Shown here: positions 1-64,000 of the stretch, piece after piece
Layout: every line of letters begins with the position of its first letter
Numbering within the stretch: the first letter of the stretch is position 1
Source: Vicinamibacteria bacterium
Lineage (GTDB): Bacteria; Acidobacteriota; Vicinamibacteria; Marinacidobacterales; Marinacidobacteraceae
Length of the DNA stretch: 64,000 nucleotides
Assembly: GCA_963555995.3 (NCBI GenBank)
Contig: OY821641.1
Coordinates: 2,144,001 to 2,208,000, forward strand
Direction of reading: 5' to 3'
Translations under genes and position numbers: made by a program
Notes under the pieces: model-generated
Databases searched by the model: none
What the model was told of the DNA's origin: nothing
What the model saw: only the letters and a program-made list of their open reading frames with translations

Positions 1-2
1 CC

Positions 3-419
3 GCCGCCCTCATCCCGAACGTGATCTCCGGCGTCGTCTGCCTCGCCATGTTCCAGGGCGCCTACATGACGGAGATCGTGCGCGCCGGGATCCAGTCCAT
101 CCCGAAGACCCAGACGGAAGCGGGCCTCAGCATCGGGCTCTCGCGCTGGGAGCTCTGGCGGCGGGTGATCCTCCCCCAGGCGCTCCGGCGCGTGATCCCG
201 CCCCTCGCCGGCCAGTTCATCACCCTCGTCAAGGACTCCTCGATCCTCTCCCTCATCTCGATCCAGGAACTCACCTTCCTGGCGATGGAGACCGCGGTCT
301 CGACCACCCGCGTCTTCGAGGTGTGGATCACGGTCGCCGGGTTGTACTTCGGCCTGTGCTATCTCCTTTCGCTGGCCTTCGCCCGGCTCGAAAAGAGCAC
401 GGCAATGGCGCGGACATGA
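3..419 (+). CDS. Polar amino-acid ABC transporter permease (HisM/GlnP family), 5'-truncated by the window edge
   Basis: EAA-like loop ([24 protein letters not shown]), ILPQA and LVKDSS motifs; directly upstream of the ABC ATPase. Confidence 0.9.
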
Positions 420-432
420 GCGGCCGGAGCCC

Positions 433-1173
433 ATGAGCCCCAACGAACCGTTGATCGAACTCGACGGCGTCAGCAAGTGGTTCGGCGCGTTCCAGGTGCT
501 CCGCGACGTGAATCTTCGGGTCCACGAAGGCGAGCGCATCGTGATCTGCGGCCCGTCCGGGTCGGGCAAGTCCACGCTGATCCGGTGCATCAACCGCCTC
601 GAGGAACACCAGGAGGGACGCGTCGTCTTCGCCGGACGGGAGCTGGGCGCCGACACCGCCGACCTCACGCGGGTCCGTCGCGAGATCGGGATGGTGTTTC
701 AGGAGTTCAATCTCTTCCCCCACCTCACGGTGCTCGAGAACTGCATGCTGGGGCCGACCCGCGTGCTCGGGATGACCGCCGCCGAGGCCCGCGACCGCGC
801 CATGGAGTTCCTCGGCCGGGTCCGGATTCCGGAACAGGCCGGGAAACACCCGGCCCAACTCTCGGGCGGCCAGCAGCAGCGCGCGGCGATCGCGAGGTCG
901 CTCTGCATGAAGCCCCGGGTCATGCTGTTCGACGAACCGACCTCGGCGCTCGATCCCGTGATGATCAAGGAAGTCCTCGACGTGATGAACGACCTCGCCG
1001 AGAGCGGCATGACGATGATCGTGGTCACCCACGAGATGGGATTCGCCCGCACCGTCGCCGACCGGGTGGCCTTCATGGACGAGGGCGGCATCGTCGAGTG
1101 TCTGCCCCCGGACCGGTTCTTCGCGAACCCCGCCGACGAGCGCACGAAACGCTTCCTGAGCCAGATCCTGTGA
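433..1173 (+). CDS. Polar amino-acid ABC transporter ATP-binding protein (GlnQ family)
   Basis: Walker A GPSGSGKS, signature LSGGQQQR, Walker [21 protein letters not shown]. Confidence 0.95.
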
Positions 1174-1210
1174 ACGGAGCGCCGGGCCGATCCGCGTAAT
1201 GGCGCGTACG

Positions 1211-1245
1211 GCTTGGAACGCCGGCTTCAGCCGGCACAGCCCGCC
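1211..1245 (+). repeat. REP-like palindrome; left half of a REP doublet interrupted by IS1634 and a MITE
   Basis: GCTTGGAACGCCGGCTTCAGCCGGCAC matches copies at about 24260, 27438, 47576, 54090 and 61024. Confidence 0.8.
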
Positions 1246-1340
1246 CTAGCCGGAAGTTTCGGGCCCTGAATCGGGCCAAGCGACCGAGTGTCATGGAGTT
1301 AGGGGTGTTTCGGGATGTAATATGCAGCCACTAATATGAC

Positions 1341-1369
1341 TTGACATGAGTCGCCGTGTCCCTAATGCT
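1341..1369 (+). promoter_or_regulatory. Putative sigma70 promoter of the IS1634 transposase
   Basis: TTGACA (1341-1346), 17-bp spacer, AATGCT (1364-1369); would start transcription near the ATG at 1377 (leaderless). Confidence 0.45.
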
Positions 1370-1376
1370 ACGAGGT

Positions 1377-3134
1377 ATGCCGCCGCGAAAATACGCCGTC
1401 CACGTAGCCACAACACAACGACACTACAAGGGCAAGACCTACCGATCCCACCTCCTGCGCCGAACCTTCCGCGAAAACGGGAAGGTCAAACACCAGACCC
1501 TCGGCAACCTCTCCCACCTGCCCGATCCGGTCATCACTCTCATCCGCAGAGGACTCAAGGGCGAAACCCTCGTCGCACCCGACGACGCCTTCGACTGCCA
1601 GCGCAGCCTCCCCCACGGACACGTCGCCGCCACCCTCGGATCCCTCCGACGCCTCGGACTCCACTCCCTCATCGCCCGCGCCCCCAGCCGGCTCCGCGAT
1701 CTCGCCGTCGCCCTCATCGTCGCCCGCGTCATCGACCCCCGCTCCAAGCTCGCCACCGCACGCGCCCTCAACCCACAAACCGCCGTCTCCTCCCTCGGAG
1801 AAATGCTCCAACTCGGCGACGTCGACCAGCACGAGCTCTACGACGCCATGGACTGGCTCCTCCGACGCCAGCCCGGCATCGAACAGCGTCTCGCCCGCCG
1901 GCACCTCGAAGACAACACCCTCGTCCTCTACGACCTCACCTCCACCTACGTGGAAGGAACCCACTGCCCCCTCGCACAGCGCGGCTACTCCCGCGACGGA
2001 AAGAAGAACAAGCTCCAGATCGTCTTCGGACTGCTCTGCTCCCCCGAGGGCTGCCCCATCGCCGTCGAGGTCTTCGAGGGCTCGACCAGCGACCCCAGGA
2101 CCGTCGCCTCCCAGGTGCAAAAGCTCCGCACCCGCTTCGGCCTCGCCCGCGTCGTCCTGGTCGGCGATCGCGGCATGCTCACCTCCGCCCGCATCCGCGA
2201 GGACCTCGCCGGTGTCGAGGGGCTGCGCTGGATCACCGCCCTCCGCGCCCCCACCATCAAGAAACTCCTCGCCGACGGGACCGTGAACCCCTCCCTCTTC
2301 GACCAGCGGGATCTCGCCGAGGTCACCTCCGACGACTTCCCCGGCGAGCGCCTCATCGTCTGCCGCAACCCCCGCCTCGCCGCCGAGCGCCGCCGTAAGC
2401 GCAACGAACTCCTCGGCGCCACCGAAGCTCTTCTCGAACCCATCCAGGCGGCCACCCAACGCGAACGGCGCCCCCTCCGCGGAAAGGATCACATCGGCGT
2501 CCGCGTCGGCAAGGTCATCGACCGCTACAAGGTCGCCAAGCACTTCCAGACCGACATCACCGACGACTCCTTCTCCTTCGAACGGCTCTGCGAACAGATC
2601 GCCACCGAAGAACAACTCGACGGCCTCTACGTCATCCGCTCCAACGTCGAGCCCGAGCGCCTCGACGCCCCCCAAACCGTCCGCGCCTACAAGAACCTCT
2701 CCCGCGTCGAGCGCGCCTTCCGCTCCCTCAAATCCGTCGACCTCAAGGTCAGACCGATCCACCACCGACGCTCCGACCGCGTCCGCGCCCACGTCTTCCT
2801 CTGCATGCTCGCCTACTACGTCGAGTGGCACATGCGAAACGACCTCGCACCCCTCCTCTTCGACGACCACCACCCCGAAGCCGCCGAATCCCTCCGGGAC
2901 TCCGTCGTCGAACCCGCCCAGCGCTCGCCCGCCGCCCAGAAGAAGGCCGCCACCAAGCGCACTCACGACGGCCTCCCCGTCCAATCCTTCCGGTCCCTCC
3001 TCGCCGATCTCGGCACCCTCACCCGAAACACCATGCAACTCAACGACGCCGAAACCACCTTCACCCTCTACGCCAATCCCACCTCCGTCCAGCAACGATC
3101 CCTCGATCTACTCCACGTCTCACACCGAATGTAG
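1377..3134 (+). CDS. IS1634-family DDE transposase
   Basis: LPHGHVAA, LYDLTSTY, GYSRDGK, VGDRGM, YKNLSRVERAFR and RVRAHVFLCMLAY motifs; start is 1377 (ATG) or 1356 (GTG). Confidence 0.9.
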   Translation: MPPRKYAVHVATTQRHYKGKTYRSHLLRRTFRENGKVKHQTLGNLSHLPDPVITLIRRGLKGETLVAPDDAFDCQRSLPHGHVAATLGSLRRLGLHSLIARAPSRLRDLAVALIVARVIDPRSKLATARALNPQTAVSSLGEMLQLGDVDQHELYDAMDWLLRRQPGIEQRLARRHLEDNTLVLYDLTSTYVEGTHCPLAQRGYSRDGKKNKLQIVFGLLCSPEGCPIAVEVFEGSTSDPRTVASQVQKLRTRFGLARVVLVGDRGMLTSARIREDLAGVEGLRWITALRAPTIKKLLADGTVNPSLFDQRDLAEVTSDDFPGERLIVCRNPRLAAERRRKRNELLGATEALLEPIQAATQRERRPLRGKDHIGVRVGKVIDRYKVAKHFQTDITDDSFSFERLCEQIATEEQLDGLYVIRSNVEPERLDAPQTVRAYKNLSRVERAFRSLKSVDLKVRPIHHRRSDRVRAHVFLCMLAYYVEWHMRNDLAPLLFDDHHPEAAESLRDSVVEPAQRSPAAQKKAATKRTHDGLPVQSFRSLLADLGTLTRNTMQLNDAETTFTLYANPTSVQQRSLDLLHVSHRM

Positions 3135-3212
3135 CCACTACACGACAACACCCAAATCCCACAACTCACTCAAAATACGGGCCTTACACGAAATCAGGCC
3201 CGAAACTTCCGC

Positions 3213-3489
3213 CTAGCAGCCCGTGGACAAAGTCACGCGGCATTCCCGAGCCAAGAGGGATAGGAGCCGGGTGAACCCGTCCCCTATCCCTCTCGCTCCG
3301 GGGTCTGCGCGGGGCTCACGCCCCGCTAACGACGCGAACGCCGATGCATCCCGCCTGAACCGCGCCTCTACGAGGCGCTCTGCGTTGCGTTTCGGTCGGA
3401 ATACGCTCGGTATTCCTCCCTCACGCGCCTTGTCAGCCGGGCGCCTCGGCGTTCTCGGTGCTCACGTCACTTTATCCACAGGCTGCTAG
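3213..3489. mobile_element. MITE, non-coding, about 277 bp
   Basis: 27-bp imperfect TIR CTAGCAGCCYGTGGAYAAAGTSACGYG at both ends; internal hairpin AGAGGGATAGG...CCTATCCCTCT; related copies at 12646 and 20804. Confidence 0.75.
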
Positions 3490-3614
3490 GCGGGCGGCGG
3501 GATGGACTTCATCCGTGGAGATGGGCCACCGCCCGGGACATCCGGCAACCCGGCGATTCGCCCTTCCGCTGCGCTCCGCGCAGCGGTTGCCGGCTGAAGC
3601 CGGCGTTCCCGACC
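3490..3614 (-). repeat. Right half of the interrupted REP doublet
   Basis: CCGCTGCGCTCCGCGCAGCGG hairpin followed by inverted REP TGCCGGCTGAAGCCGGCGTTCC, as in the intact doublet at 24257-24424. Confidence 0.75.
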
Positions 3615-3650
3615 GTCGCGCCATCGTGCCGGTGTGAACCGGCGCTCCTC

Positions 3651-4775
3651 TCAGACTTCCAGCAGCAGCGCGGCGAGGAGGGCGGCGCGGCGGGGGAGGT
3701 CCGCCGTCACGACCTGCTCGTGGCGGGCGTGGGCGCCGTCCCCGAGCGGGCCGAGGCCGTCCAGCACCGGAACGCCGAGGCCGGCCACGATGTTGCCGTC
3801 CGAACCGCCACCGGCCGAGCCCTCGCCGAGTTCCCAGCCGAGTTCGCCGGCCAGCCGCCGGGCCCGCTCGTAGAGCGTCACGACGCCCTCGTTCCGCACG
3901 AGCGCCGGCCGGTTCACCCCACCGGTCCACTCCACTTCGGCCTCGGGGTGTTGCGCGCCCAGGTCCCGGAGAGCCGCAATCAGCCGCTCTCCCGATTCCG
4001 GGTCGTCCATCCGGATGTCCACGTCGGCGGACGCCTCGGCCGGGACGACGTTGGTGCGCGACCCGCCCCGGATCAGCCCTACGTTCACGGTAACGCCCCG
4101 CTTCGGCGCCGAGAGCGCGGCGGCGGCGCCCACGATGCCCGCGAGTTCGGTGATCGCGTTGATGCCGCGCTCGGGGTCGAGACCCGCATGGGCGGCGCGT
4201 CCCCGAACCGTCACCCGGAGGATCCCGACGCCGCGCCGGCCGGTCTTGGCGCCGCCGCCGGGCAGCGACGGCTCCATCACGAGGCAGGCAGCCGCCCTCG
4301 CGGCTTCCGCTTCGATGAACTCCCGGCTCGCCGCGCTTCCCGCCTCTTCATCGGTGTTCCAGAGGATGGTGAGCGGCCGGCGCGGCCGGATTCCCTCCCG
4401 GTCCAGAAGCCGGAGCGCCGCGATGGTCTGCACGAGGCCCGCCTTCATGTCATAGACACCCGGACCCCGGGCCACCCCATCCTCGATCCGGAACGGGATT
4501 TCCGCCAGCGTTCCGTGGGGCCAGACGGTGTCCAGGTGACCGAGCAGGAGCAGCGGTCCGGTCCCCGCCCCGGCTCCCGGAATCCGAACCAGCCGATGCG
4601 GTCCACGCGGCGTTCCGGGATTCGTCCCGGTGACGCGGGACACGGAGGCTCCCGTCAGGAAATTCCGGGCGTCGCCGAGGAGTGCGGAGACGGCCTCGTC
4701 GCCCATGCGGGCGGTGGCCTCCGGGTCGTCGGTGGGCGATTCGATGCCGACGAACCGCCCCAGCATCTCCTCCAT
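3651..4775 (-). CDS. M20 family metallopeptidase (glutamate carboxypeptidase-like)
   Basis: GHLDTVW, GPGVYDMKAG, DEEAGS, AAHAG and DGLGPLGDGAH motifs; start codon uncertain. Confidence 0.9.
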   Translation of the reverse strand: MEEMLGRFVGIESPTDDPEATARMGDEAVSALLGDARNFLTGASVSRVTGTNPGTPRGPHRLVRIPGAGAGTGPLLLLGHLDTVWPHGTLAEIPFRIEDGVARGPGVYDMKAGLVQTIAALRLLDREGIRPRRPLTILWNTDEEAGSAASREFIEAEAARAAACLVMEPSLPGGGAKTGRRGVGILRVTVRGRAAHAGLDPERGINAITELAGIVGAAAALSAPKRGVTVNVGLIRGGSRTNVVPAEASADVDIRMDDPESGERLIAALRDLGAQHPEAEVEWTGGVNRPALVRNEGVVTLYERARRLAGELGWELGEGSAGGGSDGNIVAGLGVPVLDGLGPLGDGAHARHEQVVTADLPRRAALLAALLLEV

Positions 4776-4827
4776 CCGGGGCTGCTCCCCGCTCAAGGCG
4801 GAGAGCAGCCCCTTGATGTCTGCCGGA

Positions 4828-6605
4828 CTATTCGGCGATTTGATTCCTGACCTCCTGGAGCACCGCGATCCGCTCGGCCAGCACGGGATCCTGGACACCG
4901 AGCGCCACGGCCCTCTCGTACTGCGCGGCGGCGGCGGCCACCCGCTCGTAGTCGGCATCGCTCGCCGGACAGCCCACTCCAGCCGCCTGCATCCGTTCGC
5001 CGAACGTGGCGTCCTTCAGTCGGCAGGGGCCGTACGCGATCTGAGCGGTGTGTGCCCACGCCAGCATCTGGAACGGCGCTCCCCAACCGTCCATCTTCTG
5101 GGTCGCCTCCGAGAACTGGGTCTCCGCGCCGGCGAAGTTGTTCGATGCCATGTACGCCTGGCCGAGCGCCCAGTGGCCGACCGCGAGGTCGTCCATGTTC
5201 CCGTCGGCCGGGAAGTTGGGGACCCCCGATTCGAGGATCGGCACCGCGTCGGCGACCTGCTGGCTCATGATGAGCGCGATGCCGTGCTCCACCTGGTAGA
5301 CCGGGTTGTCGGGATCGGCGGCGCTCGCCGCCTGCGCCGCGGCGAGGGCGCCGGGGAAGTCCTGGGCCTGGCGCTTGGCCTTGGCGCTCGCGTGGCTCGC
5401 CATGCCGAGTCCCGCCTTGGCTTCCTCCGAGTTGGGATCGGCGGCGACCGCCGCGTTCATCTGGGTAACCGCTTCGTCGAAGTTCAGGTCCTGGATGGCG
5501 AAACGGCCGAGCGCGACGTGGGCCGTCACCCGGGAGGCCGGCGGAGTGTTCTCCAGCGTCGTGACCTTGCGGTAGTAGCTCGTCGCCTGTCCCCGGTTCT
5601 CGAGCGCCTCGTACACCTGGGCGAACGCGAGGTTCGCCGCCGGGTCGTCCGGGTTCACGGTCACCGCCATCGACAGGTCGCCCTGGGCCTCGGCCGAGTT
5701 GCCGAGAGCGTTGTTCGCGAGGCCCCGGATCCCGTAGGCCGCCGTCAACTGGTCGTTCAGGCCGAGCGCGGCGGTCGCCGCGTCCACCGCCGCCTGAAAG
5801 TCCTCGCGCTCGTAGTAGATGTCGGCGAGGCCGGCGTGGGCGCGGGCGGTGTTCGGGTCGAGTTCGACCGCGCGCCGGAACGAAGCCTCTGCCTCGTCGA
5901 GGTCGCCCCCGGCGGCGGCGGCCTGGCCGAGGGTCGAGTGGGCCATGGCGCTGTCGGGTTCGATCTCCAGGGCGCGCCGGGCCATGCTGGAAGCTTCCTC
6001 GAACTGCCCCTGCCGGGCCATGCTGGACCCGATCGCGACGAAGGTGCTCGCCGGCGGGTTCGGATTCAGTTCGATCACCTTCTGCCCGGCCTCGATGACC
6101 TTGAGGTCGTTCTCGAGCATCCCGTAGGCGCTCGTCACCGCGGTCCAGGCTTCGAGGATCTCATCGGCGTCCTCGACGTTCTCGAACGCCCAGCCGTCAA
6201 TGTCCTCCTCCTCCGTCGGGGGATCCGTCATCAGCGCCTCCTCGAAGGTTCTGGCGACGTTCTCCCACTCTTCGAAGTGGAGGTAGATGCGGCCGAGCCG
6301 CAGGCGGATGTCCCGGCGGTAGGGATGGTCCTGCAGCACCCGGAGGAAGAGGCCCCCCGCCTGGCTGTAGGCCGCCTGCGCGGCCTCCGCATCTTCACTG
6401 CGAAGCGCGCGCTCGGCGTCGTCGAGATGATCCTCGGCGATGTCAATGGCGCGGGAGACCTCCCGGCGGTTGAGCGGCGCCTCGTCCTGTGCGAGGACGC
6501 TCGGGACGCCACGACGGCGGCCAGGCCCAGTACCGCAAAGGGGAAGAACCGGCGTCGGATACCGGCTGACCGGCGGGGCGCCGGGTGAAAGGTCCTTTGA
6601 ATCAT
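4828..6605 (-). CDS. Secreted TPR-repeat protein with an apparent frameshift at about 6510 in the signal peptide (pseudogene or sequencing error)
   Basis: Many TPR-like repeats (AEASFRRAVELDPNTARAHAGLA); the signal peptide MIQRTF...FAVLGLAAVV is in a different frame from VPSVLAQDE. Confidence 0.75.
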
Positions 6606-6743
6606 GCAATGCCTCCGGTCGTGGCGGCGCCGCTCGGTCGCGGCGAGGCGAATTCAGGATCGTACGCCAGCCGGGGGCGGCCCTTCAACAGGGGCGGACG
6701 GCGGAATGCCGGGGGATGCCGGAGGGAATACACTCATCCCACC

Positions 6744-8258
6744 ATGACCGCCCGGGGACGAACGATGCGCGTGCTGGCCGCGCTCTGCCTCACGGCCACC
6801 GGCTGCGGGGGTCTCCGGGCGCCCGTGGCGGATCCGGACGTCGAGTTCACCCCCGAGCCGGCGGCCCCACCGGCGGCCGAACCCGCCGGTACCCCGGCGG
6901 CGGATTGGTGGACCTCGTTCGGAGACCCGGCGCTGGACCATGTGGTGGAACGGGCGCTCGCGGGGAACCTGACCCTCCGGGAGACGGCGGCGCGGCTCGC
7001 CCAGGCGGCGGCGGACGCCGGGATCGCCCGCAGCGCGCTCTATCCCCAGGTGGGGACGGGGGTGGAGCGCCTGCAGGCCCGGCAGGCGTTCATCGGCCTG
7101 CCGATCTCGGATATTGCCGGATCCATCGGGCTGCCGATCCCGGGGCTCGGGGAGGACGAGGTGCTGACTGCGGACTTCGTCCGTTACGGGCTCTCGCTGG
7201 ACCTGACCTGGGAAGCGAACCTGTGGCGCGCGGCGACGCCGCGGGCGCGGGCCGCGAACGCGGTCATGGAGGCGGCGGTGGCCGAGGTCGCGGGGGCGCG
7301 GGTCTCCCTGGCCGGCCAGGCCGCCCGCCTGTATTTCCTCGCGGTCGAGGCCCGCGAGCAGGCGCGCATCGCGGGAGAGATCGCGGCCAACTGGGAAGAG
7401 ACGCGGCGGTGGACGCACGAGCGGGCGCGCATCGGGGAGGCGGCACTCGCCGAGGTGGACGCCGCGGAGGCCCGACTCGCCGAGGCCCGGGCGACGGCCG
7501 CGAGCCGGCGGCAGGCGAGTTCCGCGGCGGTGCGGGGCCTGGAAGTCCTCTTCACCGACTATCCCGACGGGAAACCCGGCCCCGACTGGGAACTCGGCGG
7601 CGGTCTGCCCGCGGTCCGGAGCCAGGTCCCGGCGGGAGCGCCGGCGGACCTCATCTCCCGGCGCCCGGACGTGGCCAGCGCGGAGCGGCGCCTCGCCATG
7701 TCCCGGGAGTTCACCGAAATGGCGCGGCGGGCGCGCTATCCCCAGTTTCCGCTGACCGGCTCGGTCGGCACCGCCAGCACGGAACTGCGGCAGCTCGTGA
7801 ACGGCGACTTCTCCGTCTGGAGCCTGATCGCGCGGATCGCGGCCCCGGTGTTCCAGGGGGGCCGGATCCGGGCGCAGATCCGCCAGGAGGAGGCGCGCGA
7901 CCGGGAGGCGGTGGCGGTATACGCCCGGACGGTGTTGACGGCGTACCAGGAGGTGGAGGCGGGTCTCTCGGCGGAGGAAGCGCTTTCCGAGGTGGAATCG
8001 CGGTCGGCGGAAGCGCTGGAGGCGAGCCGGCGCGCGCTGGCGCGGACCTCGGCCCAGCGCCGGAGCGGATTCGTCTCCCGGTTGGCCGAACTCGACGCGG
8101 AGCGGGCGGTGCTGGCGGCGGAGGCGGGCCATCTCTCGCAGGTGCGGGCGCGGCTGGACAACCGGGTGAACCTCTCGCTGGCGCTCGGGGGCGGCTTCGA
8201 GCGCACGAACGGTGAAGAAACCGCCGCGGCAAACGGTCCAACCGGGAGTTCCCGCTGA
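6744..8258 (+). CDS. RND efflux outer-membrane lipoprotein (NodT/OprM family)
   Basis: Lipobox LTATGC, WWTSFGDPALD, RRPDVASAER, C-terminal ALGGG. Confidence 0.9.
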   Translation: MTARGRTMRVLAALCLTATGCGGLRAPVADPDVEFTPEPAAPPAAEPAGTPAADWWTSFGDPALDHVVERALAGNLTLRETAARLAQAAADAGIARSALYPQVGTGVERLQARQAFIGLPISDIAGSIGLPIPGLGEDEVLTADFVRYGLSLDLTWEANLWRAATPRARAANAVMEAAVAEVAGARVSLAGQAARLYFLAVEAREQARIAGEIAANWEETRRWTHERARIGEAALAEVDAAEARLAEARATAASRRQASSAAVRGLEVLFTDYPDGKPGPDWELGGGLPAVRSQVPAGAPADLISRRPDVASAERRLAMSREFTEMARRARYPQFPLTGSVGTASTELRQLVNGDFSVWSLIARIAAPVFQGGRIRAQIRQEEARDREAVAVYARTVLTAYQEVEAGLSAEEALSEVESRSAEALEASRRALARTSAQRRSGFVSRLAELDAERAVLAAEAGHLSQVRARLDNRVNLSLALGGGFERTNGEETAAANGPTGSSR

Positions 8259-9457
8259 TGTTCCGAAGGTTCCTCTTCGTTCCCATCCTGCTCGCCGCGG
8301 TGGCGCTGGCGGGCCTGCTCACCGCGCTCGGGCCGAAGCCCGAGGCGCAGGAAATCGAGACGGTGCTCCCCGAGGTGCGCGCGGTGCGCATCCAGGTGGG
8401 CCCGTACCGGGTGAGCGTGAGCGCGGACGGCGCGGTGCGGCCGGGGCGCCGGACGACGGTGGCGGCCGAGGTCGCGGGCCAGGTGATCTGGGCGGCGGCC
8501 GGCCTCCGGGACGGGATTCGCGTCGAAGAGGGCGCCCCCCTCTTCCGGATCGAGCCCCTGGCGTACGAGCACGCGGTAACCCAGGCGCAGAGCCAACGGG
8601 AACAGGCCCGGCTGCGGTTGCGGACCGAACAGGGACTGGCGAAGCTGGCGGACGAGGAGTGGTCGGGAGAGGGGACCGAGCCGGATGCCCTCGCGCTCCG
8701 GGTCCCCCAACTGGCGGCGGCGCAGGCGGCGCTGGCCGCCGCCGAGGCGGCGGTCCGGCGGGCGGAACGCGACCTGGATCGGACGGAGGTCCGGGCGCCG
8801 CACGCGGGCCTCGTGGGAACGCGGAACGCCGAGGTCGGGGAGTGGGCGGCGCCCGGATCCCCACTGCTCGAACTGCTCGCGGTGGACGTGGTGGAGACGC
8901 GCGTTTCCCTCCCGGATGCGGCGCTGGAACTGGTGGACCTCCCGTTCGGGGGCGTCTCGTCCGGGCCCGGACCGCGAGCGCGCCTGACCGCGGTGCTGGG
9001 ACCGGCGCTCGCGCAGACTGCCTGGACCTGGGAGGGCCGGCTGGTACGGATGGAGGGTGAGGTGGACCCGGCCACCCGCTTCTTCCCGGCGGTGATCGAG
9101 GTGCGCGACCCCTACGGACCGGGACCGGAGGGGCGTCCGCCGCTCGTCGCCGGGATGTTCGTGCGCGCCGAGATCGAGGGCCGGGAATACCCCGAAATCG
9201 CGGTCGTGCCGCGCAGCGCCTTCCGCGAGGACGGACGGGTGCTGGTGGTGGACGGCGGCGACCAGATACGGATCCGCGAGGTGGACGCCTTCTGGTCGTC
9301 GGATGACGGGGACCTGCTGGTGCGCCGGGGGCTCCGTGACGGAGAGCGGGTGGTCACGAATCCGCCCCCGATCGTCACCGAAGGGATGGAAGTGCGGGTC
9401 GCGCCGGCGGCCGGCCAGCCGGCCGCCGCCGAGGAACCGCCGGGGACCGACCGGTAA
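8258..9457 (+). CDS. RND efflux periplasmic adaptor (MFP)
   Basis: N-terminal TM, AEVAGQV lipoyl half, RAPHAG, VDPATR, VPRSA. Confidence 0.9.
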   Translation: MFRRFLFVPILLAAVALAGLLTALGPKPEAQEIETVLPEVRAVRIQVGPYRVSVSADGAVRPGRRTTVAAEVAGQVIWAAAGLRDGIRVEEGAPLFRIEPLAYEHAVTQAQSQREQARLRLRTEQGLAKLADEEWSGEGTEPDALALRVPQLAAAQAALAAAEAAVRRAERDLDRTEVRAPHAGLVGTRNAEVGEWAAPGSPLLELLAVDVVETRVSLPDAALELVDLPFGGVSSGPGPRARLTAVLGPALAQTAWTWEGRLVRMEGEVDPATRFFPAVIEVRDPYGPGPEGRPPLVAGMFVRAEIEGREYPEIAVVPRSAFREDGRVLVVDGGDQIRIREVDAFWSSDDGDLLVRRGLRDGERVVTNPPPIVTEGMEVRVAPAAGQPAAAEEPPGTDR

Positions 9458-9477
9458 CCCGAAGGCGGAGGCCGGGG

Positions 9478-12400
9478 ATGGACACGTCCTCCGCGGCGCC
9501 GGACGGGGGGACCCTTTCCGGCGTGCTCGGCTGGTTCGTCCGGAACCGGGTGGCGGCGAACCTGCTCCTGCTCGGGATCTCGCTGGGCGGGCTGCTCACC
9601 CTCGGCGGCATCCCGCAGGAGATGATCCCCGAGACGCGGTCGTCGGCCCTGACCGTCACCACCGTCTTCCCGGGCGCCGGCGCCGAGGTGATCGAGGACA
9701 GCGTCCTGGTCGGACTCGAGGAAGCGCTCGACGACGTCTCGGGGGTGAAGGAGATCACCGGCCTCGCCACCGAGGGAGTCGGGGTGCTCACCGTCGAGAT
9801 GGAGCGCTGGGCCGACTTCCGCAGCGTGAGCGACGAGGTGCGGGAAAGAGTGGAGTCCCTGACGACCCTGCCGGCGGACGCCGAAGAACCGGTGATCTCG
9901 GAGTTGCGGGTGGACCCGCTGCTGCTGCGGATCGCGGTCCACGGGGACACCGACGAGCGGAGCCTCACCGAGGCGGCGCACCGCGTCCGGGACGCACTCA
10001 CCCCGATCCCCGGGGTGGCGACGGTGGAGATCGCCTCGGGGCGGGACTACGAGATCTCGATCGAGGTCTCGGAAGAGGTCCTCACCCGCTTCGGGTTGAC
10101 CTTCGACCAGGTCGCGATGGCCATCCGCCGGGGCTCGGCGGACGTTCCGGGCGGCGCCATCCGTTCGGACAGCGGCGAACTGCGGGTCAGCACCGAGGCG
10201 GAAGCGGTCACCGGGGAGGACTTCGCCCGGATCCCCCTGATCGCCGCGCCCGGCGGGGGCGTGGTCACGGTCGGGGACGTGGCGGTCGTTACCGACGGCT
10301 TCGCGGACGTGCAGCGCTCGGCGCGCATGAACGGAGAGCCGGCGGCGCTCCTCGAGGTGATGCTGGCGAGCGGCGCCCGGCTCCTCGAGACCGCGCAGGC
10401 GGTCCACGCCGAAGTCCAGGAAATCGAACGGGCCATGCCGGAACGGCTCTCGGTCACCCCCTGGTTCGACGCCTGGCAGCTCTTCGAGAGCCGCATGGAC
10501 GTCCTCGTCCGGAACGGGCTCCAGGGCCTGGCGCTGATCTTCCTGGTGCTCTTCTTCACCCTGTCGAGCCGGCTGGCGGTCTGGACCGCCGCCGGACTCC
10601 CGGTGGCCTTCTTCGGCGCGTTCCTGATGATGCCCGGACTCGGGGTCACCGTGAACATGTTCAGCCTGTTCGGGTTCATCCTGACCCTCGGGATCGTGGT
10701 GGACGACGCCATCGTGGTGGGAGAGAACGTGCAGCGCCACGTCTCGCTCGCGAAGACGGACGTCGAGGGGGCGGCCGTCAGGGGAGTGCGGCAGGTGCTC
10801 TTCCCGGCCTCCTTCGGGGTCCTCACCACCATGGCCGCCTTCGGGCCGCTGCTCGGCCTCCCCGGCATCTGGGGCGACCTCATGGGCACCCTCCCCCGGA
10901 TCGTCATCCCGGTGCTCGCCTTCTCGCTGGTGGACGCCGCCTGGATCCTTCCCCACCACATGGCCCACGGGGGGCTCGGGGTGCGGCCGAGCCGCCGGCT
11001 CGCCCGCATCCGGGCCGGTTTCCAGCGCGCTCTCGACGGGACCATCGAGGTCCTCTACCGCCCGGCGCTGGGCTGGTCGCTCCGGAACCGGCTGGCGACG
11101 GTGGCCCTCGGGGTCCTGGCGCTGGCGCTGTCCCTGGGCCTGCTGGGCGGCGGCTGGGTGCCGGTGGAGACCACGCCCCCGTTCGACAGCGACGTGATCA
11201 CCGTACAGGTCTCCCTCCCACCCGGCTCCTCGGCCACCGCCACCGCGGAAGTCGTCGGCGAGGTCGAGGCGGCGATCGTCCGGATCCGCGAGGAGGTCCG
11301 GGCCGACCACGGCGTGGACCCGCAACAGAACCTGACGGCGCTGGCGGGCCAGCAGCTCCCCTTCGGCCCCGGCGGCGCCATCGGCGGCGCGCTGGCGGGT
11401 TCCGGGACCACCATCGGCCAGGTGGTGCTCGAGCTGATTCCCGCCGAGCAACGGACCGGCTTCACCGCCCGCGGGATCGGCGACCGGCTGCGCAGCCTCA
11501 CCGGCGCGCTGCCGCACGGCGGCGAGGTGACGATCCTGACGTCCATCCTGGGCGAGGAGGCGGACATCTCGATCCGCATCAGCGGCGACGACATGGAGGT
11601 GGTCAACGAGGCCTCGGCGAGCCTACAGACGCTCCTCGGCGAGTACGGGGGAGTCACTGCGGTGCGGGACGATTGGGAGGGGAGCGCTCCCGAACTGGTG
11701 GCGCGCGTCCGCTCCGGCGGGGCCGGGATCGGCATCGGCGCCGGGGAGTTCGGACGCCAGTTGCGCCAGGCGTTCTACGGCGAGGAAGTCCAGCGGATCC
11801 AGCGGGGACGCGACGAGATCCGGGTGCTGCTGCGCTACCCGCCGTCAGGCCGCACCCAGCCCGAGGACGTGACCGGGATGCGGGTCCGCCGGGCCGACGG
11901 CGGCGTGGCCCCCATCGGCGAGGTGGCCGAGCTCACCCGCGCCGAGAAGCTGGCCGCGATCCGCCGCGTGGACGGCGCGCGGGCCGTCACCGTCCACACC
12001 AACGTGGACCCCCGCGTCGCCTCCGCCGGAGCGGTGCTCGCCGACGTCGAGGCGCGGGTGCTTCCGGACCTCGGCGAGCGTTTCCGGGATCTGCGGTTCG
12101 ACGTCGTCGGCCTCGCGGGCGATCAGGCGGAGACGCTGGAAACTCTCCGGCAACACGTGCTGCTCGCCATGATCCTCATCTACGCGCTCCTCGCCGTGCC
12201 GCTCTCCTCGTGGACCCAACCCTTCGTCATCATGGCGGCGGTGCCCTTCGGGCTGGCGGGGGCGATCTTCGGCCACGTGGTCATGGGGGTGCCGTTCTCG
12301 ATCCCCAGTTTCTTCGGCATGGTGCCGCTCGTCGGGATCGTGGTGAACGACGCGCTGGTGCTGCTCGACTTCATCAACCGGAACCGCCGGGCGGGGATGC

Positions 12401-12648
12401 CCGTGCGGGAGGCGGTGCTCACGGCGGGACCGCTGCGCTTCCGCCCCATCATCCTCACCTCGGTGACCACCTGCGCCGGGCTCGCCCCGCTGATGGCCGA
12501 GCGCAGCGTGCAGGCGCAGTTCCTCGTTCCGATGGCCGCTTCGCTCGCCTTCGGGGTCGCCTTCGCCACCGTGGTGACGCTCCTCATCGTTCCCGCCCTC
12601 TACAGCCTGGGCGACGACGCCGCGCTGCTTCTGCGGGGCAGGAGTTGA
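9478..12648 (+). CDS. RND efflux permease (AcrB/AcrD/AcrF family)
   Basis: NRVAANLL, LGIVVDDAIVVGEN, GIVVNDALV and RFRPIILTSVTT motifs; 1056 aa. Confidence 0.95.
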   Translation: MDTSSAAPDGGTLSGVLGWFVRNRVAANLLLLGISLGGLLTLGGIPQEMIPETRSSALTVTTVFPGAGAEVIEDSVLVGLEEALDDVSGVKEITGLATEGVGVLTVEMERWADFRSVSDEVRERVESLTTLPADAEEPVISELRVDPLLLRIAVHGDTDERSLTEAAHRVRDALTPIPGVATVEIASGRDYEISIEVSEEVLTRFGLTFDQVAMAIRRGSADVPGGAIRSDSGELRVSTEAEAVTGEDFARIPLIAAPGGGVVTVGDVAVVTDGFADVQRSARMNGEPAALLEVMLASGARLLETAQAVHAEVQEIERAMPERLSVTPWFDAWQLFESRMDVLVRNGLQGLALIFLVLFFTLSSRLAVWTAAGLPVAFFGAFLMMPGLGVTVNMFSLFGFILTLGIVVDDAIVVGENVQRHVSLAKTDVEGAAVRGVRQVLFPASFGVLTTMAAFGPLLGLPGIWGDLMGTLPRIVIPVLAFSLVDAAWILPHHMAHGGLGVRPSRRLARIRAGFQRALDGTIEVLYRPALGWSLRNRLATVALGVLALALSLGLLGGGWVPVETTPPFDSDVITVQVSLPPGSSATATAEVVGEVEAAIVRIREEVRADHGVDPQQNLTALAGQQLPFGPGGAIGGALAGSGTTIGQVVLELIPAEQRTGFTARGIGDRLRSLTGALPHGGEVTILTSILGEEADISIRISGDDMEVVNEASASLQTLLGEYGGVTAVRDDWEGSAPELVARVRSGGAGIGIGAGEFGRQLRQAFYGEEVQRIQRGRDEIRVLLRYPPSGRTQPEDVTGMRVRRADGGVAPIGEVAELTRAEKLAAIRRVDGARAVTVHTNVDPRVASAGAVLADVEARVLPDLGERFRDLRFDVVGLAGDQAETLETLRQHVLLAMILIYALLAVPLSSWTQPFVIMAAVPFGLAGAIFGHVVMGVPFSIPSFFGMVPLVGIVVNDALVLLDFINRNRRAGMPVREAVLTAGPLRFRPIILTSVTTCAGLAPLMAERSVQAQFLVPMAASLAFGVAFATVVTLLIVPALYSLGDDAALLLRGRS

Positions 12649-12750
12649 CGGCCGGTGGCAAGACCCACGCGGTGCTCGACGGGCGATGCATCCCGGCTGA
12701 ACCGCGCCTCTGCGAGGCGCTCATCGTCGCGTTTCACCACGGGCCGTTAG
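12646..12750. mobile_element. Short, internally deleted member of the MITE family seen at 3213
   Basis: Inverted ends TGACGGCCGGTGG / CCACGGGCCGTTA; internal GATGCATCCCGGCTGAACCGCGCCTCTGCGAGGCGCTC nearly identical to 3343-3380. Confidence 0.6.
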
Positions 12751-12764
12751 CGGCCGGTCGCAGC

Positions 12765-13979
12765 ATGTCCACGGACGACGGGCGATCCCCGCCGCAATCT
12801 CCGGAGATCTTCGTTCCGGCCGCGTACCGCACCGGTTACGACAGGGCGCGCTGGACCGATCCGGAGTTGGCCCATCGGTACATCGAGCACACCACGAAGG
12901 GGGACCCGCTCGCGGATGCGGCGATCGAGTCCATGGCGGGCCTGCCCCAGAAACGGATCCACCAGATCATCACGGCGGGGATGGAGGAGGACGAGGCCGG
13001 CTTCCGGGACGCGCCGCCCGAACTCAGGGAACTCATCGAATCCAGTTCCGTCCAGCCCGACTGGTTCGATTCGCGGGCGGTCTATCCGGGATGCCGGGCG
13101 TTTCACGCCGATTCGGATCTCTACGTCCAGGCGCTGGTCGGCTCGAGCATCGTCTGGGGCTTCACGACCCTCATCAGCAAGTCGTTCTTCACCACCGGAA
13201 GGCTGACGGACCACGGGGTCCGGCGTCTCCGCCAGAACATCCGCCAACTCATCGAGATCATGATCCCGGGGGGAATGGAGCGCCACGGCGAGGGCTGGAA
13301 GCTGAGCGTCCGGATTCGCCTCATCCACGCCCAGGTTCGATACCACCTGAGGAGATCCGACGAGTGGGACGAGGCGGACGTCGGGACGCCGATCCACATC
13401 GGGCACGTCTCGCTGGCCGCGGCCAACTTCTCGGCGCGGGTGATCGAGGCGGCGATGAGACTCGGAGCCGAGCCGAGCCGGGAAGAACGGGAGGCGTTCG
13501 TCCAGATCTGGCGGTACTCGGCGCACCTGATGGGCGTTCCGGAAACGATCCTGTTCACGAGCGAGGCGGATGCGCTCGAGCTCTGCCGGGTCGCGGTCAC
13601 CTGCGAGCCGCGGCCCACGATCGAGGGCATCGTGATGGCGAACGCCCTCGTCAATTCGGCCCCGGTGGTGATCGGCATCCGGCAACCACGCGAGCGCCAG
13701 CACCTCGCCGACTACGTGTACCGCGTGTCCCGCGCCCTGATCGGCGACGAGTTGGCGGACACGCTCCACTACCCGCGTCAGTCCACCCGGGGCCTGCTCT
13801 TCTACCTGCGGAACAAGCGCCGCCTGGCGAAGCGGTTGCGCAGCCTGGTGCCGCGCTGGGAAGCGAGGGCGAAGGTGGACCGGTTCACCGCGCTCGTGGA
13901 CAACTCCCGGTTGCGCGACCCCCTGATTTCCTACCGCCTGCCGCCGAGGCTGCATTCCGACGAGACCCAGACCTGGTGA
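12765..13979 (+). CDS. MpaB/rubber-oxygenase (Lcp)-like heme oxygenase, DUF2236 family
   Basis: GDPLADA, PDWFD, GWKLSVRIRLIHAQVR, WD...GTPI and WRYSAHLMGV motifs. Confidence 0.8.
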   Translation: MSTDDGRSPPQSPEIFVPAAYRTGYDRARWTDPELAHRYIEHTTKGDPLADAAIESMAGLPQKRIHQIITAGMEEDEAGFRDAPPELRELIESSSVQPDWFDSRAVYPGCRAFHADSDLYVQALVGSSIVWGFTTLISKSFFTTGRLTDHGVRRLRQNIRQLIEIMIPGGMERHGEGWKLSVRIRLIHAQVRYHLRRSDEWDEADVGTPIHIGHVSLAAANFSARVIEAAMRLGAEPSREEREAFVQIWRYSAHLMGVPETILFTSEADALELCRVAVTCEPRPTIEGIVMANALVNSAPVVIGIRQPRERQHLADYVYRVSRALIGDELADTLHYPRQSTRGLLFYLRNKRRLAKRLRSLVPRWEARAKVDRFTALVDNSRLRDPLISYRLPPRLHSDETQTW

Positions 13980-14046
13980 GGCCGCCGGGAACGGCGCTTT
14001 GCCCTGCCGACGGGATTTGTCGCACTTCAGTCCTATAGTGGGAACC

Positions 14047-17000
14047 GTGCCGAAACGATTCGTCAAGAGCCCGCGGGCGGCGGTGCGGATCGAGGCGGCC
14101 CGCCGGTTTCTCGAGGGACTCGGAACGAAGCAGCCGTTCCTCGTCGTCGCGCCGGGCCGCCACGCCGCCGACCGGATGGTCCACGCGGTGGCGGAGGCGC
14201 GAGGCGCCACCGGCGCGCTCCTCGGCGCCTTCCGCTTCGGCCTGTTCGTCCTCGCCGGGAAGCTCGCCCGCCTCGAGCTCGCGGCGCGCCGGCTCAAGGC
14301 GCTCACCCCGGCGGCAAGACTCGCGGCGGTCGTCCGTGTCATCCACCAGGCGCGCGGGCGCGGAGCGCTCGGGCGCTTCCGCGAAGCCGCCGAAGGACCG
14401 GGCCTCGCCATCCGGCTCGCCTCCACCTTCGACGAGCTGCGGATGGCGGGCGTCACCGCCAAGCGGCTGGCGGTCCGGGACGAGTGCCTCGGGGCGTTCT
14501 ACGGCGCCTACCTGGAGACGCTGGCCGAGGTGGGGCTCGCCGACCGGGCGGAAACGTTGGCCGCCGCCACCCGCCGGATCGCGAGCGGGGCCGGTCCCCC
14601 GGCGGGGCTGCCGCTCCTCCTGCTGGACGTTCCGCTCTGGGCCCCGGGCGCGCGCCGCTTCGCCGGCGCCCTGGCGGCGGCCGCCCCCGAGGTGTTCCTG
14701 ACGATCCCCGAAGGGGACCACGCCACCGAGCAGGCCGCGCTCGCGCTGGGGGCCGTACCGCTCGCGAGAGCCGCACCGGGCTTCGAGGACGTGGAGCCCG
14801 ACGATGCGGTGGCTTCGGCGCAACGCCATCTGTTCGCCCCCCGGCGGCCGGACCCCGGCCGGGAGCGTCGCGGGCTCGGCGTGATCGCGGCGCCCGGAAC
14901 CGCCGCCGAGGCCATCGAGCACGCCCGCGCGTTCCTCGCCGAGGCGGCCGAAGGCGTTCCCTTCGACCGGATGGCCGTCCTCCTCCCGGAGCCCGCCGGC
15001 CAGGCTTCGGCGTTTCAGGAGGCCTTCGGGCGCGCCGGGATTCCGGCGTTCCTCGATGCCGGCGCCCGGCGGCCGCACCCGGCCGGGCGCGCCTTCGTGG
15101 TCCTGCTGGACTGCGCCCGCGAGGGGCTCTCCGCAACGCGGTTCGCCGAGTACCTCTCGCTCGGAGAGACTCCGGCCGCTCCGGCGGAGGTTCCCGGAAC
15201 CGGTCCGGCGGAAAACGATGCCACGGAGGTCACGGGCTTCGTGGCCCCGCGCCGCTGGGAGCGATTGATCCTGGATTCCGAGGTCATCGGCGGTCTCGAC
15301 CGCTGGGAGCGGCGGCTCGCCCGCTTCGCGGACCGGCTGCGGCAGGACGAGGAGGCGGAAGCGGATGACGCGAGGCGGGAGCACCTCCGGTTGCGCCAGC
15401 GGGACCTCGGGCGACTGACCGGGACCGCCCTGCCCATCCTCCGCCGGCTGGCGGCCTTCCCCTCCCCGCACGCAACCTATTCCGAATGGAGGGATCACCT
15501 CGAGGGACTGGCCCGCGCCGCACTTCTCCATCCCCAGGGGGTCCTCGATTGCCTGGCGGAAACGGATCCGATGCGGGACGTGAGCGAAGTCACACTCGAC
15601 GAGGTGCGGGAAAGCCTCGCCCGGCGGCTCGCCGAGGTGGTCACCCGCTCCCGGGGCAGCCGCTACGGACGGGTCTGGGTGGGGCCCATCGAGGCCGCGC
15701 GCGGGCTCGCCTTCGACGTGGTGGCGGTTCCGGGACTCTCCGAACGGGCATTCCCCCGCGTGCTCCGCGAGGATCCCATGCTCCTCGACCGGGAGCGGGC
15801 GGCGCTTTCTCCGGACCTGCCGGTGCGCTCCGATCTCGCCGAGCGCGAACGCCTGCGGTTCTCGATCGGGGTCGGCGCGGCCACCCGGAAACTCACCCTC
15901 AGCTACTCCTCGCTGAATCTCGTCGAGGGCCGTCCCCGGGTGCCGTCCTACTACCTGGCGGAGGCCTTCCGGGCCGGTCTCGGCAAGGTCCCGACGCTCG
16001 CCGAAATCCGTGCCGAGGCCGGCCGGGAAAGCAAGGTGGTCCGGGGGATTCGCGCTCCGCGCGACGCGTCGCTCGCGATCGATCGGCGCGAGTTCGATCT
16101 CGCGCAGGTCGCGTCCGCCCTCGGAAGACCGGAGGCCCGTCCCGGGGATGCCGGCGCGGCGGCGTATCTGCTCTCCGACCAGGGTCTGGCCCGCGCGCTT
16201 CGCCAGGAATACATGCGCCAGCAGTGGAAGTGGCAGTCTCCCGACGGCTTCCTGAACCCGGACCAGGCCGCGGTGGAGGCGCTGGAACGGCACCGGCCCG
16301 GGAACCGTTCCTTCTCGGCGACCGGCCTCGAGGCGTATGCCGCCTGCCCCTATCAGTTCTTCCTCAAGAACCTCGTCCGGCTGCGGCCGGTCGAACGTCC
16401 CGAGGCGCTGGTCCACCTGGACCCGCTCACCCGCGGTTCCCTGCTGCACGACGTGTTCTTCCACCTGGGACGCGCGTTCCGGGAGCGCGGCCTGGCCCCG
16501 CTGCGGGAAGAACGGCTCGACGAGGCGTACGAACTGCTGGCGGACATCTTCCGGCGGGTGGAGGCCGACGTGCGCGAACGGGTCGCGCCGGCGATCGACC
16601 GCATCTGGCGGGACCAGATGGACGGGCTGCTCGGCGACCTGCGCGGCTTCCTGCAGCGGTACGCCGAGACCGGCCGCGTCCCCTTGGCAAACGAGCTCAC
16701 CTTCGGCATGGGAGCGAAACAGCCCGCCGACCCGGCCAGCCGGACCGAGGCGGCGCTGCTCCCCGGCGGACTCCGGCTCCACGGTTCCATTGATGTCGTC
16801 GAGCAACTCTCCGACGCGAGCGTCCAGATCACGGACTACAAGACGGGGCGGGCTTCGATCGAGACCACCGGCGACCAGAGCGTCCTGTTCGGCGGCCGGG
16901 CCCTCCAGCCGCTCCTCTACGCGCTGGCCTACGAGGCGCTGTCGGGATCTCCCGCGGCCTCGGGGCGGCTCTACTACGCGACCATCCGCGGCGCCTACCT

Positions 17001-17253
17001 GGAGACCGTGGTGGACGCCGCGAGCGAGGCCTCGCGGACGGTCTTCGAGTCGTTCGTCGCGGGACTCGACCGGGCGATCCAGGGCGGGCGCTTCCCGGCG
17101 CTACCGAACCCGGGGGTCACCTACCGGGTGTGCGACTACTGCGACTACCTTCCGGTCTGCGGACCGCGGCCCGCGGGGTACGCGCGTACGAAGGCGCGGG
17201 CCGGGTTCGCCGCCGCCCTCGACGAGGTCGTCGGCATCCGGAGTCTGCCGTGA
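14047..17253 (+). CDS. addB: AddB-like helicase-nuclease subunit with PD-(D/E)XK nuclease domain
   Basis: SATGLEAYAACPYQFF, GSIDVVE...DYKTG and CDYCDYLPVC Fe-S motif; overlaps addA start. Confidence 0.85.
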   Translation: MPKRFVKSPRAAVRIEAARRFLEGLGTKQPFLVVAPGRHAADRMVHAVAEARGATGALLGAFRFGLFVLAGKLARLELAARRLKALTPAARLAAVVRVIHQARGRGALGRFREAAEGPGLAIRLASTFDELRMAGVTAKRLAVRDECLGAFYGAYLETLAEVGLADRAETLAAATRRIASGAGPPAGLPLLLLDVPLWAPGARRFAGALAAAAPEVFLTIPEGDHATEQAALALGAVPLARAAPGFEDVEPDDAVASAQRHLFAPRRPDPGRERRGLGVIAAPGTAAEAIEHARAFLAEAAEGVPFDRMAVLLPEPAGQASAFQEAFGRAGIPAFLDAGARRPHPAGRAFVVLLDCAREGLSATRFAEYLSLGETPAAPAEVPGTGPAENDATEVTGFVAPRRWERLILDSEVIGGLDRWERRLARFADRLRQDEEAEADDARREHLRLRQRDLGRLTGTALPILRRLAAFPSPHATYSEWRDHLEGLARAALLHPQGVLDCLAETDPMRDVSEVTLDEVRESLARRLAEVVTRSRGSRYGRVWVGPIEAARGLAFDVVAVPGLSERAFPRVLREDPMLLDRERAALSPDLPVRSDLAERERLRFSIGVGAATRKLTLSYSSLNLVEGRPRVPSYYLAEAFRAGLGKVPTLAEIRAEAGRESKVVRGIRAPRDASLAIDRREFDLAQVASALGRPEARPGDAGAAAYLLSDQGLARALRQEYMRQQWKWQSPDGFLNPDQAAVEALERHRPGNRSFSATGLEAYAACPYQFFLKNLVRLRPVERPEALVHLDPLTRGSLLHDVFFHLGRAFRERGLAPLREERLDEAYELLADIFRRVEADVRERVAPAIDRIWRDQMDGLLGDLRGFLQRYAETGRVPLANELTFGMGAKQPADPASRTEAALLPGGLRLHGSIDVVEQLSDASVQITDYKTGRASIETTGDQSVLFGGRALQPLLYALAYEALSGSPAASGRLYYATIRGAYLETVVDAASEASRTVFESFVAGLDRAIQGGRFPALPNPGVTYRVCDYCDYLPVCGPRPAGYARTKARAGFAAALDEVVGIRSLP

Positions 17254-20200
17254 ACGCCCTTCCGGACGCGGCGGCGCGGGAGCGCATCCGCCGGGACCAC
17301 GACACCACGCTGATCGTGGAGGCGGCAGCCGGCACCGGGAAGACCACGTCGGTCGTCGGCAGGGTGGTCGAGATGGTGGCCGGCGGGGCCGCCCGGATCG
17401 GGCAGATCGCCGCGATCACCTTCACGGAGAAAGCCGCCGGCGAACTGCGGCTCCGCATCCGCCAGGGCCTCGAGTCCCGGCTCGAGAACGCGGCCGACGG
17501 GGCGGACGGGGCAGCCGCCGGGCCGCGCCTCGAAGCCGCGCTCTCCCAGATCGAGGAGGCGTCCATCGGCACCATCCACGCCTTCTGCGCCACCATCCTC
17601 AGGGAGCGTCCCATCGAGGCGGGGGTGGACCCCGACTTCCAGATCCTGACGGACGCCGAGCAGCGGGCCTTCTTCGACCGGGTCTTCCGCCGTTTCGTGG
17701 ACCGCCAGCTCGAGGGGCCGGGGCCGGGGATCGCCCGCCTGCTGCGCCGCAGCCGGAACCCGATGGTGAGCCCGCTCGACGTCCTCCGCGAGGCCGGGCT
17801 GCGGCTCCTCGACTACCGGTCCCTCGACGCCCCGTGGAAGCGGTCCGCCTGGGACGCCGCCGCCGCCGTCGCGGAACTGGTCGAGCAGCCCGGCGGCGAG
17901 GGAAGCGAACCGGTCCCTTCCCTCTTCATGATCGAAGACCTCTACCGCGCGCTCCCGAAGGACCCGCCGGGAGCGAGACCCAACTGGCTGATCCGCTCCC
18001 TCACCGCCGCCGCGGATCTCGCGCGGGAGATCCGGGTACGCGAAGCGGCCTCCGGAAGCGACCTCGACTGGATCGAGCAGGCGCTTGCGGAGCTGAGGGT
18101 GCCGGCGTACGGCGGCCGCACCCCCGCCGGTTTCCCCCACACCCGCAAGTGGCGTGACGCCTTCCGGGCCCGGCTCGCCGCATTCCAAAAGCAGAGCAAC
18201 GCGGACCTCGCCGCCCTCCTGCGGGAGGACCTGCGCGGGCTGGTCGCCGACTACGAGAGCGCGAAAGCGAAGGCCGGTCTGCTGGACTTCGACGACCTGC
18301 TGCTGCGGACGCGGGGCCTGCTGCGGGAGCACGCGGAGGTCCGCCGGGAGCTCGCGGGCCGGTTCCGCCACATCGTGGTGGACGAATACCAGGACACCGA
18401 CCCGATGCAGACGGAGATCGTCCTGCTGCTCACCGCCGAGGAGCCGGCGGACGCCGACTGGCGCGAGGCGGTTCCGGTTCCCGGACGCCTCGCCCTGGTG
18501 GGGGATCCCAAGCAGTCCATCTATCGCTTCCGCCGCGCCGACGTGGCCCACTACCTCCGCGTCAAGGAGCGCCTGCTCGCGAACGGGGCCGCCGAGGTGC
18601 GGCTGACCACGAACTTCCGTTCGGTTCCCGGCATTTGCGACTTCGTGAACCGGACCCTGAAACCGGTGTTCGAGGCGGCTCCCGGGCTGGGAGGCTTCGC
18701 GCGCCAGGTGGACTATCTACCGCTCCACGCCCACCGGGAGCCGATGCCGGGACCCGCGCTCGCCGCCATCCCGCTGGCGCACGCCCCCAACCCGCGGCAG
18801 CTCGAGGAGCAGGAGCCGCGGGCGGTGGCGGGGTTCGTGGGCGGGCTTCTCGACCGCGGCTTCGAGGTCTCGGCGGCGGACGGCGGCTCGCCGCGGCCGG
18901 TGCAGGCGAGCGATGTCTGCCTGCTCTTCCGGCGTTTCCGGAACTACGGGCGGCTGGTGCCCCGGCCGTATGCCGATGCCCTTCAGGACCTCGGCATCCC
19001 GCACTCGCTGGCGGCCGTGCAGACCTACATCGGCAGCGCCGAGCTGTCGTTCCTGCGGGCGGCCCTCACCGCCGTCGAGTTCCCCGAGGACGAGCTGAGC
19101 GTTTACGCGACCCTCAGAGGCCCCCTGTTCGCGCTTCCCGACCAGGACCTCTTCCTCTTCCGGGAGCGCCATCCGGAAATCCGGCTGCGGCCTGCCCGCG
19201 CCCGGCTCCTCGAGCTGGAGGACGACCCCGCCGCCGCGGGACGGGCGGACCGGACGATCCGGGACGCGCTCGCCTTCCTCTACGACCTGCACCGGCGCCG
19301 CACCCACCAGCCGATCGCGGTAACGCTCCAGGAACTCCTGGGACGGCACCGCGCGGAAACCGGATTCGCCTTCTGGAACTCCCCGGACCAGGTGCTCTCG
19401 AACCTCCGCCGGCTCGCGGAGGCGGCCCGCGCCTTCGAGGCGCGCGGAGGACTCTCCTTCCGCGGGTTCGTGGAGCAACTCGCCGCGGAAGCGGAGAACC
19501 CGGACGCCGGCTCGGCGCACGCCATTGACGAGGACGTGAGCGGGGTGCGGATCATGACCACCCATACCGCCAAGGGGCTCGAGTTCCCGGTGGTGGTCCT
19601 CTGCGACGGGGCCGCGCAGCGCCGCGGACGGGCAAGCCGCATCGCGAACGCGGAGAAGCGGCTCTACGCGTGCGACCTGGGCGCCGGCATCGTGCCCTGG
19701 GACCTCATCGAGGGAACGCCGGCCGAGGAGGCGGAGGACCTCGCGGAGCTGGACCGGCTCCTGTACGTCGCGATGACCCGGGCCCGGGACCTGCTGGCGG
19801 CGCCGGTGGCCGAGGGAGATTTCCCGGCGGAGAGCCTGCTCGCCCCGGTGGCGGCGGGTCTGAAGCCGCTGCTCGGACGCGGCGGCATCACCCCCCGGAC
19901 GGACGAATCGGGACCTTCCGGCGCGCCGGGGAGGCGGCGGGGGACCGGCGCGCTCTGGGATCTGCTCCGGGCGGACGCGGCCGGCGGCGCTCCCGGCGAC
20001 GGGAAGGCGGCCGAAGCTGCCTTCCTCGCCCGGCGGCAGCGAGCCGTCGCCGACGGGCAGGTCCCGACCCGCCGGGCAATGCCGGCCACGGCGTTCGCCG
20101 CGCTGGAAGCCGCTGCCGATCCCGCGGATGCCCGGCAGATGGACGTCCGGCCGGTGGAGGTCGAAGAACTGCCGCGGGATTCGGAGCGCCCCGCCGGGGT

Positions 20201-20807
20201 CGGGTTCGGGGAGCTGGTCCACCGGGTCCTCGAACAGATTCCCCTGGACGCCGAAGAGCCGGAGATCGAAGCGGAAGCCGCCCGGGCGGTCCGGGAACTC
20301 GAACTTGCGGACGCACTCGCCCCCGCCGCGGCCAGAGCGGTGACCGCCGCGCTCGCCCACCCGCGCCTGGCCGAAGCGCGCAAAGCGGAAGAACAGGGCG
20401 TGTGCTACAGGGAACTGCCGCTCCTCCATCTGGAACCGGTCGCGGACGACGGCTTGGAACGCCGGTCTCCAGACCGGCGCCGCGGCCCTCCGGGACGCGA
20501 CACCGCGCCGCGCCCGACACTCGAAGTCGCTTCCGCGCTGGAAACCGAGTCCTTCGCCGAACCGGAGGACACATCCCTTCCCGGCGGACCCGGCCCGACG
20601 CTGGTGGAAGGAGTCGCCGATCTCGTCTTCCAGCCGGACCCCGGGGGCGCCTGGACGGTCCTCGACTTCAAGACGGATTCCCGTCCCCCCGAGGACCCCG
20701 AGTTCCAGGCCAGCCAGGCCCGCTACCGCCGGCAGGTCGGTCTCTACGTCCGGGCGGTCGAACGCGCCACCGGCCAACCCACCCGAGGCGTCCTGCTCTA
20801 CGTTTAG
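17250..20807 (+). CDS. addA: AddA-like UvrD helicase/nuclease
   Basis: EAAAGTGKT, TIHAFC, VDEYQDT, VGDPKQSIYRFR, TTHTAKGLEF, LYVAMTRAR and GVADL...DFKT motifs. Confidence 0.9.
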   Translation: MNALPDAAARERIRRDHDTTLIVEAAAGTGKTTSVVGRVVEMVAGGAARIGQIAAITFTEKAAGELRLRIRQGLESRLENAADGADGAAAGPRLEAALSQIEEASIGTIHAFCATILRERPIEAGVDPDFQILTDAEQRAFFDRVFRRFVDRQLEGPGPGIARLLRRSRNPMVSPLDVLREAGLRLLDYRSLDAPWKRSAWDAAAAVAELVEQPGGEGSEPVPSLFMIEDLYRALPKDPPGARPNWLIRSLTAAADLAREIRVREAASGSDLDWIEQALAELRVPAYGGRTPAGFPHTRKWRDAFRARLAAFQKQSNADLAALLREDLRGLVADYESAKAKAGLLDFDDLLLRTRGLLREHAEVRRELAGRFRHIVVDEYQDTDPMQTEIVLLLTAEEPADADWREAVPVPGRLALVGDPKQSIYRFRRADVAHYLRVKERLLANGAAEVRLTTNFRSVPGICDFVNRTLKPVFEAAPGLGGFARQVDYLPLHAHREPMPGPALAAIPLAHAPNPRQLEEQEPRAVAGFVGGLLDRGFEVSAADGGSPRPVQASDVCLLFRRFRNYGRLVPRPYADALQDLGIPHSLAAVQTYIGSAELSFLRAALTAVEFPEDELSVYATLRGPLFALPDQDLFLFRERHPEIRLRPARARLLELEDDPAAAGRADRTIRDALAFLYDLHRRRTHQPIAVTLQELLGRHRAETGFAFWNSPDQVLSNLRRLAEAARAFEARGGLSFRGFVEQLAAEAENPDAGSAHAIDEDVSGVRIMTTHTAKGLEFPVVVLCDGAAQRRGRASRIANAEKRLYACDLGAGIVPWDLIEGTPAEEAEDLAELDRLLYVAMTRARDLLAAPVAEGDFPAESLLAPVAAGLKPLLGRGGITPRTDESGPSGAPGRRRGTGALWDLLRADAAGGAPGDGKAAEAAFLARRQRAVADGQVPTRRAMPATAFAALEAAADPADARQMDVRPVEVEELPRDSERPAGVGFGELVHRVLEQIPLDAEEPEIEAEAARAVRELELADALAPAAARAVTAALAHPRLAEARKAEEQGVCYRELPLLHLEPVADDGLERRSPDRRRGPPGRDTAPRPTLEVASALETESFAEPEDTSLPGGPGPTLVEGVADLVFQPDPGGAWTVLDFKTDSRPPEDPEFQASQARYRRQVGLYVRAVERATGQPTRGVLLYV
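20450..20499 (+). repeat. REP copy embedded in-frame in addA
   Basis: CGGCTTGGAACGCCGGTCTCCAGACCGGC plus downstream hairpin CGCGGCCCTCCGGGACGCG; translates to GLERRSPDRRRGPPGRD. Confidence 0.75.
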
Positions 20808-20832
20808 CAGCCTGTGGACAAAGTCACGCGGC
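20804..20832 (+). repeat. Solo MITE end overlapping the addA stop codon
   Basis: TTAGCAGCCTGTGGACAAAGTCACGCGGC is nearly identical to 3213-3241. Confidence 0.75.
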
Positions 20833-20843
20833 GCTCCCAACCC

Positions 20844-21887
20844 TCAGCGCTGGGCGGCCTCCCAGGCCCGGACCCGCTCGCGGGCGGAATCGAACAGCCG
20901 CTCGTAGTTGCCGAGGCGGACCTGCTCGCCGGCGTCCGGATCGAGGCTGTCGAAGAGCGGACGCCAGACCTCCAGCGCGCCGAGATAGGAGGCCGCGTCC
21001 GTCGAGACCACCGAATCGGAGCCGAGCACGAACCGGTCCGGCCAGGCGTTCACGAGCGCCACCCACGCCGCCAGCGTTTCCGGCGGCCCCGCGATCTGCT
21101 CGGCCACCACGTCCCAGGACAGGTCGAAGTAGAGGTGGTTCAGCCCTTCGTCCCGCAGGACTCCCTCCAGCAACCTCAAGTAGTCGCCCGTCGGCTCCAC
21201 GAAGCGGCCGAGCCCGGCATGCGCCCAGAGGATCGTGGTCCCCGGATGCCGCCGGACCACGTCCACGAAGGAGTCGAAGTGCGTTGGCCGCTCCCCCTCG
21301 TGCGGCAGGATCACGTCCACGTCGTTGTGGATGAGGGTCAGCAGCCCGACCTCGCCCGCGAACTCCAGGATGCGGTCGAGCGCCGGGTTGCGGAGGCTCG
21401 CGGTGTGGCCCACCGTCTTCGGGGACACCACCTCCTTGTGGATGGAGAACTCCCCGATCCCCGAGAACACCCCGGGGTAGAGCCGCAGCACCCGGCGGAT
21501 GTGGTCGGTCGCGTACATGTCGGTGGGGTTGAAGCCGGTGATCATGGGATCGAACCGCTCCCGCTGGTCGGGCGGTAACGCCCGCACCGCCTCCGCCACC
21601 ATCGCGTCCACGAACGGGTAGTAGTAGAGCGCCGCGTCCGAGCGCAGGTAGTAGTCGGGAGCGCGGTCGCCCGACTCGAACCAGTCCCACTTCTGCTGGA
21701 GGGGGATGCCCATCAGGGCCGCGCGCCCCACCCGGCCGCCCATCATCTCGAGGAACGCGGGCAGCGCCGTCTCCCGCTGGATGTAGTCGGTGGGGTGGTA
21801 GTGGGCGTCGTGGAAGTCCGGCGCGGCCGGCGACTGGGCCGAGACCGGCGCGCCGGGAGCGAGGAGGACCGCGAGAAGGAAGCGCAT
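20844..21887 (-). CDS. Secreted amidohydrolase-superfamily protein
   Basis: Signal peptide, HDAHYH, GIGEF, WAHAG, FVLGSD. Confidence 0.85.
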   Translation of the reverse strand: MRFLLAVLLAPGAPVSAQSPAAPDFHDAHYHPTDYIQRETALPAFLEMMGGRVGRAALMGIPLQQKWDWFESGDRAPDYYLRSDAALYYYPFVDAMVAEAVRALPPDQRERFDPMITGFNPTDMYATDHIRRVLRLYPGVFSGIGEFSIHKEVVSPKTVGHTASLRNPALDRILEFAGEVGLLTLIHNDVDVILPHEGERPTHFDSFVDVVRRHPGTTILWAHAGLGRFVEPTGDYLRLLEGVLRDEGLNHLYFDLSWDVVAEQIAGPPETLAAWVALVNAWPDRFVLGSDSVVSTDAASYLGALEVWRPLFDSLDPDAGEQVRLGNYERLFDSARERVRAWEAAQR

Positions 21888-21967
21888 CCGCCGGGAACGC
21901 CACCCGATTCCGAGCATCGAGGGAAGCGTAACGGCAGCGGCGCCGGGTACGGATAGCCTCTCCCTCC

Positions 21968-22864
21968 ATGCCTTCCGGCGCGCCCCGCCTGCTGATCGCC
22001 GGAGAGACGTTCGAGGACCTCATCTTCGCCGAGCTGCCCCGCTTGCCGCGGCCCGGCGAGGAGATGCGCACCGACCAGTTCCGCCGCACTTTCGGCGGGG
22101 GCGCGCTCATTTCGGCGGCGTGGGCGCGCGCCGAAGGCCTCGAGGTGGACCTCCTTTCGGCGCTGCCCCCGCGGGTCGGCCGGATCCTGGAGACCGAGGG
22201 CATTGGCTACCGGAATCTCCGTGGGCCGCGCGAACCCCACGCCGTCACCGCCTGCCTGTCGTTCGGGCCCGAACGCAGCTTCGCCACCTTCAACGGCATG
22301 AACCGGGAGCTGGAGCAGCGGATCTACGTCGCCCTCCGGCGGGCGGGGTCCACCTCGGCGTTCGGAGCGGTGCTGATGGCGATGCCGCCCCGCGTCTGTC
22401 CGGCCTGGTCGGAGCTCCAGACCGCCATGCGGCAGGTCGGCGAAACGGCGGAGATCTTCTGGGACTTCGGGTACGACGAAGACCTCCCGCGGCGCGACGG
22501 CTTCGCCGAACTCCTCGAGCAGTCCGCCGGCGCGTTCGTGAACGTCCAGGAAGCGAACCTCTATGACGGCCCGAACGGCTTTCTCCAGCGGGCGGCCGAC
22601 GCCGGGACGCTGGTGATCGTGAAGCGGGGGGCGGACGGCGCCGAGGTCTTCGGTCGCCCGGAAACGCGGGTCGCCGCACCGATCCCCCTCCGCGGTATCC
22701 GCGACACCACGGGCGCGGGTGACGCCTTCGCCGCCGGGTTCCTGGCGCAGCGGCTCCGGGGCGGGTCGCTCGAGGAACAGCTCGCGGCCGGGAACGTCTG
22801 CGGGGCGCGCTCCGTCCAGCACCTCGGCGGACTGCCGCGCCGGCCTTGGGACAGCAACCGGTGA
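21968..22864 (+). CDS. PfkB-family carbohydrate kinase
   Basis: FGGGA, NVQEA, VKRGADGA, DTTGAGDAFAAGF. Confidence 0.9.
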   Translation: MPSGAPRLLIAGETFEDLIFAELPRLPRPGEEMRTDQFRRTFGGGALISAAWARAEGLEVDLLSALPPRVGRILETEGIGYRNLRGPREPHAVTACLSFGPERSFATFNGMNRELEQRIYVALRRAGSTSAFGAVLMAMPPRVCPAWSELQTAMRQVGETAEIFWDFGYDEDLPRRDGFAELLEQSAGAFVNVQEANLYDGPNGFLQRAADAGTLVIVKRGADGAEVFGRPETRVAAPIPLRGIRDTTGAGDAFAAGFLAQRLRGGSLEEQLAAGNVCGARSVQHLGGLPRRPWDSNR

Positions 22865-24192
22865 AGATCGCCCTGCTCGGCGGGGGCGGCCTGCGCAGCC
22901 CCCTGCTGGCCCGGGCGCTCGCCGGCAGCGGCCTCGGGGTCCGGGAACTCGCGCTCCACGACAACGACCCGCGACGCCTCGCGGCCATCGCGCCGGTGGT
23001 CGAGGCGCGCGCGACCGGCATCCGGGTGAGCGTGAACCGGTCCCCGGCCGCCGCCGTCGCGGGCAGCCGGTTCGTCTTCGCCTCCATCCGCGCCGGCGGA
23101 CAGGAGGCGCGCGCCCACGACGAGCGGGTCTGCTCCGAGGCGGGCGTGCTCGGACAGGAGACCGTGGGAGCGGCGGGCGCCGCGCTCGCCATGCGGAACA
23201 TCCCGGCGATGCTCCGCCTCGCCCGGGTCGTGGAAAGGGAGGCGCCGGGCGCCACCCTCATCAACTACACGAACCCCGCCGGGATGGTCACCGAAGCGCT
23301 CCTCAACGAGACCTCACTGGAGGTGGTGGGAATCTGCGACACCCCCGCCGAACTCACCGGCCGGGTTGTCAAACTGCTCTACCTCGATCCCGCCGCCTGC
23401 TCGGTCGGCTGGTCCGGGATCAACCACCTCGGCTGGCTCACGGCTCTCGAGGAGGCCGACCCCACCGGCGCCTTCCCCCCGGAAAACCGCCTCGAAGACC
23501 TGTTCGGCGATCCGGAACGCCTCCTGCGGATCCACCGCGACGGGCTCTTCGAGACCTCCGAGATGGCGGGCGCCATCCCCTCCGAGTACGTGTTCCTCCA
23601 CCTCCATCCGAGGCGCGCCATGGAGCGCACCCGCGCTTCCGGGACCACCCGCGGGGCCTCCATTCTCGCCCTGGAGGAAACGCTCTTCGCCGCGCTCGCG
23701 GCGGCCCGGGATCCGGAGAAGGCGCGCGCCGCCTACCGGGAGTTCACCCACGCGCGCGACGCGTCCTATTTCCGGATCGAGGCCCGCGGGGACGCCTCGC
23801 CGCCCGGCGGCGCTCCTGCCGCCGGCGGCCCGAGCGGTTACGACCGCATCGGCCTCCAGGCGATGGGGGCGCTCCTCGGGGACGAGCCGGAGGAGATGGT
23901 GGTGAACACCCGGAACCGCACCCCGCTCGGAGGCCCCGCGGTGCCCGAACTGCCCGCGGACGACGTCGTGGAGGTTGCGGCGCTCGTCGGAAAGGGCGGC
24001 GTCGCGCCGATTCCCCAGCCGCCGCTGCCGGTTCCCGCCGGCGACCTGCTCCGGCGGGCAAAGACTGCCGAACGGGAGTTCGTGCGAGCCGCGCTCGCGG
24101 GAGATCCCGAGATCGCGGCCGAGGCCCTCCGGGAACATCCGGCGGGAGGCCCCGAGGCGGCGGCCGTCTTCGGCGGCCTGAACAGCCGGTGA
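22861..24192 (+). CDS. Glycoside hydrolase family 4 (6-phospho-beta-glucosidase-like)
   Basis: KIALLGGGG, GVLGQETVGAAG, INYTNPAG, GICD, GINHL. Confidence 0.9.
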   Translation: MKIALLGGGGLRSPLLARALAGSGLGVRELALHDNDPRRLAAIAPVVEARATGIRVSVNRSPAAAVAGSRFVFASIRAGGQEARAHDERVCSEAGVLGQETVGAAGAALAMRNIPAMLRLARVVEREAPGATLINYTNPAGMVTEALLNETSLEVVGICDTPAELTGRVVKLLYLDPAACSVGWSGINHLGWLTALEEADPTGAFPPENRLEDLFGDPERLLRIHRDGLFETSEMAGAIPSEYVFLHLHPRRAMERTRASGTTRGASILALEETLFAALAAARDPEKARAAYREFTHARDASYFRIEARGDASPPGGAPAAGGPSGYDRIGLQAMGALLGDEPEEMVVNTRNRTPLGGPAVPELPADDVVEVAALVGKGGVAPIPQPPLPVPAGDLLRRAKTAEREFVRAALAGDPEIAAEALREHPAGGPEAAAVFGGLNSR

Positions 24193-24224
24193 TGAAACCC
24201 GCGGCCCTCATCGTTGCGTTTCGA

Positions 24225-24481
24225 CAGACCCCGCCGGTCATGAGAATGGCGGAAACGGCCGGGAACGCCGGCTTCAGCCGGCACAGCGGGCCGAAGGCCC
24301 GCGGATGTCGTGCCGCCGTTTGCAGTGATGGACCAAGAGTCGAACGCCATCGCGCGGGTCAGCGTCGTGCAGTCCGCTGCGCTCCGCGCAGCGGGTGCCG
24401 GCTGAAGCCGGCGTTCCAAGCCGGCGGCGCTCTCACGGCTATTGGCGGACCTGTGATCCCCGGTTTTCACAGCAACTGGGC
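24225..24481 (+). repeat. Full REP-doublet (REPIN-like) unit
   Basis: Inverted REPs at about 24260 and 24396, internal hairpins, flanks CCCCGCCGGTCATGA and TTTTCACAGCAACTG shared with the 35810-37200 units. Confidence 0.8.
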
Positions 24482-24624
24482 CTCGCCGACCCCGGCGCTC
24501 ACCCGGGTTCCACCAACGGCCGTTGACGGTCGCGGAGGAAGCGGGAGAGCGGTTTCGCTACGATGCGGGCAGCCGTTCCCGGCGCTTGGTCCCACGCCGG
24601 AGAGCCTCGAGACGGCGGGGATTC

Positions 24625-26055
24625 ATGATGTTCCGAATGACGAGATTCACGGCGCCGCTCGCCGGATTGCTCGTCTGGTCCCTCGCCGCGCCGCTCGCCG
24701 CCCAGCCGCCGCCCGATCCCGGGGACCCCTTCGGCGAAGACCCCTTCGGGGACCGTTTCGGCGCGCCGGACGCGGACGTGGACGCGCTGGTGCGAACCGC
24801 GTTCTTCTCGAGGAACGGCGCGCAGCGGACCCGCGCGCTCCGCTACCTCGTCCAACGCGACCGGAAGGACGTGATCCCGGCGTTCATCGCCGTGCTGCGG
24901 CTGCTGCCCGATGAAGACGGCCGGCTGCTGGACGCGCTCCAGCGCCTCGCCCGGGCGAACATCCCCCGGGACTGGAAGGCATGGACGGAGTGGCAGGAGG
25001 AACACACCGAGGTCCGTCCCTACCGCGGGTTCGTCTCCTTCAAGGCGGACATCCTCGCGGGGATCGATCCGAACTTCCGCGACTTCCTCTACCGGGGGGT
25101 GCGGCACCGGATCCGGATCGAGGAGATCGTCTGGGGCGGCGTCCGGAAGGACGGCATCCCGGCGCTCGTGAACGCCGAGCAGATCCCGGCAGCCGAGGCG
25201 GCCTATCTCACCGGCCGCGAACTGGTCTTCGGGGTGAGCATCAACGGCGACTCCCGCGCCTATCCGCTCCGCATCCTCGACTGGCACGAGATGTTCAACG
25301 ACGTGGTCGGCGGCGTCCCGGTGTCGCTCGCCTACTGCACGCTCTGCGGGTCGGGAATCCTGTTCGACACCCGCGTTCCCGGACGCCGGGAACCCCTGGT
25401 GTTCGGCTCCTCGGGGCTGCTCTACCGGTCCAACAAGCTGATGTACGACACGGAGACGGAGTCGCTCTGGAACCAGTTCACCGGGGCGCCGGTGGTCGGC
25501 GAACTCACCGAGTCCGAGATCGTGCTGAAGGTCCTGCCGGTGGTGATCACGAGTTGGAGCGACTGGCTCACCGCCCACCCCGGAACCACGGTGCTCTCGC
25601 TCGATACCGGCTTCGACCGCGACTACCGGCCCGGACGGCCCTACGGGCAGTACTTCGCGAGCCCCGAACTCATGTTCCCGGTGGTGGTCCGGGACCGCCG
25701 CCTTGACCCCAAGGACCGCATCTTCGTGCTGCGCGACGGGGAAGCGGAGATGGCCTGGGCCCTGTCCCTCTTCGCGGGCGGCGCAGCCCTCCACGACCGG
25801 GTCGGGGACCGTGACGTGGTTCTCATCGGCGACGCCGAGTTCGAGACGGTGCGCGCCTACGACTCCGGGGGACGCACGTTCAGCGTGGTGGCGGGCGATC
25901 CGGCCCACGTCGAGAGCGGCGGAACGCTCTGGAGCGTGACCGAAGATGCCCTCACCGGCCCGGACGGCGAGACGTTCCCGCGGCTGCCGGGACACATGGC
26001 CTACTGGTTCGCGTACCAGAGCTACCACCCCGGCAATCCGGTGCGGACGGAATAG
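24625..26055 (+). CDS. DUF3179-domain exported protein
   Basis: Signal peptide, GGVRKDGIPAL, RAYPLRILDWHE, YCTLCGSG, MYDTETESLWNQ, YWFA. Confidence 0.85.
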   Translation: MMFRMTRFTAPLAGLLVWSLAAPLAAQPPPDPGDPFGEDPFGDRFGAPDADVDALVRTAFFSRNGAQRTRALRYLVQRDRKDVIPAFIAVLRLLPDEDGRLLDALQRLARANIPRDWKAWTEWQEEHTEVRPYRGFVSFKADILAGIDPNFRDFLYRGVRHRIRIEEIVWGGVRKDGIPALVNAEQIPAAEAAYLTGRELVFGVSINGDSRAYPLRILDWHEMFNDVVGGVPVSLAYCTLCGSGILFDTRVPGRREPLVFGSSGLLYRSNKLMYDTETESLWNQFTGAPVVGELTESEIVLKVLPVVITSWSDWLTAHPGTTVLSLDTGFDRDYRPGRPYGQYFASPELMFPVVVRDRRLDPKDRIFVLRDGEAEMAWALSLFAGGAALHDRVGDRDVVLIGDAEFETVRAYDSGGRTFSVVAGDPAHVESGGTLWSVTEDALTGPDGETFPRLPGHMAYWFAYQSYHPGNPVRTE

Positions 26056-26154
26056 ACGCGACGGCCTGGCCGGCGTCACCCGTCGGACAGTTGCGCGTGT
26101 CTGCGTTGAAAGTGGCTCCGGCGAAACGCTCGCTGTCGTGATGGCGACGCCGGC

Positions 26155-26315
26155 CCGGAGCGCCGGCTTCAGCCGGCACGCGGCCCGCAGGGCCGCAGCG
26201 GCGCGGCGCACCCCGGACAGGATGGCGCGACCGACCGGCCCGAGCCCATAAGGCTGTCGAACGTCGTGCGGTGCCGGCTGAAGCCGGCGCTCCAAGCCGT
26301 TTCGCCATTCTCATG
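26155..26315. repeat. REP doublet
   Basis: GGAGCGCCGGCTTCAGCCGGCAC ... GTGCCGGCTGAAGCCGGCGCTCCAAGC. Confidence 0.8.
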
Positions 26316-26366
26316 CGCCGCGGAGTGGGCAGGAGGACACACGCATGGCGTCCGCCGCGGGTTCCT

Positions 26367-26621
26367 TCAGAAGCGATGGCCGAAGTCGCGGTCCTCGCGG
26401 ATCAGATCCTCCGCGGGGGTCTGGGGCCGGCCGGCGGTCTCCCGACGGAGTTCGGCCGACACCACCCGGAAGGCCGCAAAGCGCAACTTCCTGTCGTTTC
26501 CGTCGGCCTCCTCAAGGACGTGGCGAGCCTCGTCCTCCAGGGACCGCTGGTGCTCGGCGGCACGCCGGCGAAGCCGCACTCCGGCCTCGTCGTCCAACCA
26601 GGGGACGTCGACCTTGGCCAT
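26367..26621 (-). CDS. FitA-like ribbon-helix-helix antitoxin, orphan
   Basis: LDDEAGVRLRRRAAEHQRSLEDEARHVL and C-terminal LIREDRD are typical of FitA/VapB; RBS-like GGAG upstream. Confidence 0.7.
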   Translation of the reverse strand: MAKVDVPWLDDEAGVRLRRRAAEHQRSLEDEARHVLEEADGNDRKLRFAAFRVVSAELRRETAGRPQTPAEDLIREDRDFGHRF

Positions 26622-26656
26622 GACTCCTTCCGCAGCGCTGGTCCCGGCGGGCGGCG

Positions 26657-27316
26657 CTACTTGCCGGGCTGGGAGACGAGGCGCAGGTAGGGCTTCGGGG
26701 CGCGCCAGCCGTCCGGGTACTTCTCCCGGGCCGCCTCGTCCGACACCGCGGGGACGATGATCACGTCGTCGCCGTCCCGCCAGTTCACCGGGGTGGCCAC
26801 CTGGTGCGCCGCGGTCAACTGCATCGAGTCGAGCACCCGGAGCACCTCGTCGAAGTTCCGGCCGGTGGTCATCGGGTAGGTGAGGATCAGCTTGACCCGC
26901 TTGTCGGGGCCGACCACGAACACCGACCGCACGGTCATGTTGTCCATCGCGGTGCGGCCCTTCCCGCCGAGCGCGTTGGGATGGATCATGTCGTAGAGCT
27001 TCGCCACCGCGAGGTCGTCGTCGCCGATCATCGGGTAGCCCACCGCGTGGCCCTGGGTCTCCTCGATGTCGGCCTTCCAGCGCTGGTGATCCTCGACGGG
27101 ATCCACGCTCAGGCCCATGATCTTGCAGTTGCGCTTGGCGAACTCGCCCTTCAACCCGGCCATGTACCCGAGTTCGGTGGTGCACACCGGAGTGAAGTCC
27201 TTCGGGTGCGAGAACAGGATCGCCCAGCCGTCGCCGATCCAGTCGTGGAAGCGGATCGTTCCCTCGGTGGTCTCGGCCGTGAAGTCTGGGGCGATATCGC
27301 CGATACGGATAGCCAT
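26657..27316 (-). CDS. 1-Cys peroxiredoxin (Prx6)
   Basis: FSHPKDFTPVCTTE, YPMTTGRNFDE, ATPVNW, PYLR. Confidence 0.95.
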   Translation of the reverse strand: MAIRIGDIAPDFTAETTEGTIRFHDWIGDGWAILFSHPKDFTPVCTTELGYMAGLKGEFAKRNCKIMGLSVDPVEDHQRWKADIEETQGHAVGYPMIGDDDLAVAKLYDMIHPNALGGKGRTAMDNMTVRSVFVVGPDKRVKLILTYPMTTGRNFDEVLRVLDSMQLTAAHQVATPVNWRDGDDVIIVPAVSDEAAREKYPDGWRAPKPYLRLVSQPGK

Positions 27317-27404
27317 GCGGTCACCTCCTGCGTTTCCGGTGTCTGGCGTCGCCGGTCGTCGTCGGCCGGCGCCCGCGAACGATAGCCCGGCGTCCCCAGC
27401 TTGC

Positions 27405-27490
27405 GTCCTCCTGCGCACCCCACCAGTCACGAAAACGGCTTGGAGCGCCGGCTTCAGCCGGCACCCGCTGCGCGGAGCGCAGCGGAACGA
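27405..27490 (+). repeat. Partial REP unit
   Basis: GTCCTCCTGCGCACCCCACCAGTCACGAAAACGGCTTGGAGCGCCGGCTTCAGCCGGCACCCGCTGCGCGGAGCGCAGCGG. Confidence 0.75.
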
Positions 27491-27544
27491 CGTACACCTG
27501 CTGCCCACATGGCGCGTGGAAAGGTGAGGCGCCACCGAAGAACT

Positions 27545-27595
27545 GGTCGCAGGCGGGCTGAATCACATAGGCTCGGCGCCGGAGACAGGCCGAAT
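27545..27595. repeat. Left part of the 32-bp tandem array, about 1.6 units before IS21
   Basis: GGTCGCAGGCGGGCT-GAATCACATAGGCTCGGCGCCGGAGACAGGCC-GAAT. Confidence 0.85.
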
Positions 27596-27754
27596 TGTTG
27601 GCGGGCTTTGAAAAAGTCCCACTTTTGGGCGGCCAAAATGTCCCACTCGGCTTTGTGCAAACGGGCGGTGCGGAGATCGTCTCGGGAGTCATCTTGGGCT
27701 GATCGGGTGGCCGGGTCCATAGCGAAGCGCCGCTCCCGAACGAGGGGAGCGACG

Positions 27755-28777
27755 ATGCAGGAGATCAGGAAACGGGTGCGGTTCCGCGCGCTGTTGAAGG
27801 GCGGGATGAGCAAGGCGGGGATCAGCCGGTTGCTGGGGATCAGCCGCCGGACGGCGACGCGTTGGGCGTCGGTGGATCGCGCGGGGAGAGGCCACCTGGC
27901 CTTGACCTACGGTCCGCGAGCGGGAGGCGGCTCGATCCTGGACCCGTACAAGGAGATCGTGCGGGTTCGGTTGTCGGCGTATCCGGAGTTGTCGGCGGTG
28001 CGGGTGTTCCAGGAGTTGCGGGAGTCGGGCTATCCGGGGGGATATGACGTGGTGAAGCGCTATGTGCGGGAGGTGCGCCCGCAGCCGGAGAAGGAGCCGT
28101 TGGTTCGGTTCGAGACGGCGCCGGGTCAGCAGGGCCAGGTGGACTTCGCGGAGTTCCGGCTGCCGTGGGGGAAGCGGTGGGCGCTGCTGGTGGTGTTGGG
28201 GTATTCGCGGCTGCTGTGGCTGCGGTTTTACGAGCGGCAGACGATGGGGGTGCTGATGCGGGGACTGGAGGAGGCGTTCGCGTATTTCGGCGGGGTTCCC
28301 TTGGAGTTGTTGTTCGACCAGATGAAGTCGGTGATCATCGAGGATCGGCGGGCCACGGCGGGGGAGTTGCTGCGGAACGCGGAGTTCGAGCGGTTCTCGC
28401 ATCACCACGGGTTCGTGATCCGGGCGTGTCGGCCGTATCGGGCGCGGACGAAGGGGAAGGTGGAGCGTCCGATCAGCTATGTGCGGCGGGGGTTTTTCTA
28501 CGGTCGCGAGTTCGTGTCGGATGCGGACCTGAACGCCCGGGCGCTGGCCTGGGTGGAGGGGGTGGCGAACGCGCGGATGCACGGGACCCTGAAGGAGGTT
28601 CCGCGGGATCGGTTCGAGCGGGAGCGGTCTTTGTTGGGGCCGTTGGCGAAGAGGCCGTATTCGGGGCTGGTGTCGGTACCTTCCGGGCCTGCGGAGGGGT
28701 TGGTGTCGCGGCCGCGGCTGCTGGTGGAGCGCCGCAGCCTGGCGGAGTATGGCCGGCTGGGGGAGGTGCGGGGATGA
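27755..28777 (+). CDS. istA: IS21 transposase
   Basis: HTH, RFETAPGQQGQVDF, LLFDQMKS, CRPYRARTKGKVER. Confidence 0.9.
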   Translation: MQEIRKRVRFRALLKGGMSKAGISRLLGISRRTATRWASVDRAGRGHLALTYGPRAGGGSILDPYKEIVRVRLSAYPELSAVRVFQELRESGYPGGYDVVKRYVREVRPQPEKEPLVRFETAPGQQGQVDFAEFRLPWGKRWALLVVLGYSRLLWLRFYERQTMGVLMRGLEEAFAYFGGVPLELLFDQMKSVIIEDRRATAGELLRNAEFERFSHHHGFVIRACRPYRARTKGKVERPISYVRRGFFYGREFVSDADLNARALAWVEGVANARMHGTLKEVPRDRFERERSLLGPLAKRPYSGLVSVPSGPAEGLVSRPRLLVERRSLAEYGRLGEVRG

Positions 28778-29598
28778 CGTCGGTATCGCGCCACGAACGC
28801 ATCAGCGGTCAGTTGGTGGACCTGAAGATGCCGGGTTCCCTGGAAGCGCTGGACGAGGTTCTGCGGGGGGTTGACGGTGGCTTGCTGAGTGGTTCGGAAG
28901 CGATCGAGAAGCTGCTGGGGGCGCAGATCGCGCTGAGGAACAACCGCCGGTTGGAAGCGGCGATGCGTTCGAGCCGGCTTCCGGCGGTGAAGACGCTGGA
29001 GGACTTCGACTTCACGTTCCAGCCCTCGCTGCGCCGGGAGCAGATCGCCTCGCTGCACGAGCTGGACTTCATCCGGCGGAAAGAGAACGTGGTGTTCCTG
29101 GGTCCTCCCGGGGTGGGGAAGACGCACCTGGCGATCAGCCTGGCGATCCGGGCGGCGGAGCGGGGCCGGCGGGTGTACTACGGCTCGCTGCGCGACCTCA
29201 TCCAGTCCCTCCAGGAGGCGGAGCGGAAGGGGCAGTTGCGGCGGCGCCTCCGGATCCTCACGCATCCAGCGCTGCTGGTGGTGGATGAGATCGGCTATCT
29301 GCCGGTAACCCACAACGGGGCGACCCTGTTCTTCCAGCTCATCAACGAGCGCTACGAGCGGGCCTCGACGGTGCTGACCTCGAACAAGGGGTTCGAGGAG
29401 TGGGGGGCCATTCTGGGGGACGAGGTGATGGCCGCCGCGCTGCTGGACCGGCTTCTCCACCACTGTCACATTGTGAACATCCGGGGGAACAGCTACCGGA
29501 TGCGCCAGCGGGCCAACCTCGCCCGGACGCTCCACCAGGCTCCTGCCAGAAAGAACCCCGCCGCCCCCGGCGACGACAATCAGGAGGTCGCCCCGTGA
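28774..29598 (+). CDS. istB: IS21 helper ATPase
   Basis: GPPGVGKTHLA, LLVVDEIGYL, LTSNKGFEEW, LDRLLHH, GNSYR. Confidence 0.95.
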   Translation: MTSVSRHERISGQLVDLKMPGSLEALDEVLRGVDGGLLSGSEAIEKLLGAQIALRNNRRLEAAMRSSRLPAVKTLEDFDFTFQPSLRREQIASLHELDFIRRKENVVFLGPPGVGKTHLAISLAIRAAERGRRVYYGSLRDLIQSLQEAERKGQLRRRLRILTHPALLVVDEIGYLPVTHNGATLFFQLINERYERASTVLTSNKGFEEWGAILGDEVMAAALLDRLLHHCHIVNIRGNSYRMRQRANLARTLHQAPARKNPAAPGDDNQEVAP

Positions 29599-29786
29599 AC
29601 GGCGCCGGGCGTCCGCCGCGGAGCTCCGTTCGCTCCGGTCGCTCCGCTCCCTACGCTCTCTCCGTCCGCGGCGGACGCCCGGCCAGAACTCCCCTCATCG
29701 GACCCGTTCCACAACCCCCAGCCCACCAGAAAAGTGGGACATTTTCGAAGCCCAAAAGTGGGACATTTTCGGCGCCCATTGACACC

Positions 29787-30030
29787 GAATCACATAGGCT
29801 CGGCGCCGGAGACAGGCCGAATCACATAGGCTCGGGGCCGGAGACAGGCTGAATCACATAGGCTCGGCGCCGGAGACAGGCCGAATCACATAGGCTCGGG
29901 GCCGGAGACGGGCCGAATCACATAGGCTCGGGGTCGCAGACGGGCCGAATCACATAGGCTTGGGGTCGCAGGCGGGCTGAATCACATAGGCTCGGGGTCG
30001 CAGACGGGCCGAATCACACAGGCTCGGGGC
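29787..30030. repeat. 32-bp tandem repeat array, about 7.6 units after IS21
   Basis: Units start at 29787, 29819, 29851, 29883, 29915, 29947, 29979 and 30011; consensus GAATCACATAGGCTCGGSGYCGSAGRCRGGCY. Confidence 0.95.
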
Positions 30031-30067
30031 AACTCAGCGACCGGCGCCGAACCGCGGGAGCGCGGCG

Positions 30068-31648
30068 TCACGCATCCCGGACCTCGAAGCGCTCGACGTT
30101 GCGGGTCCGGCTGCTGAACTCGACCCCGATCAGGCGGATCGGCTCTCCCCCGCCCCGGTACTTGTCCGCGTAGCCCCGCTCCTCCAACTGGGCGAGCGCC
30201 GACCCCGCTCCCGACTGCTCGATCACCTTGAATTCGAACAGCCAGACCCGGCCCCCGAAGCGCACCGCCATGTCCAGCCGGCCGAGGTTCGTGCTGTCCT
30301 CCACCGTCACCTCCACCCCGAGCCCGGTGAAGTACGAATAGAAGACGCTGGCGTAGTACCCCTCGTAGCTGGCGATGTCGTTCTTCGTGTGCCACTGGTG
30401 GGGGATCCCGGCGAAGAACGCGTGGAACAGCCGCTCCAGTCCGGCGGCGTCGTTCGTCTCGAGCAGCCGGTAGAGCTGCCGCCGGTTCGTCTCGACCTGC
30501 GCGGCGTCCGGGTCGAGGACCCGCAGCAACGCGTCGTTCAGGCTCTTCCGCACTTCGAGATTGGGATATCCCAGCCGGTACTGGATCCAGTCGCCGAGCC
30601 GCTCTTCGCCCACGATCGTCAGGTAGCCGGTCTGGAACAGCAGCGCCTCGGTGCCGATGTGTTCGACGTCGAACGCGGACAGCAGGTCCGTGCTCGTCAC
30701 CAGGCCGTCGAGCCGGGGGGTGGCGATCCGCCGCCGGAACAGGCTCTCGACCAGGAACGACGGCGAGCCCGTCTCGAACCAGTGCGCCGCGAACCGGCGG
30801 GTGCGGAACAGCAGCAGCACCCCGAACGGGTTGTACATCCGCTCCGCCCCGCCCCAGCAATAGCCGTTGTACCACTCGCGGATCTTCGTGCGGTCGAGTC
30901 CCGGAAGCTCCGGGGCGAACACCGTGTCGAGGTCCGAGTCGGTGTAGCCGCAGATCGCCGAGAACGGCTCGTCCACCGTGAGGTCAATCAGGTTGTTGAG
31001 CCCGGAGAACAGGCTGACCTTGGAGAACTTGCTGACCCCGGTGAGGAAGCTGAAGCGGAGGTGAGCGTCCGCCTCCTTGACGACGCCGTAGAGCCCGCGC
31101 AGGAAGTCCCGGTTCTTCCGCGCTGTCTCGCGTCCCGCCGGGCTGCCGTTCTCGTCCGGAGGCCCCGAGAACAGCGCGTCGAGGATCGGCTTGTCGTACT
31201 CGTCCACCAGCAGCGCCCCCCGCTGCCCGGTCCGCTCGTGCAGTTCACGAAGCAGCCGGTGCAACCGCAACGGCGGTGCGAGGGACTCCGGCGCGATCCC
31301 CGCCTCCTTCTCGGCATCCTCCAATTGGGTGGAGACCGCTTCCGCCAGGTAGCCCTGTTCCCGGTAGTTCCCGCTGCCGAAGCTGAGGCGCACCACCGGA
31401 TGGCGCACCGACCAGTCCCAGCAGTCGTGGATCGCGAGGCCCCGGAAGAGCGGCTCGTTTCCCTCGAACAGCTCCTTCATCGTGTCGAGCAGCAGGCTCT
31501 TGCCGAACCGCCGGGGGCGCGACAGGAAGTAGTGGCTTCCCCCTTCCACCAGCCGCCCGATCCAGCGCGTCTTGTCCACGTAGTAGGAGTCCGTCTCCCG
31601 GATCTTCCGGAAGGTCTGGATACCGATGGGAAGTTGCCGCCGCCGCAC
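30068..31648 (-). CDS. AAA-ATPase-like protein with C-terminal PD-(D/E)XK nuclease (AAA-ATPase_like + PDDEXK_9 architecture)
   Basis: LPIGIQTF, YYVDKT, SRPRRFGKS, VDEYDKP, WFETGSP, YPNLEV, GRLDM...FEFK. Confidence 0.9.
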   Translation of the reverse strand: MRRRQLPIGIQTFRKIRETDSYYVDKTRWIGRLVEGGSHYFLSRPRRFGKSLLLDTMKELFEGNEPLFRGLAIHDCWDWSVRHPVVRLSFGSGNYREQGYLAEAVSTQLEDAEKEAGIAPESLAPPLRLHRLLRELHERTGQRGALLVDEYDKPILDALFSGPPDENGSPAGRETARKNRDFLRGLYGVVKEADAHLRFSFLTGVSKFSKVSLFSGLNNLIDLTVDEPFSAICGYTDSDLDTVFAPELPGLDRTKIREWYNGYCWGGAERMYNPFGVLLLFRTRRFAAHWFETGSPSFLVESLFRRRIATPRLDGLVTSTDLLSAFDVEHIGTEALLFQTGYLTIVGEERLGDWIQYRLGYPNLEVRKSLNDALLRVLDPDAAQVETNRRQLYRLLETNDAAGLERLFHAFFAGIPHQWHTKNDIASYEGYYASVFYSYFTGLGVEVTVEDSTNLGRLDMAVRFGGRVWLFEFKVIEQSGAGSALAQLEERGYADKYRGGGEPIRLIGVEFSSRTRNVERFEVRDA

Positions 31649-31682
31649 CGGAACACCTTAGCCGAATGCCCGGCCGGCGCGC

Positions 31683-32327
31683 CTACGGTGGGGAAGGCGC
31701 GGGACCGGCGGCGGCGAGGCTGGCCTGGAGCTCGCGTTCCACCGCGTCGGCCACGATGCGGTACCCCGCCGCCGAATAGTGGGATCCCTGGAGGTAACGG
31801 AGCGATTCCGCCGGGCGGCCCGTGGCGATGAAGGCGGCGCGGATGTCCACGACCGGCAGGCCCAGGCGCTCGAAGAGCCCGAACAGGCGCTCGCGGTGCA
31901 GGAACAGGGACCCGGGGCGGAAGGTAGGCAGATAGACCATGACGAGTTCGCCCCCCAGTCGCGGGAGGTATCCCGGGGGGAGTTCCGTGTCGTCATCCAC
32001 AAAGAAGACGTAGTCGCCACGCGAGCGCTTGAGCGCCAGGTTGCGCGCGCGGGTCAACGAACGGACCCCGAGCGGCAAGACCCGTATGTCGAGGTGACGG
32101 AACGGTCGGACCACCCGCTCGGTGCGACCGAGGTCCCCCTGCTCGACAAGGATCACCTCGTCGAAACCGGGAGTCACCCGGGCCACGGACCTGAGGCAGC
32201 GAGCCAGGTCTTCGGGACGATTCAGCGTGGCGATGACGAGCGTGGTGACCGGCTGTCGTCCGCTCCGGGGAACCGCAGTGTCCTGCTCCTGAGGCGACAG
32301 CGAACTGTACTCGCCGGTCGGGATCAT
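31683..32327 (-). pseudogene. Chimeric ORF: GT2 glycosyltransferase N-terminus fused to an SGNH-hydrolase-like C-terminus
   Basis: VIATLNRPEDL...ARNLAL...FFVDDD, then abruptly GELVMVYLP...VVDI...GSHYSAAGYRIVA. Confidence 0.55.
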
Positions 32328-32456
32328 GGCCCTCGCGGGAGGCCAGCCGGTCGCCCGGCCGCCCGGCAGGCGGCGCGTCGCCCGGGGCGCAACCCCCACG
32401 GCGCGGCGGGCAGGCGTGGGCTGCGGCTCCCGTCCGGTTCGTGACACCCTTGTCCG

Positions 32457-33812
32457 ATGAGCGGCGCGGGAGCGGGCGACAGACTCCAGCGGCGGATGGG
32501 GCTGCTCGGGGCCACCTCGACGAACATCATCGGGATGGTCGGGATCGGTCCCTTCCTGACCATCCCGCTGATGGTGTACGCGATGGGCGGGCCGCACATC
32601 ATCTGGGCGTGGCTGGTGGGCGCGCTCCTCTCGCTCGCCGACGGCCTCGTATACGCGCAGCTCGGCGCCGCGCTGCCGGGCAGCGGCGGGCCCTACATCT
32701 ACCTGCGGGAGGCGTTCCGGCCGTTCGGACTGGGGCGTCTGATGGCCTTCCTGTTCCTGTTCCACATCCTGCTGGTGGCGCCCCTCTCGCTCGCCGGCGG
32801 CGCGGTGGGCTTCGCCGACTACCTCGGCTTCTACCTCCCCGATTTGACGGGGCTCCCGCACCACCTCGCCGCCGCCGGCGTCTGCCTGCTGGTGCTGTTC
32901 CTGCTCTACCGGAACATTGATTCCGTCGAGCGCCTCTCGAAGGCAATGCTCGCGCTCGTTCTCGCCACCACCGGCTGGGTGATCGTGGCCGGCCTCATCG
33001 AGAGCCCGGGACTTCCCTCGTTCATGCCGCCCCAGGGCTTCGACGCCGGCTTCTGGCCCGCGCTCGGCGCGGCATCCGTGATCGCGATGTACAGCTTCGG
33101 CGGCTACAACCAGGTCTGCAACATCGCGGGCGAGGTGAAGGACCCGGAGCGCAACGTGCCGCGCTCCATCCTGCTCTCGATCCTGGTGGTGGCGGTCCTC
33201 TACATCGCCATGACCACGGTGATGCTCGAACTGATCCCGTGGCAGGAAGCGGAGGCGACCCGCACCCTGGCTTCCATCTTCATCGCCCGCACGGTGGAGG
33301 ACCCGGGACTCGCGCAGCTCGCCGGGTCCGTCATCACCGCGCTGATCCTCTTCGTGGCGGTGGCCTCGGTGTTCGCCTTCGCGCTCGGCTATTCGCGGAT
33401 GCCCTACGCCGCCGCGCGCGACGGGCAGTTCTTCGCCATCTTCGGGAAGGTCCACCCGACCCGCGGCTTCCCCCACGTCTCCCTCGTCTGGCTGATCGCG
33501 GTCTCCATCCCCTTCTGCTTCTTCAGCCTGGGCGAACTCATCAACTGGCTCATGCAAGTCCAGATCCTGCTGCGCTTCGCCTGGCAGTGCGTCGCGGTGC
33601 TCCTGATCGCCCGCTACCGGCCGGACATCCCCCAGCCCTTCCGGATGTGGCTCTACCCGATCCCGGCGCTCCTCTCGCTCGCGCTCTGGATCGCGCTCTT
33701 CTTCACCGGGCCGCCCACCGGGGTCTGGTTCTCGCTGGGGTTCCTGGGCCTCGGCCTGGTCGCCTACTGGGTCTTCCGGAAACGGCAGGCCGCCCTGCCC
33801 TCGTCCGACTGA
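32457..33812 (+). CDS. APC-family amino acid permease
   Basis: GMVGIGPF, YAQLGAALPGSGGPYIYL, AGEVKDPERNVPRS, YSRMPYAAARDG. Confidence 0.9.
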   Translation: MSGAGAGDRLQRRMGLLGATSTNIIGMVGIGPFLTIPLMVYAMGGPHIIWAWLVGALLSLADGLVYAQLGAALPGSGGPYIYLREAFRPFGLGRLMAFLFLFHILLVAPLSLAGGAVGFADYLGFYLPDLTGLPHHLAAAGVCLLVLFLLYRNIDSVERLSKAMLALVLATTGWVIVAGLIESPGLPSFMPPQGFDAGFWPALGAASVIAMYSFGGYNQVCNIAGEVKDPERNVPRSILLSILVVAVLYIAMTTVMLELIPWQEAEATRTLASIFIARTVEDPGLAQLAGSVITALILFVAVASVFAFALGYSRMPYAAARDGQFFAIFGKVHPTRGFPHVSLVWLIAVSIPFCFFSLGELINWLMQVQILLRFAWQCVAVLLIARYRPDIPQPFRMWLYPIPALLSLALWIALFFTGPPTGVWFSLGFLGLGLVAYWVFRKRQAALPSSD

Positions 33813-33848
33813 GCCCGGTTAGCGTCCGGAGGCAAGGCGGCCCGGGCG

Positions 33849-34547
33849 CTACCGCCGGACGAGCTTGCCGTCCCGGTAGAACTCCTCCCGGACGGTCCCG
33901 TTTCTCATCCGGATCGTCCAGCGGCCTTCCCGCTTGCCTTCCGCGTAGTTTCCACGGGCCGTCCCCGACCCGGGAAAGCGGTGGACAAAGGGTCCGTGTC
34001 GCTTTCCCGCCACCATCGGACCTTCCTCGATGCTTCCGCTCGCGTACGTGAACACCCAGGGCCCCTCCGCCACGCCGTCCACGTAGGAGCCTTCGGCCCG
34101 GTCTCCGTCGGCTTCACGGGACACCCAGTGACCGTGCCGACTGCCCTCGACGAAGGGTCCTTCCTCAACGCCGCCCGCACCGTCGCGAAGGATCCAGACT
34201 CCGTGTCGTTGGCCGGCGACCAACGGTCCCTCCTCCCGGCCCCCGTCGGGGAAAATGAGGACCCAGTGGCCCTCCTGTACGCCGCGGACGAAGGGGCCTT
34301 CCTCGACCTGCCCGTCGGGGCCGCGCAGGACCCACGGGCCATGGCGCTCTCCAAACTCGAAGGTTCCTTCCTCGATCCGTCCGTCGGGCCAGCGGAGCAC
34401 CCAGTGGCCGTGACGTTTCCCGTCCCGAAAGGGCCCGTTCGCCTCGGCCTCCTGCGCCGTCGGGGACGCCTCCACCCGCGCCGGTCGCCCACATACCAGG
34501 AGAACTGCCGTCAACGCGGCGGCGCCGCACGTTCTCGTGATCCGCAT
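33849..34547 (-). CDS. Exported MORN-variant repeat protein (YwqK-like)
   Basis: Signal peptide then 8 repeats of about 23 aa, G-x-F-x-x-G-x-R-H-G-x-W-V-x(3)-P-D-G-x(2)-E-E. Confidence 0.75.
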   Translation of the reverse strand: MRITRTCGAAALTAVLLVCGRPARVEASPTAQEAEANGPFRDGKRHGHWVLRWPDGRIEEGTFEFGERHGPWVLRGPDGQVEEGPFVRGVQEGHWVLIFPDGGREEGPLVAGQRHGVWILRDGAGGVEEGPFVEGSRHGHWVSREADGDRAEGSYVDGVAEGPWVFTYASGSIEEGPMVAGKRHGPFVHRFPGSGTARGNYAEGKREGRWTIRMRNGTVREEFYRDGKLVRR

Positions 34548-34660
34548 CGGGGATGGCCTGCACCGCAGAGTAGCAGCGGTCACACGGAGTGGCACGACCG
34601 CGTAAGTCGGCCGGTTCTTCCCGCCTGGAGGTCGGTGCTCGTATCCTTCAGCGGACTCCC

Positions 34661-35737
34661 ATGAGAACTCCGGCCGGAAAGCGCGCGGCGGGGTTCATAG
34701 CGGTCACCCTCGCACTTCTGCTTCCCGGCGCCCCGGCGCCGGGGCAGGAGGCGTTCCGGCTCGGCGACATCACGGCGGAACCCGGGCACGCCGTGTCCGG
34801 CCGCCTCGACGTCGCTCCCTCCGGCGGTGACGCGGGAACCTTCCTGCCCCTCACCGTCGTGCACGGGGCCCGTCCAGGCCCCGTGCTCACCCTGGTGGCG
34901 GGCATTCACGGCTCCGAATACGCGCCGATCCTGGCCATGCAGCGCCTGCGGCCGCTGCTGGACCCGGCGGAGATCACCGGGACGGTGGTCCTGGTCCACA
35001 TGGCCAACCTGCCGGCGTTCCTGGGCCGGACGATCTACTTCAGCCCCGTCGACCGGAAGAACCTGAACCGGGTGTTCCCGGGGAAGTCGGACGGCACCCT
35101 CAGCGAGCGCATCGCCTACGTCCTCACCGAGGAAGTCATCGCCCGCTCGGACTTCCTGATGGACATCCACTCCGGAGACGGCAACGAGTGGCTCCGCCCC
35201 TCGTACACCGGCTACTACGCCGAGGCGGGGGGCGCCGAGGTGATCGAGAAGTCCCGGCGGATGGCCGTCGCGTTCGGCCTCGACCCCATCGTCGAGTTCA
35301 AGGGCGACCTGGACCCGAGCCGCGCGATCTGGTGCGGGGCCGCGGCGGTGGCGCGCGGCATCCCGTCCATCGACGTGGAGTCCGGCGAGATGGGCCTCAT
35401 CGAGGACCGGACCATCGCTCCGATCGTGGACGGGGTGCTGAGCGTGATGCGCGATCTCGGGATGGCGCCGGGAGACTCCAACCCGACCGAGAACCCGCTG
35501 TTCATCCGGGAGCGCGCCTACGCGACCAGCGAACACGACGGCGTCTGGGAGCCGGATCCGCTGGTCAAGGCCGGCCAGTACGTCGCGAAGGGCGCCCGGC
35601 TGGGGCTGGTGCGGGACTTCCACGGCAACCCGCTCGCGGAGGTCCGGGCGCCGGCCGCCGGAATGATGCTCATCCTGCTCGGGACCCCGCCGGTGAACCG
35701 CGGCGAGACGCTTGCGGTGATCGCCCAGGTGGAGTAA
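34661..35737 (+). CDS. Succinylglutamate desuccinylase/aspartoacylase family (M14) protein
   Basis: AGIHGSEY, NLNRVFPG, DIHSG, DVESG; C-terminal lipoyl-like barrel; signal peptide. Confidence 0.9.
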   Translation: MRTPAGKRAAGFIAVTLALLLPGAPAPGQEAFRLGDITAEPGHAVSGRLDVAPSGGDAGTFLPLTVVHGARPGPVLTLVAGIHGSEYAPILAMQRLRPLLDPAEITGTVVLVHMANLPAFLGRTIYFSPVDRKNLNRVFPGKSDGTLSERIAYVLTEEVIARSDFLMDIHSGDGNEWLRPSYTGYYAEAGGAEVIEKSRRMAVAFGLDPIVEFKGDLDPSRAIWCGAAAVARGIPSIDVESGEMGLIEDRTIAPIVDGVLSVMRDLGMAPGDSNPTENPLFIRERAYATSEHDGVWEPDPLVKAGQYVAKGARLGLVRDFHGNPLAEVRAPAAGMMLILLGTPPVNRGETLAVIAQVE

Positions 35738-35784
35738 GCACGCGAACCCCCGCCGCGGCGGGCGCCCAAGGCGGATAGCGGTAC

Positions 35785-37240
35785 GTGATCCGCGGGCCTC
35801 CGGCCCGCTGTGCTGGCTGAAACCGGCCCAGTTGCTGTGAAAATGCAGTCTCGCCAGTCCACCGACCGCCGCAATGGCGCTGCCGGCTGGGAACGCCGGC
35901 TTCAGCCGGCACGAGCTGCGCGCCAGCGCAGCGCACGGCACGAAGCTGACCTGCACGATGGCGTTCGGCTCTCGATCCATCGCTGCGAACCGCGGCGGGA
36001 CGTCCGCGAGCCTTCGGCTCGGTGTGCCGGCTGAAGCCGGCGCTCCAAGCCGTTTTCATGACCGGCGGGGTGCGCAGGAGGACCGGGCATGGGCGTTTGC
36101 TGTGAAAATGCAGTTTGGGCGAAAGCTCAACCAGCGTCCGTTGCGCCGCCGGCTGGGAGCGCCGGTCTTCAGACCGGCACGCGCTGCGCGGTAGCGCAGC
36201 GCACGGCGCCACGGCGAGCGGCGCGGTGGTGCTCTGCTCTCGGTTCATCATTGCAGACAGCGACACGACATCTGCGGGCCTTCGGCCCGCTGTGCCGCTC
36301 TGAAGAGCGGCGCTCCCAGCCGTTCCCGCCGTTTTCATGCCCGGCGGGGTGTGCAGGAGGACCGGGCATGGGCGTTTGCTGTGAAAATGCAGTTTGGGCG
36401 AAAGCTCAACCAGCGTCCGTTGCGCCGCCGGCTGGGAGCGCCGGTCTTCAGACCGGCACGCGCTGCGCGGTAGCGCAGCGCACGGCGCCACGGCGAGCGG
36501 CGCGGTGGTGCTCTGCTCTCGGTTCATCATTGCAGACAGCGACACGACATCTGCGGGCCTTCGGCCCGCTGTGCCGCTCTGAAGAGCGGCGCTCCCAGCC
36601 GTTCCCGCCGTTTTCATGCCCGGCGGGGTGTGCAGGAGGACCGGGCATGGGCATTTGCTGTGAAAATGCAGTTTGGGCGAAAGCTCAACCAGCGTCCGTT
36701 GCGCCGCCGGCTGGGAGCGCCGGTCTTCAGACCGGCACGCGCTGCGCGGTAGCGCAGCGCACGGCGCCACGGCGAGCGGCGCGGTGGTGCTCTGCTCTCG
36801 GTTCATCATTGCAGACAGCGACACGACATCTGCGGGCCTTCGGCCCGCTGTGCCGCTCTGAAGAGCGGCGCTCCCAGCCGTTCCCGCCGTTTTCATGCCC
36901 GGCGGGGTGTGCAGGAGGACCGGGCATGGGCATTTGCTGTGAAAATGCAGTTTGGGCGAAAGCTCAACCAGCGTCCGTTGCGCCGCCGGCTGGGAGCGCC
37001 GGTCTTCAGACCGGCATGCGCGGTAGCGCAGCGCACGGCGCCACGGCGAGCGGCGCGGTGGTGCTCTGCTCTCGGTTCATCATTGCAGACAGCGACACGA
37101 CATCTGCGGGCCTTCGGCCCGCTGTGCCGCTCTGAAGAGCGGCGCTCCCAGCCGTTCCCGCCGTTTTCATGCCCGGCGGGGTGTGCAGGAGGACCGATCA
37201 TGACGGTTTCTCCCCGTGGGGGCTCCAAGCCGGCGGCGCC
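35785..37240. repeat. Tandem array of 279-bp REP-doublet units (4 near-identical units, 1 diverged, plus fragments)
   Basis: GACCGGGCATGGGC recurs at 36081, 36360, 36639 and 36918; the last unit is 274 bp (5-bp deletion); each unit carries inverted REPs. Confidence 0.95.
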
Positions 37241-38578
37241 CTACTTCATCCGGCGGATGATCGGCAGTCCCCAGAAATAGAGCGCGGTGAGATCCACCCC
37301 CCGCGCGATGAGCGTGGCCCAGGACGCCGCGTAGACACCCACCATGTTCACCGGCTGGATCAGCACCCAGAGGACGAACAGGACCGCCAGGGTCTCGATG
37401 AGGCCGGCCCAGGTGATGGCGCGGGTCTCGGTGCTCCAGACCAGCAGCGCCCGGTAGAAGGCAAGCAGCACCGAGAAGATCGGCATCGTCACCAGGATCT
37501 GGAGCGCCGGCACCGAAAGGTCCACCAGGTTCGGGGCGAGTCCCGCCACGTGCTGGAACCAGAGACCGGAGAGCGGGGTGAGGGCCATGACGCCCTGCAG
37601 CACGCACGCCCCCGCCCCGAGGCCGAGGGCGAAGCGCACCAGCTTGTCGAACCGCTGGCGGCTTCCGTCCATGAAGGCGATGGCGACCTCCTGGAAGGAG
37701 AGGCCCATGCTCCGGAAGACGAAGGCGAGCGCCGCGACCACCGGGTAGGTCGCGAGCGATTCGAGGGCGAGGCGGGAATGCCCGAGGAACAGGTTGACCA
37801 GCGGGTGGATCGCGAGCGCGATCACCGAGCTGACCAGCAGCGGGATGTAGAAGTGGAGGATCTTCGGATTCGTCAGGGGCTCGCCGTTCCGGGGAGTCGC
37901 GAGCACCTCGCGCACGCAGTCGGCCACCATGAACCGGGTGGCGACCGCCTCGACCACCACCGCCACCGAGAGCGCCGCCGCCCCGATGAGCGCGCCCGGT
38001 ATCGAGGCGCCGAAGAGCAGCCAGGCGGTGACCGCCATCCCCGAGAGCCGGATGGTGGTCCCGTAGGCGATCCGGCGGGTGTGGCCGTGCCGCACGAGGA
38101 GCCCCTGGTAGAAGCGCCGGAAGCCGATGGCCGCCGGCCAGGGCAACAGCACCAGCAGGGCCTGCCGGCTCAGTTCGGCGACCTGCGCGTCGAGGCCCAT
38201 CACCGTCTGGGCGACCCACGGATAGAGCGGCGACAAGGTCCAGACGAGCGTGAGCAGGGTCAGCCCCAGGTTCAGCGCCGCCCCGAAGCGGCGCAGCGAA
38301 CGGAACGCCTCGCGGTCCTTGCAGAGCGCGGTGGAGGCGCTCAGCATCATGATGATCGGCGCCTCGAGGATCAGCGCGAAGGCGAAGGCGACCCCGAACG
38401 CCGCGAGGTTCACGGTCGCGTCGGGAAGCCGGGCTACCACCGCGGCCACCAACAGCCCTTCGACGGACATCATGATCCAGGTGGCCGCCATCGGCAGCCA
38501 CACCCAGAAGATCCGGCTGGTGGTGAGCGGCGCCCGCGGCGGGGCCGCCTCCGGGGTCTTCCCGAACGTGGGGGTCAC
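37241..38578 (-). CDS. MATE/MOP-superfamily multi-pass membrane protein (ANKH-like)
   Basis: About 12 hydrophobic segments with a two-fold internal repeat (WLPMAATW / YIPLLVSS; LAAFGVA / LATYPVV); RRFYQGLL. Confidence 0.7.
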   Translation of the reverse strand: MTPTFGKTPEAAPPRAPLTTSRIFWVWLPMAATWIMMSVEGLLVAAVVARLPDATVNLAAFGVAFAFALILEAPIIMMLSASTALCKDREAFRSLRRFGAALNLGLTLLTLVWTLSPLYPWVAQTVMGLDAQVAELSRQALLVLLPWPAAIGFRRFYQGLLVRHGHTRRIAYGTTIRLSGMAVTAWLLFGASIPGALIGAAALSVAVVVEAVATRFMVADCVREVLATPRNGEPLTNPKILHFYIPLLVSSVIALAIHPLVNLFLGHSRLALESLATYPVVAALAFVFRSMGLSFQEVAIAFMDGSRQRFDKLVRFALGLGAGACVLQGVMALTPLSGLWFQHVAGLAPNLVDLSVPALQILVTMPIFSVLLAFYRALLVWSTETRAITWAGLIETLAVLFVLWVLIQPVNMVGVYAASWATLIARGVDLTALYFWGLPIIRRMK

Positions 38579-39831
38579 GCGGCGTCCCGATCCGCGGTCA
38601 ACGCGTCGAGATTCATCTCGCGGGCCAGCGCGTCGGCAACCGCCAACCCGTCGCGGGTCGGCCGGAGCCAACCCGTCATCTCGTCACCCCGGAGCTCGAC
38701 GAGGCCCCGGGCCCGCCATTTCCCGAAGAGCCTCCGGTTCGCCCGCACCACCGCCTCGCCGTAGCGGGCGGAGAAGCCCCCGAGCGGGAGGCCATCCGTC
38801 GTGCGGAGGCGCAGGAACAACTCTTCGAGGGCGCGCTCGTGCGGACGCAGGGTTTCGCGTTCGGCCGTGGGTTCCTCTCCGCGAAGAATCGCTTCCTCCC
38901 AGTGTTCGAACGCCCGCCGGTTCCAGAACCGCTCCCCTCGTTCCGGCGCAAAGGAATGGGCGGATGGTCCGACTCCGAGGTACTCCACCAAACTCCAGTA
39001 CTTCCGGTTGTGGCGCGAACGAAACTCGGGCGCCGGGGCGAAGTTGCACGCCTCATAGGCCGCAAAACCGTGCTCCGCAAGGGTTTCGTGCACCGCCCGG
39101 AAGAGGGCGCTCCCGTCTCCGGAACGAGCGGTGAGGGTCTCCCCCCGCGCCCGGCGGCGTCCGAAGGGCGTTCCCGGCTCGATGGACAGCTCGTAGGCGG
39201 AGACGTGGTTCACCCCCGGCAACGCAACCAGGGCGCGGAGTTCTTCGCGCAGGGACTCCGGGGTCTGCCCCGCCGTACCGTAGATGAGATCAACCGAGAT
39301 CCAGGGAATTCCAGCCTCGGCGAGCCGGGACACCGCGATCGCGGCATCCGACGCGTTGTGCGCGCGGCCGAGGAACCGCAGCCGGGACTCGTCGAGCGCC
39401 TGCACTCCGAGGCTGACGCCCCAAATCTCCTCGGCCGCCCACTGGCGGGCGCGTTCCGGGGCGTGGACCAGATCCTCCGGGTTGGCCTCGAGGAAAAGGA
39501 ACGGCGAGGGCGAAGCAAGGCCCCGCTCCACAGCCGCCGACGCCACCTCCCGGAAGAATCCGGCCGGCGCGAGCGAGGGGGTGCCGCCCCCGAAATAGAC
39601 AGTGTCCGCCCCGAGCGCGGCAGCCCGGAGCTCCAACTCCGTCAGCAGCGCCTGCCGGTAGCGATCGAGGCGCTCCGATCCGGGACCCCCCAGTGGAGTC
39701 ACGGCGAAATCGCAGTAGGGACAGATCCGCGAACAGAAGGGAACGTGAACGTAGAGCCCCGGAGCGGCCGGTTCCGGCGTCTCGGTGAATGGGTCAAGCG
39801 GAAGCGAGGTCGGATCCGGGCGCTCGGTCAC
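38575..39831 (-). CDS. hemW: Radical SAM heme chaperone HemW
   Basis: LYVHVPFCSRICPYCDF, YFGGGTPS, EANP, HNRKYW, GVGPSAHS; directly after lepA. Confidence 0.85.
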   Translation of the reverse strand: MTERPDPTSLPLDPFTETPEPAAPGLYVHVPFCSRICPYCDFAVTPLGGPGSERLDRYRQALLTELELRAAALGADTVYFGGGTPSLAPAGFFREVASAAVERGLASPSPFLFLEANPEDLVHAPERARQWAAEEIWGVSLGVQALDESRLRFLGRAHNASDAAIAVSRLAEAGIPWISVDLIYGTAGQTPESLREELRALVALPGVNHVSAYELSIEPGTPFGRRRARGETLTARSGDGSALFRAVHETLAEHGFAAYEACNFAPAPEFRSRHNRKYWSLVEYLGVGPSAHSFAPERGERFWNRRAFEHWEEAILRGEEPTAERETLRPHERALEELFLRLRTTDGLPLGGFSARYGEAVVRANRRLFGKWRARGLVELRGDEMTGWLRPTRDGLAVADALAREMNLDALTADRDAA

Positions 39832-41654
39832 GCCGCCGGGCTCGACTTCAGGACGGCGACGAAAGCGGACTGGGGGATCTGCACGTTGCCGACCTGCTTC
39901 ATGCGCTTTTTCCCTTCCTTCTGGCGCTCGAGCAGCTTCCGCTTCCGGGTGACGTCGCCGCCGTAGCACCTGGCGGTGACGTCCTTCCGGAGCGCCCGGA
40001 TGTTGGTGCGGGCGATGATCTTTCCCCCGATCGCGCCCTGGATGGCGATCTTGAAGTTGTGCATCGGAATCGCCTCGGCGAGGCGTTCGCAGTAACCGAG
40101 CGCCCGCGGACGCGCCTTTTCCTCGTGGACGAGCTGGCTGAGGGCGTCCACCCGCTCGCCGTTCACCAGGATGTCCACCTTGACGAGCCTGGTCGAGCGG
40201 TAGTCGAGCAGTTCGTAGTCGTAGCTGCCGTAGCCGTGGGTGACCGTCTTCAGCCGGTCGTGGAAGTCGAAGAGGACCTCGGCGAGCGGCAACTCGGCCT
40301 GGATCTCCACGCGCCGCGAAGACAGGAAGTTCATGCGGCTGGTCGCCAGGCGCCGCTCGGTCAGGAGTTCCATGACCGGTCCCACCGAACGCTCCGGAAT
40401 CAGGATGGAAGCGCGGATGTACGGCTCCTCCGCGCCGGCGATGATCGCCGGGTCCGGGTAGTAGGCCGGGTTTTCGACTTCGTGCAGCTCCCCGTCCCGG
40501 GTGCTCACCCGGTAGCGCACGCTGGGGGCCGACAGGAGCAGCGACAGCCCGTGTTCCCGCTGCAGCCGCTCCTGCACCACGTCCAGATGGAGGAGTCCCA
40601 GGAATCCGCAGCGGAACCCGAACCCGAGGGCGGTGGAGGTTTCGCGCTCATACGTCAGCGCCGGGTCGTTCAGCGACAGTTTCCCGAGCGCGCTCTCGAG
40701 TTCGCCGTAGTCGTCGGTCGAGATGGGGTAAACGGAGCTGAACACCACCGGACGCGGTTCGCGGTATCCGGGGAGCGACGTTTGCGCGGGGCGCGCGGTG
40801 TCCATCACCGTGTCGCCGATCGCGATGTCCTGAATCCGCTTGATGCCGCAGATGGCGTATCCCACCGCGCCCGCGGAAAGAACGTCCACCGGTTCCCGGC
40901 GGAGCCGCAGAAGTCCAACCTCCTCGACGACGTGGTCCGTGTCCCCGCGCATCAGGCGCACCCGGTCGCCGCGACGAATCGCGCCGTCCACCACGCGGAC
41001 CAGCAGCACGACGCCCCGGAAGGTGTCGTACTGGGCGTCGAAGATGAGCGCCCGCAGCGGATCCGCCGGATCGCCGCCCGGCGGGGGAATCCGCGTCACG
41101 ATGGCGTCCAGGATTTCCTCGATCCCCTCGCCCTTCTTCGCCGAGGCGAGCACCGCCTCGAAGGGATCGAGTCCCAGCTCCTCGTCGATCTCCTCGCGCA
41201 CCCGCTCCGGGTCGGCGGCCGGCAGGTCAATCTTGTTGATGACCGGAACCACCTCGAGGTCGTACTCCATCGCCACGAAGTGGTTGGCGACCGTCTGCGC
41301 CTCGACCCCCTGCGCCGCGTCCACCAGCAGGAGCGCTCCCTCGCAGGACATGAGCGAGCGGCGCACCTCGTGGGAGAAGTCCACGTGGCCGGGGGTGTCA
41401 ATCAGGTTGAGCTGATAGCGCTCCCCATCCTTCGTCTCGTGGAGGAGCGAGACGCTGTTCGACTTGATGGTGATCCCGCGCTCGCGCTCGAGGTCCATCG
41501 AGTCCAGCAACTGGTCCCGGAACTCGCGGTCGCTGACCCCGCCGCAGCGTTGGATGAGCCGGTCGGCGAGCGTGGACTTCCCGTGATCAATGTGCGCGAT
41601 GATGCAGAAGTTGCGGACCCGCGCGATGGGAACCGGACCGCTGGTGTTGGGCAA
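39828..41654 (-). CDS. lepA: Translation elongation factor 4
   Basis: RNFCIIAHIDHGKSTLADR, ERERGITIK, DTPGHVDF, GFRCGFLGLLH, CYGGDVTRKRKLL. Confidence 0.98.
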   Translation of the reverse strand: MPNTSGPVPIARVRNFCIIAHIDHGKSTLADRLIQRCGGVSDREFRDQLLDSMDLERERGITIKSNSVSLLHETKDGERYQLNLIDTPGHVDFSHEVRRSLMSCEGALLLVDAAQGVEAQTVANHFVAMEYDLEVVPVINKIDLPAADPERVREEIDEELGLDPFEAVLASAKKGEGIEEILDAIVTRIPPPGGDPADPLRALIFDAQYDTFRGVVLLVRVVDGAIRRGDRVRLMRGDTDHVVEEVGLLRLRREPVDVLSAGAVGYAICGIKRIQDIAIGDTVMDTARPAQTSLPGYREPRPVVFSSVYPISTDDYGELESALGKLSLNDPALTYERETSTALGFGFRCGFLGLLHLDVVQERLQREHGLSLLLSAPSVRYRVSTRDGELHEVENPAYYPDPAIIAGAEEPYIRASILIPERSVGPVMELLTERRLATSRMNFLSSRRVEIQAELPLAEVLFDFHDRLKTVTHGYGSYDYELLDYRSTRLVKVDILVNGERVDALSQLVHEEKARPRALGYCERLAEAIPMHNFKIAIQGAIGGKIIARTNIRALRKDVTARCYGGDVTRKRKLLERQKEGKKRMKQVGNVQIPQSAFVAVLKSSPAA

Positions 41655-41657
41655 CGG

Positions 41658-43448
41658 TCAGGGACGAGCCGTGGGAACGAGGGTCACCTCGTGGCGTTCC
41701 CCGTCGCGGAGGAACACCACGGTGAGCGGCTCGCCGATGCGGGCGGCCTCCAGCGCGTTCATGTAGTCGTAGATGTTCAGGACCGGCGTTCCCGCGAACT
41801 CGACGATGACGTCGCCCTTCCGGAGCCCCGCCTCTTCGGCCGGCCCGCCCGCCATGACCCCGCCGAGCAGCAGTCCCTCGATCTCGGTGGCGTACTCGGG
41901 GATCGTCCCGGTGTAGGCGCGCAGCGAGACGCGCGAGGTCGCGGTCTCCGGGGCGCGCTCCACCTCGACGAACTCGGGGACCGGATCGCTCTCGGCCACC
42001 CGGCGGGCGACGAGGCCCGTGAAGCGGGCGATCCGGGCGAGGCCCTCGTAGTTCAGCTTGTCGGCGGTGTCGGACGGCCGGTGGTAGTCGGGGTGCGTCC
42101 CGGTGAAGAGGTTGAGGGTGGGCACGCTCTCGCTGTTGAACGCCGACGAGTCGGTGGGGAGGTAGGGGTCGTCGGAGAGCGCGAGGTCGAATCCCCCCGG
42201 CACGTTCGCCCGCTCGACGATGCCCGGCCAGACGCTCGACGAGCCCATCGCCTGGACGGTCAGCCGGTTCTCCTCGAGCCGCCCCACCATGTCGAGGTTG
42301 ATGTAGGCCGCGAGCCGGTCCGGCCGGATGTCGTCCCGGACGAACGCGCGGGAACCGAGGAGGCCTGATTCCTCCCCGGACCAGAAGCCGACCAGCACCG
42401 GCCGGGCGAGGGGAGCGTCGGCAACGGTGCGCGCCAGCGCGAGCACCGCGGCGGTCCCCGACGCGTTGTCGTCGGCGCCGGGATGGACCGCCGGGGGAGC
42501 GTGGGGGTTCAGCGAGCCGCCGCCCCCCATCCCCAGGTGGTCGTAGTGGGCGCCCACCGCGACGTAGGGCGGATCGAGGCTGCCGTCCGCCGCCGGGAGG
42601 ATCCCGACCACGTTCGCGCCGCTGGTGGGCGTCCGCTCGAGGTCCACGGCCAGGGTGGCGAACCCGGGCAGCGGGAAGGACCCGGCGTCCACCTCGCCCG
42701 CATCGAGCGATCGCTGCACCTCGGCGAGGGAGACCCCGGTCCCCGCGAAGAGCCGGTCGCCGGCCGCCCCGTCAATCGAGACGGCGAGGATGCCCTGGCT
42801 GCCCGGCGCCGCAATGTCGAAGGCATCGGGAGCCAGTTCCCCGGCCCCTTCGGACCCGGGACCGGTGATCACCACCATCCCGGCCGCCCCCTGGTCCCGC
42901 GCCGCTGACGCCTTGGACCGGAAGTCCGCGTGACGGTTCAGCACCGACCGCGTCTCGTCCTCCACATCGTCCGGGAAGTAGCGGAGGACGACCACCACCT
43001 TGTCGCGGACCTCGTGGCCGGCGTAGCTGTCGTAGCGGACCCCGGCGCTCTCCGGAACCCGGATGCCGTAGCCGGCGAAATAGAGCTCTCCCCGCACCTC
43101 CCCGGTTTCCGAGAACGCGAACGCCTTCACCTGGTCGCTTCCGAAGCGCTTGTGGCCCCCGGCCCGCAGCGAGGACCCCCGGTCCTCCACTCCGGCTATG
43201 AAACGGAAGGGGATCCCGAGACCGTCCCGGCCGGGGAGGGGCCGGGCGCCGGCCGCCTCCAGCTCGGAAATCAGGTAGCGCCGCGCGGTCGCGGCTCCCG
43301 GCGTGCCCACCGCGCGCCCCTCGGTGCCCGGTCCGGTGAGCGCGAGGACATCGTCACGGAGTTCCTCGGGAGTCTGGGCCGCGGCGGGGAGCGCCAGCAA
43401 CAGCGCGAGCGAACAACTGACCCCGGTGAGGGTCTGGCGGCGGTTCAT
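41658..43448 (-). CDS. M28 aminopeptidase with PA and PDZ domains, exported
   Basis: Signal peptide, GAHYDHLG, GADDNASG, SGEESGLLGS, NLDMVGR, YHRPSD, C-terminal PDZ (GGPAEEAGL). Confidence 0.9.
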   Translation of the reverse strand: MNRRQTLTGVSCSLALLLALPAAAQTPEELRDDVLALTGPGTEGRAVGTPGAATARRYLISELEAAGARPLPGRDGLGIPFRFIAGVEDRGSSLRAGGHKRFGSDQVKAFAFSETGEVRGELYFAGYGIRVPESAGVRYDSYAGHEVRDKVVVVLRYFPDDVEDETRSVLNRHADFRSKASAARDQGAAGMVVITGPGSEGAGELAPDAFDIAAPGSQGILAVSIDGAAGDRLFAGTGVSLAEVQRSLDAGEVDAGSFPLPGFATLAVDLERTPTSGANVVGILPAADGSLDPPYVAVGAHYDHLGMGGGGSLNPHAPPAVHPGADDNASGTAAVLALARTVADAPLARPVLVGFWSGEESGLLGSRAFVRDDIRPDRLAAYINLDMVGRLEENRLTVQAMGSSSVWPGIVERANVPGGFDLALSDDPYLPTDSSAFNSESVPTLNLFTGTHPDYHRPSDTADKLNYEGLARIARFTGLVARRVAESDPVPEFVEVERAPETATSRVSLRAYTGTIPEYATEIEGLLLGGVMAGGPAEEAGLRKGDVIVEFAGTPVLNIYDYMNALEAARIGEPLTVVFLRDGERHEVTLVPTARP

Positions 43449-44596
43449 CGGAAGGTCTCCGGGTGCCGGTTCCGGGATGGCGCGGAGCGAAGCGCGGCAA
43501 GCGCGGCCTCGTGATCCCAGTCGGCGAGGTAGATCTGGCCGCCTTCCCCGCCGTGGCGGGTGGAGGTCCAGGCGAGGCCCTCCCCGTCCGGGGTGGGGAC
43601 CGGCAGCCCGTCGAAGCCGTCCGTGGTGGTGATCCGGACCGGCTCCTTCTCGCCGCCGACATCCACCATGTACACCTCGAAGTTGCTGAATCCCAGCTTG
43701 TTCGAGGCGAACAGGACGTACTCGAGGGACGGATGGACATACGGCGCCCAGCTCATGGCCCTGAAGTCGGTAAGCTGGCGCTGGTCGCTCCCGTCCGGGT
43801 TCATGGACCAGACGTCCGCCACCAGCCCGTCTTCCGAGAAGCGCCGCCAGATGATCCGCGACCCGTCGGGGAAGTAGAACGGGCCGCCGTCGTAGCCGGG
43901 CACGTGGGTCAACCGCCGCTGCTCGCTGCCGTCGGCGCGCATGGTCCAGATCTCGCCGAAGTACGACGGATCTATTTCGGCGAGACGGGTCTCCCGCTCC
44001 GTGAGTTCGTCCTCGAACATGCCCCGCATCGAGGTGAAGACGACCGACGCGCCGTCCGGCGACCAGCTCCCCTCGGCGTCGTAGCCCTGCGCGTCGGTGA
44101 GGCGAACGAGTTCGCCGTCCGAGCGCCGTTCCACGAAGACGTCCATGTGGGAGTCGTAATCCCACTCGTAGCGGCGCTCCTGGCCGCTCTCCCGGAACGC
44201 GATCTCTTCCCGCTGCAGCTCGAGCGAACGCGGGTCGAGGTGCGTCGAGGCGAACAGGATGTCCCCGTTCTTCCCCGAGATGAACGCGCAGGTGGTCTTG
44301 CCGCGCCCCGGAGACACGCGGCGCACGTCCCCCGTCTCCATGGACAGCAGGTAGATCTGGAAGAAGGGGTTCCCCGGCTCCCGCTCCGACTGGAAGACCA
44401 TCTCCCGCCCGTCCGGGGAGAAGTACCCCTCCCCCGCGCGCTTTCCCTCCACGGTCAGGCGGCGGATGCGGCTCAGGAACCGCGACTCGTCCTCGGCCCC
44501 CTGCGTCGCAAGAGCCGGAGCCAACAGACCCCCGCCCAGCGCAATTGGAAGTACGAACACGAGGCGGCCGGATACGCGCCGCAACGACTGGAACAT
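43445..44596 (-). CDS. TolB-like PD40 beta-propeller protein
   Basis: Repeats GEGYFSPDG, GYDAEGSWSPDG, GYDGGPFYFPDG, GFDGLPVPTPDG; signal peptide. Confidence 0.85.
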   Translation of the reverse strand: MFQSLRRVSGRLVFVLPIALGGGLLAPALATQGAEDESRFLSRIRRLTVEGKRAGEGYFSPDGREMVFQSEREPGNPFFQIYLLSMETGDVRRVSPGRGKTTCAFISGKNGDILFASTHLDPRSLELQREEIAFRESGQERRYEWDYDSHMDVFVERRSDGELVRLTDAQGYDAEGSWSPDGASVVFTSMRGMFEDELTERETRLAEIDPSYFGEIWTMRADGSEQRRLTHVPGYDGGPFYFPDGSRIIWRRFSEDGLVADVWSMNPDGSDQRQLTDFRAMSWAPYVHPSLEYVLFASNKLGFSNFEVYMVDVGGEKEPVRITTTDGFDGLPVPTPDGEGLAWTSTRHGGEGGQIYLADWDHEAALAALRSAPSRNRHPETFR

Positions 44597-44664
44597 GGGG
44601 AAACGAGGGCTGCGAACCGGCCGGTCGGTAACCGCTGATTGTACCCCGGAGGGTGGCGGCTGCC

Positions 44665-44714
44665 GCCGGGACCGCCGGTCTCCAGACCGGCATCGACCGC
44701 CGAGAGGCGGTCGA
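44665..44714 (+). repeat. REP variant plus accessory hairpin
   Basis: GGGACCGCCGGTCTCCAGACCGGCA then TCGACCGCC-GAGA-GGCGGTCGA. Confidence 0.65.
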
Positions 44715-44886
44715 AACCACACCTGCACCGAACCCCACAGCAGAAACCGGAGGGGAAGCCTCTGTTCCGGCGACGGGGTTGCGGCTTGGAGCCCCATCAA
44801 GGGGACAGGGACGGAATCCTCCACCGCCTCGGCGCTCCAGTGTCGCAACGTCCACCCGGCCCCGGTATGTTTCGAGACCGTCCCTC

Positions 44887-45708
44887 ATGAATCTGCCCAA
44901 CCCGTTTGTCAAACTTCGGGAACTCAGCCGGATACGGAGGGACATCGTCCGCGATCGGAAGAGGCTACGCACCCAGATCCAGGCCATCGTCGGCGCTGCC
45001 GGGTTTCGGATCGGCAGTGCGCTTCCGGATCCTCTTGACCCGGATGGACTCCACATTCTCGAAGGTCTCGCCGCCGACACGCCGACGCACATCCTCCTCA
45101 AGGGCCTTTCTTCGTACGTCGGACACGACGAAGGAGAACTCCGGGACGCCCTGACGGCTCGCCTGGATGACACCGGCCGCTTTCTTCTGAGCGACCAGCT
45201 ACGGGCGTGGAAGTCGGCGATCCGCAGAGTCGCGACCTACGACGCTCGCATCGCCAAAGGCCTGTCCGAATTCGACGAGCCGCTCGACCTCCTGACGACG
45301 ATTCCCGGAATCAGCCGCGAGGCGGCGTGCGCCATCTTGCTGGAACTGGGACCGGACATCCGAACCTTCGAGTCCAGCAGTCAGTGCGCGGCGTTTGCGG
45401 GCCTTGCCCCGGGCAGGAGAGGTGGCGGGAACCACGAGGAGCGTGGCGCCGGTCGCCGGCGTAGCCCCCCCTTGCGCGGGATCCTGATCGAATGCGCCGA
45501 GGCCGCCACCCTTGCGAGGGGGACCGAGTTCCGGCGCTACTACGAGACCGATCGGGATCGGAAAGGCCACCAGCACGCTCTGGTCGCCACCGCCAACAAG
45601 CTGGTCCGTGTCATCTACGGGGTTCTCAGCAACCGCGCCCCCTACCGCGATGCCCGGAGCGGGGAGATGTCCATCCGGACAGATTCGGAGCCTCGCAGCG
45701 TCCCATAG
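44887..45708 (+). CDS. IS110-family recombinase derivative lacking the N-terminal RuvC/DEDD domain and the catalytic Ser
   Basis: LRELSRIRR coiled-coil start, LLTTIPGIS...AILLELG.DI..F, AFAGLAP, ALVATANKL...IY..L....Y; no DEDD motifs upstream. Confidence 0.8.
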   Translation: MNLPNPFVKLRELSRIRRDIVRDRKRLRTQIQAIVGAAGFRIGSALPDPLDPDGLHILEGLAADTPTHILLKGLSSYVGHDEGELRDALTARLDDTGRFLLSDQLRAWKSAIRRVATYDARIAKGLSEFDEPLDLLTTIPGISREAACAILLELGPDIRTFESSSQCAAFAGLAPGRRGGGNHEERGAGRRRSPPLRGILIECAEAATLARGTEFRRYYETDRDRKGHQHALVATANKLVRVIYGVLSNRAPYRDARSGEMSIRTDSEPRSVP

Positions 45709-45759
45709 CCGGCGTTCCTCGGCGCTCCAAGGCCCGCGGGGACTCCCTCCGAGCTCGGA

Positions 45760-47406
45760 CTACTCCCCCGCGTACGCCGGGCCACGGAGCGCCCGGCCGG
45801 GGAGCGCGCCGGTGTACTCGCCCTCGTCCACCACCGGGGTCCCGTTCACCAGGACGTAGCGCATGCCGACGGAGTAGTGGAACGGATCTTCGAAGGTGGC
45901 CACCCCGCGGATCATCTCCGGATCGAAGACCGCGAGGTCGGCGAAGTGCCCTGCGGCGAGCGTGCCCCGCTCCTCGAGTCCCAGGATCTCCGCGGGAAGC
46001 CCGCTCAGCTTGCGGATCGCCTCCTCCCAGGTGAGGAGGCCCTCCTCGCGGACGTAGGTGCCGAGGAGGCGGGGAACCGTCCCGAGATGCCGGGGATGGA
46101 CGAGCGGGGGCAGGTTCTCGGAGTCGAGATCCATCGTGCCGCCGTCGGTCCCGCCGGCCACGTAGGGCTGGGCCAGCACCTGCCGGAGCGTGTCCTCCTC
46201 GTTGTTCCAGTCAATGACGATGCCGCGGCCCTCCTGCTCGAGGACCACGTCCATGAAGGCCTCCTCGGCGGGTTGGCTGCGCATCTCCGCCACTTCCTCG
46301 ACCAGCTTGCCGTTGATCTCCGGATCGTCCACCCCGAGCCGGACGCGGTGCCAGCCGATGTTCGCGAGGTAGGGCGGCTCGGTGACGAAGTCGCCGGCGA
46401 TGCGCTCGCGCATTGCCGGATCGCGCAGCCGTTCGAGCATCGCCTCGACGCCGCCTTCCTGCGCCCAGGCGGGGATGTAGCTGCGGAGGCCGGTGATGCC
46501 CCAGGTGGAGGTGTAGGAATCGCCGGTCACCTGCATCCCCCGGAGCCGGGCTTCATCAATGAGGCCGAGGAAGGTGTCCGCCTCGGTGGAAGACGTCGAG
46601 TTCAGGTGGAAGAAGTGGACCGGCGCGCCCGCCCGTTCGCCGATGAGGAGGGCCTCGGTGATCGCCTCCGGATCGGTCCCGTTCATGGTGCGGGCGTGGT
46701 TCGCGAAGATGCCGCCCGCCGCGGCCGCCTCGGCGACGATCGCCGCGAGTTCCTCCGTGGACATGTAGATGTTGGGCACGTAGCTCATGCCGGCGGAGAC
46801 CCCGAACGCACCCTCGGCCATGGCGTCCCGCACCAGCCCCAGCATCTGCTCGAGTTCCTCGCCGGTGGGCTCCCGGTCCTCATAGCCCATGACGTAGGCC
46901 CGGACCGAGCCGGAGCCGACGTAGGACGCCACGTTGATGGCGATGCCGGTTTCGTCCAGATAGTCGAGGAATCCGCCCAGGGTTTCCCACTTCCCTTCCA
47001 GTTCCTCGGGCAGGCTGCCCTCGATCCTTCCGCCGCGCGGGCCCATCGAAGTGGTCTCTCCGTAGACCTCGGTGGTGAGCCCCTGGAACGCGAACGAAGG
47101 CCCCTGGCCGCCGTCGAGCAGGCGTCGGAGCTCGGAATGGCTGTGCATGTCGACAAAACCGGGCGCCACGTAGAGGCCGGTGGCATCAATCGTTCGTTCC
47201 GCGCTGCCGCCGACGTCGCCGATCGCGGCGATGCGGTCTCCCTTGATCGCCAGATCGGCGACGACTCCCGGTGCTCCGGTCCCGTCGAAAACGGTGCCGC
47301 TTTCGATGATCAGGTCGTAATCCGGCGGCCCGCAGCCGAAGAGGCAAACCGCCAGCACCAGTCCGAGAAGGGCAACGCGTCTTGGCGCGCCGTGCTGGAA
47401 CATCAT
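45760..47406 (-). CDS. N-acyl-D-amino-acid deacylase family lipoprotein
   Basis: Lipobox LFGC, GTVFDGTG, APGFVDMHSHS, GSVRAYVMG, HPRHLGT, ADLAVFDP. Confidence 0.9.
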   Translation of the reverse strand: MMFQHGAPRRVALLGLVLAVCLFGCGPPDYDLIIESGTVFDGTGAPGVVADLAIKGDRIAAIGDVGGSAERTIDATGLYVAPGFVDMHSHSELRRLLDGGQGPSFAFQGLTTEVYGETTSMGPRGGRIEGSLPEELEGKWETLGGFLDYLDETGIAINVASYVGSGSVRAYVMGYEDREPTGEELEQMLGLVRDAMAEGAFGVSAGMSYVPNIYMSTEELAAIVAEAAAAGGIFANHARTMNGTDPEAITEALLIGERAGAPVHFFHLNSTSSTEADTFLGLIDEARLRGMQVTGDSYTSTWGITGLRSYIPAWAQEGGVEAMLERLRDPAMRERIAGDFVTEPPYLANIGWHRVRLGVDDPEINGKLVEEVAEMRSQPAEEAFMDVVLEQEGRGIVIDWNNEEDTLRQVLAQPYVAGGTDGGTMDLDSENLPPLVHPRHLGTVPRLLGTYVREEGLLTWEEAIRKLSGLPAEILGLEERGTLAAGHFADLAVFDPEMIRGVATFEDPFHYSVGMRYVLVNGTPVVDEGEYTGALPGRALRGPAYAGE

Positions 47407-47536
47407 CGGCGTCTTTCCCGGGGATTGGACCCCGTTTCGGCGCGGCGGGTGATGCGCGACGTCAAGGTCCGGGGGTCTTCCGAATGTAGCACCTTCCGGG
47501 TCGCCGGCGGGGTACGACTTGCGCGGCGCGCCGGCT

Positions 47537-47895
47537 CTCCTGCGCACCGCGCCGGTCATGAAGACGGCGGAACGGTTTGGAACGCCGGCTTCAGCCGGCA
47601 CAGCGAGCCGAAGGCTCGCGGATGTCGTGCCGCTGTTCGCGGTGATGGACCGAGAGCCGACGCCATCGCGTGGGGCAGCGTCGTGGCGTCCGCTGCGCTT
47701 CGCGCAGCGGGTGCCGGCTGAAGCCGGCGCTCCAAGCCGTTGCGCCAATGGGGTACCGTCATGCCGTCCGCTGCGCTCCGCGCAGCGAATGCCGGCTGAA
47801 GCCGGCGCTCCAAGCCGTTGCGCCAACGGGGCAGCGTCGTGCGATCCGCTGCGCTTCGCGCAGCGGGTGCCGGTCTGGAGACCGGCGTTCCAAGC
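47537..47895. repeat. REP cluster: one doublet plus a triplicated 78-bp right half
   Basis: CCGCTGCGCTYCGCGCAGCG recurs at 47690, 47768 and 47846, each followed by an inverted REP. Confidence 0.85.
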
Positions 47896-47896
47896 G

Positions 47897-49309
47897 TCAC
47901 GGCGTGGTCGTGTCGTTGTGGTTCTCCGACCTGCCGAGGCCCGTGGTGATCGCCACCAGGATCATGGCTAGGAGCGCCCATGAGTAGGCGTTCGCCAGCC
48001 CGGCTTCGAGGGCGGACACCCTCGGCACGCCGAACGCTTCACCGGAGGCGGTCGCCGAGGCCGCGAGGATGGTCGGAATGAAGAAAGGCAGGAGAAACGG
48101 GTAGGTGCAGACGGTCATGTCCAGCAGGTTCGCGCGCCGGAAGCGCCCCACGCCGGCGCGCCGGCCGGAATCCCGGACCAGGTCGCCGACCGCGAGGATG
48201 GCCATCACCGAATGCGTGGTCAGCATCACGGCGGCGCTCGTCATGGCAAAGATGCCGAACTCTGCCCCGCGCGCCGTCGGTGCAGCCCGCCAGGGGCCGC
48301 GCACGCCGGCCAACCGGTCCACGATACCCGCCTCCTGGGCCGCCCCCACGATCCCCATGAGGAGGATGGTGAAGATCACGATCCCGACCGCGCCCTCCAT
48401 CCCGTCCAGAATGAGGCCGCGGGCCTGGAAGGACCCGGCGTCAATGTGGAGCAGGCCGGCGGGGGTGACGAGCCCCAGCGCCAGAGCCAGCGCCACCGCG
48501 ACGGCCACCCCGGCGAAGAGGCTCTCCACCAGGCCGCGCCCCCACCACAACATGAGAAACGCGGCCACCGGCGCCAGCAACATGGGGAGCGCGGACGGGT
48601 CGCCCGCGAGCGCCGCGCCCGGGACCAGTTCCGTGGCCGGGGGCGCCTCGGCGCCGCCGAGCAGCACAAGGATGAGAGCGGCCGCCAGGGCGGCGGGCAG
48701 TGCATAGCGGAGGCGGCTGCGCACGACCCCGCCCATGGGCGCGTCCTGGGTGGTCGCGGACGCGATGGTCGTGTCCGAAACGGGCGAGACGTTGTCCCCG
48801 AAGGTGGCGCCGGCCAGGATCGCCCCGATCAACGCGACCGGGTTGGCCCCGAAGACGCCCGCCGCGGGGTAGAGCAGCGGCGCGCAGATGAGGATCGTCC
48901 CGAGGCTGGTGCCGGTCGCGGTCGAGAAGAGGACCGCGACGAGGAAGGCCAGCAGGACGAAGCCGCCGCCGCTCACCCCCAGTTCGGCGCCCGCCCACAC
49001 CAGGGCGTGGACGAACCCGGATTCGCGCAGCACGGCCGAGAAGATGCCCGCCAGCAACCAGGCCGCCACCATGAGCATGACGATGGGGCGCGACATCCCG
49101 CGGAGAGCCGCCGCGCTGTAGTCGGAGGCCCTCCTGGCGAGCAGGAGGCCGGCGCCCAGCGCCACGACCAGGACGGGCCACAGGCCGCGCTCGTCGGGTG
49201 CGCCGGAAAAGCCCAGCCAGGCGGCGCCGGCGGCGAAGACGAGGATCGGGAGCGCCGCTCCCGCAAGGCCCAGCCGGAAGGCGAGCGGCGGCTTTGGATG
49301 GTCGGCCAC
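47897..49309 (-). CDS. Na+/H+ antiporter NhaC-family transporter
   Basis: TATGTSLGT and GATFGDNVSPVSDTTIASA motifs; multi-TM. Confidence 0.85.
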   Translation of the reverse strand: MADHPKPPLAFRLGLAGAALPILVFAAGAAWLGFSGAPDERGLWPVLVVALGAGLLLARRASDYSAAALRGMSRPIVMLMVAAWLLAGIFSAVLRESGFVHALVWAGAELGVSGGGFVLLAFLVAVLFSTATGTSLGTILICAPLLYPAAGVFGANPVALIGAILAGATFGDNVSPVSDTTIASATTQDAPMGGVVRSRLRYALPAALAAALILVLLGGAEAPPATELVPGAALAGDPSALPMLLAPVAAFLMLWWGRGLVESLFAGVAVAVALALALGLVTPAGLLHIDAGSFQARGLILDGMEGAVGIVIFTILLMGIVGAAQEAGIVDRLAGVRGPWRAAPTARGAEFGIFAMTSAAVMLTTHSVMAILAVGDLVRDSGRRAGVGRFRRANLLDMTVCTYPFLLPFFIPTILAASATASGEAFGVPRVSALEAGLANAYSWALLAMILVAITTGLGRSENHNDTTTP

Positions 49310-49381
49310 CCGGTTATGATCGGGGATCGTCGCCGGAGGGGCCAGCGGCGGCGCCCGGGCCGCTGCGAGGAGGGCAGGCAG

Positions 49382-49726
49382 ATGCATCAGGACGACAGGT
49401 TCGAGCTCTACGACCTGCGGGTGGAGGTGGTGGCCGGCGAGCGCCCGATGGTCTGCAACCACCGGGAAGGGGACTCCTTCGAACTCCGGGGCGAGAACCT
49501 GTCCTTCCCGGCGGGGCAGAGCTTCCCGCTCTACCCCCTGGCGGCGCTCCTGCCGCTGCTTCCGGCCAAGCAGCGCCGGACCCATCCCAACGACTGGATG
49601 ACCTCCGACGCCGAGATCGCCTGTCCGGATCCCCACTGTGGCGCCCGCTTCCGCATCACCCGCACCGGCACCTCGGTCTTCCGCCACAGCGAGGTCACGC
49701 GCGTTCCCCTCACCCGGCCGCGGTGA
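49382..49726 (+). CDS. TIGR04076-family protein
   Basis: FELYDLRVEV, LLPLLPAKQR...NDWM and CPDPHC motifs; RBS GAGGAGG; overlaps the AKR gene. Confidence 0.75.
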   Translation: MHQDDRFELYDLRVEVVAGERPMVCNHREGDSFELRGENLSFPAGQSFPLYPLAALLPLLPAKQRRTHPNDWMTSDAEIACPDPHCGARFRITRTGTSVFRHSEVTRVPLTRPR

Positions 49727-50742
49727 CCTTGCCGCTGCCGGCCAGCGGGCTGGTACGCGGCTGTTGGCAGTTGTCGCGAGGGCATGGGCCCGAGTGGAGC
49801 CGGGAGCGCGCCTTCGCCGCTCTCGACGAGGCCGCGGCGCGGCCGGGGCCGCTCTTCCTTGACTGCGCCGACATCTACACGGGCGCGGAGCAGCTCCTCG
49901 GCGACTGGTTGGCGGCCCGGCCCGCGTCCGCCGGGCAGGTGGTCGTGTTCACCAAGTTCGTACCGGATCTGGACGCGCTGGCCACCATGGACCGGAACAC
50001 CGCGCGCGACAGCGTCCTCAGGTCCCGGGACCGGCTCGGCGTGGAGGCGCTGGAGCTGGTCCAGTTCGCCTGGTGGGACCTCTCCCAGCCGGGGTGGCTG
50101 CGCGCGGCGGAGTGGCTGACGGAGCTCCGCGAAGAGGGGGTGGTGCGGAACATCGGGGTGACCAACTTCGACCGCGGCGCCCTCACGGCTCTCCTGGACG
50201 CGGGAATTCCGGTGGTCTCGAACCAGGTCCAGTTCTCGCTGCTGGACCGGCGGCCGAAGAAGGGCATGACGGACCTGTGTCTCCGGCGCGGCGTGACCCT
50301 GCTCGCCTACGGGGCGCTCGCGGGCGGCCTGCTCTCGGATGCGGCGGGCGCTCTGGCGCCGTCGCGCTCGCTCGTCAAGTACCGCCTCATCGCCGACGAG
50401 GTGGGGGGCCGCGCGGTGCTGGAGCGGGCGCGCGCCGCGCTCGCGGAGGTAGCCGGCCGGCACGGTTCCATCGTGGCCGACGTCGCGGTGGCGTATGCGC
50501 TTCGCCAGCCCGCCGTCGGCGCGGTGATCGTCGGGCTGAGCCGCAGGGGCCGGGCGGTGGACGCGCGGCGCCTGCGCCTCGAACCGGACGACGAGCGGCG
50601 GCTGGAGGCGGCGGTTCCCGACACGGTGCCGGGCGAGGTCTTCGAGATCGAGCGCGACCGCGACGGCCCGCACGGCCGCATCATGAGATACAACCTCAAC
50701 CGGGAAGGTCCCGGGCGGGTACGGGGAGAATCGGAGCGCTAG
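49723..50742 (+). CDS. Aldo/keto reductase
   Basis: GCWQLS, DCADIYTG, TKFVPD, IGVTNF, QVQFSLLDRRP, YGALAGG. Confidence 0.9.
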   Translation: MTLPLPASGLVRGCWQLSRGHGPEWSRERAFAALDEAAARPGPLFLDCADIYTGAEQLLGDWLAARPASAGQVVVFTKFVPDLDALATMDRNTARDSVLRSRDRLGVEALELVQFAWWDLSQPGWLRAAEWLTELREEGVVRNIGVTNFDRGALTALLDAGIPVVSNQVQFSLLDRRPKKGMTDLCLRRGVTLLAYGALAGGLLSDAAGALAPSRSLVKYRLIADEVGGRAVLERARAALAEVAGRHGSIVADVAVAYALRQPAVGAVIVGLSRRGRAVDARRLRLEPDDERRLEAAVPDTVPGEVFEIERDRDGPHGRIMRYNLNREGPGRVRGESER

Positions 50743-51995
50743 TCGGAGCCCGGCGCCGGTTGCTCTCGAGCATCCACCAGCGGGCGCGCTTCGTCGGGGA
50801 TCGTCCCGGAGGGGACCACCTCCACGGCCGGCCGGATCTTCACCGCGTCCCGGATGCGCCCGGCCAGTTCGGCGGCGGCGATCGCACGGCCGGCCGCCGC
50901 CTCGACCCGCACGGTGAAGACGTCCCGCGCCCCCTCGGCGGACACCACCGCCTGGTAGCGCGCCACGGCGGGATCGGGTCCGAGCGCCGCGGCCAACTCG
51001 CGCGGGTGCACGAACATTCCGCGCACCTTCACCCCCTCGCCCACCCTGCCGAGGAAGCCTGCCAGACGGGGGCCGGGGCAGCCGCGCGGGCACGGCGCGC
51101 GATTCCAGGCGGAGAGGTCGCCGGTGCCGAAGCGCACCAGCGGATAGACCTCGTTCGGGCTGGTGACCACCACCTGCCCCGCCTCTCCCTCGGGGGCCGG
51201 GCGGTCGTCTCCGCGCAGAAGCACCTCGACCACCACCTCCGGGGCGACGTGCCAGCCGTCCTTTCCGCCGCACTCGTACCCGATCAGTCCCGTGTCGGCG
51301 GCCGCGTAGGCTTGGAAGACATCCACCCCGAAGCCGTCCTGGAGGCGGGCGCGCAACGACGGCGGCAGCGGCGCGCCGGACACCAGCGCGCGCCCGAACC
51401 GAAGCGGCGAACCCGATTCCTCCGCCCGCTCGAGCAGGGTCAGGAGGAACTGGGGGGTGCCGGCGTACCCGGTCGCACCGGCGGCGCGGGCGGCCTCGAT
51501 CTGGGCGGCGGCCGGGCTCACGCCTCCCGCAATCACTCCGCACCCGGCGGCGCGCAGCCCCGCGTCCAGCATGAAACCGCCCGGCGTCAGGTGGTACGAG
51601 AAGCTGTTGAGCACCACCTCGCCGGAGCGGAAGCCGGCGGCCCGCACCGCCGTGCCCAGGCGCCAGAAATCCTCGCCGGTCCCCTGCGGGTCGTTGATCG
51701 GCCCCGGCGAGCGGTGGATGCGGGCGAGCGATCCGGCGGACACCGCGAGCATCCCCGCGAAGGGCGGATCGGCGGCCTGCAGCGCGGGCAGCTCGTCCTT
51801 GGCCAGCACTGGAATCGCCTCCAGATCGGCGACGCCGCGTACGTCGCCCGGCAGAACCCCGGCCCGCGCGAGCCGCCGTCCGATCTCGGCGCTGTGCTCC
51901 GCCCCATAGGAGACGGCGCGGGCCGCGACCCGGTCCTGTTGCGCGTTCCAGTCCGTGGCCGCCCGCGGCGTCCGCCCTCCCCTCAAGACAGCCAC
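50739..51995 (-). CDS. Phenylacetate-CoA ligase family protein
   Basis: SPGPI, FSYHLTPGG, QAYAAADTG, RFGTGDLS, VKVRGMFVHP. Confidence 0.85.
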   Translation of the reverse strand: MAVLRGGRTPRAATDWNAQQDRVAARAVSYGAEHSAEIGRRLARAGVLPGDVRGVADLEAIPVLAKDELPALQAADPPFAGMLAVSAGSLARIHRSPGPINDPQGTGEDFWRLGTAVRAAGFRSGEVVLNSFSYHLTPGGFMLDAGLRAAGCGVIAGGVSPAAAQIEAARAAGATGYAGTPQFLLTLLERAEESGSPLRFGRALVSGAPLPPSLRARLQDGFGVDVFQAYAAADTGLIGYECGGKDGWHVAPEVVVEVLLRGDDRPAPEGEAGQVVVTSPNEVYPLVRFGTGDLSAWNRAPCPRGCPGPRLAGFLGRVGEGVKVRGMFVHPRELAAALGPDPAVARYQAVVSAEGARDVFTVRVEAAAGRAIAAAELAGRIRDAVKIRPAVEVVPSGTIPDEARPLVDAREQPAPGSD

Positions 51996-52798
51996 CGCTT
52001 CCGCCGCCGGTAGTGCTTCACGTCCCGGTACGACCGGCGCCCGCCGTCCCCCAGCCCCAGATAGAACTCCTTGACGTCCTCGTTGGCCGCGAGCTCCTCC
52101 GCGGCGCCTTCGAGCACCACCCGTCCCCGCTCCATGATGTACCCGTGGTCGGCGACCGACAGGGCGATGCGGGCGTTCTGCTCCACCAGCAGGATCGTGG
52201 CGCCCTCATCGCGGTTGATGCGCCGCAGCGCCCCGAAGATGGTCTCCACCAGCCTCGGGGCCAGCCCGAGCGACGGCTCGTCGAGCAGCATCAGCCGCGG
52301 CGAGGCCATCAGCGCCCGGCCCAGCGCCAGCATCTGCTGCTCGCCGCCCGACAGGTAGCCCGCGAGCTGTCCCCGCCGCTCCGCCAGCGCCGGGAAGTAG
52401 CCGTACACCTTCTCCGTTTCCGCTTCGAGGCCGCGCCGGCTACCGCGCGTGTGACCCCCCGCGAGCAGGTTCTCGCGCACGGTCAGGTGCTCGAAGACCC
52501 GCCGGCCCTCCAGCACCTGGAAGATGCCCTTCTCGACGATGCGGTGGGCGTCCATCCCCTGGATCTCCTCGCCGTCGAAGACGATGGTCCCGTCGCGGAC
52601 CTCGCCGTCCTCCACGTACAGCAAACCGGAGGTGGCCTTGAGCGTGGTGGTCTTGCCGGCGCCGTTCGACCCCAGGAGCGCCGCGATCTGTCCCTCGGCC
52701 ACCTCGAGCGACAACCCCCGCAGCACGAGGATCACGTCGTCGTAGAGCACCTCGATGTTGTTGAGGCTCAGGAGCGGCGGGGCCTCCGCGCCCATCAT
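51983..52798 (-). CDS. livF: Branched-chain amino acid-type ABC ATPase
   Basis: GSNGAGKT, LSGGEQQMLA, LDEPSLGLAP, VEQNA; C-terminal YRRRKRWL. Confidence 0.9.
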   Translation of the reverse strand: MMGAEAPPLLSLNNIEVLYDDVILVLRGLSLEVAEGQIAALLGSNGAGKTTTLKATSGLLYVEDGEVRDGTIVFDGEEIQGMDAHRIVEKGIFQVLEGRRVFEHLTVRENLLAGGHTRGSRRGLEAETEKVYGYFPALAERRGQLAGYLSGGEQQMLALGRALMASPRLMLLDEPSLGLAPRLVETIFGALRRINRDEGATILLVEQNARIALSVADHGYIMERGRVVLEGAAEELAANEDVKEFYLGLGDGGRRSYRDVKHYRRRKRWLS

Positions 52799-52808
52799 CG
52801 CGGTCTCC

Positions 52809-54023
52809 TCACCACTCCGGCGCCTGGACGAAGTCGGTGAACGGCGCCCATGCGCCGCCCTCGACCCGGAAGATGCGGAGTCCCTTCGAGCCGCGGTGGT
52901 CCGTGGGTGTGAAGGTCACGGGCGCGGTGACGCCGCCCAGGTCGTAGTCGGTGAACGTCTCCAGGGCGGCCTTGATGTTCGCGCCGGTGAGCTCCCCGCC
53001 GGCCGCGAGCACCCGCCGCATGCCCTCGGCGAACGCCGCAAAGGTCCACCACCCCTGGGTATAGGCGTTGGTCTTCCCCTCGGGCGACTCGCCCCGCGCC
53101 TCCAGGTATTCCCGGATGACGCGCGTCCCGGACACGTCCACGCTCAGGGGCGCGTAGGGCATGGTCCCCATCAGACCCTCGGCGGCCTCGCCGGCCAACC
53201 GGATCACCTGGGCGTTCGAACACCAGTTCAGACAGAAGAAGGTGACGTCCAGCCCCAGGCTCCGCGCGTTCGCGAGCGCCACCGCCGCCGGCCCCGAAGT
53301 GTTCTGGAAGACGACGTACTGCGCGCCGCTCTGGCGGATGCGCGCGAACTCGGCGGTGAAGTCCACCGCCCCCCGGGGCATTTCGTAGAGGGTCAGGTCC
53401 ATCCCCCGCGCCTCCGCGAACTCGACCCCGCCCTGCCGGGCCGGCGACAGCCCGAAGGGACTCGCGTTGTGCATCAGCGCGACGACGGGCGTCCCCTCGC
53501 CGTGGTTCTCGGCGATCCAGTCGAGGGCGATGCGGAACTGGTCGCTGTAGGTCGTCGCCAGCAGGAAGTTGTAGGGCGCCTCCGCCGGATCGCCCAGGCG
53601 ATGCGAGAGCGACGCGGAGCTGAACGGGATCTCGTCCTCGGCGATCCGCAGGCGCAGCGCCTCGGTGTCGCCGGTGCCCCAGCCCATGAAGATCACCGCC
53701 CCCTCGCCGACGAACTGGGTGTAGAGCTGCTCGGCGCGGTCCACCTGGTAGCCGTAGTCCTGGTAGATGAGCTGGATCGGGCGCCCCTCGATGCCGCCCC
53801 GGCCGTTGATCCAGTCGGCGAACCCGCGCACGCCGTCGCCGTAGTCGGTTCCGACGTCGGCGGTGGGTCCGGTGAGGTCGAAGATCGCGCCGACCTTGAT
53901 GCGGTTGTCGTCCGGGTCGGGGTCCCCGCCGCCACAGCCGGCGCCCAGCAGCACGGTGAAGCCGAGCATGACCGCGCGCAGAGCCGCCACCCGGCGATTC
54001 CGTATTCGTGTCGTGTCACTCAT
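52809..54023 (-). CDS. ABC substrate-binding lipoprotein (LivK/PBP1 type)
   Basis: Lipobox GAGC, DLTGPTA, INGRGGIEG, GWGTGDT, TDHRG. Confidence 0.85.
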   Translation of the reverse strand: MSDTTRIRNRRVAALRAVMLGFTVLLGAGCGGGDPDPDDNRIKVGAIFDLTGPTADVGTDYGDGVRGFADWINGRGGIEGRPIQLIYQDYGYQVDRAEQLYTQFVGEGAVIFMGWGTGDTEALRLRIAEDEIPFSSASLSHRLGDPAEAPYNFLLATTYSDQFRIALDWIAENHGEGTPVVALMHNASPFGLSPARQGGVEFAEARGMDLTLYEMPRGAVDFTAEFARIRQSGAQYVVFQNTSGPAAVALANARSLGLDVTFFCLNWCSNAQVIRLAGEAAEGLMGTMPYAPLSVDVSGTRVIREYLEARGESPEGKTNAYTQGWWTFAAFAEGMRRVLAAGGELTGANIKAALETFTDYDLGGVTAPVTFTPTDHRGSKGLRIFRVEGGAWAPFTDFVQAPEW

Positions 54024-54057
54024 CTTGTTCTTCCTTTGACAGCGATCGTCCGCCGGC

Positions 54058-54305
54058 AAACCCCGCCGGTCATGAAAGCGGCAGAAACGGCCTGGAGCGC
54101 CGGCTTCAGCCGGCACCGCGGGCCGAAGGCCCGCGGATGTCGTGCCGCTGTTCGCGGTCGTGGACCAGGAGCAGGGCGCCATCGCGGGGGCGGCGTCGTG
54201 CCGTCCGCTGCGCTTCGCGCAGCGGGTGCCGGCTGAAGCCGGCGCTCCAAGCCGGCGGCGTCGTCACGACTGTTGGAGAACACGCGAGACTGCATTTTCA
54301 CATCA
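54058..54305 (+). repeat. Full REP-doublet unit inside the liv operon
   Basis: CCCCGCCGGTCATGAAA...REP...inverted REP...CTGCATTTTCACA. Confidence 0.8.
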
Positions 54306-54351
54306 GCCGGGCCGCGTGGGGCTTGCGGCAGGCTGTTGGTCATCGCGCTCT

Positions 54352-55425
54352 TCACCGGGCCCGGCTCTCGCCGCGACGGTATGCGAACGGCCACACGTGA
54401 AAGTAGTTCTTCGCGTTCTCCCAGAGCTTGGACAGGCCGCGCGGCTCGAAGATCAGGAAGAGGATGATGACGATCCCGAACACCGCCTGCTGCGCGTAGG
54501 GAAGGATTGACGCCGCCTGGGGCGCGGTGTCCTGGATGGCCCGGCCCAGGTTCGTGATCAGCGCCGGGAGCAGCGTGATGAGCGCGGCCCCGAGGAACGA
54601 CCCCCGGATCGAGCCCAGGCCCCCCACGATGATCATCGCCAGGAAGACGATGCTCGTGCTCAGCGTGAAGCGCTCCCAGGTGATGATGTTGCGGTGGAAG
54701 GCGATCATCGCGCCAGCGAGCCCCACGAAGAACGACGACGTCGCGAAGGCCAGCAGCTTGGTGCGGAAGACGTCCACCCCGATGACGCTCGCCGCGATGT
54801 CCTGGTCGCGCACCGCCTCGAAGGCGCGTCCGATGCGGCTCCGCATCAGGTTGGCCGCGAAGAGCGCGGTCCCGGCCGCGGTGAGCACCGCGAGCCAATA
54901 GAAGCTGAAGTTGGTGTTCATCCGCACGCCGAAGAGAACCGGCGCGGGCAGCACGATCGCCTCGGTGCCGCCCGTCACCGCGGTCCAGTGGGTCATTCCC
55001 CACTCCACGATCTCCTGGGCCGCCAGCGTGGCGATGGCGAGGTAGAGCCCCTTGAGCCGGAGCGACGGGAGCCCGAAGAAGGCGCCCGCGGCGGCGGTGA
55101 CGAGGCAGGCGGCGAAGACGCTCGCGCCCCAGGGGACACCGAAGTTCAGGGTCAGGAGACCCGCGGTGTAGGCCCCGATCGCCATGAAGGCGCCCTGCCC
55201 CAGGGAGATCTGTCCGGTGTAGCCCACGAGGATGTTCAGGCCGATGGCTCCCACGGTGGCGATGGCCACCTGGTTCGCCAGGTCCAGCCAGTAGGGGCTG
55301 GCCACGAAGGGAAACACGAGCGCGAAGAGGGCGAAGATTCCCAGCCGGAGGCGCTGGAGGGGCCGCGGACGGAGCCCCATGTCCGACTCGTAGCGCGTGT
55401 GGAAGACGCCGCAGTCCAGGCTCAT
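54352..55425 (-). CDS. livM: Branched-chain amino acid-type ABC permease
   Basis: GLNILVGYTGQISLGQGAF, LRLKGLYLAIATLA, GRAFEAVRD, IVGGLGS. Confidence 0.9.
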   Translation of the reverse strand: MSLDCGVFHTRYESDMGLRPRPLQRLRLGIFALFALVFPFVASPYWLDLANQVAIATVGAIGLNILVGYTGQISLGQGAFMAIGAYTAGLLTLNFGVPWGASVFAACLVTAAAGAFFGLPSLRLKGLYLAIATLAAQEIVEWGMTHWTAVTGGTEAIVLPAPVLFGVRMNTNFSFYWLAVLTAAGTALFAANLMRSRIGRAFEAVRDQDIAASVIGVDVFRTKLLAFATSSFFVGLAGAMIAFHRNIITWERFTLSTSIVFLAMIIVGGLGSIRGSFLGAALITLLPALITNLGRAIQDTAPQAASILPYAQQAVFGIVIILFLIFEPRGLSKLWENAKNYFHVWPFAYRRGESRAR

Positions 55426-55444
55426 CGGGGATTCCTCGCCGTCC

Positions 55445-56317
55445 TCATACCCGTTCGATGACCTCCTTCCCGAAGAGGCCGTAGGGCCGGACCATGAGCA
55501 TCAGGACGAGGACCACGTACGGGACCACCAGGTTGAGCCCGTGCCCCACGTAGAAGCCGACATAGACCTCGAGCAGCCCGATGACGGCGCCCCCGATGAC
55601 CGCTCCGCCGATCGAGTCCAGCCCGCCCAGGATCACCACCGGAAAGACCCGGAGACCGATGGACGCCACGTTGGGGCTCACGCCGACGATCCCCGCGAGC
55701 ATGATGCCGCCGAGCGCGGCGGACACCGCCGCCAGTCCCCAGGCGACGCCGAAGACCCGCGGAATGCTGATCCCCATGCTGAGCGCCGCCTGCTGGTCGT
55801 CGGCGATGGCGCGCATGGCGATGCCGTCCCGGGTGTGGCGGAAGAAGAGCCCCAGCCCCGCCAGCACCGCGAGGGCGATGGGAATGGACAGCACCCGCGC
55901 CGCCGAGAGCGTCACCGGCCCCAGCGCGATGTCACCGGCCGGCAGGAACGAGTCGAACGAGCGCGGATTCGGGCCCCAGAGGGCGCCCGTGACCCCTCGG
56001 AGCACGGACGAGAGCCCGATCGTCACCATGATCATGGAGATGATGGGCTCGCCCACCAGCGGACGCAGCACCAGCCGCTCGACGGCGAGCGCCACCACGA
56101 CCGCGAGGAGCAGCGTCACCCCGACCCCGAGGCTCCAGGGCAGGCCGACCTGGGCCACCCCGAAGAAGATCAGGTAGGTCCCCAGCAGGAGCAGGTCTCC
56201 CTGCGCGAAGTTGATGACGTCGCTGGCCTTGTAGATGACCACGAAGCCGGCCGCCGCCAGCGCGTAGATCATCCCGGTGCTGAGTCCGGAGACGGTCAAC
56301 TGGAGGAAGATGTCCAT
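55445..56317 (-). CDS. livH: Branched-chain amino acid-type ABC permease
   Basis: INFAQGD, GIAMRAIADDQQAA, ILGGLDSIGG, RPYGLFG. Confidence 0.9.
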   Translation of the reverse strand: MDIFLQLTVSGLSTGMIYALAAAGFVVIYKASDVINFAQGDLLLLGTYLIFFGVAQVGLPWSLGVGVTLLLAVVVALAVERLVLRPLVGEPIISMIMVTIGLSSVLRGVTGALWGPNPRSFDSFLPAGDIALGPVTLSAARVLSIPIALAVLAGLGLFFRHTRDGIAMRAIADDQQAALSMGISIPRVFGVAWGLAAVSAALGGIMLAGIVGVSPNVASIGLRVFPVVILGGLDSIGGAVIGGAVIGLLEVYVGFYVGHGLNLVVPYVVLVLMLMVRPYGLFGKEVIERV

Positions 56318-56319
56318 CT

Positions 56320-58227
56320 TCAGCCGGTCACCCGCCCGCCCATCGTCTCGATGCGGAGCCGGTGCTCCACCGCCGCCGTGCGGCCGTCCTGGTAGGTGAT
56401 CTCGGTCGCCACCGCGACCGAGTCGCCGTCTCCCTGGAGGGCGGCCACGATCTCCCGGAAGCGGCCGGCGATGTGGCGGCGCCGCACCTTGCGGGTGCGG
56501 GTCAGCTCCGCGTCGTCCGCGTGCAGCTCCTTGTAGAGGAGCAGGAAGCGGTGGATGCGCGCCGCGGGCAAGAGTTCCCCGTTGACCTCGTCCACGTGTT
56601 CGCGCACCAGGCGGTACACCTCGGGGCGGCGGGCGAGGTCGGTGAAGGTCGTGTAGGGAATGCGGCGGCGCTCCGCCCACTGTCCGGCGTTCTCCAGATC
56701 AACGGCGATCATCGCGGTCACGAACGGGGCCCCCGATCCCCCGAAGACCACCGCCTCGCCGATATAGGGGCTGAACTTGAGCTTGTTCTCGACGAACTGC
56801 GGCGAGAAGTTGGTCCCGTCCGCGAGCTTCATCACGTCGGCCAGACGATCGATCACCACCAGGTGGCCGCCGTCCTCGAAGTAGCCGGCGTCGCCCGAGC
56901 GCAGCCAGCCGTCCTCGAGCGCCTCCGCCGTCGCCACCGGGTTCCGGAAGTAGCCCTGGAACACCGCGGGGCTCCGGCAGAGGATCTCCCCCTCGTCCGA
57001 AATGCGGATCTCGGTGCGGGGCAGCGGCACGCCCACCGTCTGGAAACGGATGTCTCCGTCCCGGTGCACCACCGAGATCCCGGACACCTCGGTCTGGCCG
57101 TAGAGCTGCTTCAGGTTCACCCCGATGGCGTGGTAGAAGCGAAAGACATCGGGGCCGAGCGCGGCGCCGCCGGTATAGGCCCGCCGCACCCGGGCGAGGC
57201 CCAACTGGTCGCGGATCGGACGGAACACCGTCCAGTCGGCCAGCCGGTGGGCGACCCGCCGGACGAAGCCGACCTCCCGGCCCTGGAAGCGCGCCTCGGC
57301 GCGGGCGGCGCCCTGCCGCATCGCCCAGCGGTAGATCCGGCGCTTGAGGCGGGTGGTGTCCTCGGCCATGACCTGCACGTCCGAAACCATGTTCTCCCAG
57401 ATCCGGGGCGGCGACATGAGGAACGCCGGCCCGATCTCCCGCGTGTCCTGGCGCGCGGTGGCCGTCTCCTCGGGGAAGTTCACCGTGAACCCCGCGAGCA
57501 GGCCGCTCGCCACCCCCACCATCTGCTCGCCGATCCACGCGAGCGGCAGGAACGACACGAACTCGTCGTCCGGGTACATCGCATCCACGCCCTGTAGTTG
57601 TGACGCCATGGCGAGCAGGTTCGCGTGCGAGAGCATCGCCAGCTTCGGGACGCTCGTGGTCCCGGAGGTGGTGCAGAGCAGCGCGGTGTCGCCGGGCCGG
57701 ACCGCGGCCAGCCGGCGGTCGAACTCTCCGGGCGAGCGGGCATGCAGCGCGTTGCCGAGCGCCTCGACCTCCTCGAAGGACATCAGCCCCGGCGCCTCGT
57801 AGCCGACCAGGCCGCGCCGGTCGTAATAGACGATGTGCTCCAACCCGGGCAACCGTTCCCGCACCTCCAGCACCTTGTCCACCTGCTCCTGGTCCTCCGC
57901 CACGACGACGCGCGCCTCGGCGGCCTCCAGGATGCGGGCGAGTTCGTCGGCGATGGCGTCCTGATAGAGCCCCAGGGGGAGAACGCCGGCGGTCTGGGAC
58001 GCCAGCTCCGCGATGACCCACTCCGGCCGGTTGTCCCCGACGATCGCCAACCGGTCGCCCGCCTGCACCCCCAACTCCGTCAGCCCGAGCGAGAAACGCC
58101 GCACCCGCGCCAGGTACTCCGCCCAGGGGATCTCCTGCCAGATCCCGAACTCCTTCTCGCGGAGCGCCACGCCCTCCGGACGGTTTGCCGCGTGGTCCGC
58201 GAGAAGGGCCGGCAGGGTCGCGATCAT
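56320..58227 (-). CDS. Long-chain fatty acid-CoA ligase (AMP-binding)
   Basis: TSGTTSVPK, FLPLAWIGE, YGQTE, GWLRSGDAG, LTRTRKVRR. Confidence 0.9.
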   Translation of the reverse strand: MIATLPALLADHAANRPEGVALREKEFGIWQEIPWAEYLARVRRFSLGLTELGVQAGDRLAIVGDNRPEWVIAELASQTAGVLPLGLYQDAIADELARILEAAEARVVVAEDQEQVDKVLEVRERLPGLEHIVYYDRRGLVGYEAPGLMSFEEVEALGNALHARSPGEFDRRLAAVRPGDTALLCTTSGTTSVPKLAMLSHANLLAMASQLQGVDAMYPDDEFVSFLPLAWIGEQMVGVASGLLAGFTVNFPEETATARQDTREIGPAFLMSPPRIWENMVSDVQVMAEDTTRLKRRIYRWAMRQGAARAEARFQGREVGFVRRVAHRLADWTVFRPIRDQLGLARVRRAYTGGAALGPDVFRFYHAIGVNLKQLYGQTEVSGISVVHRDGDIRFQTVGVPLPRTEIRISDEGEILCRSPAVFQGYFRNPVATAEALEDGWLRSGDAGYFEDGGHLVVIDRLADVMKLADGTNFSPQFVENKLKFSPYIGEAVVFGGSGAPFVTAMIAVDLENAGQWAERRRIPYTTFTDLARRPEVYRLVREHVDEVNGELLPAARIHRFLLLYKELHADDAELTRTRKVRRRHIAGRFREIVAALQGDGDSVAVATEITYQDGRTAAVEHRLRIETMGGRVTG

Positions 58228-59099
58228 GGCGAGTCCTCGCGCCGGCCTGCATCGCCCAGGTAGGCGGCGATCACCGCCGGGTCCTTTCGGACCTCCCGCG
58301 GACTCCCCTGCGCGATCCGGCGTCCGAAGTCCAGCACCACCACCCGGTCGGCGATGTCCATGACCACGTCCATGTCGTGGTCCACGACCACCACGGTGAC
58401 GCCCTGCTCCTCGTGGACGTCGAGGATGAAGCGCGCCATGGACTCCTTCTCCTCGGCGTTCATCCCGGCCGTCGGCTCGTCCAGCAGGAGGAGATGCGGA
58501 TCGAGCGCCAGGGCGCGCGCCATCTCCACCAGCCGCTGGTTCCCGTAGGCCAGACTCCCCACCACCGCGCTCCTGAGCGGCTCCAGGTGCAGGAAGTCCA
58601 GAACCCGCTCCACGTACTTGCGGTGCTCGATCTCCCGCTCGCGCTGGCCGCCCCAGTAGAGGCCGCCGCTCAGCACGCCGCCGTTCATGTGCACATGGCG
58701 GCCCAGCATCAGGTTGTCGAGCACCGTCAGGTGCTTGAAGAGCTCGATGTTCTGGAAGGTGCGCGCCACCCCCAGCGCCGCGATGCGGTGCGGCGCCAGC
58801 CGGTGGAGCGCGTGCCGCGCCCCGTCGCGCCCGGTCAGGGTGATGCTCCCCGCCTGCGGGCGGTAGAGGCCCGAGACGCAGTTCAGGACGCTCGTCTTCC
58901 CGGCGCCGTTGGGCCCGATGACGGCCAGCAGCTCGCCGCCCCGCACGTCCATCGTGAGTCCCGAGAGCGACGTCACCCCCCCGAACCGGAGAGTGAGATC
59001 GGAAAGCTCCAGGAGAGAACCCTCACCGCCCGGTTTCACGGCTTCGTTGCGGCCCACGGGATCGAGGTGGGTTGTGGCGGACACACCGGTCAGGAACAC
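58224..59099 (-). CDS. livG: Branched-chain amino acid-type ABC ATPase
   Basis: GPNGAGKT, RTFQN, LAYGNQRLVE, LDEPTAG, AAYLG; true start may be about 59040. Confidence 0.9.
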   Translation of the reverse strand: MFLTGVSATTHLDPVGRNEAVKPGGEGSLLELSDLTLRFGGVTSLSGLTMDVRGGELLAVIGPNGAGKTSVLNCVSGLYRPQAGSITLTGRDGARHALHRLAPHRIAALGVARTFQNIELFKHLTVLDNLMLGRHVHMNGGVLSGGLYWGGQREREIEHRKYVERVLDFLHLEPLRSAVVGSLAYGNQRLVEMARALALDPHLLLLDEPTAGMNAEEKESMARFILDVHEEQGVTVVVVDHDMDVVMDIADRVVVLDFGRRIAQGSPREVRKDPAVIAAYLGDAGRREDSP

Positions 59100-59102
59100 T
59101 GC

Positions 59103-59483
59103 CTACGCCGGGAGCACGTCCACCTCGTACTGCCGAATCCGCCGATCCCTCGTCACCAGCGTCAAGCCTTCCATCCGCGCCTGGGCGATCAGGAACCGGT
59201 CGAACGGGTCCCGATGGTGCATCGGCAGAGCCGCCGCCTGCTCGGCCTGCTCGAAGGTCAGCGGCAGGTGGGTAAACCTCCGCTCTTCAACCGCGGCGGC
59301 CAGGTTCCGTGGCGCTCGCAGGTGACCCCTGTCTCGCTTGACGGTGATTTCCCAAGCGGTCACGGCGCTGACGAAGACGTCGTTCCGTAGATCCACGATC
59401 GCAGCCCGAGCAGGTTCCCGCAGCCGTTCCACATCCGACAGCGCCCACACCAGAACGTGCGTGTCCAGCAGCAGACGCGCCAC
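59103..59483 (-). CDS. vapC: PIN-domain toxin
   Basis: LLLDTHVLVW, SAVTAWEI, HRDPFDRFLIAQA, LVTRD. Confidence 0.9.
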   Translation of the reverse strand: MARLLLDTHVLVWALSDVERLREPARAAIVDLRNDVFVSAVTAWEITVKRDRGHLRAPRNLAAAVEERRFTHLPLTFEQAEQAAALPMHHRDPFDRFLIAQARMEGLTLVTRDRRIRQYEVDVLPA

Positions 59484-59485
59484 GA

Positions 59486-59737
59486 TCAGTCTTCGTCCGG
59501 GAAGATCTTCGAGTTCTCGATGGCTTCTTCGAGTTCCGGGATGGGATCGTCAAAGTTCGGCGACATCCAGATCTGGCCCTCATAGCCGCCCAGTTTCCGC
59601 TCCCCACGGTGTTCCCGGTAGGGCTCCAATCGAAGATACGGCTCTCCGGCCCGGGCGATCACGACCTCCTCTCCTTCCCAGGCGAGCCGCCCCAGGCGCG
59701 AGAGTTGGGACTTCGCTTCATGCATGTTCACTTTCAT
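59486..59737 (-). CDS. Phd/YefM-like antitoxin
   Basis: VNMHEAKSQLSRL...GEEVVIARAGEP and G.IW.SPNFDDP motifs; immediately upstream of vapC. Confidence 0.85.
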   Translation of the reverse strand: MKVNMHEAKSQLSRLGRLAWEGEEVVIARAGEPYLRLEPYREHRGERKLGGYEGQIWMSPNFDDPIPELEEAIENSKIFPDED

Positions 59738-59744
59738 GGTCTCT

Positions 59745-59773
59745 CCATGGCTAAGCCAAGCTAAGTCTTGCAT
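59745..59773 (-). promoter_or_regulatory. Putative TA autoregulatory operator
   Basis: GGCTAAGCC near-palindrome and repeated GCTAAG just upstream of the antitoxin RBS. Confidence 0.3.
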
Positions 59774-59907
59774 GAGTCGCCGGCCTGGTCAACGAAGACG
59801 GCCAGGATGAACGACATGAGCCGGGCCATCCGCCGGCCTTCGTACTGATCCCGCACCGGGGCCAACTCCCGCGTACGCGGCGCCGGCGCCGCCGCGGGTC
59901 GGCTCAT
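59761..59907 (-). pseudogene. Short remnant of a Bcr/CflA-type MFS efflux gene
   Basis: 48-aa ORF containing VRDQYEGRRMARLMSFILAVF, resembling the Bcr/CflA TM4-5 loop. Confidence 0.4.
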
Positions 59908-60005
59908 GCCCGGCGCCGGTCCACCGGTAGGGTCCCGCTCGCCGTCATCGGGGCCTCCGTCAACCCATCCCTCGCGAGGACGCGGCCCCGTTCCCGAGCG
60001 GCGTC

Positions 60006-60896
60006 TCAGCGGAAGCGAAGACGGTTGTTCGGAGCTTTTTCCACTCGCTCGTAGATGGCCAGCGCTTCCGGCAGCGCCTCCCAGAGGTCCTCTGCCCGGG
60101 TGTCGTGCGACGGATGGGTGGAGAGGAACTCCGGCCTCCGCCCTTCGGACAGGGCCTCCATGCGCTCCCAGAAGGCGACCGCCTCCCGCGGGTCGTACCC
60201 CGCCTCGGCGGCGAGCAGGAGCCCGATGTAGTCCGCCTCCGACTCGTGGAGCCGGCTGAACGGGAGCGACACCGTCAGTCCGAAGGCGATCCCCGCCAAC
60301 GCCCGGGCCTCCGGGGTCACCCCGAGCGCTTCACTGACCACCGCGGTCCCCACGGACATCGAGAGCTGCCGGCTCATCCGCTCGGACCCGTGGCGCGCCA
60401 GCGCGTGCGCCACCTCGTGGCCCATCACGACCGCCAGCCCCGCCTCCGTCTGCGCCACCGGGAACATCCCGGTGTAAATGCCGATCTGGCCGCCCGGCAG
60501 CGCCCAGGCGTTGCGCACCCGGGAGTTGCGGATCACCGTGTAGTTCCACTCGAAGCGCTCGGCGCGGGCGGCATACGGGGACTCGAGGGCCGCCTGGACG
60601 ATCCGCTCGCCCACCCGCCGCACCGGAGCGGTCTCCCACGGGAACCACGAGACTCGCGCATCCGAATCCTCCATGTGCGCTTCGAAGGCGGCCTGGCCCA
60701 GCGAGACTTCGAAGGACTCCGGCAACAGCAGCAACTGCGACCGCCCGGTGTAGGGGTTCGTGGAGCAGCCCACCACCGCCAGTCCGACCGCCAGGGCGAC
60801 GGCCGTCGCCCGCGATGGTCCCGCCGGACGCCTGCCCGCAGCGTCACAGCCCCTCACGCGCACGGACGCGCCTCCGTCATTCGGCGCCCGCCGCAC
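60006..60896 (-). CDS. M48 zinc metalloprotease lipoprotein (LoiP/Oma1-like)
   Basis: Lipobox VVGC, NAWALPGG, GHEVAH, ESEAD, FLSTHPS; start uncertain. Confidence 0.9.
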   Translation of the reverse strand: MRRAPNDGGASVRVRGCDAAGRRPAGPSRATAVALAVGLAVVGCSTNPYTGRSQLLLLPESFEVSLGQAAFEAHMEDSDARVSWFPWETAPVRRVGERIVQAALESPYAARAERFEWNYTVIRNSRVRNAWALPGGQIGIYTGMFPVAQTEAGLAVVMGHEVAHALARHGSERMSRQLSMSVGTAVVSEALGVTPEARALAGIAFGLTVSLPFSRLHESEADYIGLLLAAEAGYDPREAVAFWERMEALSEGRRPEFLSTHPSHDTRAEDLWEALPEALAIYERVEKAPNNRLRFR

Positions 60897-61023
60897 GCCG
60901 CGAATCTCATCGAACCGTCGGATGGACTCCTTCTACCGGCTACCAAAATGAATGTTGTCAACCTCGTCCCAAGTATAAGGCGGGCTTCCCGCCGCCTCGC
61001 TCGTCCTGCCCCCGGCGCGATCA

Positions 61024-61200
61024 GCTTGGAGCGCCGGCTTCAGCCGGCACGCACTGCGCAACAGCGCAGCGCCCGGCAAGACGCCGACCGGCGCGACGGC
61101 GCTCCCCGCTCGGTGCCGCGCCGCGAACAGCGACACGAAATCCGCGGGCCTTCGGCCCGCTGTGCCGCTCTGAAGAGCGGCGTTCCCAGCCGCTTTCGTC
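61024..61200. repeat. REP doublet
   Basis: GCTTGGAGCGCCGGCTTCAGCCGGCAC ... GTGCCGCTCTGAAGAGCGGCGTTCCCAGC. Confidence 0.8.
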
Positions 61201-61254
61201 TGAGAAGAAGACGAGCCCCACGGCATACCCGGCTCGGAGCGACAACCGAAGCCT

Positions 61255-62589
61255 TTACCTCTCCCTCTCCGGGCGTGCCCGGTACTTCTCGTAGAGGCTC
61301 TGGTGGCGGTTGTCGAGGGACACCGGCACGCCGTTCACGAAGACGTGTTCCACCTGGGTGCGGATCTCCAGGGGGTCGCCGTTCACCACGATGAGGTTGG
61401 CGACCTTCCCCTCTTCAAGGGTTCCGAAGTCCTCCGCCAGCCCGAAGAGCTGCGCGGGAACCACGGTGATCGCCCGAATCGCGGCCTCCTGCGGGAGCCC
61501 GTAGCCCACCGCGTGCCCCGCTTCGTAGGGCAGGAGCCGCGAGTTCGAGGATCCGAAGGTGGCGAAGGCGACCGTCAATCCCGCTTCGTGGAGCTCCCCC
61601 GGGGTCGTGAACGGCTTGTCGTAGGGCTCGTCCTCCTCACCCGGGAGCCGCTGGGTCGGCCCCAGGATCACCGGGACCCCGTGCTCGACGAGGAGTTCCT
61701 TCACCTTCCAGGCCTCGCTCCCACCCAGCAGGATCATCTTGACCCCCTGCTCCGTCGTGAACTCGACTGCTCCCCGGATCTCGCGCTCGCTCTGGGCCAG
61801 GATCAGCAGGGGCATCTCCCCCGCGACCACGGGTCCGAGCGCCGCCAGCCGGATGTCGCGCTGCCGGGCTCCGGCCTCGCCGGCCGCCGCGTAGCGGCGC
61901 GCCGCATCGAGCACCTCGCCCAGTTCGGCGACCTGACGGTCGTACTCCTCCCGCGCCTCGCGGAAGGAACGTCGCTCCGCCCGGAAGGTCGCGGGATTGA
62001 ACGACCGCGTCGAGAGCGTCGGCCAGGTCAGCACCATGCCGGCCGAGGCGTTGATGTCCATCTCCTCCACCGTCCAGCCGTCGAGGTGGACGATGGACGC
62101 CTGCCCGCTGATCCCGGCGCCCCCGCCGCCGAAGCCGCCCAACCGGCCGGGCGCCACCACCGCGTGGGTAATTCCGTTGGCGCGCGCCACCGGCAGGTGC
62201 TCGCTCGAGGGATGGATCGCGGTGGCCGCTCGCAGGTGGGGGTTCATCTCCCCCAGTTCCACCGTGTCCACGGTGGCGCTGATGGAGCCGATCTCGGTGA
62301 GGCCGAGCTGGCTCACCGAATCCATCATCCCCGGATAGACGTCCATCCCCGCGGCATCAATCACGGCGGCGCCGGCGGGCGCCGTAACGTCAGCCCCGAT
62401 CTCGACGATGCGGCCGTCGCGGATCAGGATGGAACCCGACTCGATGGGCTCGGCTCCCTCGGCGAGCGTGTGGATGCGGGCGTTCGTGATGACCCACGAC
62501 TCCTCTTCCTGCGCCGTCGCGAACGCGGAGGCGCCGGTCAGCGCCAGCGCGAGCGCGAGCGCGAGGGCGTTCTTCGCCAGCCGGGTCAT
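61255..62589 (-). CDS. Amidohydrolase-family protein, probably non-catalytic
   Basis: Signal peptide; YPGMMDSVSQLG in place of D-x-H-x-H; GTLEEGKVANL; GDPL. Confidence 0.8.
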   Translation of the reverse strand: MTRLAKNALALALALALTGASAFATAQEEESWVITNARIHTLAEGAEPIESGSILIRDGRIVEIGADVTAPAGAAVIDAAGMDVYPGMMDSVSQLGLTEIGSISATVDTVELGEMNPHLRAATAIHPSSEHLPVARANGITHAVVAPGRLGGFGGGGAGISGQASIVHLDGWTVEEMDINASAGMVLTWPTLSTRSFNPATFRAERRSFREAREEYDRQVAELGEVLDAARRYAAAGEAGARQRDIRLAALGPVVAGEMPLLILAQSEREIRGAVEFTTEQGVKMILLGGSEAWKVKELLVEHGVPVILGPTQRLPGEEDEPYDKPFTTPGELHEAGLTVAFATFGSSNSRLLPYEAGHAVGYGLPQEAAIRAITVVPAQLFGLAEDFGTLEEGKVANLIVVNGDPLEIRTQVEHVFVNGVPVSLDNRHQSLYEKYRARPERER

Positions 62590-63950
62590 CGCCGGACTCC
62601 TTCTCGCGGTCCCCCGCGTCTGCCCGGGCCGCGCCCGGCGTCGTCCCCCTCGGAGAGCTTCTCCTCGAGTTCGGCACGTTCGGCGGCCATGGCCTCCCGC
62701 ATCGCGAGGTCCTTGTCGCGGCTGAAGAGCATCTCTCCGTCCACGAAGGTCATCTGGTTCACCGCGTAGGTGCTCAGCGGATGCCGGTCGAAGATGGCGA
62801 GATCGGCGTCCTTCCCGGCTTCGATGGAACCCACCTTGTCAGCGATGCCGAGCTGGATCGCCGCATTGATGGTGATCATCTTGAGCGCCTCCTCCTCGCT
62901 CATCCCGCCCCACTTCACCGTCTTGGCGGCCTCCTGGTTCAGGTGGCGCGCCTCCTCGGCGCTGTCCGAGTTGATGGAGACGAGGATGCCCCGCTCGGTC
63001 ATGAGGGCCGCGTTGTGGGGAATCGCGTCATACGCCTCCACCTTGTAGGCCCACCAGTCGGAGAACGTGGACGCCCCCGCCCCGTGGGCGGCGATCTCGT
63101 TCGCGACCTTGTAGCCCTCGAGCACGTGCTGGAGGGTGGCGATCCGGACGCCGAACTCCTCGGCGACCCGCAGGAGCTGCAGGATCTCGTCCTGCCGGTA
63201 GCAGTGCGCGTGGACCAGCCGCGTCCCTTCGAGGACCTCGACCAGCGGTTCCAGCTTCATGTCCCGCCGCGGCGGCAGCACCCGCTCCCCCCGGGCCTTC
63301 GCCGCCTCGTAATCGCTGAACTCGTGGCGGTAGGCCTCCGCCTCGATGAACGCCTGCCGGATCACGTCCTGGACTCCCATCCGGGTGGCCGGATAGCGCC
63401 GCTCGACGCCGGCCGGCATCCCGCGGGACCGCTTGGGGTTCTCGCCGAGGGCGAACTTGATTCCCGGAGGGGCGCCCTCGAAGACCAACCCGGCGGCGTC
63501 CGCGCCCCAGCGGTGCTTGATGATCACGTTGAGGCCGCCGATCGGGTTGGCGCTGCCGTGGAGGATGTTGGAGGTGGTGACCCCGCCGGCGAGCTCCCGG
63601 TAGATGTTGACGTCGTACGGGTCCACCACGTCGCCCGTCCCGGTCATCGAGGACACCGCGACGGTGCCCTCGTTGATGGACTCGGCGGCGATGTGCGAAT
63701 GGGCGTCAATGATCCCGGGCATCACGAACATCCCCGTGGCATCAATCACCGTGGCGCCATCGGGAACGGTGACGCTGGCCCCAACCTCGGCGATCTGTCC
63801 GTCGCGAATCAGGACGTCTCCCGGCGAGAGCGTCCCCTCGGTCACGGTGAGCACCGTGCCGCCCCGGATCACGGTGTCCTGGGCGAAGGCGAGCGGCGCT
63901 CCGAGCAGGGCCGCCGCCACAAACAGCTTCGAGTGTCGCATCGTTCTCAT
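62586..63950 (-). CDS. Amidohydrolase (imidazolonepropionase-like)
   Basis: PGIIDAHSH, KFALGENPK, HAHCYRQDEI, INSDS, GKDADL. Confidence 0.9.
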   Translation of the reverse strand: MRTMRHSKLFVAAALLGAPLAFAQDTVIRGGTVLTVTEGTLSPGDVLIRDGQIAEVGASVTVPDGATVIDATGMFVMPGIIDAHSHIAAESINEGTVAVSSMTGTGDVVDPYDVNIYRELAGGVTTSNILHGSANPIGGLNVIIKHRWGADAAGLVFEGAPPGIKFALGENPKRSRGMPAGVERRYPATRMGVQDVIRQAFIEAEAYRHEFSDYEAAKARGERVLPPRRDMKLEPLVEVLEGTRLVHAHCYRQDEILQLLRVAEEFGVRIATLQHVLEGYKVANEIAAHGAGASTFSDWWAYKVEAYDAIPHNAALMTERGILVSINSDSAEEARHLNQEAAKTVKWGGMSEEEALKMITINAAIQLGIADKVGSIEAGKDADLAIFDRHPLSTYAVNQMTFVDGEMLFSRDKDLAMREAMAAERAELEEKLSEGDDAGRGPGRRGGPREGVRR

Positions 63951-64000
63951 CCTTCGTCCCTCGGGGTTTCCTCCCCGTCCGTTTCCTCTTCGCCGTCGGC
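63947..64000 (-). CDS. 3' end of an upstream gene, translationally coupled (ATGA overlap)
   Basis: Frame reads ...ADGEEETDGEETPRDEG* with its TGA overlapping the ATG at 63950. Confidence 0.5.
   Translation of the reverse strand, partial: ADGEEETDGEETPRDEG

Follow-up and report, generated by a model that had tools for sequence, protein, structure and literature searches.

What remains for a recombinase to do once both of its catalytic parts are gone? This question is raised by a gene at 44887-45708 (plus strand) of the window, the 64,000-nucleotide stretch of DNA analysed here. It is flanked on the left by a divergent gene for a PD40 (TolB-like) beta-propeller protein (43445-44596, minus strand) and on the right by a convergent gene for an Amidohydro_3 amidohydrolase (45760-47406, minus strand; start codon provisional), both assigned by Pfam and synteny. 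The reading frame runs from the ATG at 44887 to the TAG at 45706-45708 and encodes, as the initial annotation had it, 273 amino acids without interruption. Pfam, AlphaFold2, Foldseek, orthologues and dN/dS values mark the product, P0001, as an IS110 derivative composed of a coiled coil and a Nop-like Tnp domain, with neither the DEDD domain nor the catalytic serine.

Transposase_20 (PF02371) is matched by residues 134-220 (45286-45546) with an E value of 1.2e-15, whereas DEDD_Tnp_IS110 stays below threshold: 27 positions at the end of the profile (123-149 of 155) match residues 8-34 with 14.9 bits against a cut-off of 29. Just this presence and absence had been expected. NF033542 gave 123.7, below its cut-off of 140, and NF052498 gave 28.4 bits against a cut-off of 100, a score outside the Tas clade. 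The AlphaFold2 model (mean pLDDT 83) consists of a coiled coil and a helical Tnp domain and is weak at residues 177-189 (pLDDT under 50) and 258-273. Model and column counts place the coiled-coil helices at residues 5-37 (helix 1, 44899-44997) and 95-125 (helix 2, 45169-45261, the predicted dimer surface). Foldseek ranked IS621 and ISCro4 on top, followed by TasH, TasR, Nop56/58 and Prp31; the best matches by sequence and structure were 8wt6, 8wt9 and 9t56. PADLOC assigned none of its families to three proteins, and the ESM Atlas gave generic Transposase_20 clusters alone. P0001 and its RuvC-less relatives are called short forms in the following.

The eroded catalytic loop spans residues 176-193 (45412-45465), as delimited by the IS621 alignment, column counts and pLDDT. 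It reads GLAPGRRGGG and has no catalytic serine, exactly as noted before: G180 (45424-45426) aligns with S241 of IS621 (numbering counted by hand), and the 15 short forms tested all have Gly, Asn or Arg in this column; it is Ser in 100% of 72 full-length relatives by construction, since these were picked for having the Ser loop. The accompanying claim that the rest of the Tnp domain is intact holds for the fold, but not for the DNA wedge, a basic patch and the C terminus. At the wedge (45487-45501; IS621 alignment and column counts), Y264, M265 and M268 of IS621, whose roles are described in PMC11208158, are replaced by I201, E202 and E205 (numbering again counted by hand). E205 occurs in 15 of 15 short forms and in one of the 72 full-length relatives. 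In the basic patch, H230 has taken a position at which none of the 72 has His and 62 have K or R, and the C-terminal extension of the parent has given way to a low-confidence tail. Altogether, P47, D51, E205, E214, H228 and H230 are new invariant residues of the short forms (P47 is seen in none and D51 in one of the 72), and the GHQH motif (45565-45576) is, by column counts, specific to the family. The arginines of helix 1 (R11, R15, R17, R18, R24, R26 and R28) are retained; P0001 has T29-Q30 in place of the N-R motif found in active enzymes.

Overall invariance is alike in seven short representatives (123/254) and four parents (122/254). The catalytic loop falls from 13/18 invariant positions in the parents to 3/18 in the short forms, while helix 2 rises from 8/31 to 18/31. 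At 54 columns the full-length relatives are conserved (in at least 70% of the 72); the short forms have retained 36 of these and lost 18. Residues of the predicted interface are not enriched in invariance (11/23 compared with 123/254 overall). Selection has abandoned the catalytic loop and, relative to the parents, is strongest on dimer helix 2; the constraint is structured, with loop and tail variable and core and helices not.

A homology search with P0001 returned 31 matches, seven of which (P0002-P0008) contain PF02371 only and are 65-91% identical at 95-100% query cover. With the most distant member as query, the identical seven were found and then full-length enzymes at 48-49% identity; no DEDD-bearing protein exceeded 49% identity to either query. 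The seven clusters comprise 35 sequences, and the 27 members examined individually have a common start methionine or a start called close by; P0056 is a short sequence, and P0058 is apparently 5'-frameshifted. A profile search of 1.84 billion representatives gave one representative for the whole family, scans of genomes and metagenomes found close relatives at three loci only (L026, L027 and L029), and two queries found no relative in viral_contigs. A FastTree built from 15 short and 72 full-length proteins, with no Tas sequences among them, places the short forms in a single clade (support 100, stem 0.59) that lies within the IS110s of this genus. The closest parents, at 46-47% identity to P0001, belong to a REP-targeting IS110 group of this genus (L004-L006, L018) that is still present in three of its genomes (G001, G004, G008). 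The short forms have a single origin from the REP-targeting IS110 of the genus: RuvC domain and catalytic serine were lost once, recently and inside one genus, and the short forms have lost both catalytic parts, the IS ends and the parent-type bridge RNA.

The gene was found in three of the 16 genomes of the genus, namely the genome of the window (G000), G012 and G014; it was not found in any other of 28 genomes from the family, nor in a class-level sample of 401. A metagenome locus (L029) also has it, at 83% identity. At all four loci it lies between the same PD40 and amidohydrolase genes, so the syntenic orthologues proposed as a check do exist. In each carrier genome it is present once and at this locus, not as a mobile IS110 would be, and the end motifs of the parent were not found when its flanks were read by eye. 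A single copy at a conserved locus, as expected for a domesticated transposase, is thereby seen in G000, G012, G014 and L029, with P0004 and P0006-P0008 outside this comparison. In G003, G006, G010, G011, G013 and G015 the equivalent site (44645-45760 of the window) contains nothing but short REP-like DNA, and in G001, G004 and G008 it has other cargo. Contig ends interrupt the site in G002 and G007, its flanks lie apart in G009, and G005 has no flank match. The cargo, judged by eye, is what we take to be a PIN-type toxin-antitoxin pair in G004 (L051), an FKBP-type isomerase gene in G008 (L050) and a transporter cluster in G001 (L054).

The carriers do not group on either flank tree, and L029 falls with G002 or G008, outside a nine-genome clade that includes G000, G012 and G014. 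Between G012 and G014, four-fold sites differ at 4 of 161 positions in the gene, whereas the flanks have 87 differences at 521 such sites (p 2e-7). Because these sites are so much closer in the gene than in the flanks, they point to one recent interspecies transfer; in the three other pairs tested, dS was not significantly lower than in the flanks (p 0.06-0.22). The gene is an accessory gene at a variable hotspot, apparently exchanged horizontally. An exact 13-nt direct repeat that resembles a reversed REP half flanks it (44827-44839 and 45717-45729); the upstream copy is also found in G012 and G014 and is absent from L029. In G013, a genome with 10% contamination, the flanking region occurs twice (C4:20472-39258 and C4:3790168-3808954), and the amidohydrolase gene is split by a long insert in the duplicated region.

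Is the gene under selection? Pairwise dN/dS (NG86) among the four loci is 0.24-0.34, well below 1, with six of six bootstrap intervals below 1; flanking genes have 0.08-0.18 by the same method. A codon model (MGK) gave an omega of 0.277 with kappa 3.0 and lnL -1783.5, and omega = 1, with lnL -1812.8 as the best of four kappa values, was rejected (2 delta lnL 58.5). Truncation and derived residues are common to the four genes, so the selection acted after catalysis had been lost, and purifying selection after loss of mobility is what characterises a domesticated transposase. We conclude that the gene is, as far as sequence comparison can tell, a domesticated fragment of an IS110 recombinase under purifying selection. 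The exaptation suggested in the initial annotation is thereby supported, by the syntenic orthologues, by the low dN/dS and by a truncation and Ser loss common to members down to 65% identity. Contigs of RNA run X1, from a G014-like strain, cover 44807-45091 and 45157-45807 at a depth like that of the flanks; they carry no strand or level and may stem from DNA carry-over. A scan for consensus promoters and terminators found none, and no Shine-Dalgarno sequence was seen by eye.

The DNA upstream of the gene had been considered as a structured guide RNA. The motifs described there are all present at the coordinates given, but they are REP-derived or lineage-specific and fold no better than shuffled sequence. 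The GAGA-loop hairpin lies in a REP copy outside the gene (44665-44717, recognised by its BLAST copies), as the annotation itself had cautioned: about 640 BLAST matches elsewhere in G000 cover 44660-44700, and with up to three mismatches each the 25-nt REP core has 579 copies in G000 and the GAGA hairpin itself 11. The AACCCC/GGGGTT stem belongs to a single-copy hairpin (44725-44785) that BLAST and locus comparison find at the G000 locus only; cut out after the fact it reaches a z of -2.28, and in G012, G014 and L029 it is absent and different REP-like DNA is found. The AGGGACGG/CCGTCCCT stem is present at three of the four loci and broken in L029. Common to the four loci is a stretch of about 90 nt (44797-44886, plus strand, by alignment), whose last 45 nt before the ATG are identical to G000 at 44, 43 and 37 of 45 positions in the three other loci. 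These 90 nt are no better than shuffles (z +1.04, +0.42, -0.66 and -0.62 at the four loci), the whole upstream 200 nt has a z of -1.24 against shuffles, and Rfam gave no match to the upstream DNA below an E value of 0.59. An upstream guide RNA, being REP-derived or unique to G000 and having neither a folding excess nor an Rfam match, was therefore rejected. A putative -10 box, TATGTT at 44866-44871 (TATGGT in L029), was seen by eye and could serve in a promoter. For the traces of eroded RuvC sequence suspected upstream, a multiple alignment with DEDD DNA appeared collinear, but anchored scores against the DEDD-coding DNA of the parent were no better than those of 3000 random genome windows (p 0.12-0.85).

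A guide could also be supplied in trans, as bridge RNA functions in trans according to PMC11208160. For the bridge RNA of the parent, 11 elements of the parent type supplied the 5' non-coding ends on which a covariance model, R1, was built. These ends indeed act like bridge RNAs, their loops matching the element's own flank and right end and co-varying with them. R1 detects the parents in three genomes (G001, G004, G008). It also picks up mini-elements of about 290 bp that have no transposase, four of them in G008, and a partial copy in G002; in G000, G012 and G014 it finds nothing (149 candidates were scored in each of G012 and G014), and at the four gene loci there is no significant match, so that the bridge RNA of an IS110 is not seen there. 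Unfiltered nhmmer over all of G000 reached a best E value of 2.3 with the whole RNA and of 1.1 and 1.6 with its halves, while control mini-elements gave 3e-7 to 0.02. The initial claim of an RNA-guided binder with the upstream DNA as its guide thus finds no support, as no parent-like bridge RNA is detected in cis or in G000. Nor did the search in cis and with the parent model yield a cognate guide RNA with a genomic target, as would be known from a TldR-like system.

What, then, is under selection? The alternative named at the outset, an ordinary decaying IS, here a functionless remnant in slow decay under weak constraint, draws on a dN/dS above that of the flanking genes, on the absence of the gene from most genomes of the genus, on the short P0056 and the apparently frameshifted P0058, and on the lack of a consensus promoter in the scan and of a Shine-Dalgarno sequence by eye. 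It is not borne out by the conserved locus, by a dN/dS below 1 and by a truncation shared throughout a family that reaches 65% identity with the same start; omega = 1 is rejected on branches younger than this truncation, constraint separates loop and tail from core and helices, and the frame was kept in all four lineages in only 31 of 20000 neutral simulations (hand-set branch lengths, substitutions only). The selection tests appear to have largely refuted decay already, and we regard it as improbable. An RNA-guided, nuclease-free binder of DNA or RNA, comparable to TldR or TasA and served by a guide that is encoded elsewhere and has diverged beyond the parent bridge RNA, is less improbable but still unlikely. 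The coiled coil and the Tnp fold, which bind the bridge-RNA loops in IS621, are retained together with two thirds of the conserved columns (36/54), and solo bridge-RNA mini-elements occur in the genus. Against such a role stand the lack of conserved structured DNA or an array in cis, the empty searches of G000, G012 and G014 with a model that does find parents and mini-elements, nhmmer E values far above those of the control mini-elements, an acidic position 205 and the loss of the N-R motif and of K/R230. A recent bacterial repeat of the transition from IS110 to a solo Nop protein, with a diverged guide in trans or a hijacked bridge RNA of an invader that would block targets, is just as doubtful; if it were true, the short forms would be the IS110 counterpart of TldR.

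A new role without a guide and unrelated to IS110, as a homodimeric factor that binds nucleic acid (such as REP hairpins or transcripts) or protein, strikes us as possible though rather unlikely. It fits the continued selection in lineages that have neither the parent IS nor a parent-type bridge RNA, the new invariant residues, unlike those of nearly all 72 full-length relatives, the retained helix-1 arginines and Tnp core and the abundance of one REP core in G000 (579 copies). No candidate ligand or conserved neighbour was found, however, and such a role would be dispensable, as a search of the 16 genomes of the genus left 13 without the gene and its site is empty in at least six. The reading that we tentatively prefer, at less than even odds, is that P0001 would be a dead subunit acting in trans to inhibit the parent IS110, via coiled-coil heterodimers or by uptake of bridge RNA; a dominant-negative IS110 repressor, also proposed in the initial annotation, is thereby our leading candidate mechanism.

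The active site of IS110 enzymes is composite, formed by the RuvC of one subunit and the Ser loop of another, as laid out in PMC11208158. Because of this, a subunit without RuvC and Ser would poison the tetramer: the coiled coil of P0001 is predicted to pair with the parent transposase, each dead subunit would remove one RuvC and one Ser, and the acidic wedge residue could in addition hinder DNA opening. In addition, bridge RNA that comes in might be sequestered by homodimers of P0001. On this reading we would be dealing with an accessory defence gene of patchy distribution, which recombination exchanges at a hotspot flanked by REPs. Indeed, an antiparallel coiled-coil heterodimer of P0001 and the parent was predicted with a score of 0.76 (best control 0.00), which may reflect likeness, as dimers of IS621 have been solved. 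The runs agreed in at least 94% of contacts, with a partner pLDDT of at least 81. Of 157 complexes with solved structures, 116 attained this mark, as did 2 of 215 mismatched pairs, and close cousins of true partners pass as well (10 of 12 colicin pairs).

Parent IS or mini-elements occur in none of the three carrier genomes (G000, G012, G014) and in four of 13 non-carriers. The difference falls short of significance (p about 0.39, by hand), and both clade and target abundance are confounders: carriers have 19, 33 and 97 REP target sites, and G001, G004 and G008, the hosts of the full parent, have 708-796. The parent was never seen together with the gene in a carrier genome. Six close non-carriers are also free of the parent, so the gene is not needed for a parent-free genome, and the persistence of other IS110 groups in G014 (10 DEDD matches) and G000 (two) speaks against a general suppression of IS110. 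The long stem branch (0.59) and the new invariant residues go beyond what poisoning would require, which hints at a new function; the residues argue that more than poisoning may be under selection.

Truncated transposases that inhibit the full-length enzyme in trans via mixed oligomers are known from Tn5 (Inh) and from the P element (KP), where they are encoded by the element itself or by its deletion copies. P0001, a putative inhibitor, differs from these in that its gene belongs to the host and evolves on its own, with about 46% identity to the parent. With the IS110 bridge recombinases (IS621, ISCro4 and the parents) it shares the coiled coil and the Tnp domain, but it lacks the DEDD domain, the catalytic serine, the IS ends and the bridge RNA and is found in single copy at a fixed locus. 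TIGR-TasA, as described in PMC12045711, is likewise a nuclease-free coiled coil with a Nop-like domain, although TasH and TasR are weaker structure matches; P0001 differs in being chromosomal, in having no TIGR array and in its recent derivation from IS110 rather than from the Tas clade. At the three loci examined for a TIGR array none was found, the flanks consisting of REPs and host genes. TldR, too, is a catalytically dead protein domesticated from an RNA-guided transposon protein, but its fold is unrelated, and TldRs have identifiable guide RNAs, of which none was found here (10.1101/2023.11.30.569447). Both losses of P0001 recur in Prp31 and Nop5: Prp31 is without the N-terminal domain, and both are without the catalytic-serine element (10.1101/2024.06.21.599552). 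Those are ancient RNP subunits of archaea and eukaryotes, whereas P0001 stems from a recent event in one bacterial genus, with a living parent.

IS110 has been proposed as the ancestor of Nop5/Prp31 or as a descendant of TasA; those events are ancient, that of P0001 is recent. Since the active parent, its bridge RNA, the REP target and the mini-elements are all still available, the first role of a stripped IS110 becomes directly testable. If P0001 inhibits its parent, bridge recombinases, now under development for genome editing, would have an off-switch provided by nature. The locus also illustrates that PF02371-only proteins can hide selected genes. IS110 surveys tend to drop such proteins as truncated (10.64898/2026.08.14.744561), and mixed communities of full and truncated IS110-like proteins are mentioned in PMC12045711; further literature for comparison is PMC13626964 and 10.64898/2026.10.21.760802. 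In the literature searched, which comprised few subscription papers, no paper described a domesticated IS110 gene of bacteria that lacks RuvC.

Some observations on the IS110 elements of the genus may be added. G000 itself contains a distant IS110 group in two copies, the second 5'-truncated (C1:2027416-2028504 and C1:2408202-2409044; L022-L025). Its Tnp domain reads RGHNHA where P0001 has KGHQHA and the parents have K or R at the second His; this is possibly a coincidence. The mini-elements (G008 C1:2462622, 3378227, 1526587 and 2553961, L076 and L078-L080; G002 C108:1-130, L066) consist of the ends of the parent IS110 and the bridge RNA and are inserted in REPs; the guides match the flanking REP as well as the right end of the mini-element itself. 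Similar to them are the solo ssr9 copies of ISPpu9 (PMC12288879). The bridge-RNA family, of about 210 nt, is conserved at the 5' ends of L004, L005, L006, L017, L018 and L036-L044, and its guides vary with the target: L005 and L006 target REP, L004 and L017 the end of another repeat element, and L018 a different site. The 15-nt REP target of the parent, counted with at most one mismatch, ranges from 9 copies in G011 to 1595 in G013 across the 16 genomes, indicating a fast turnover of REPs.
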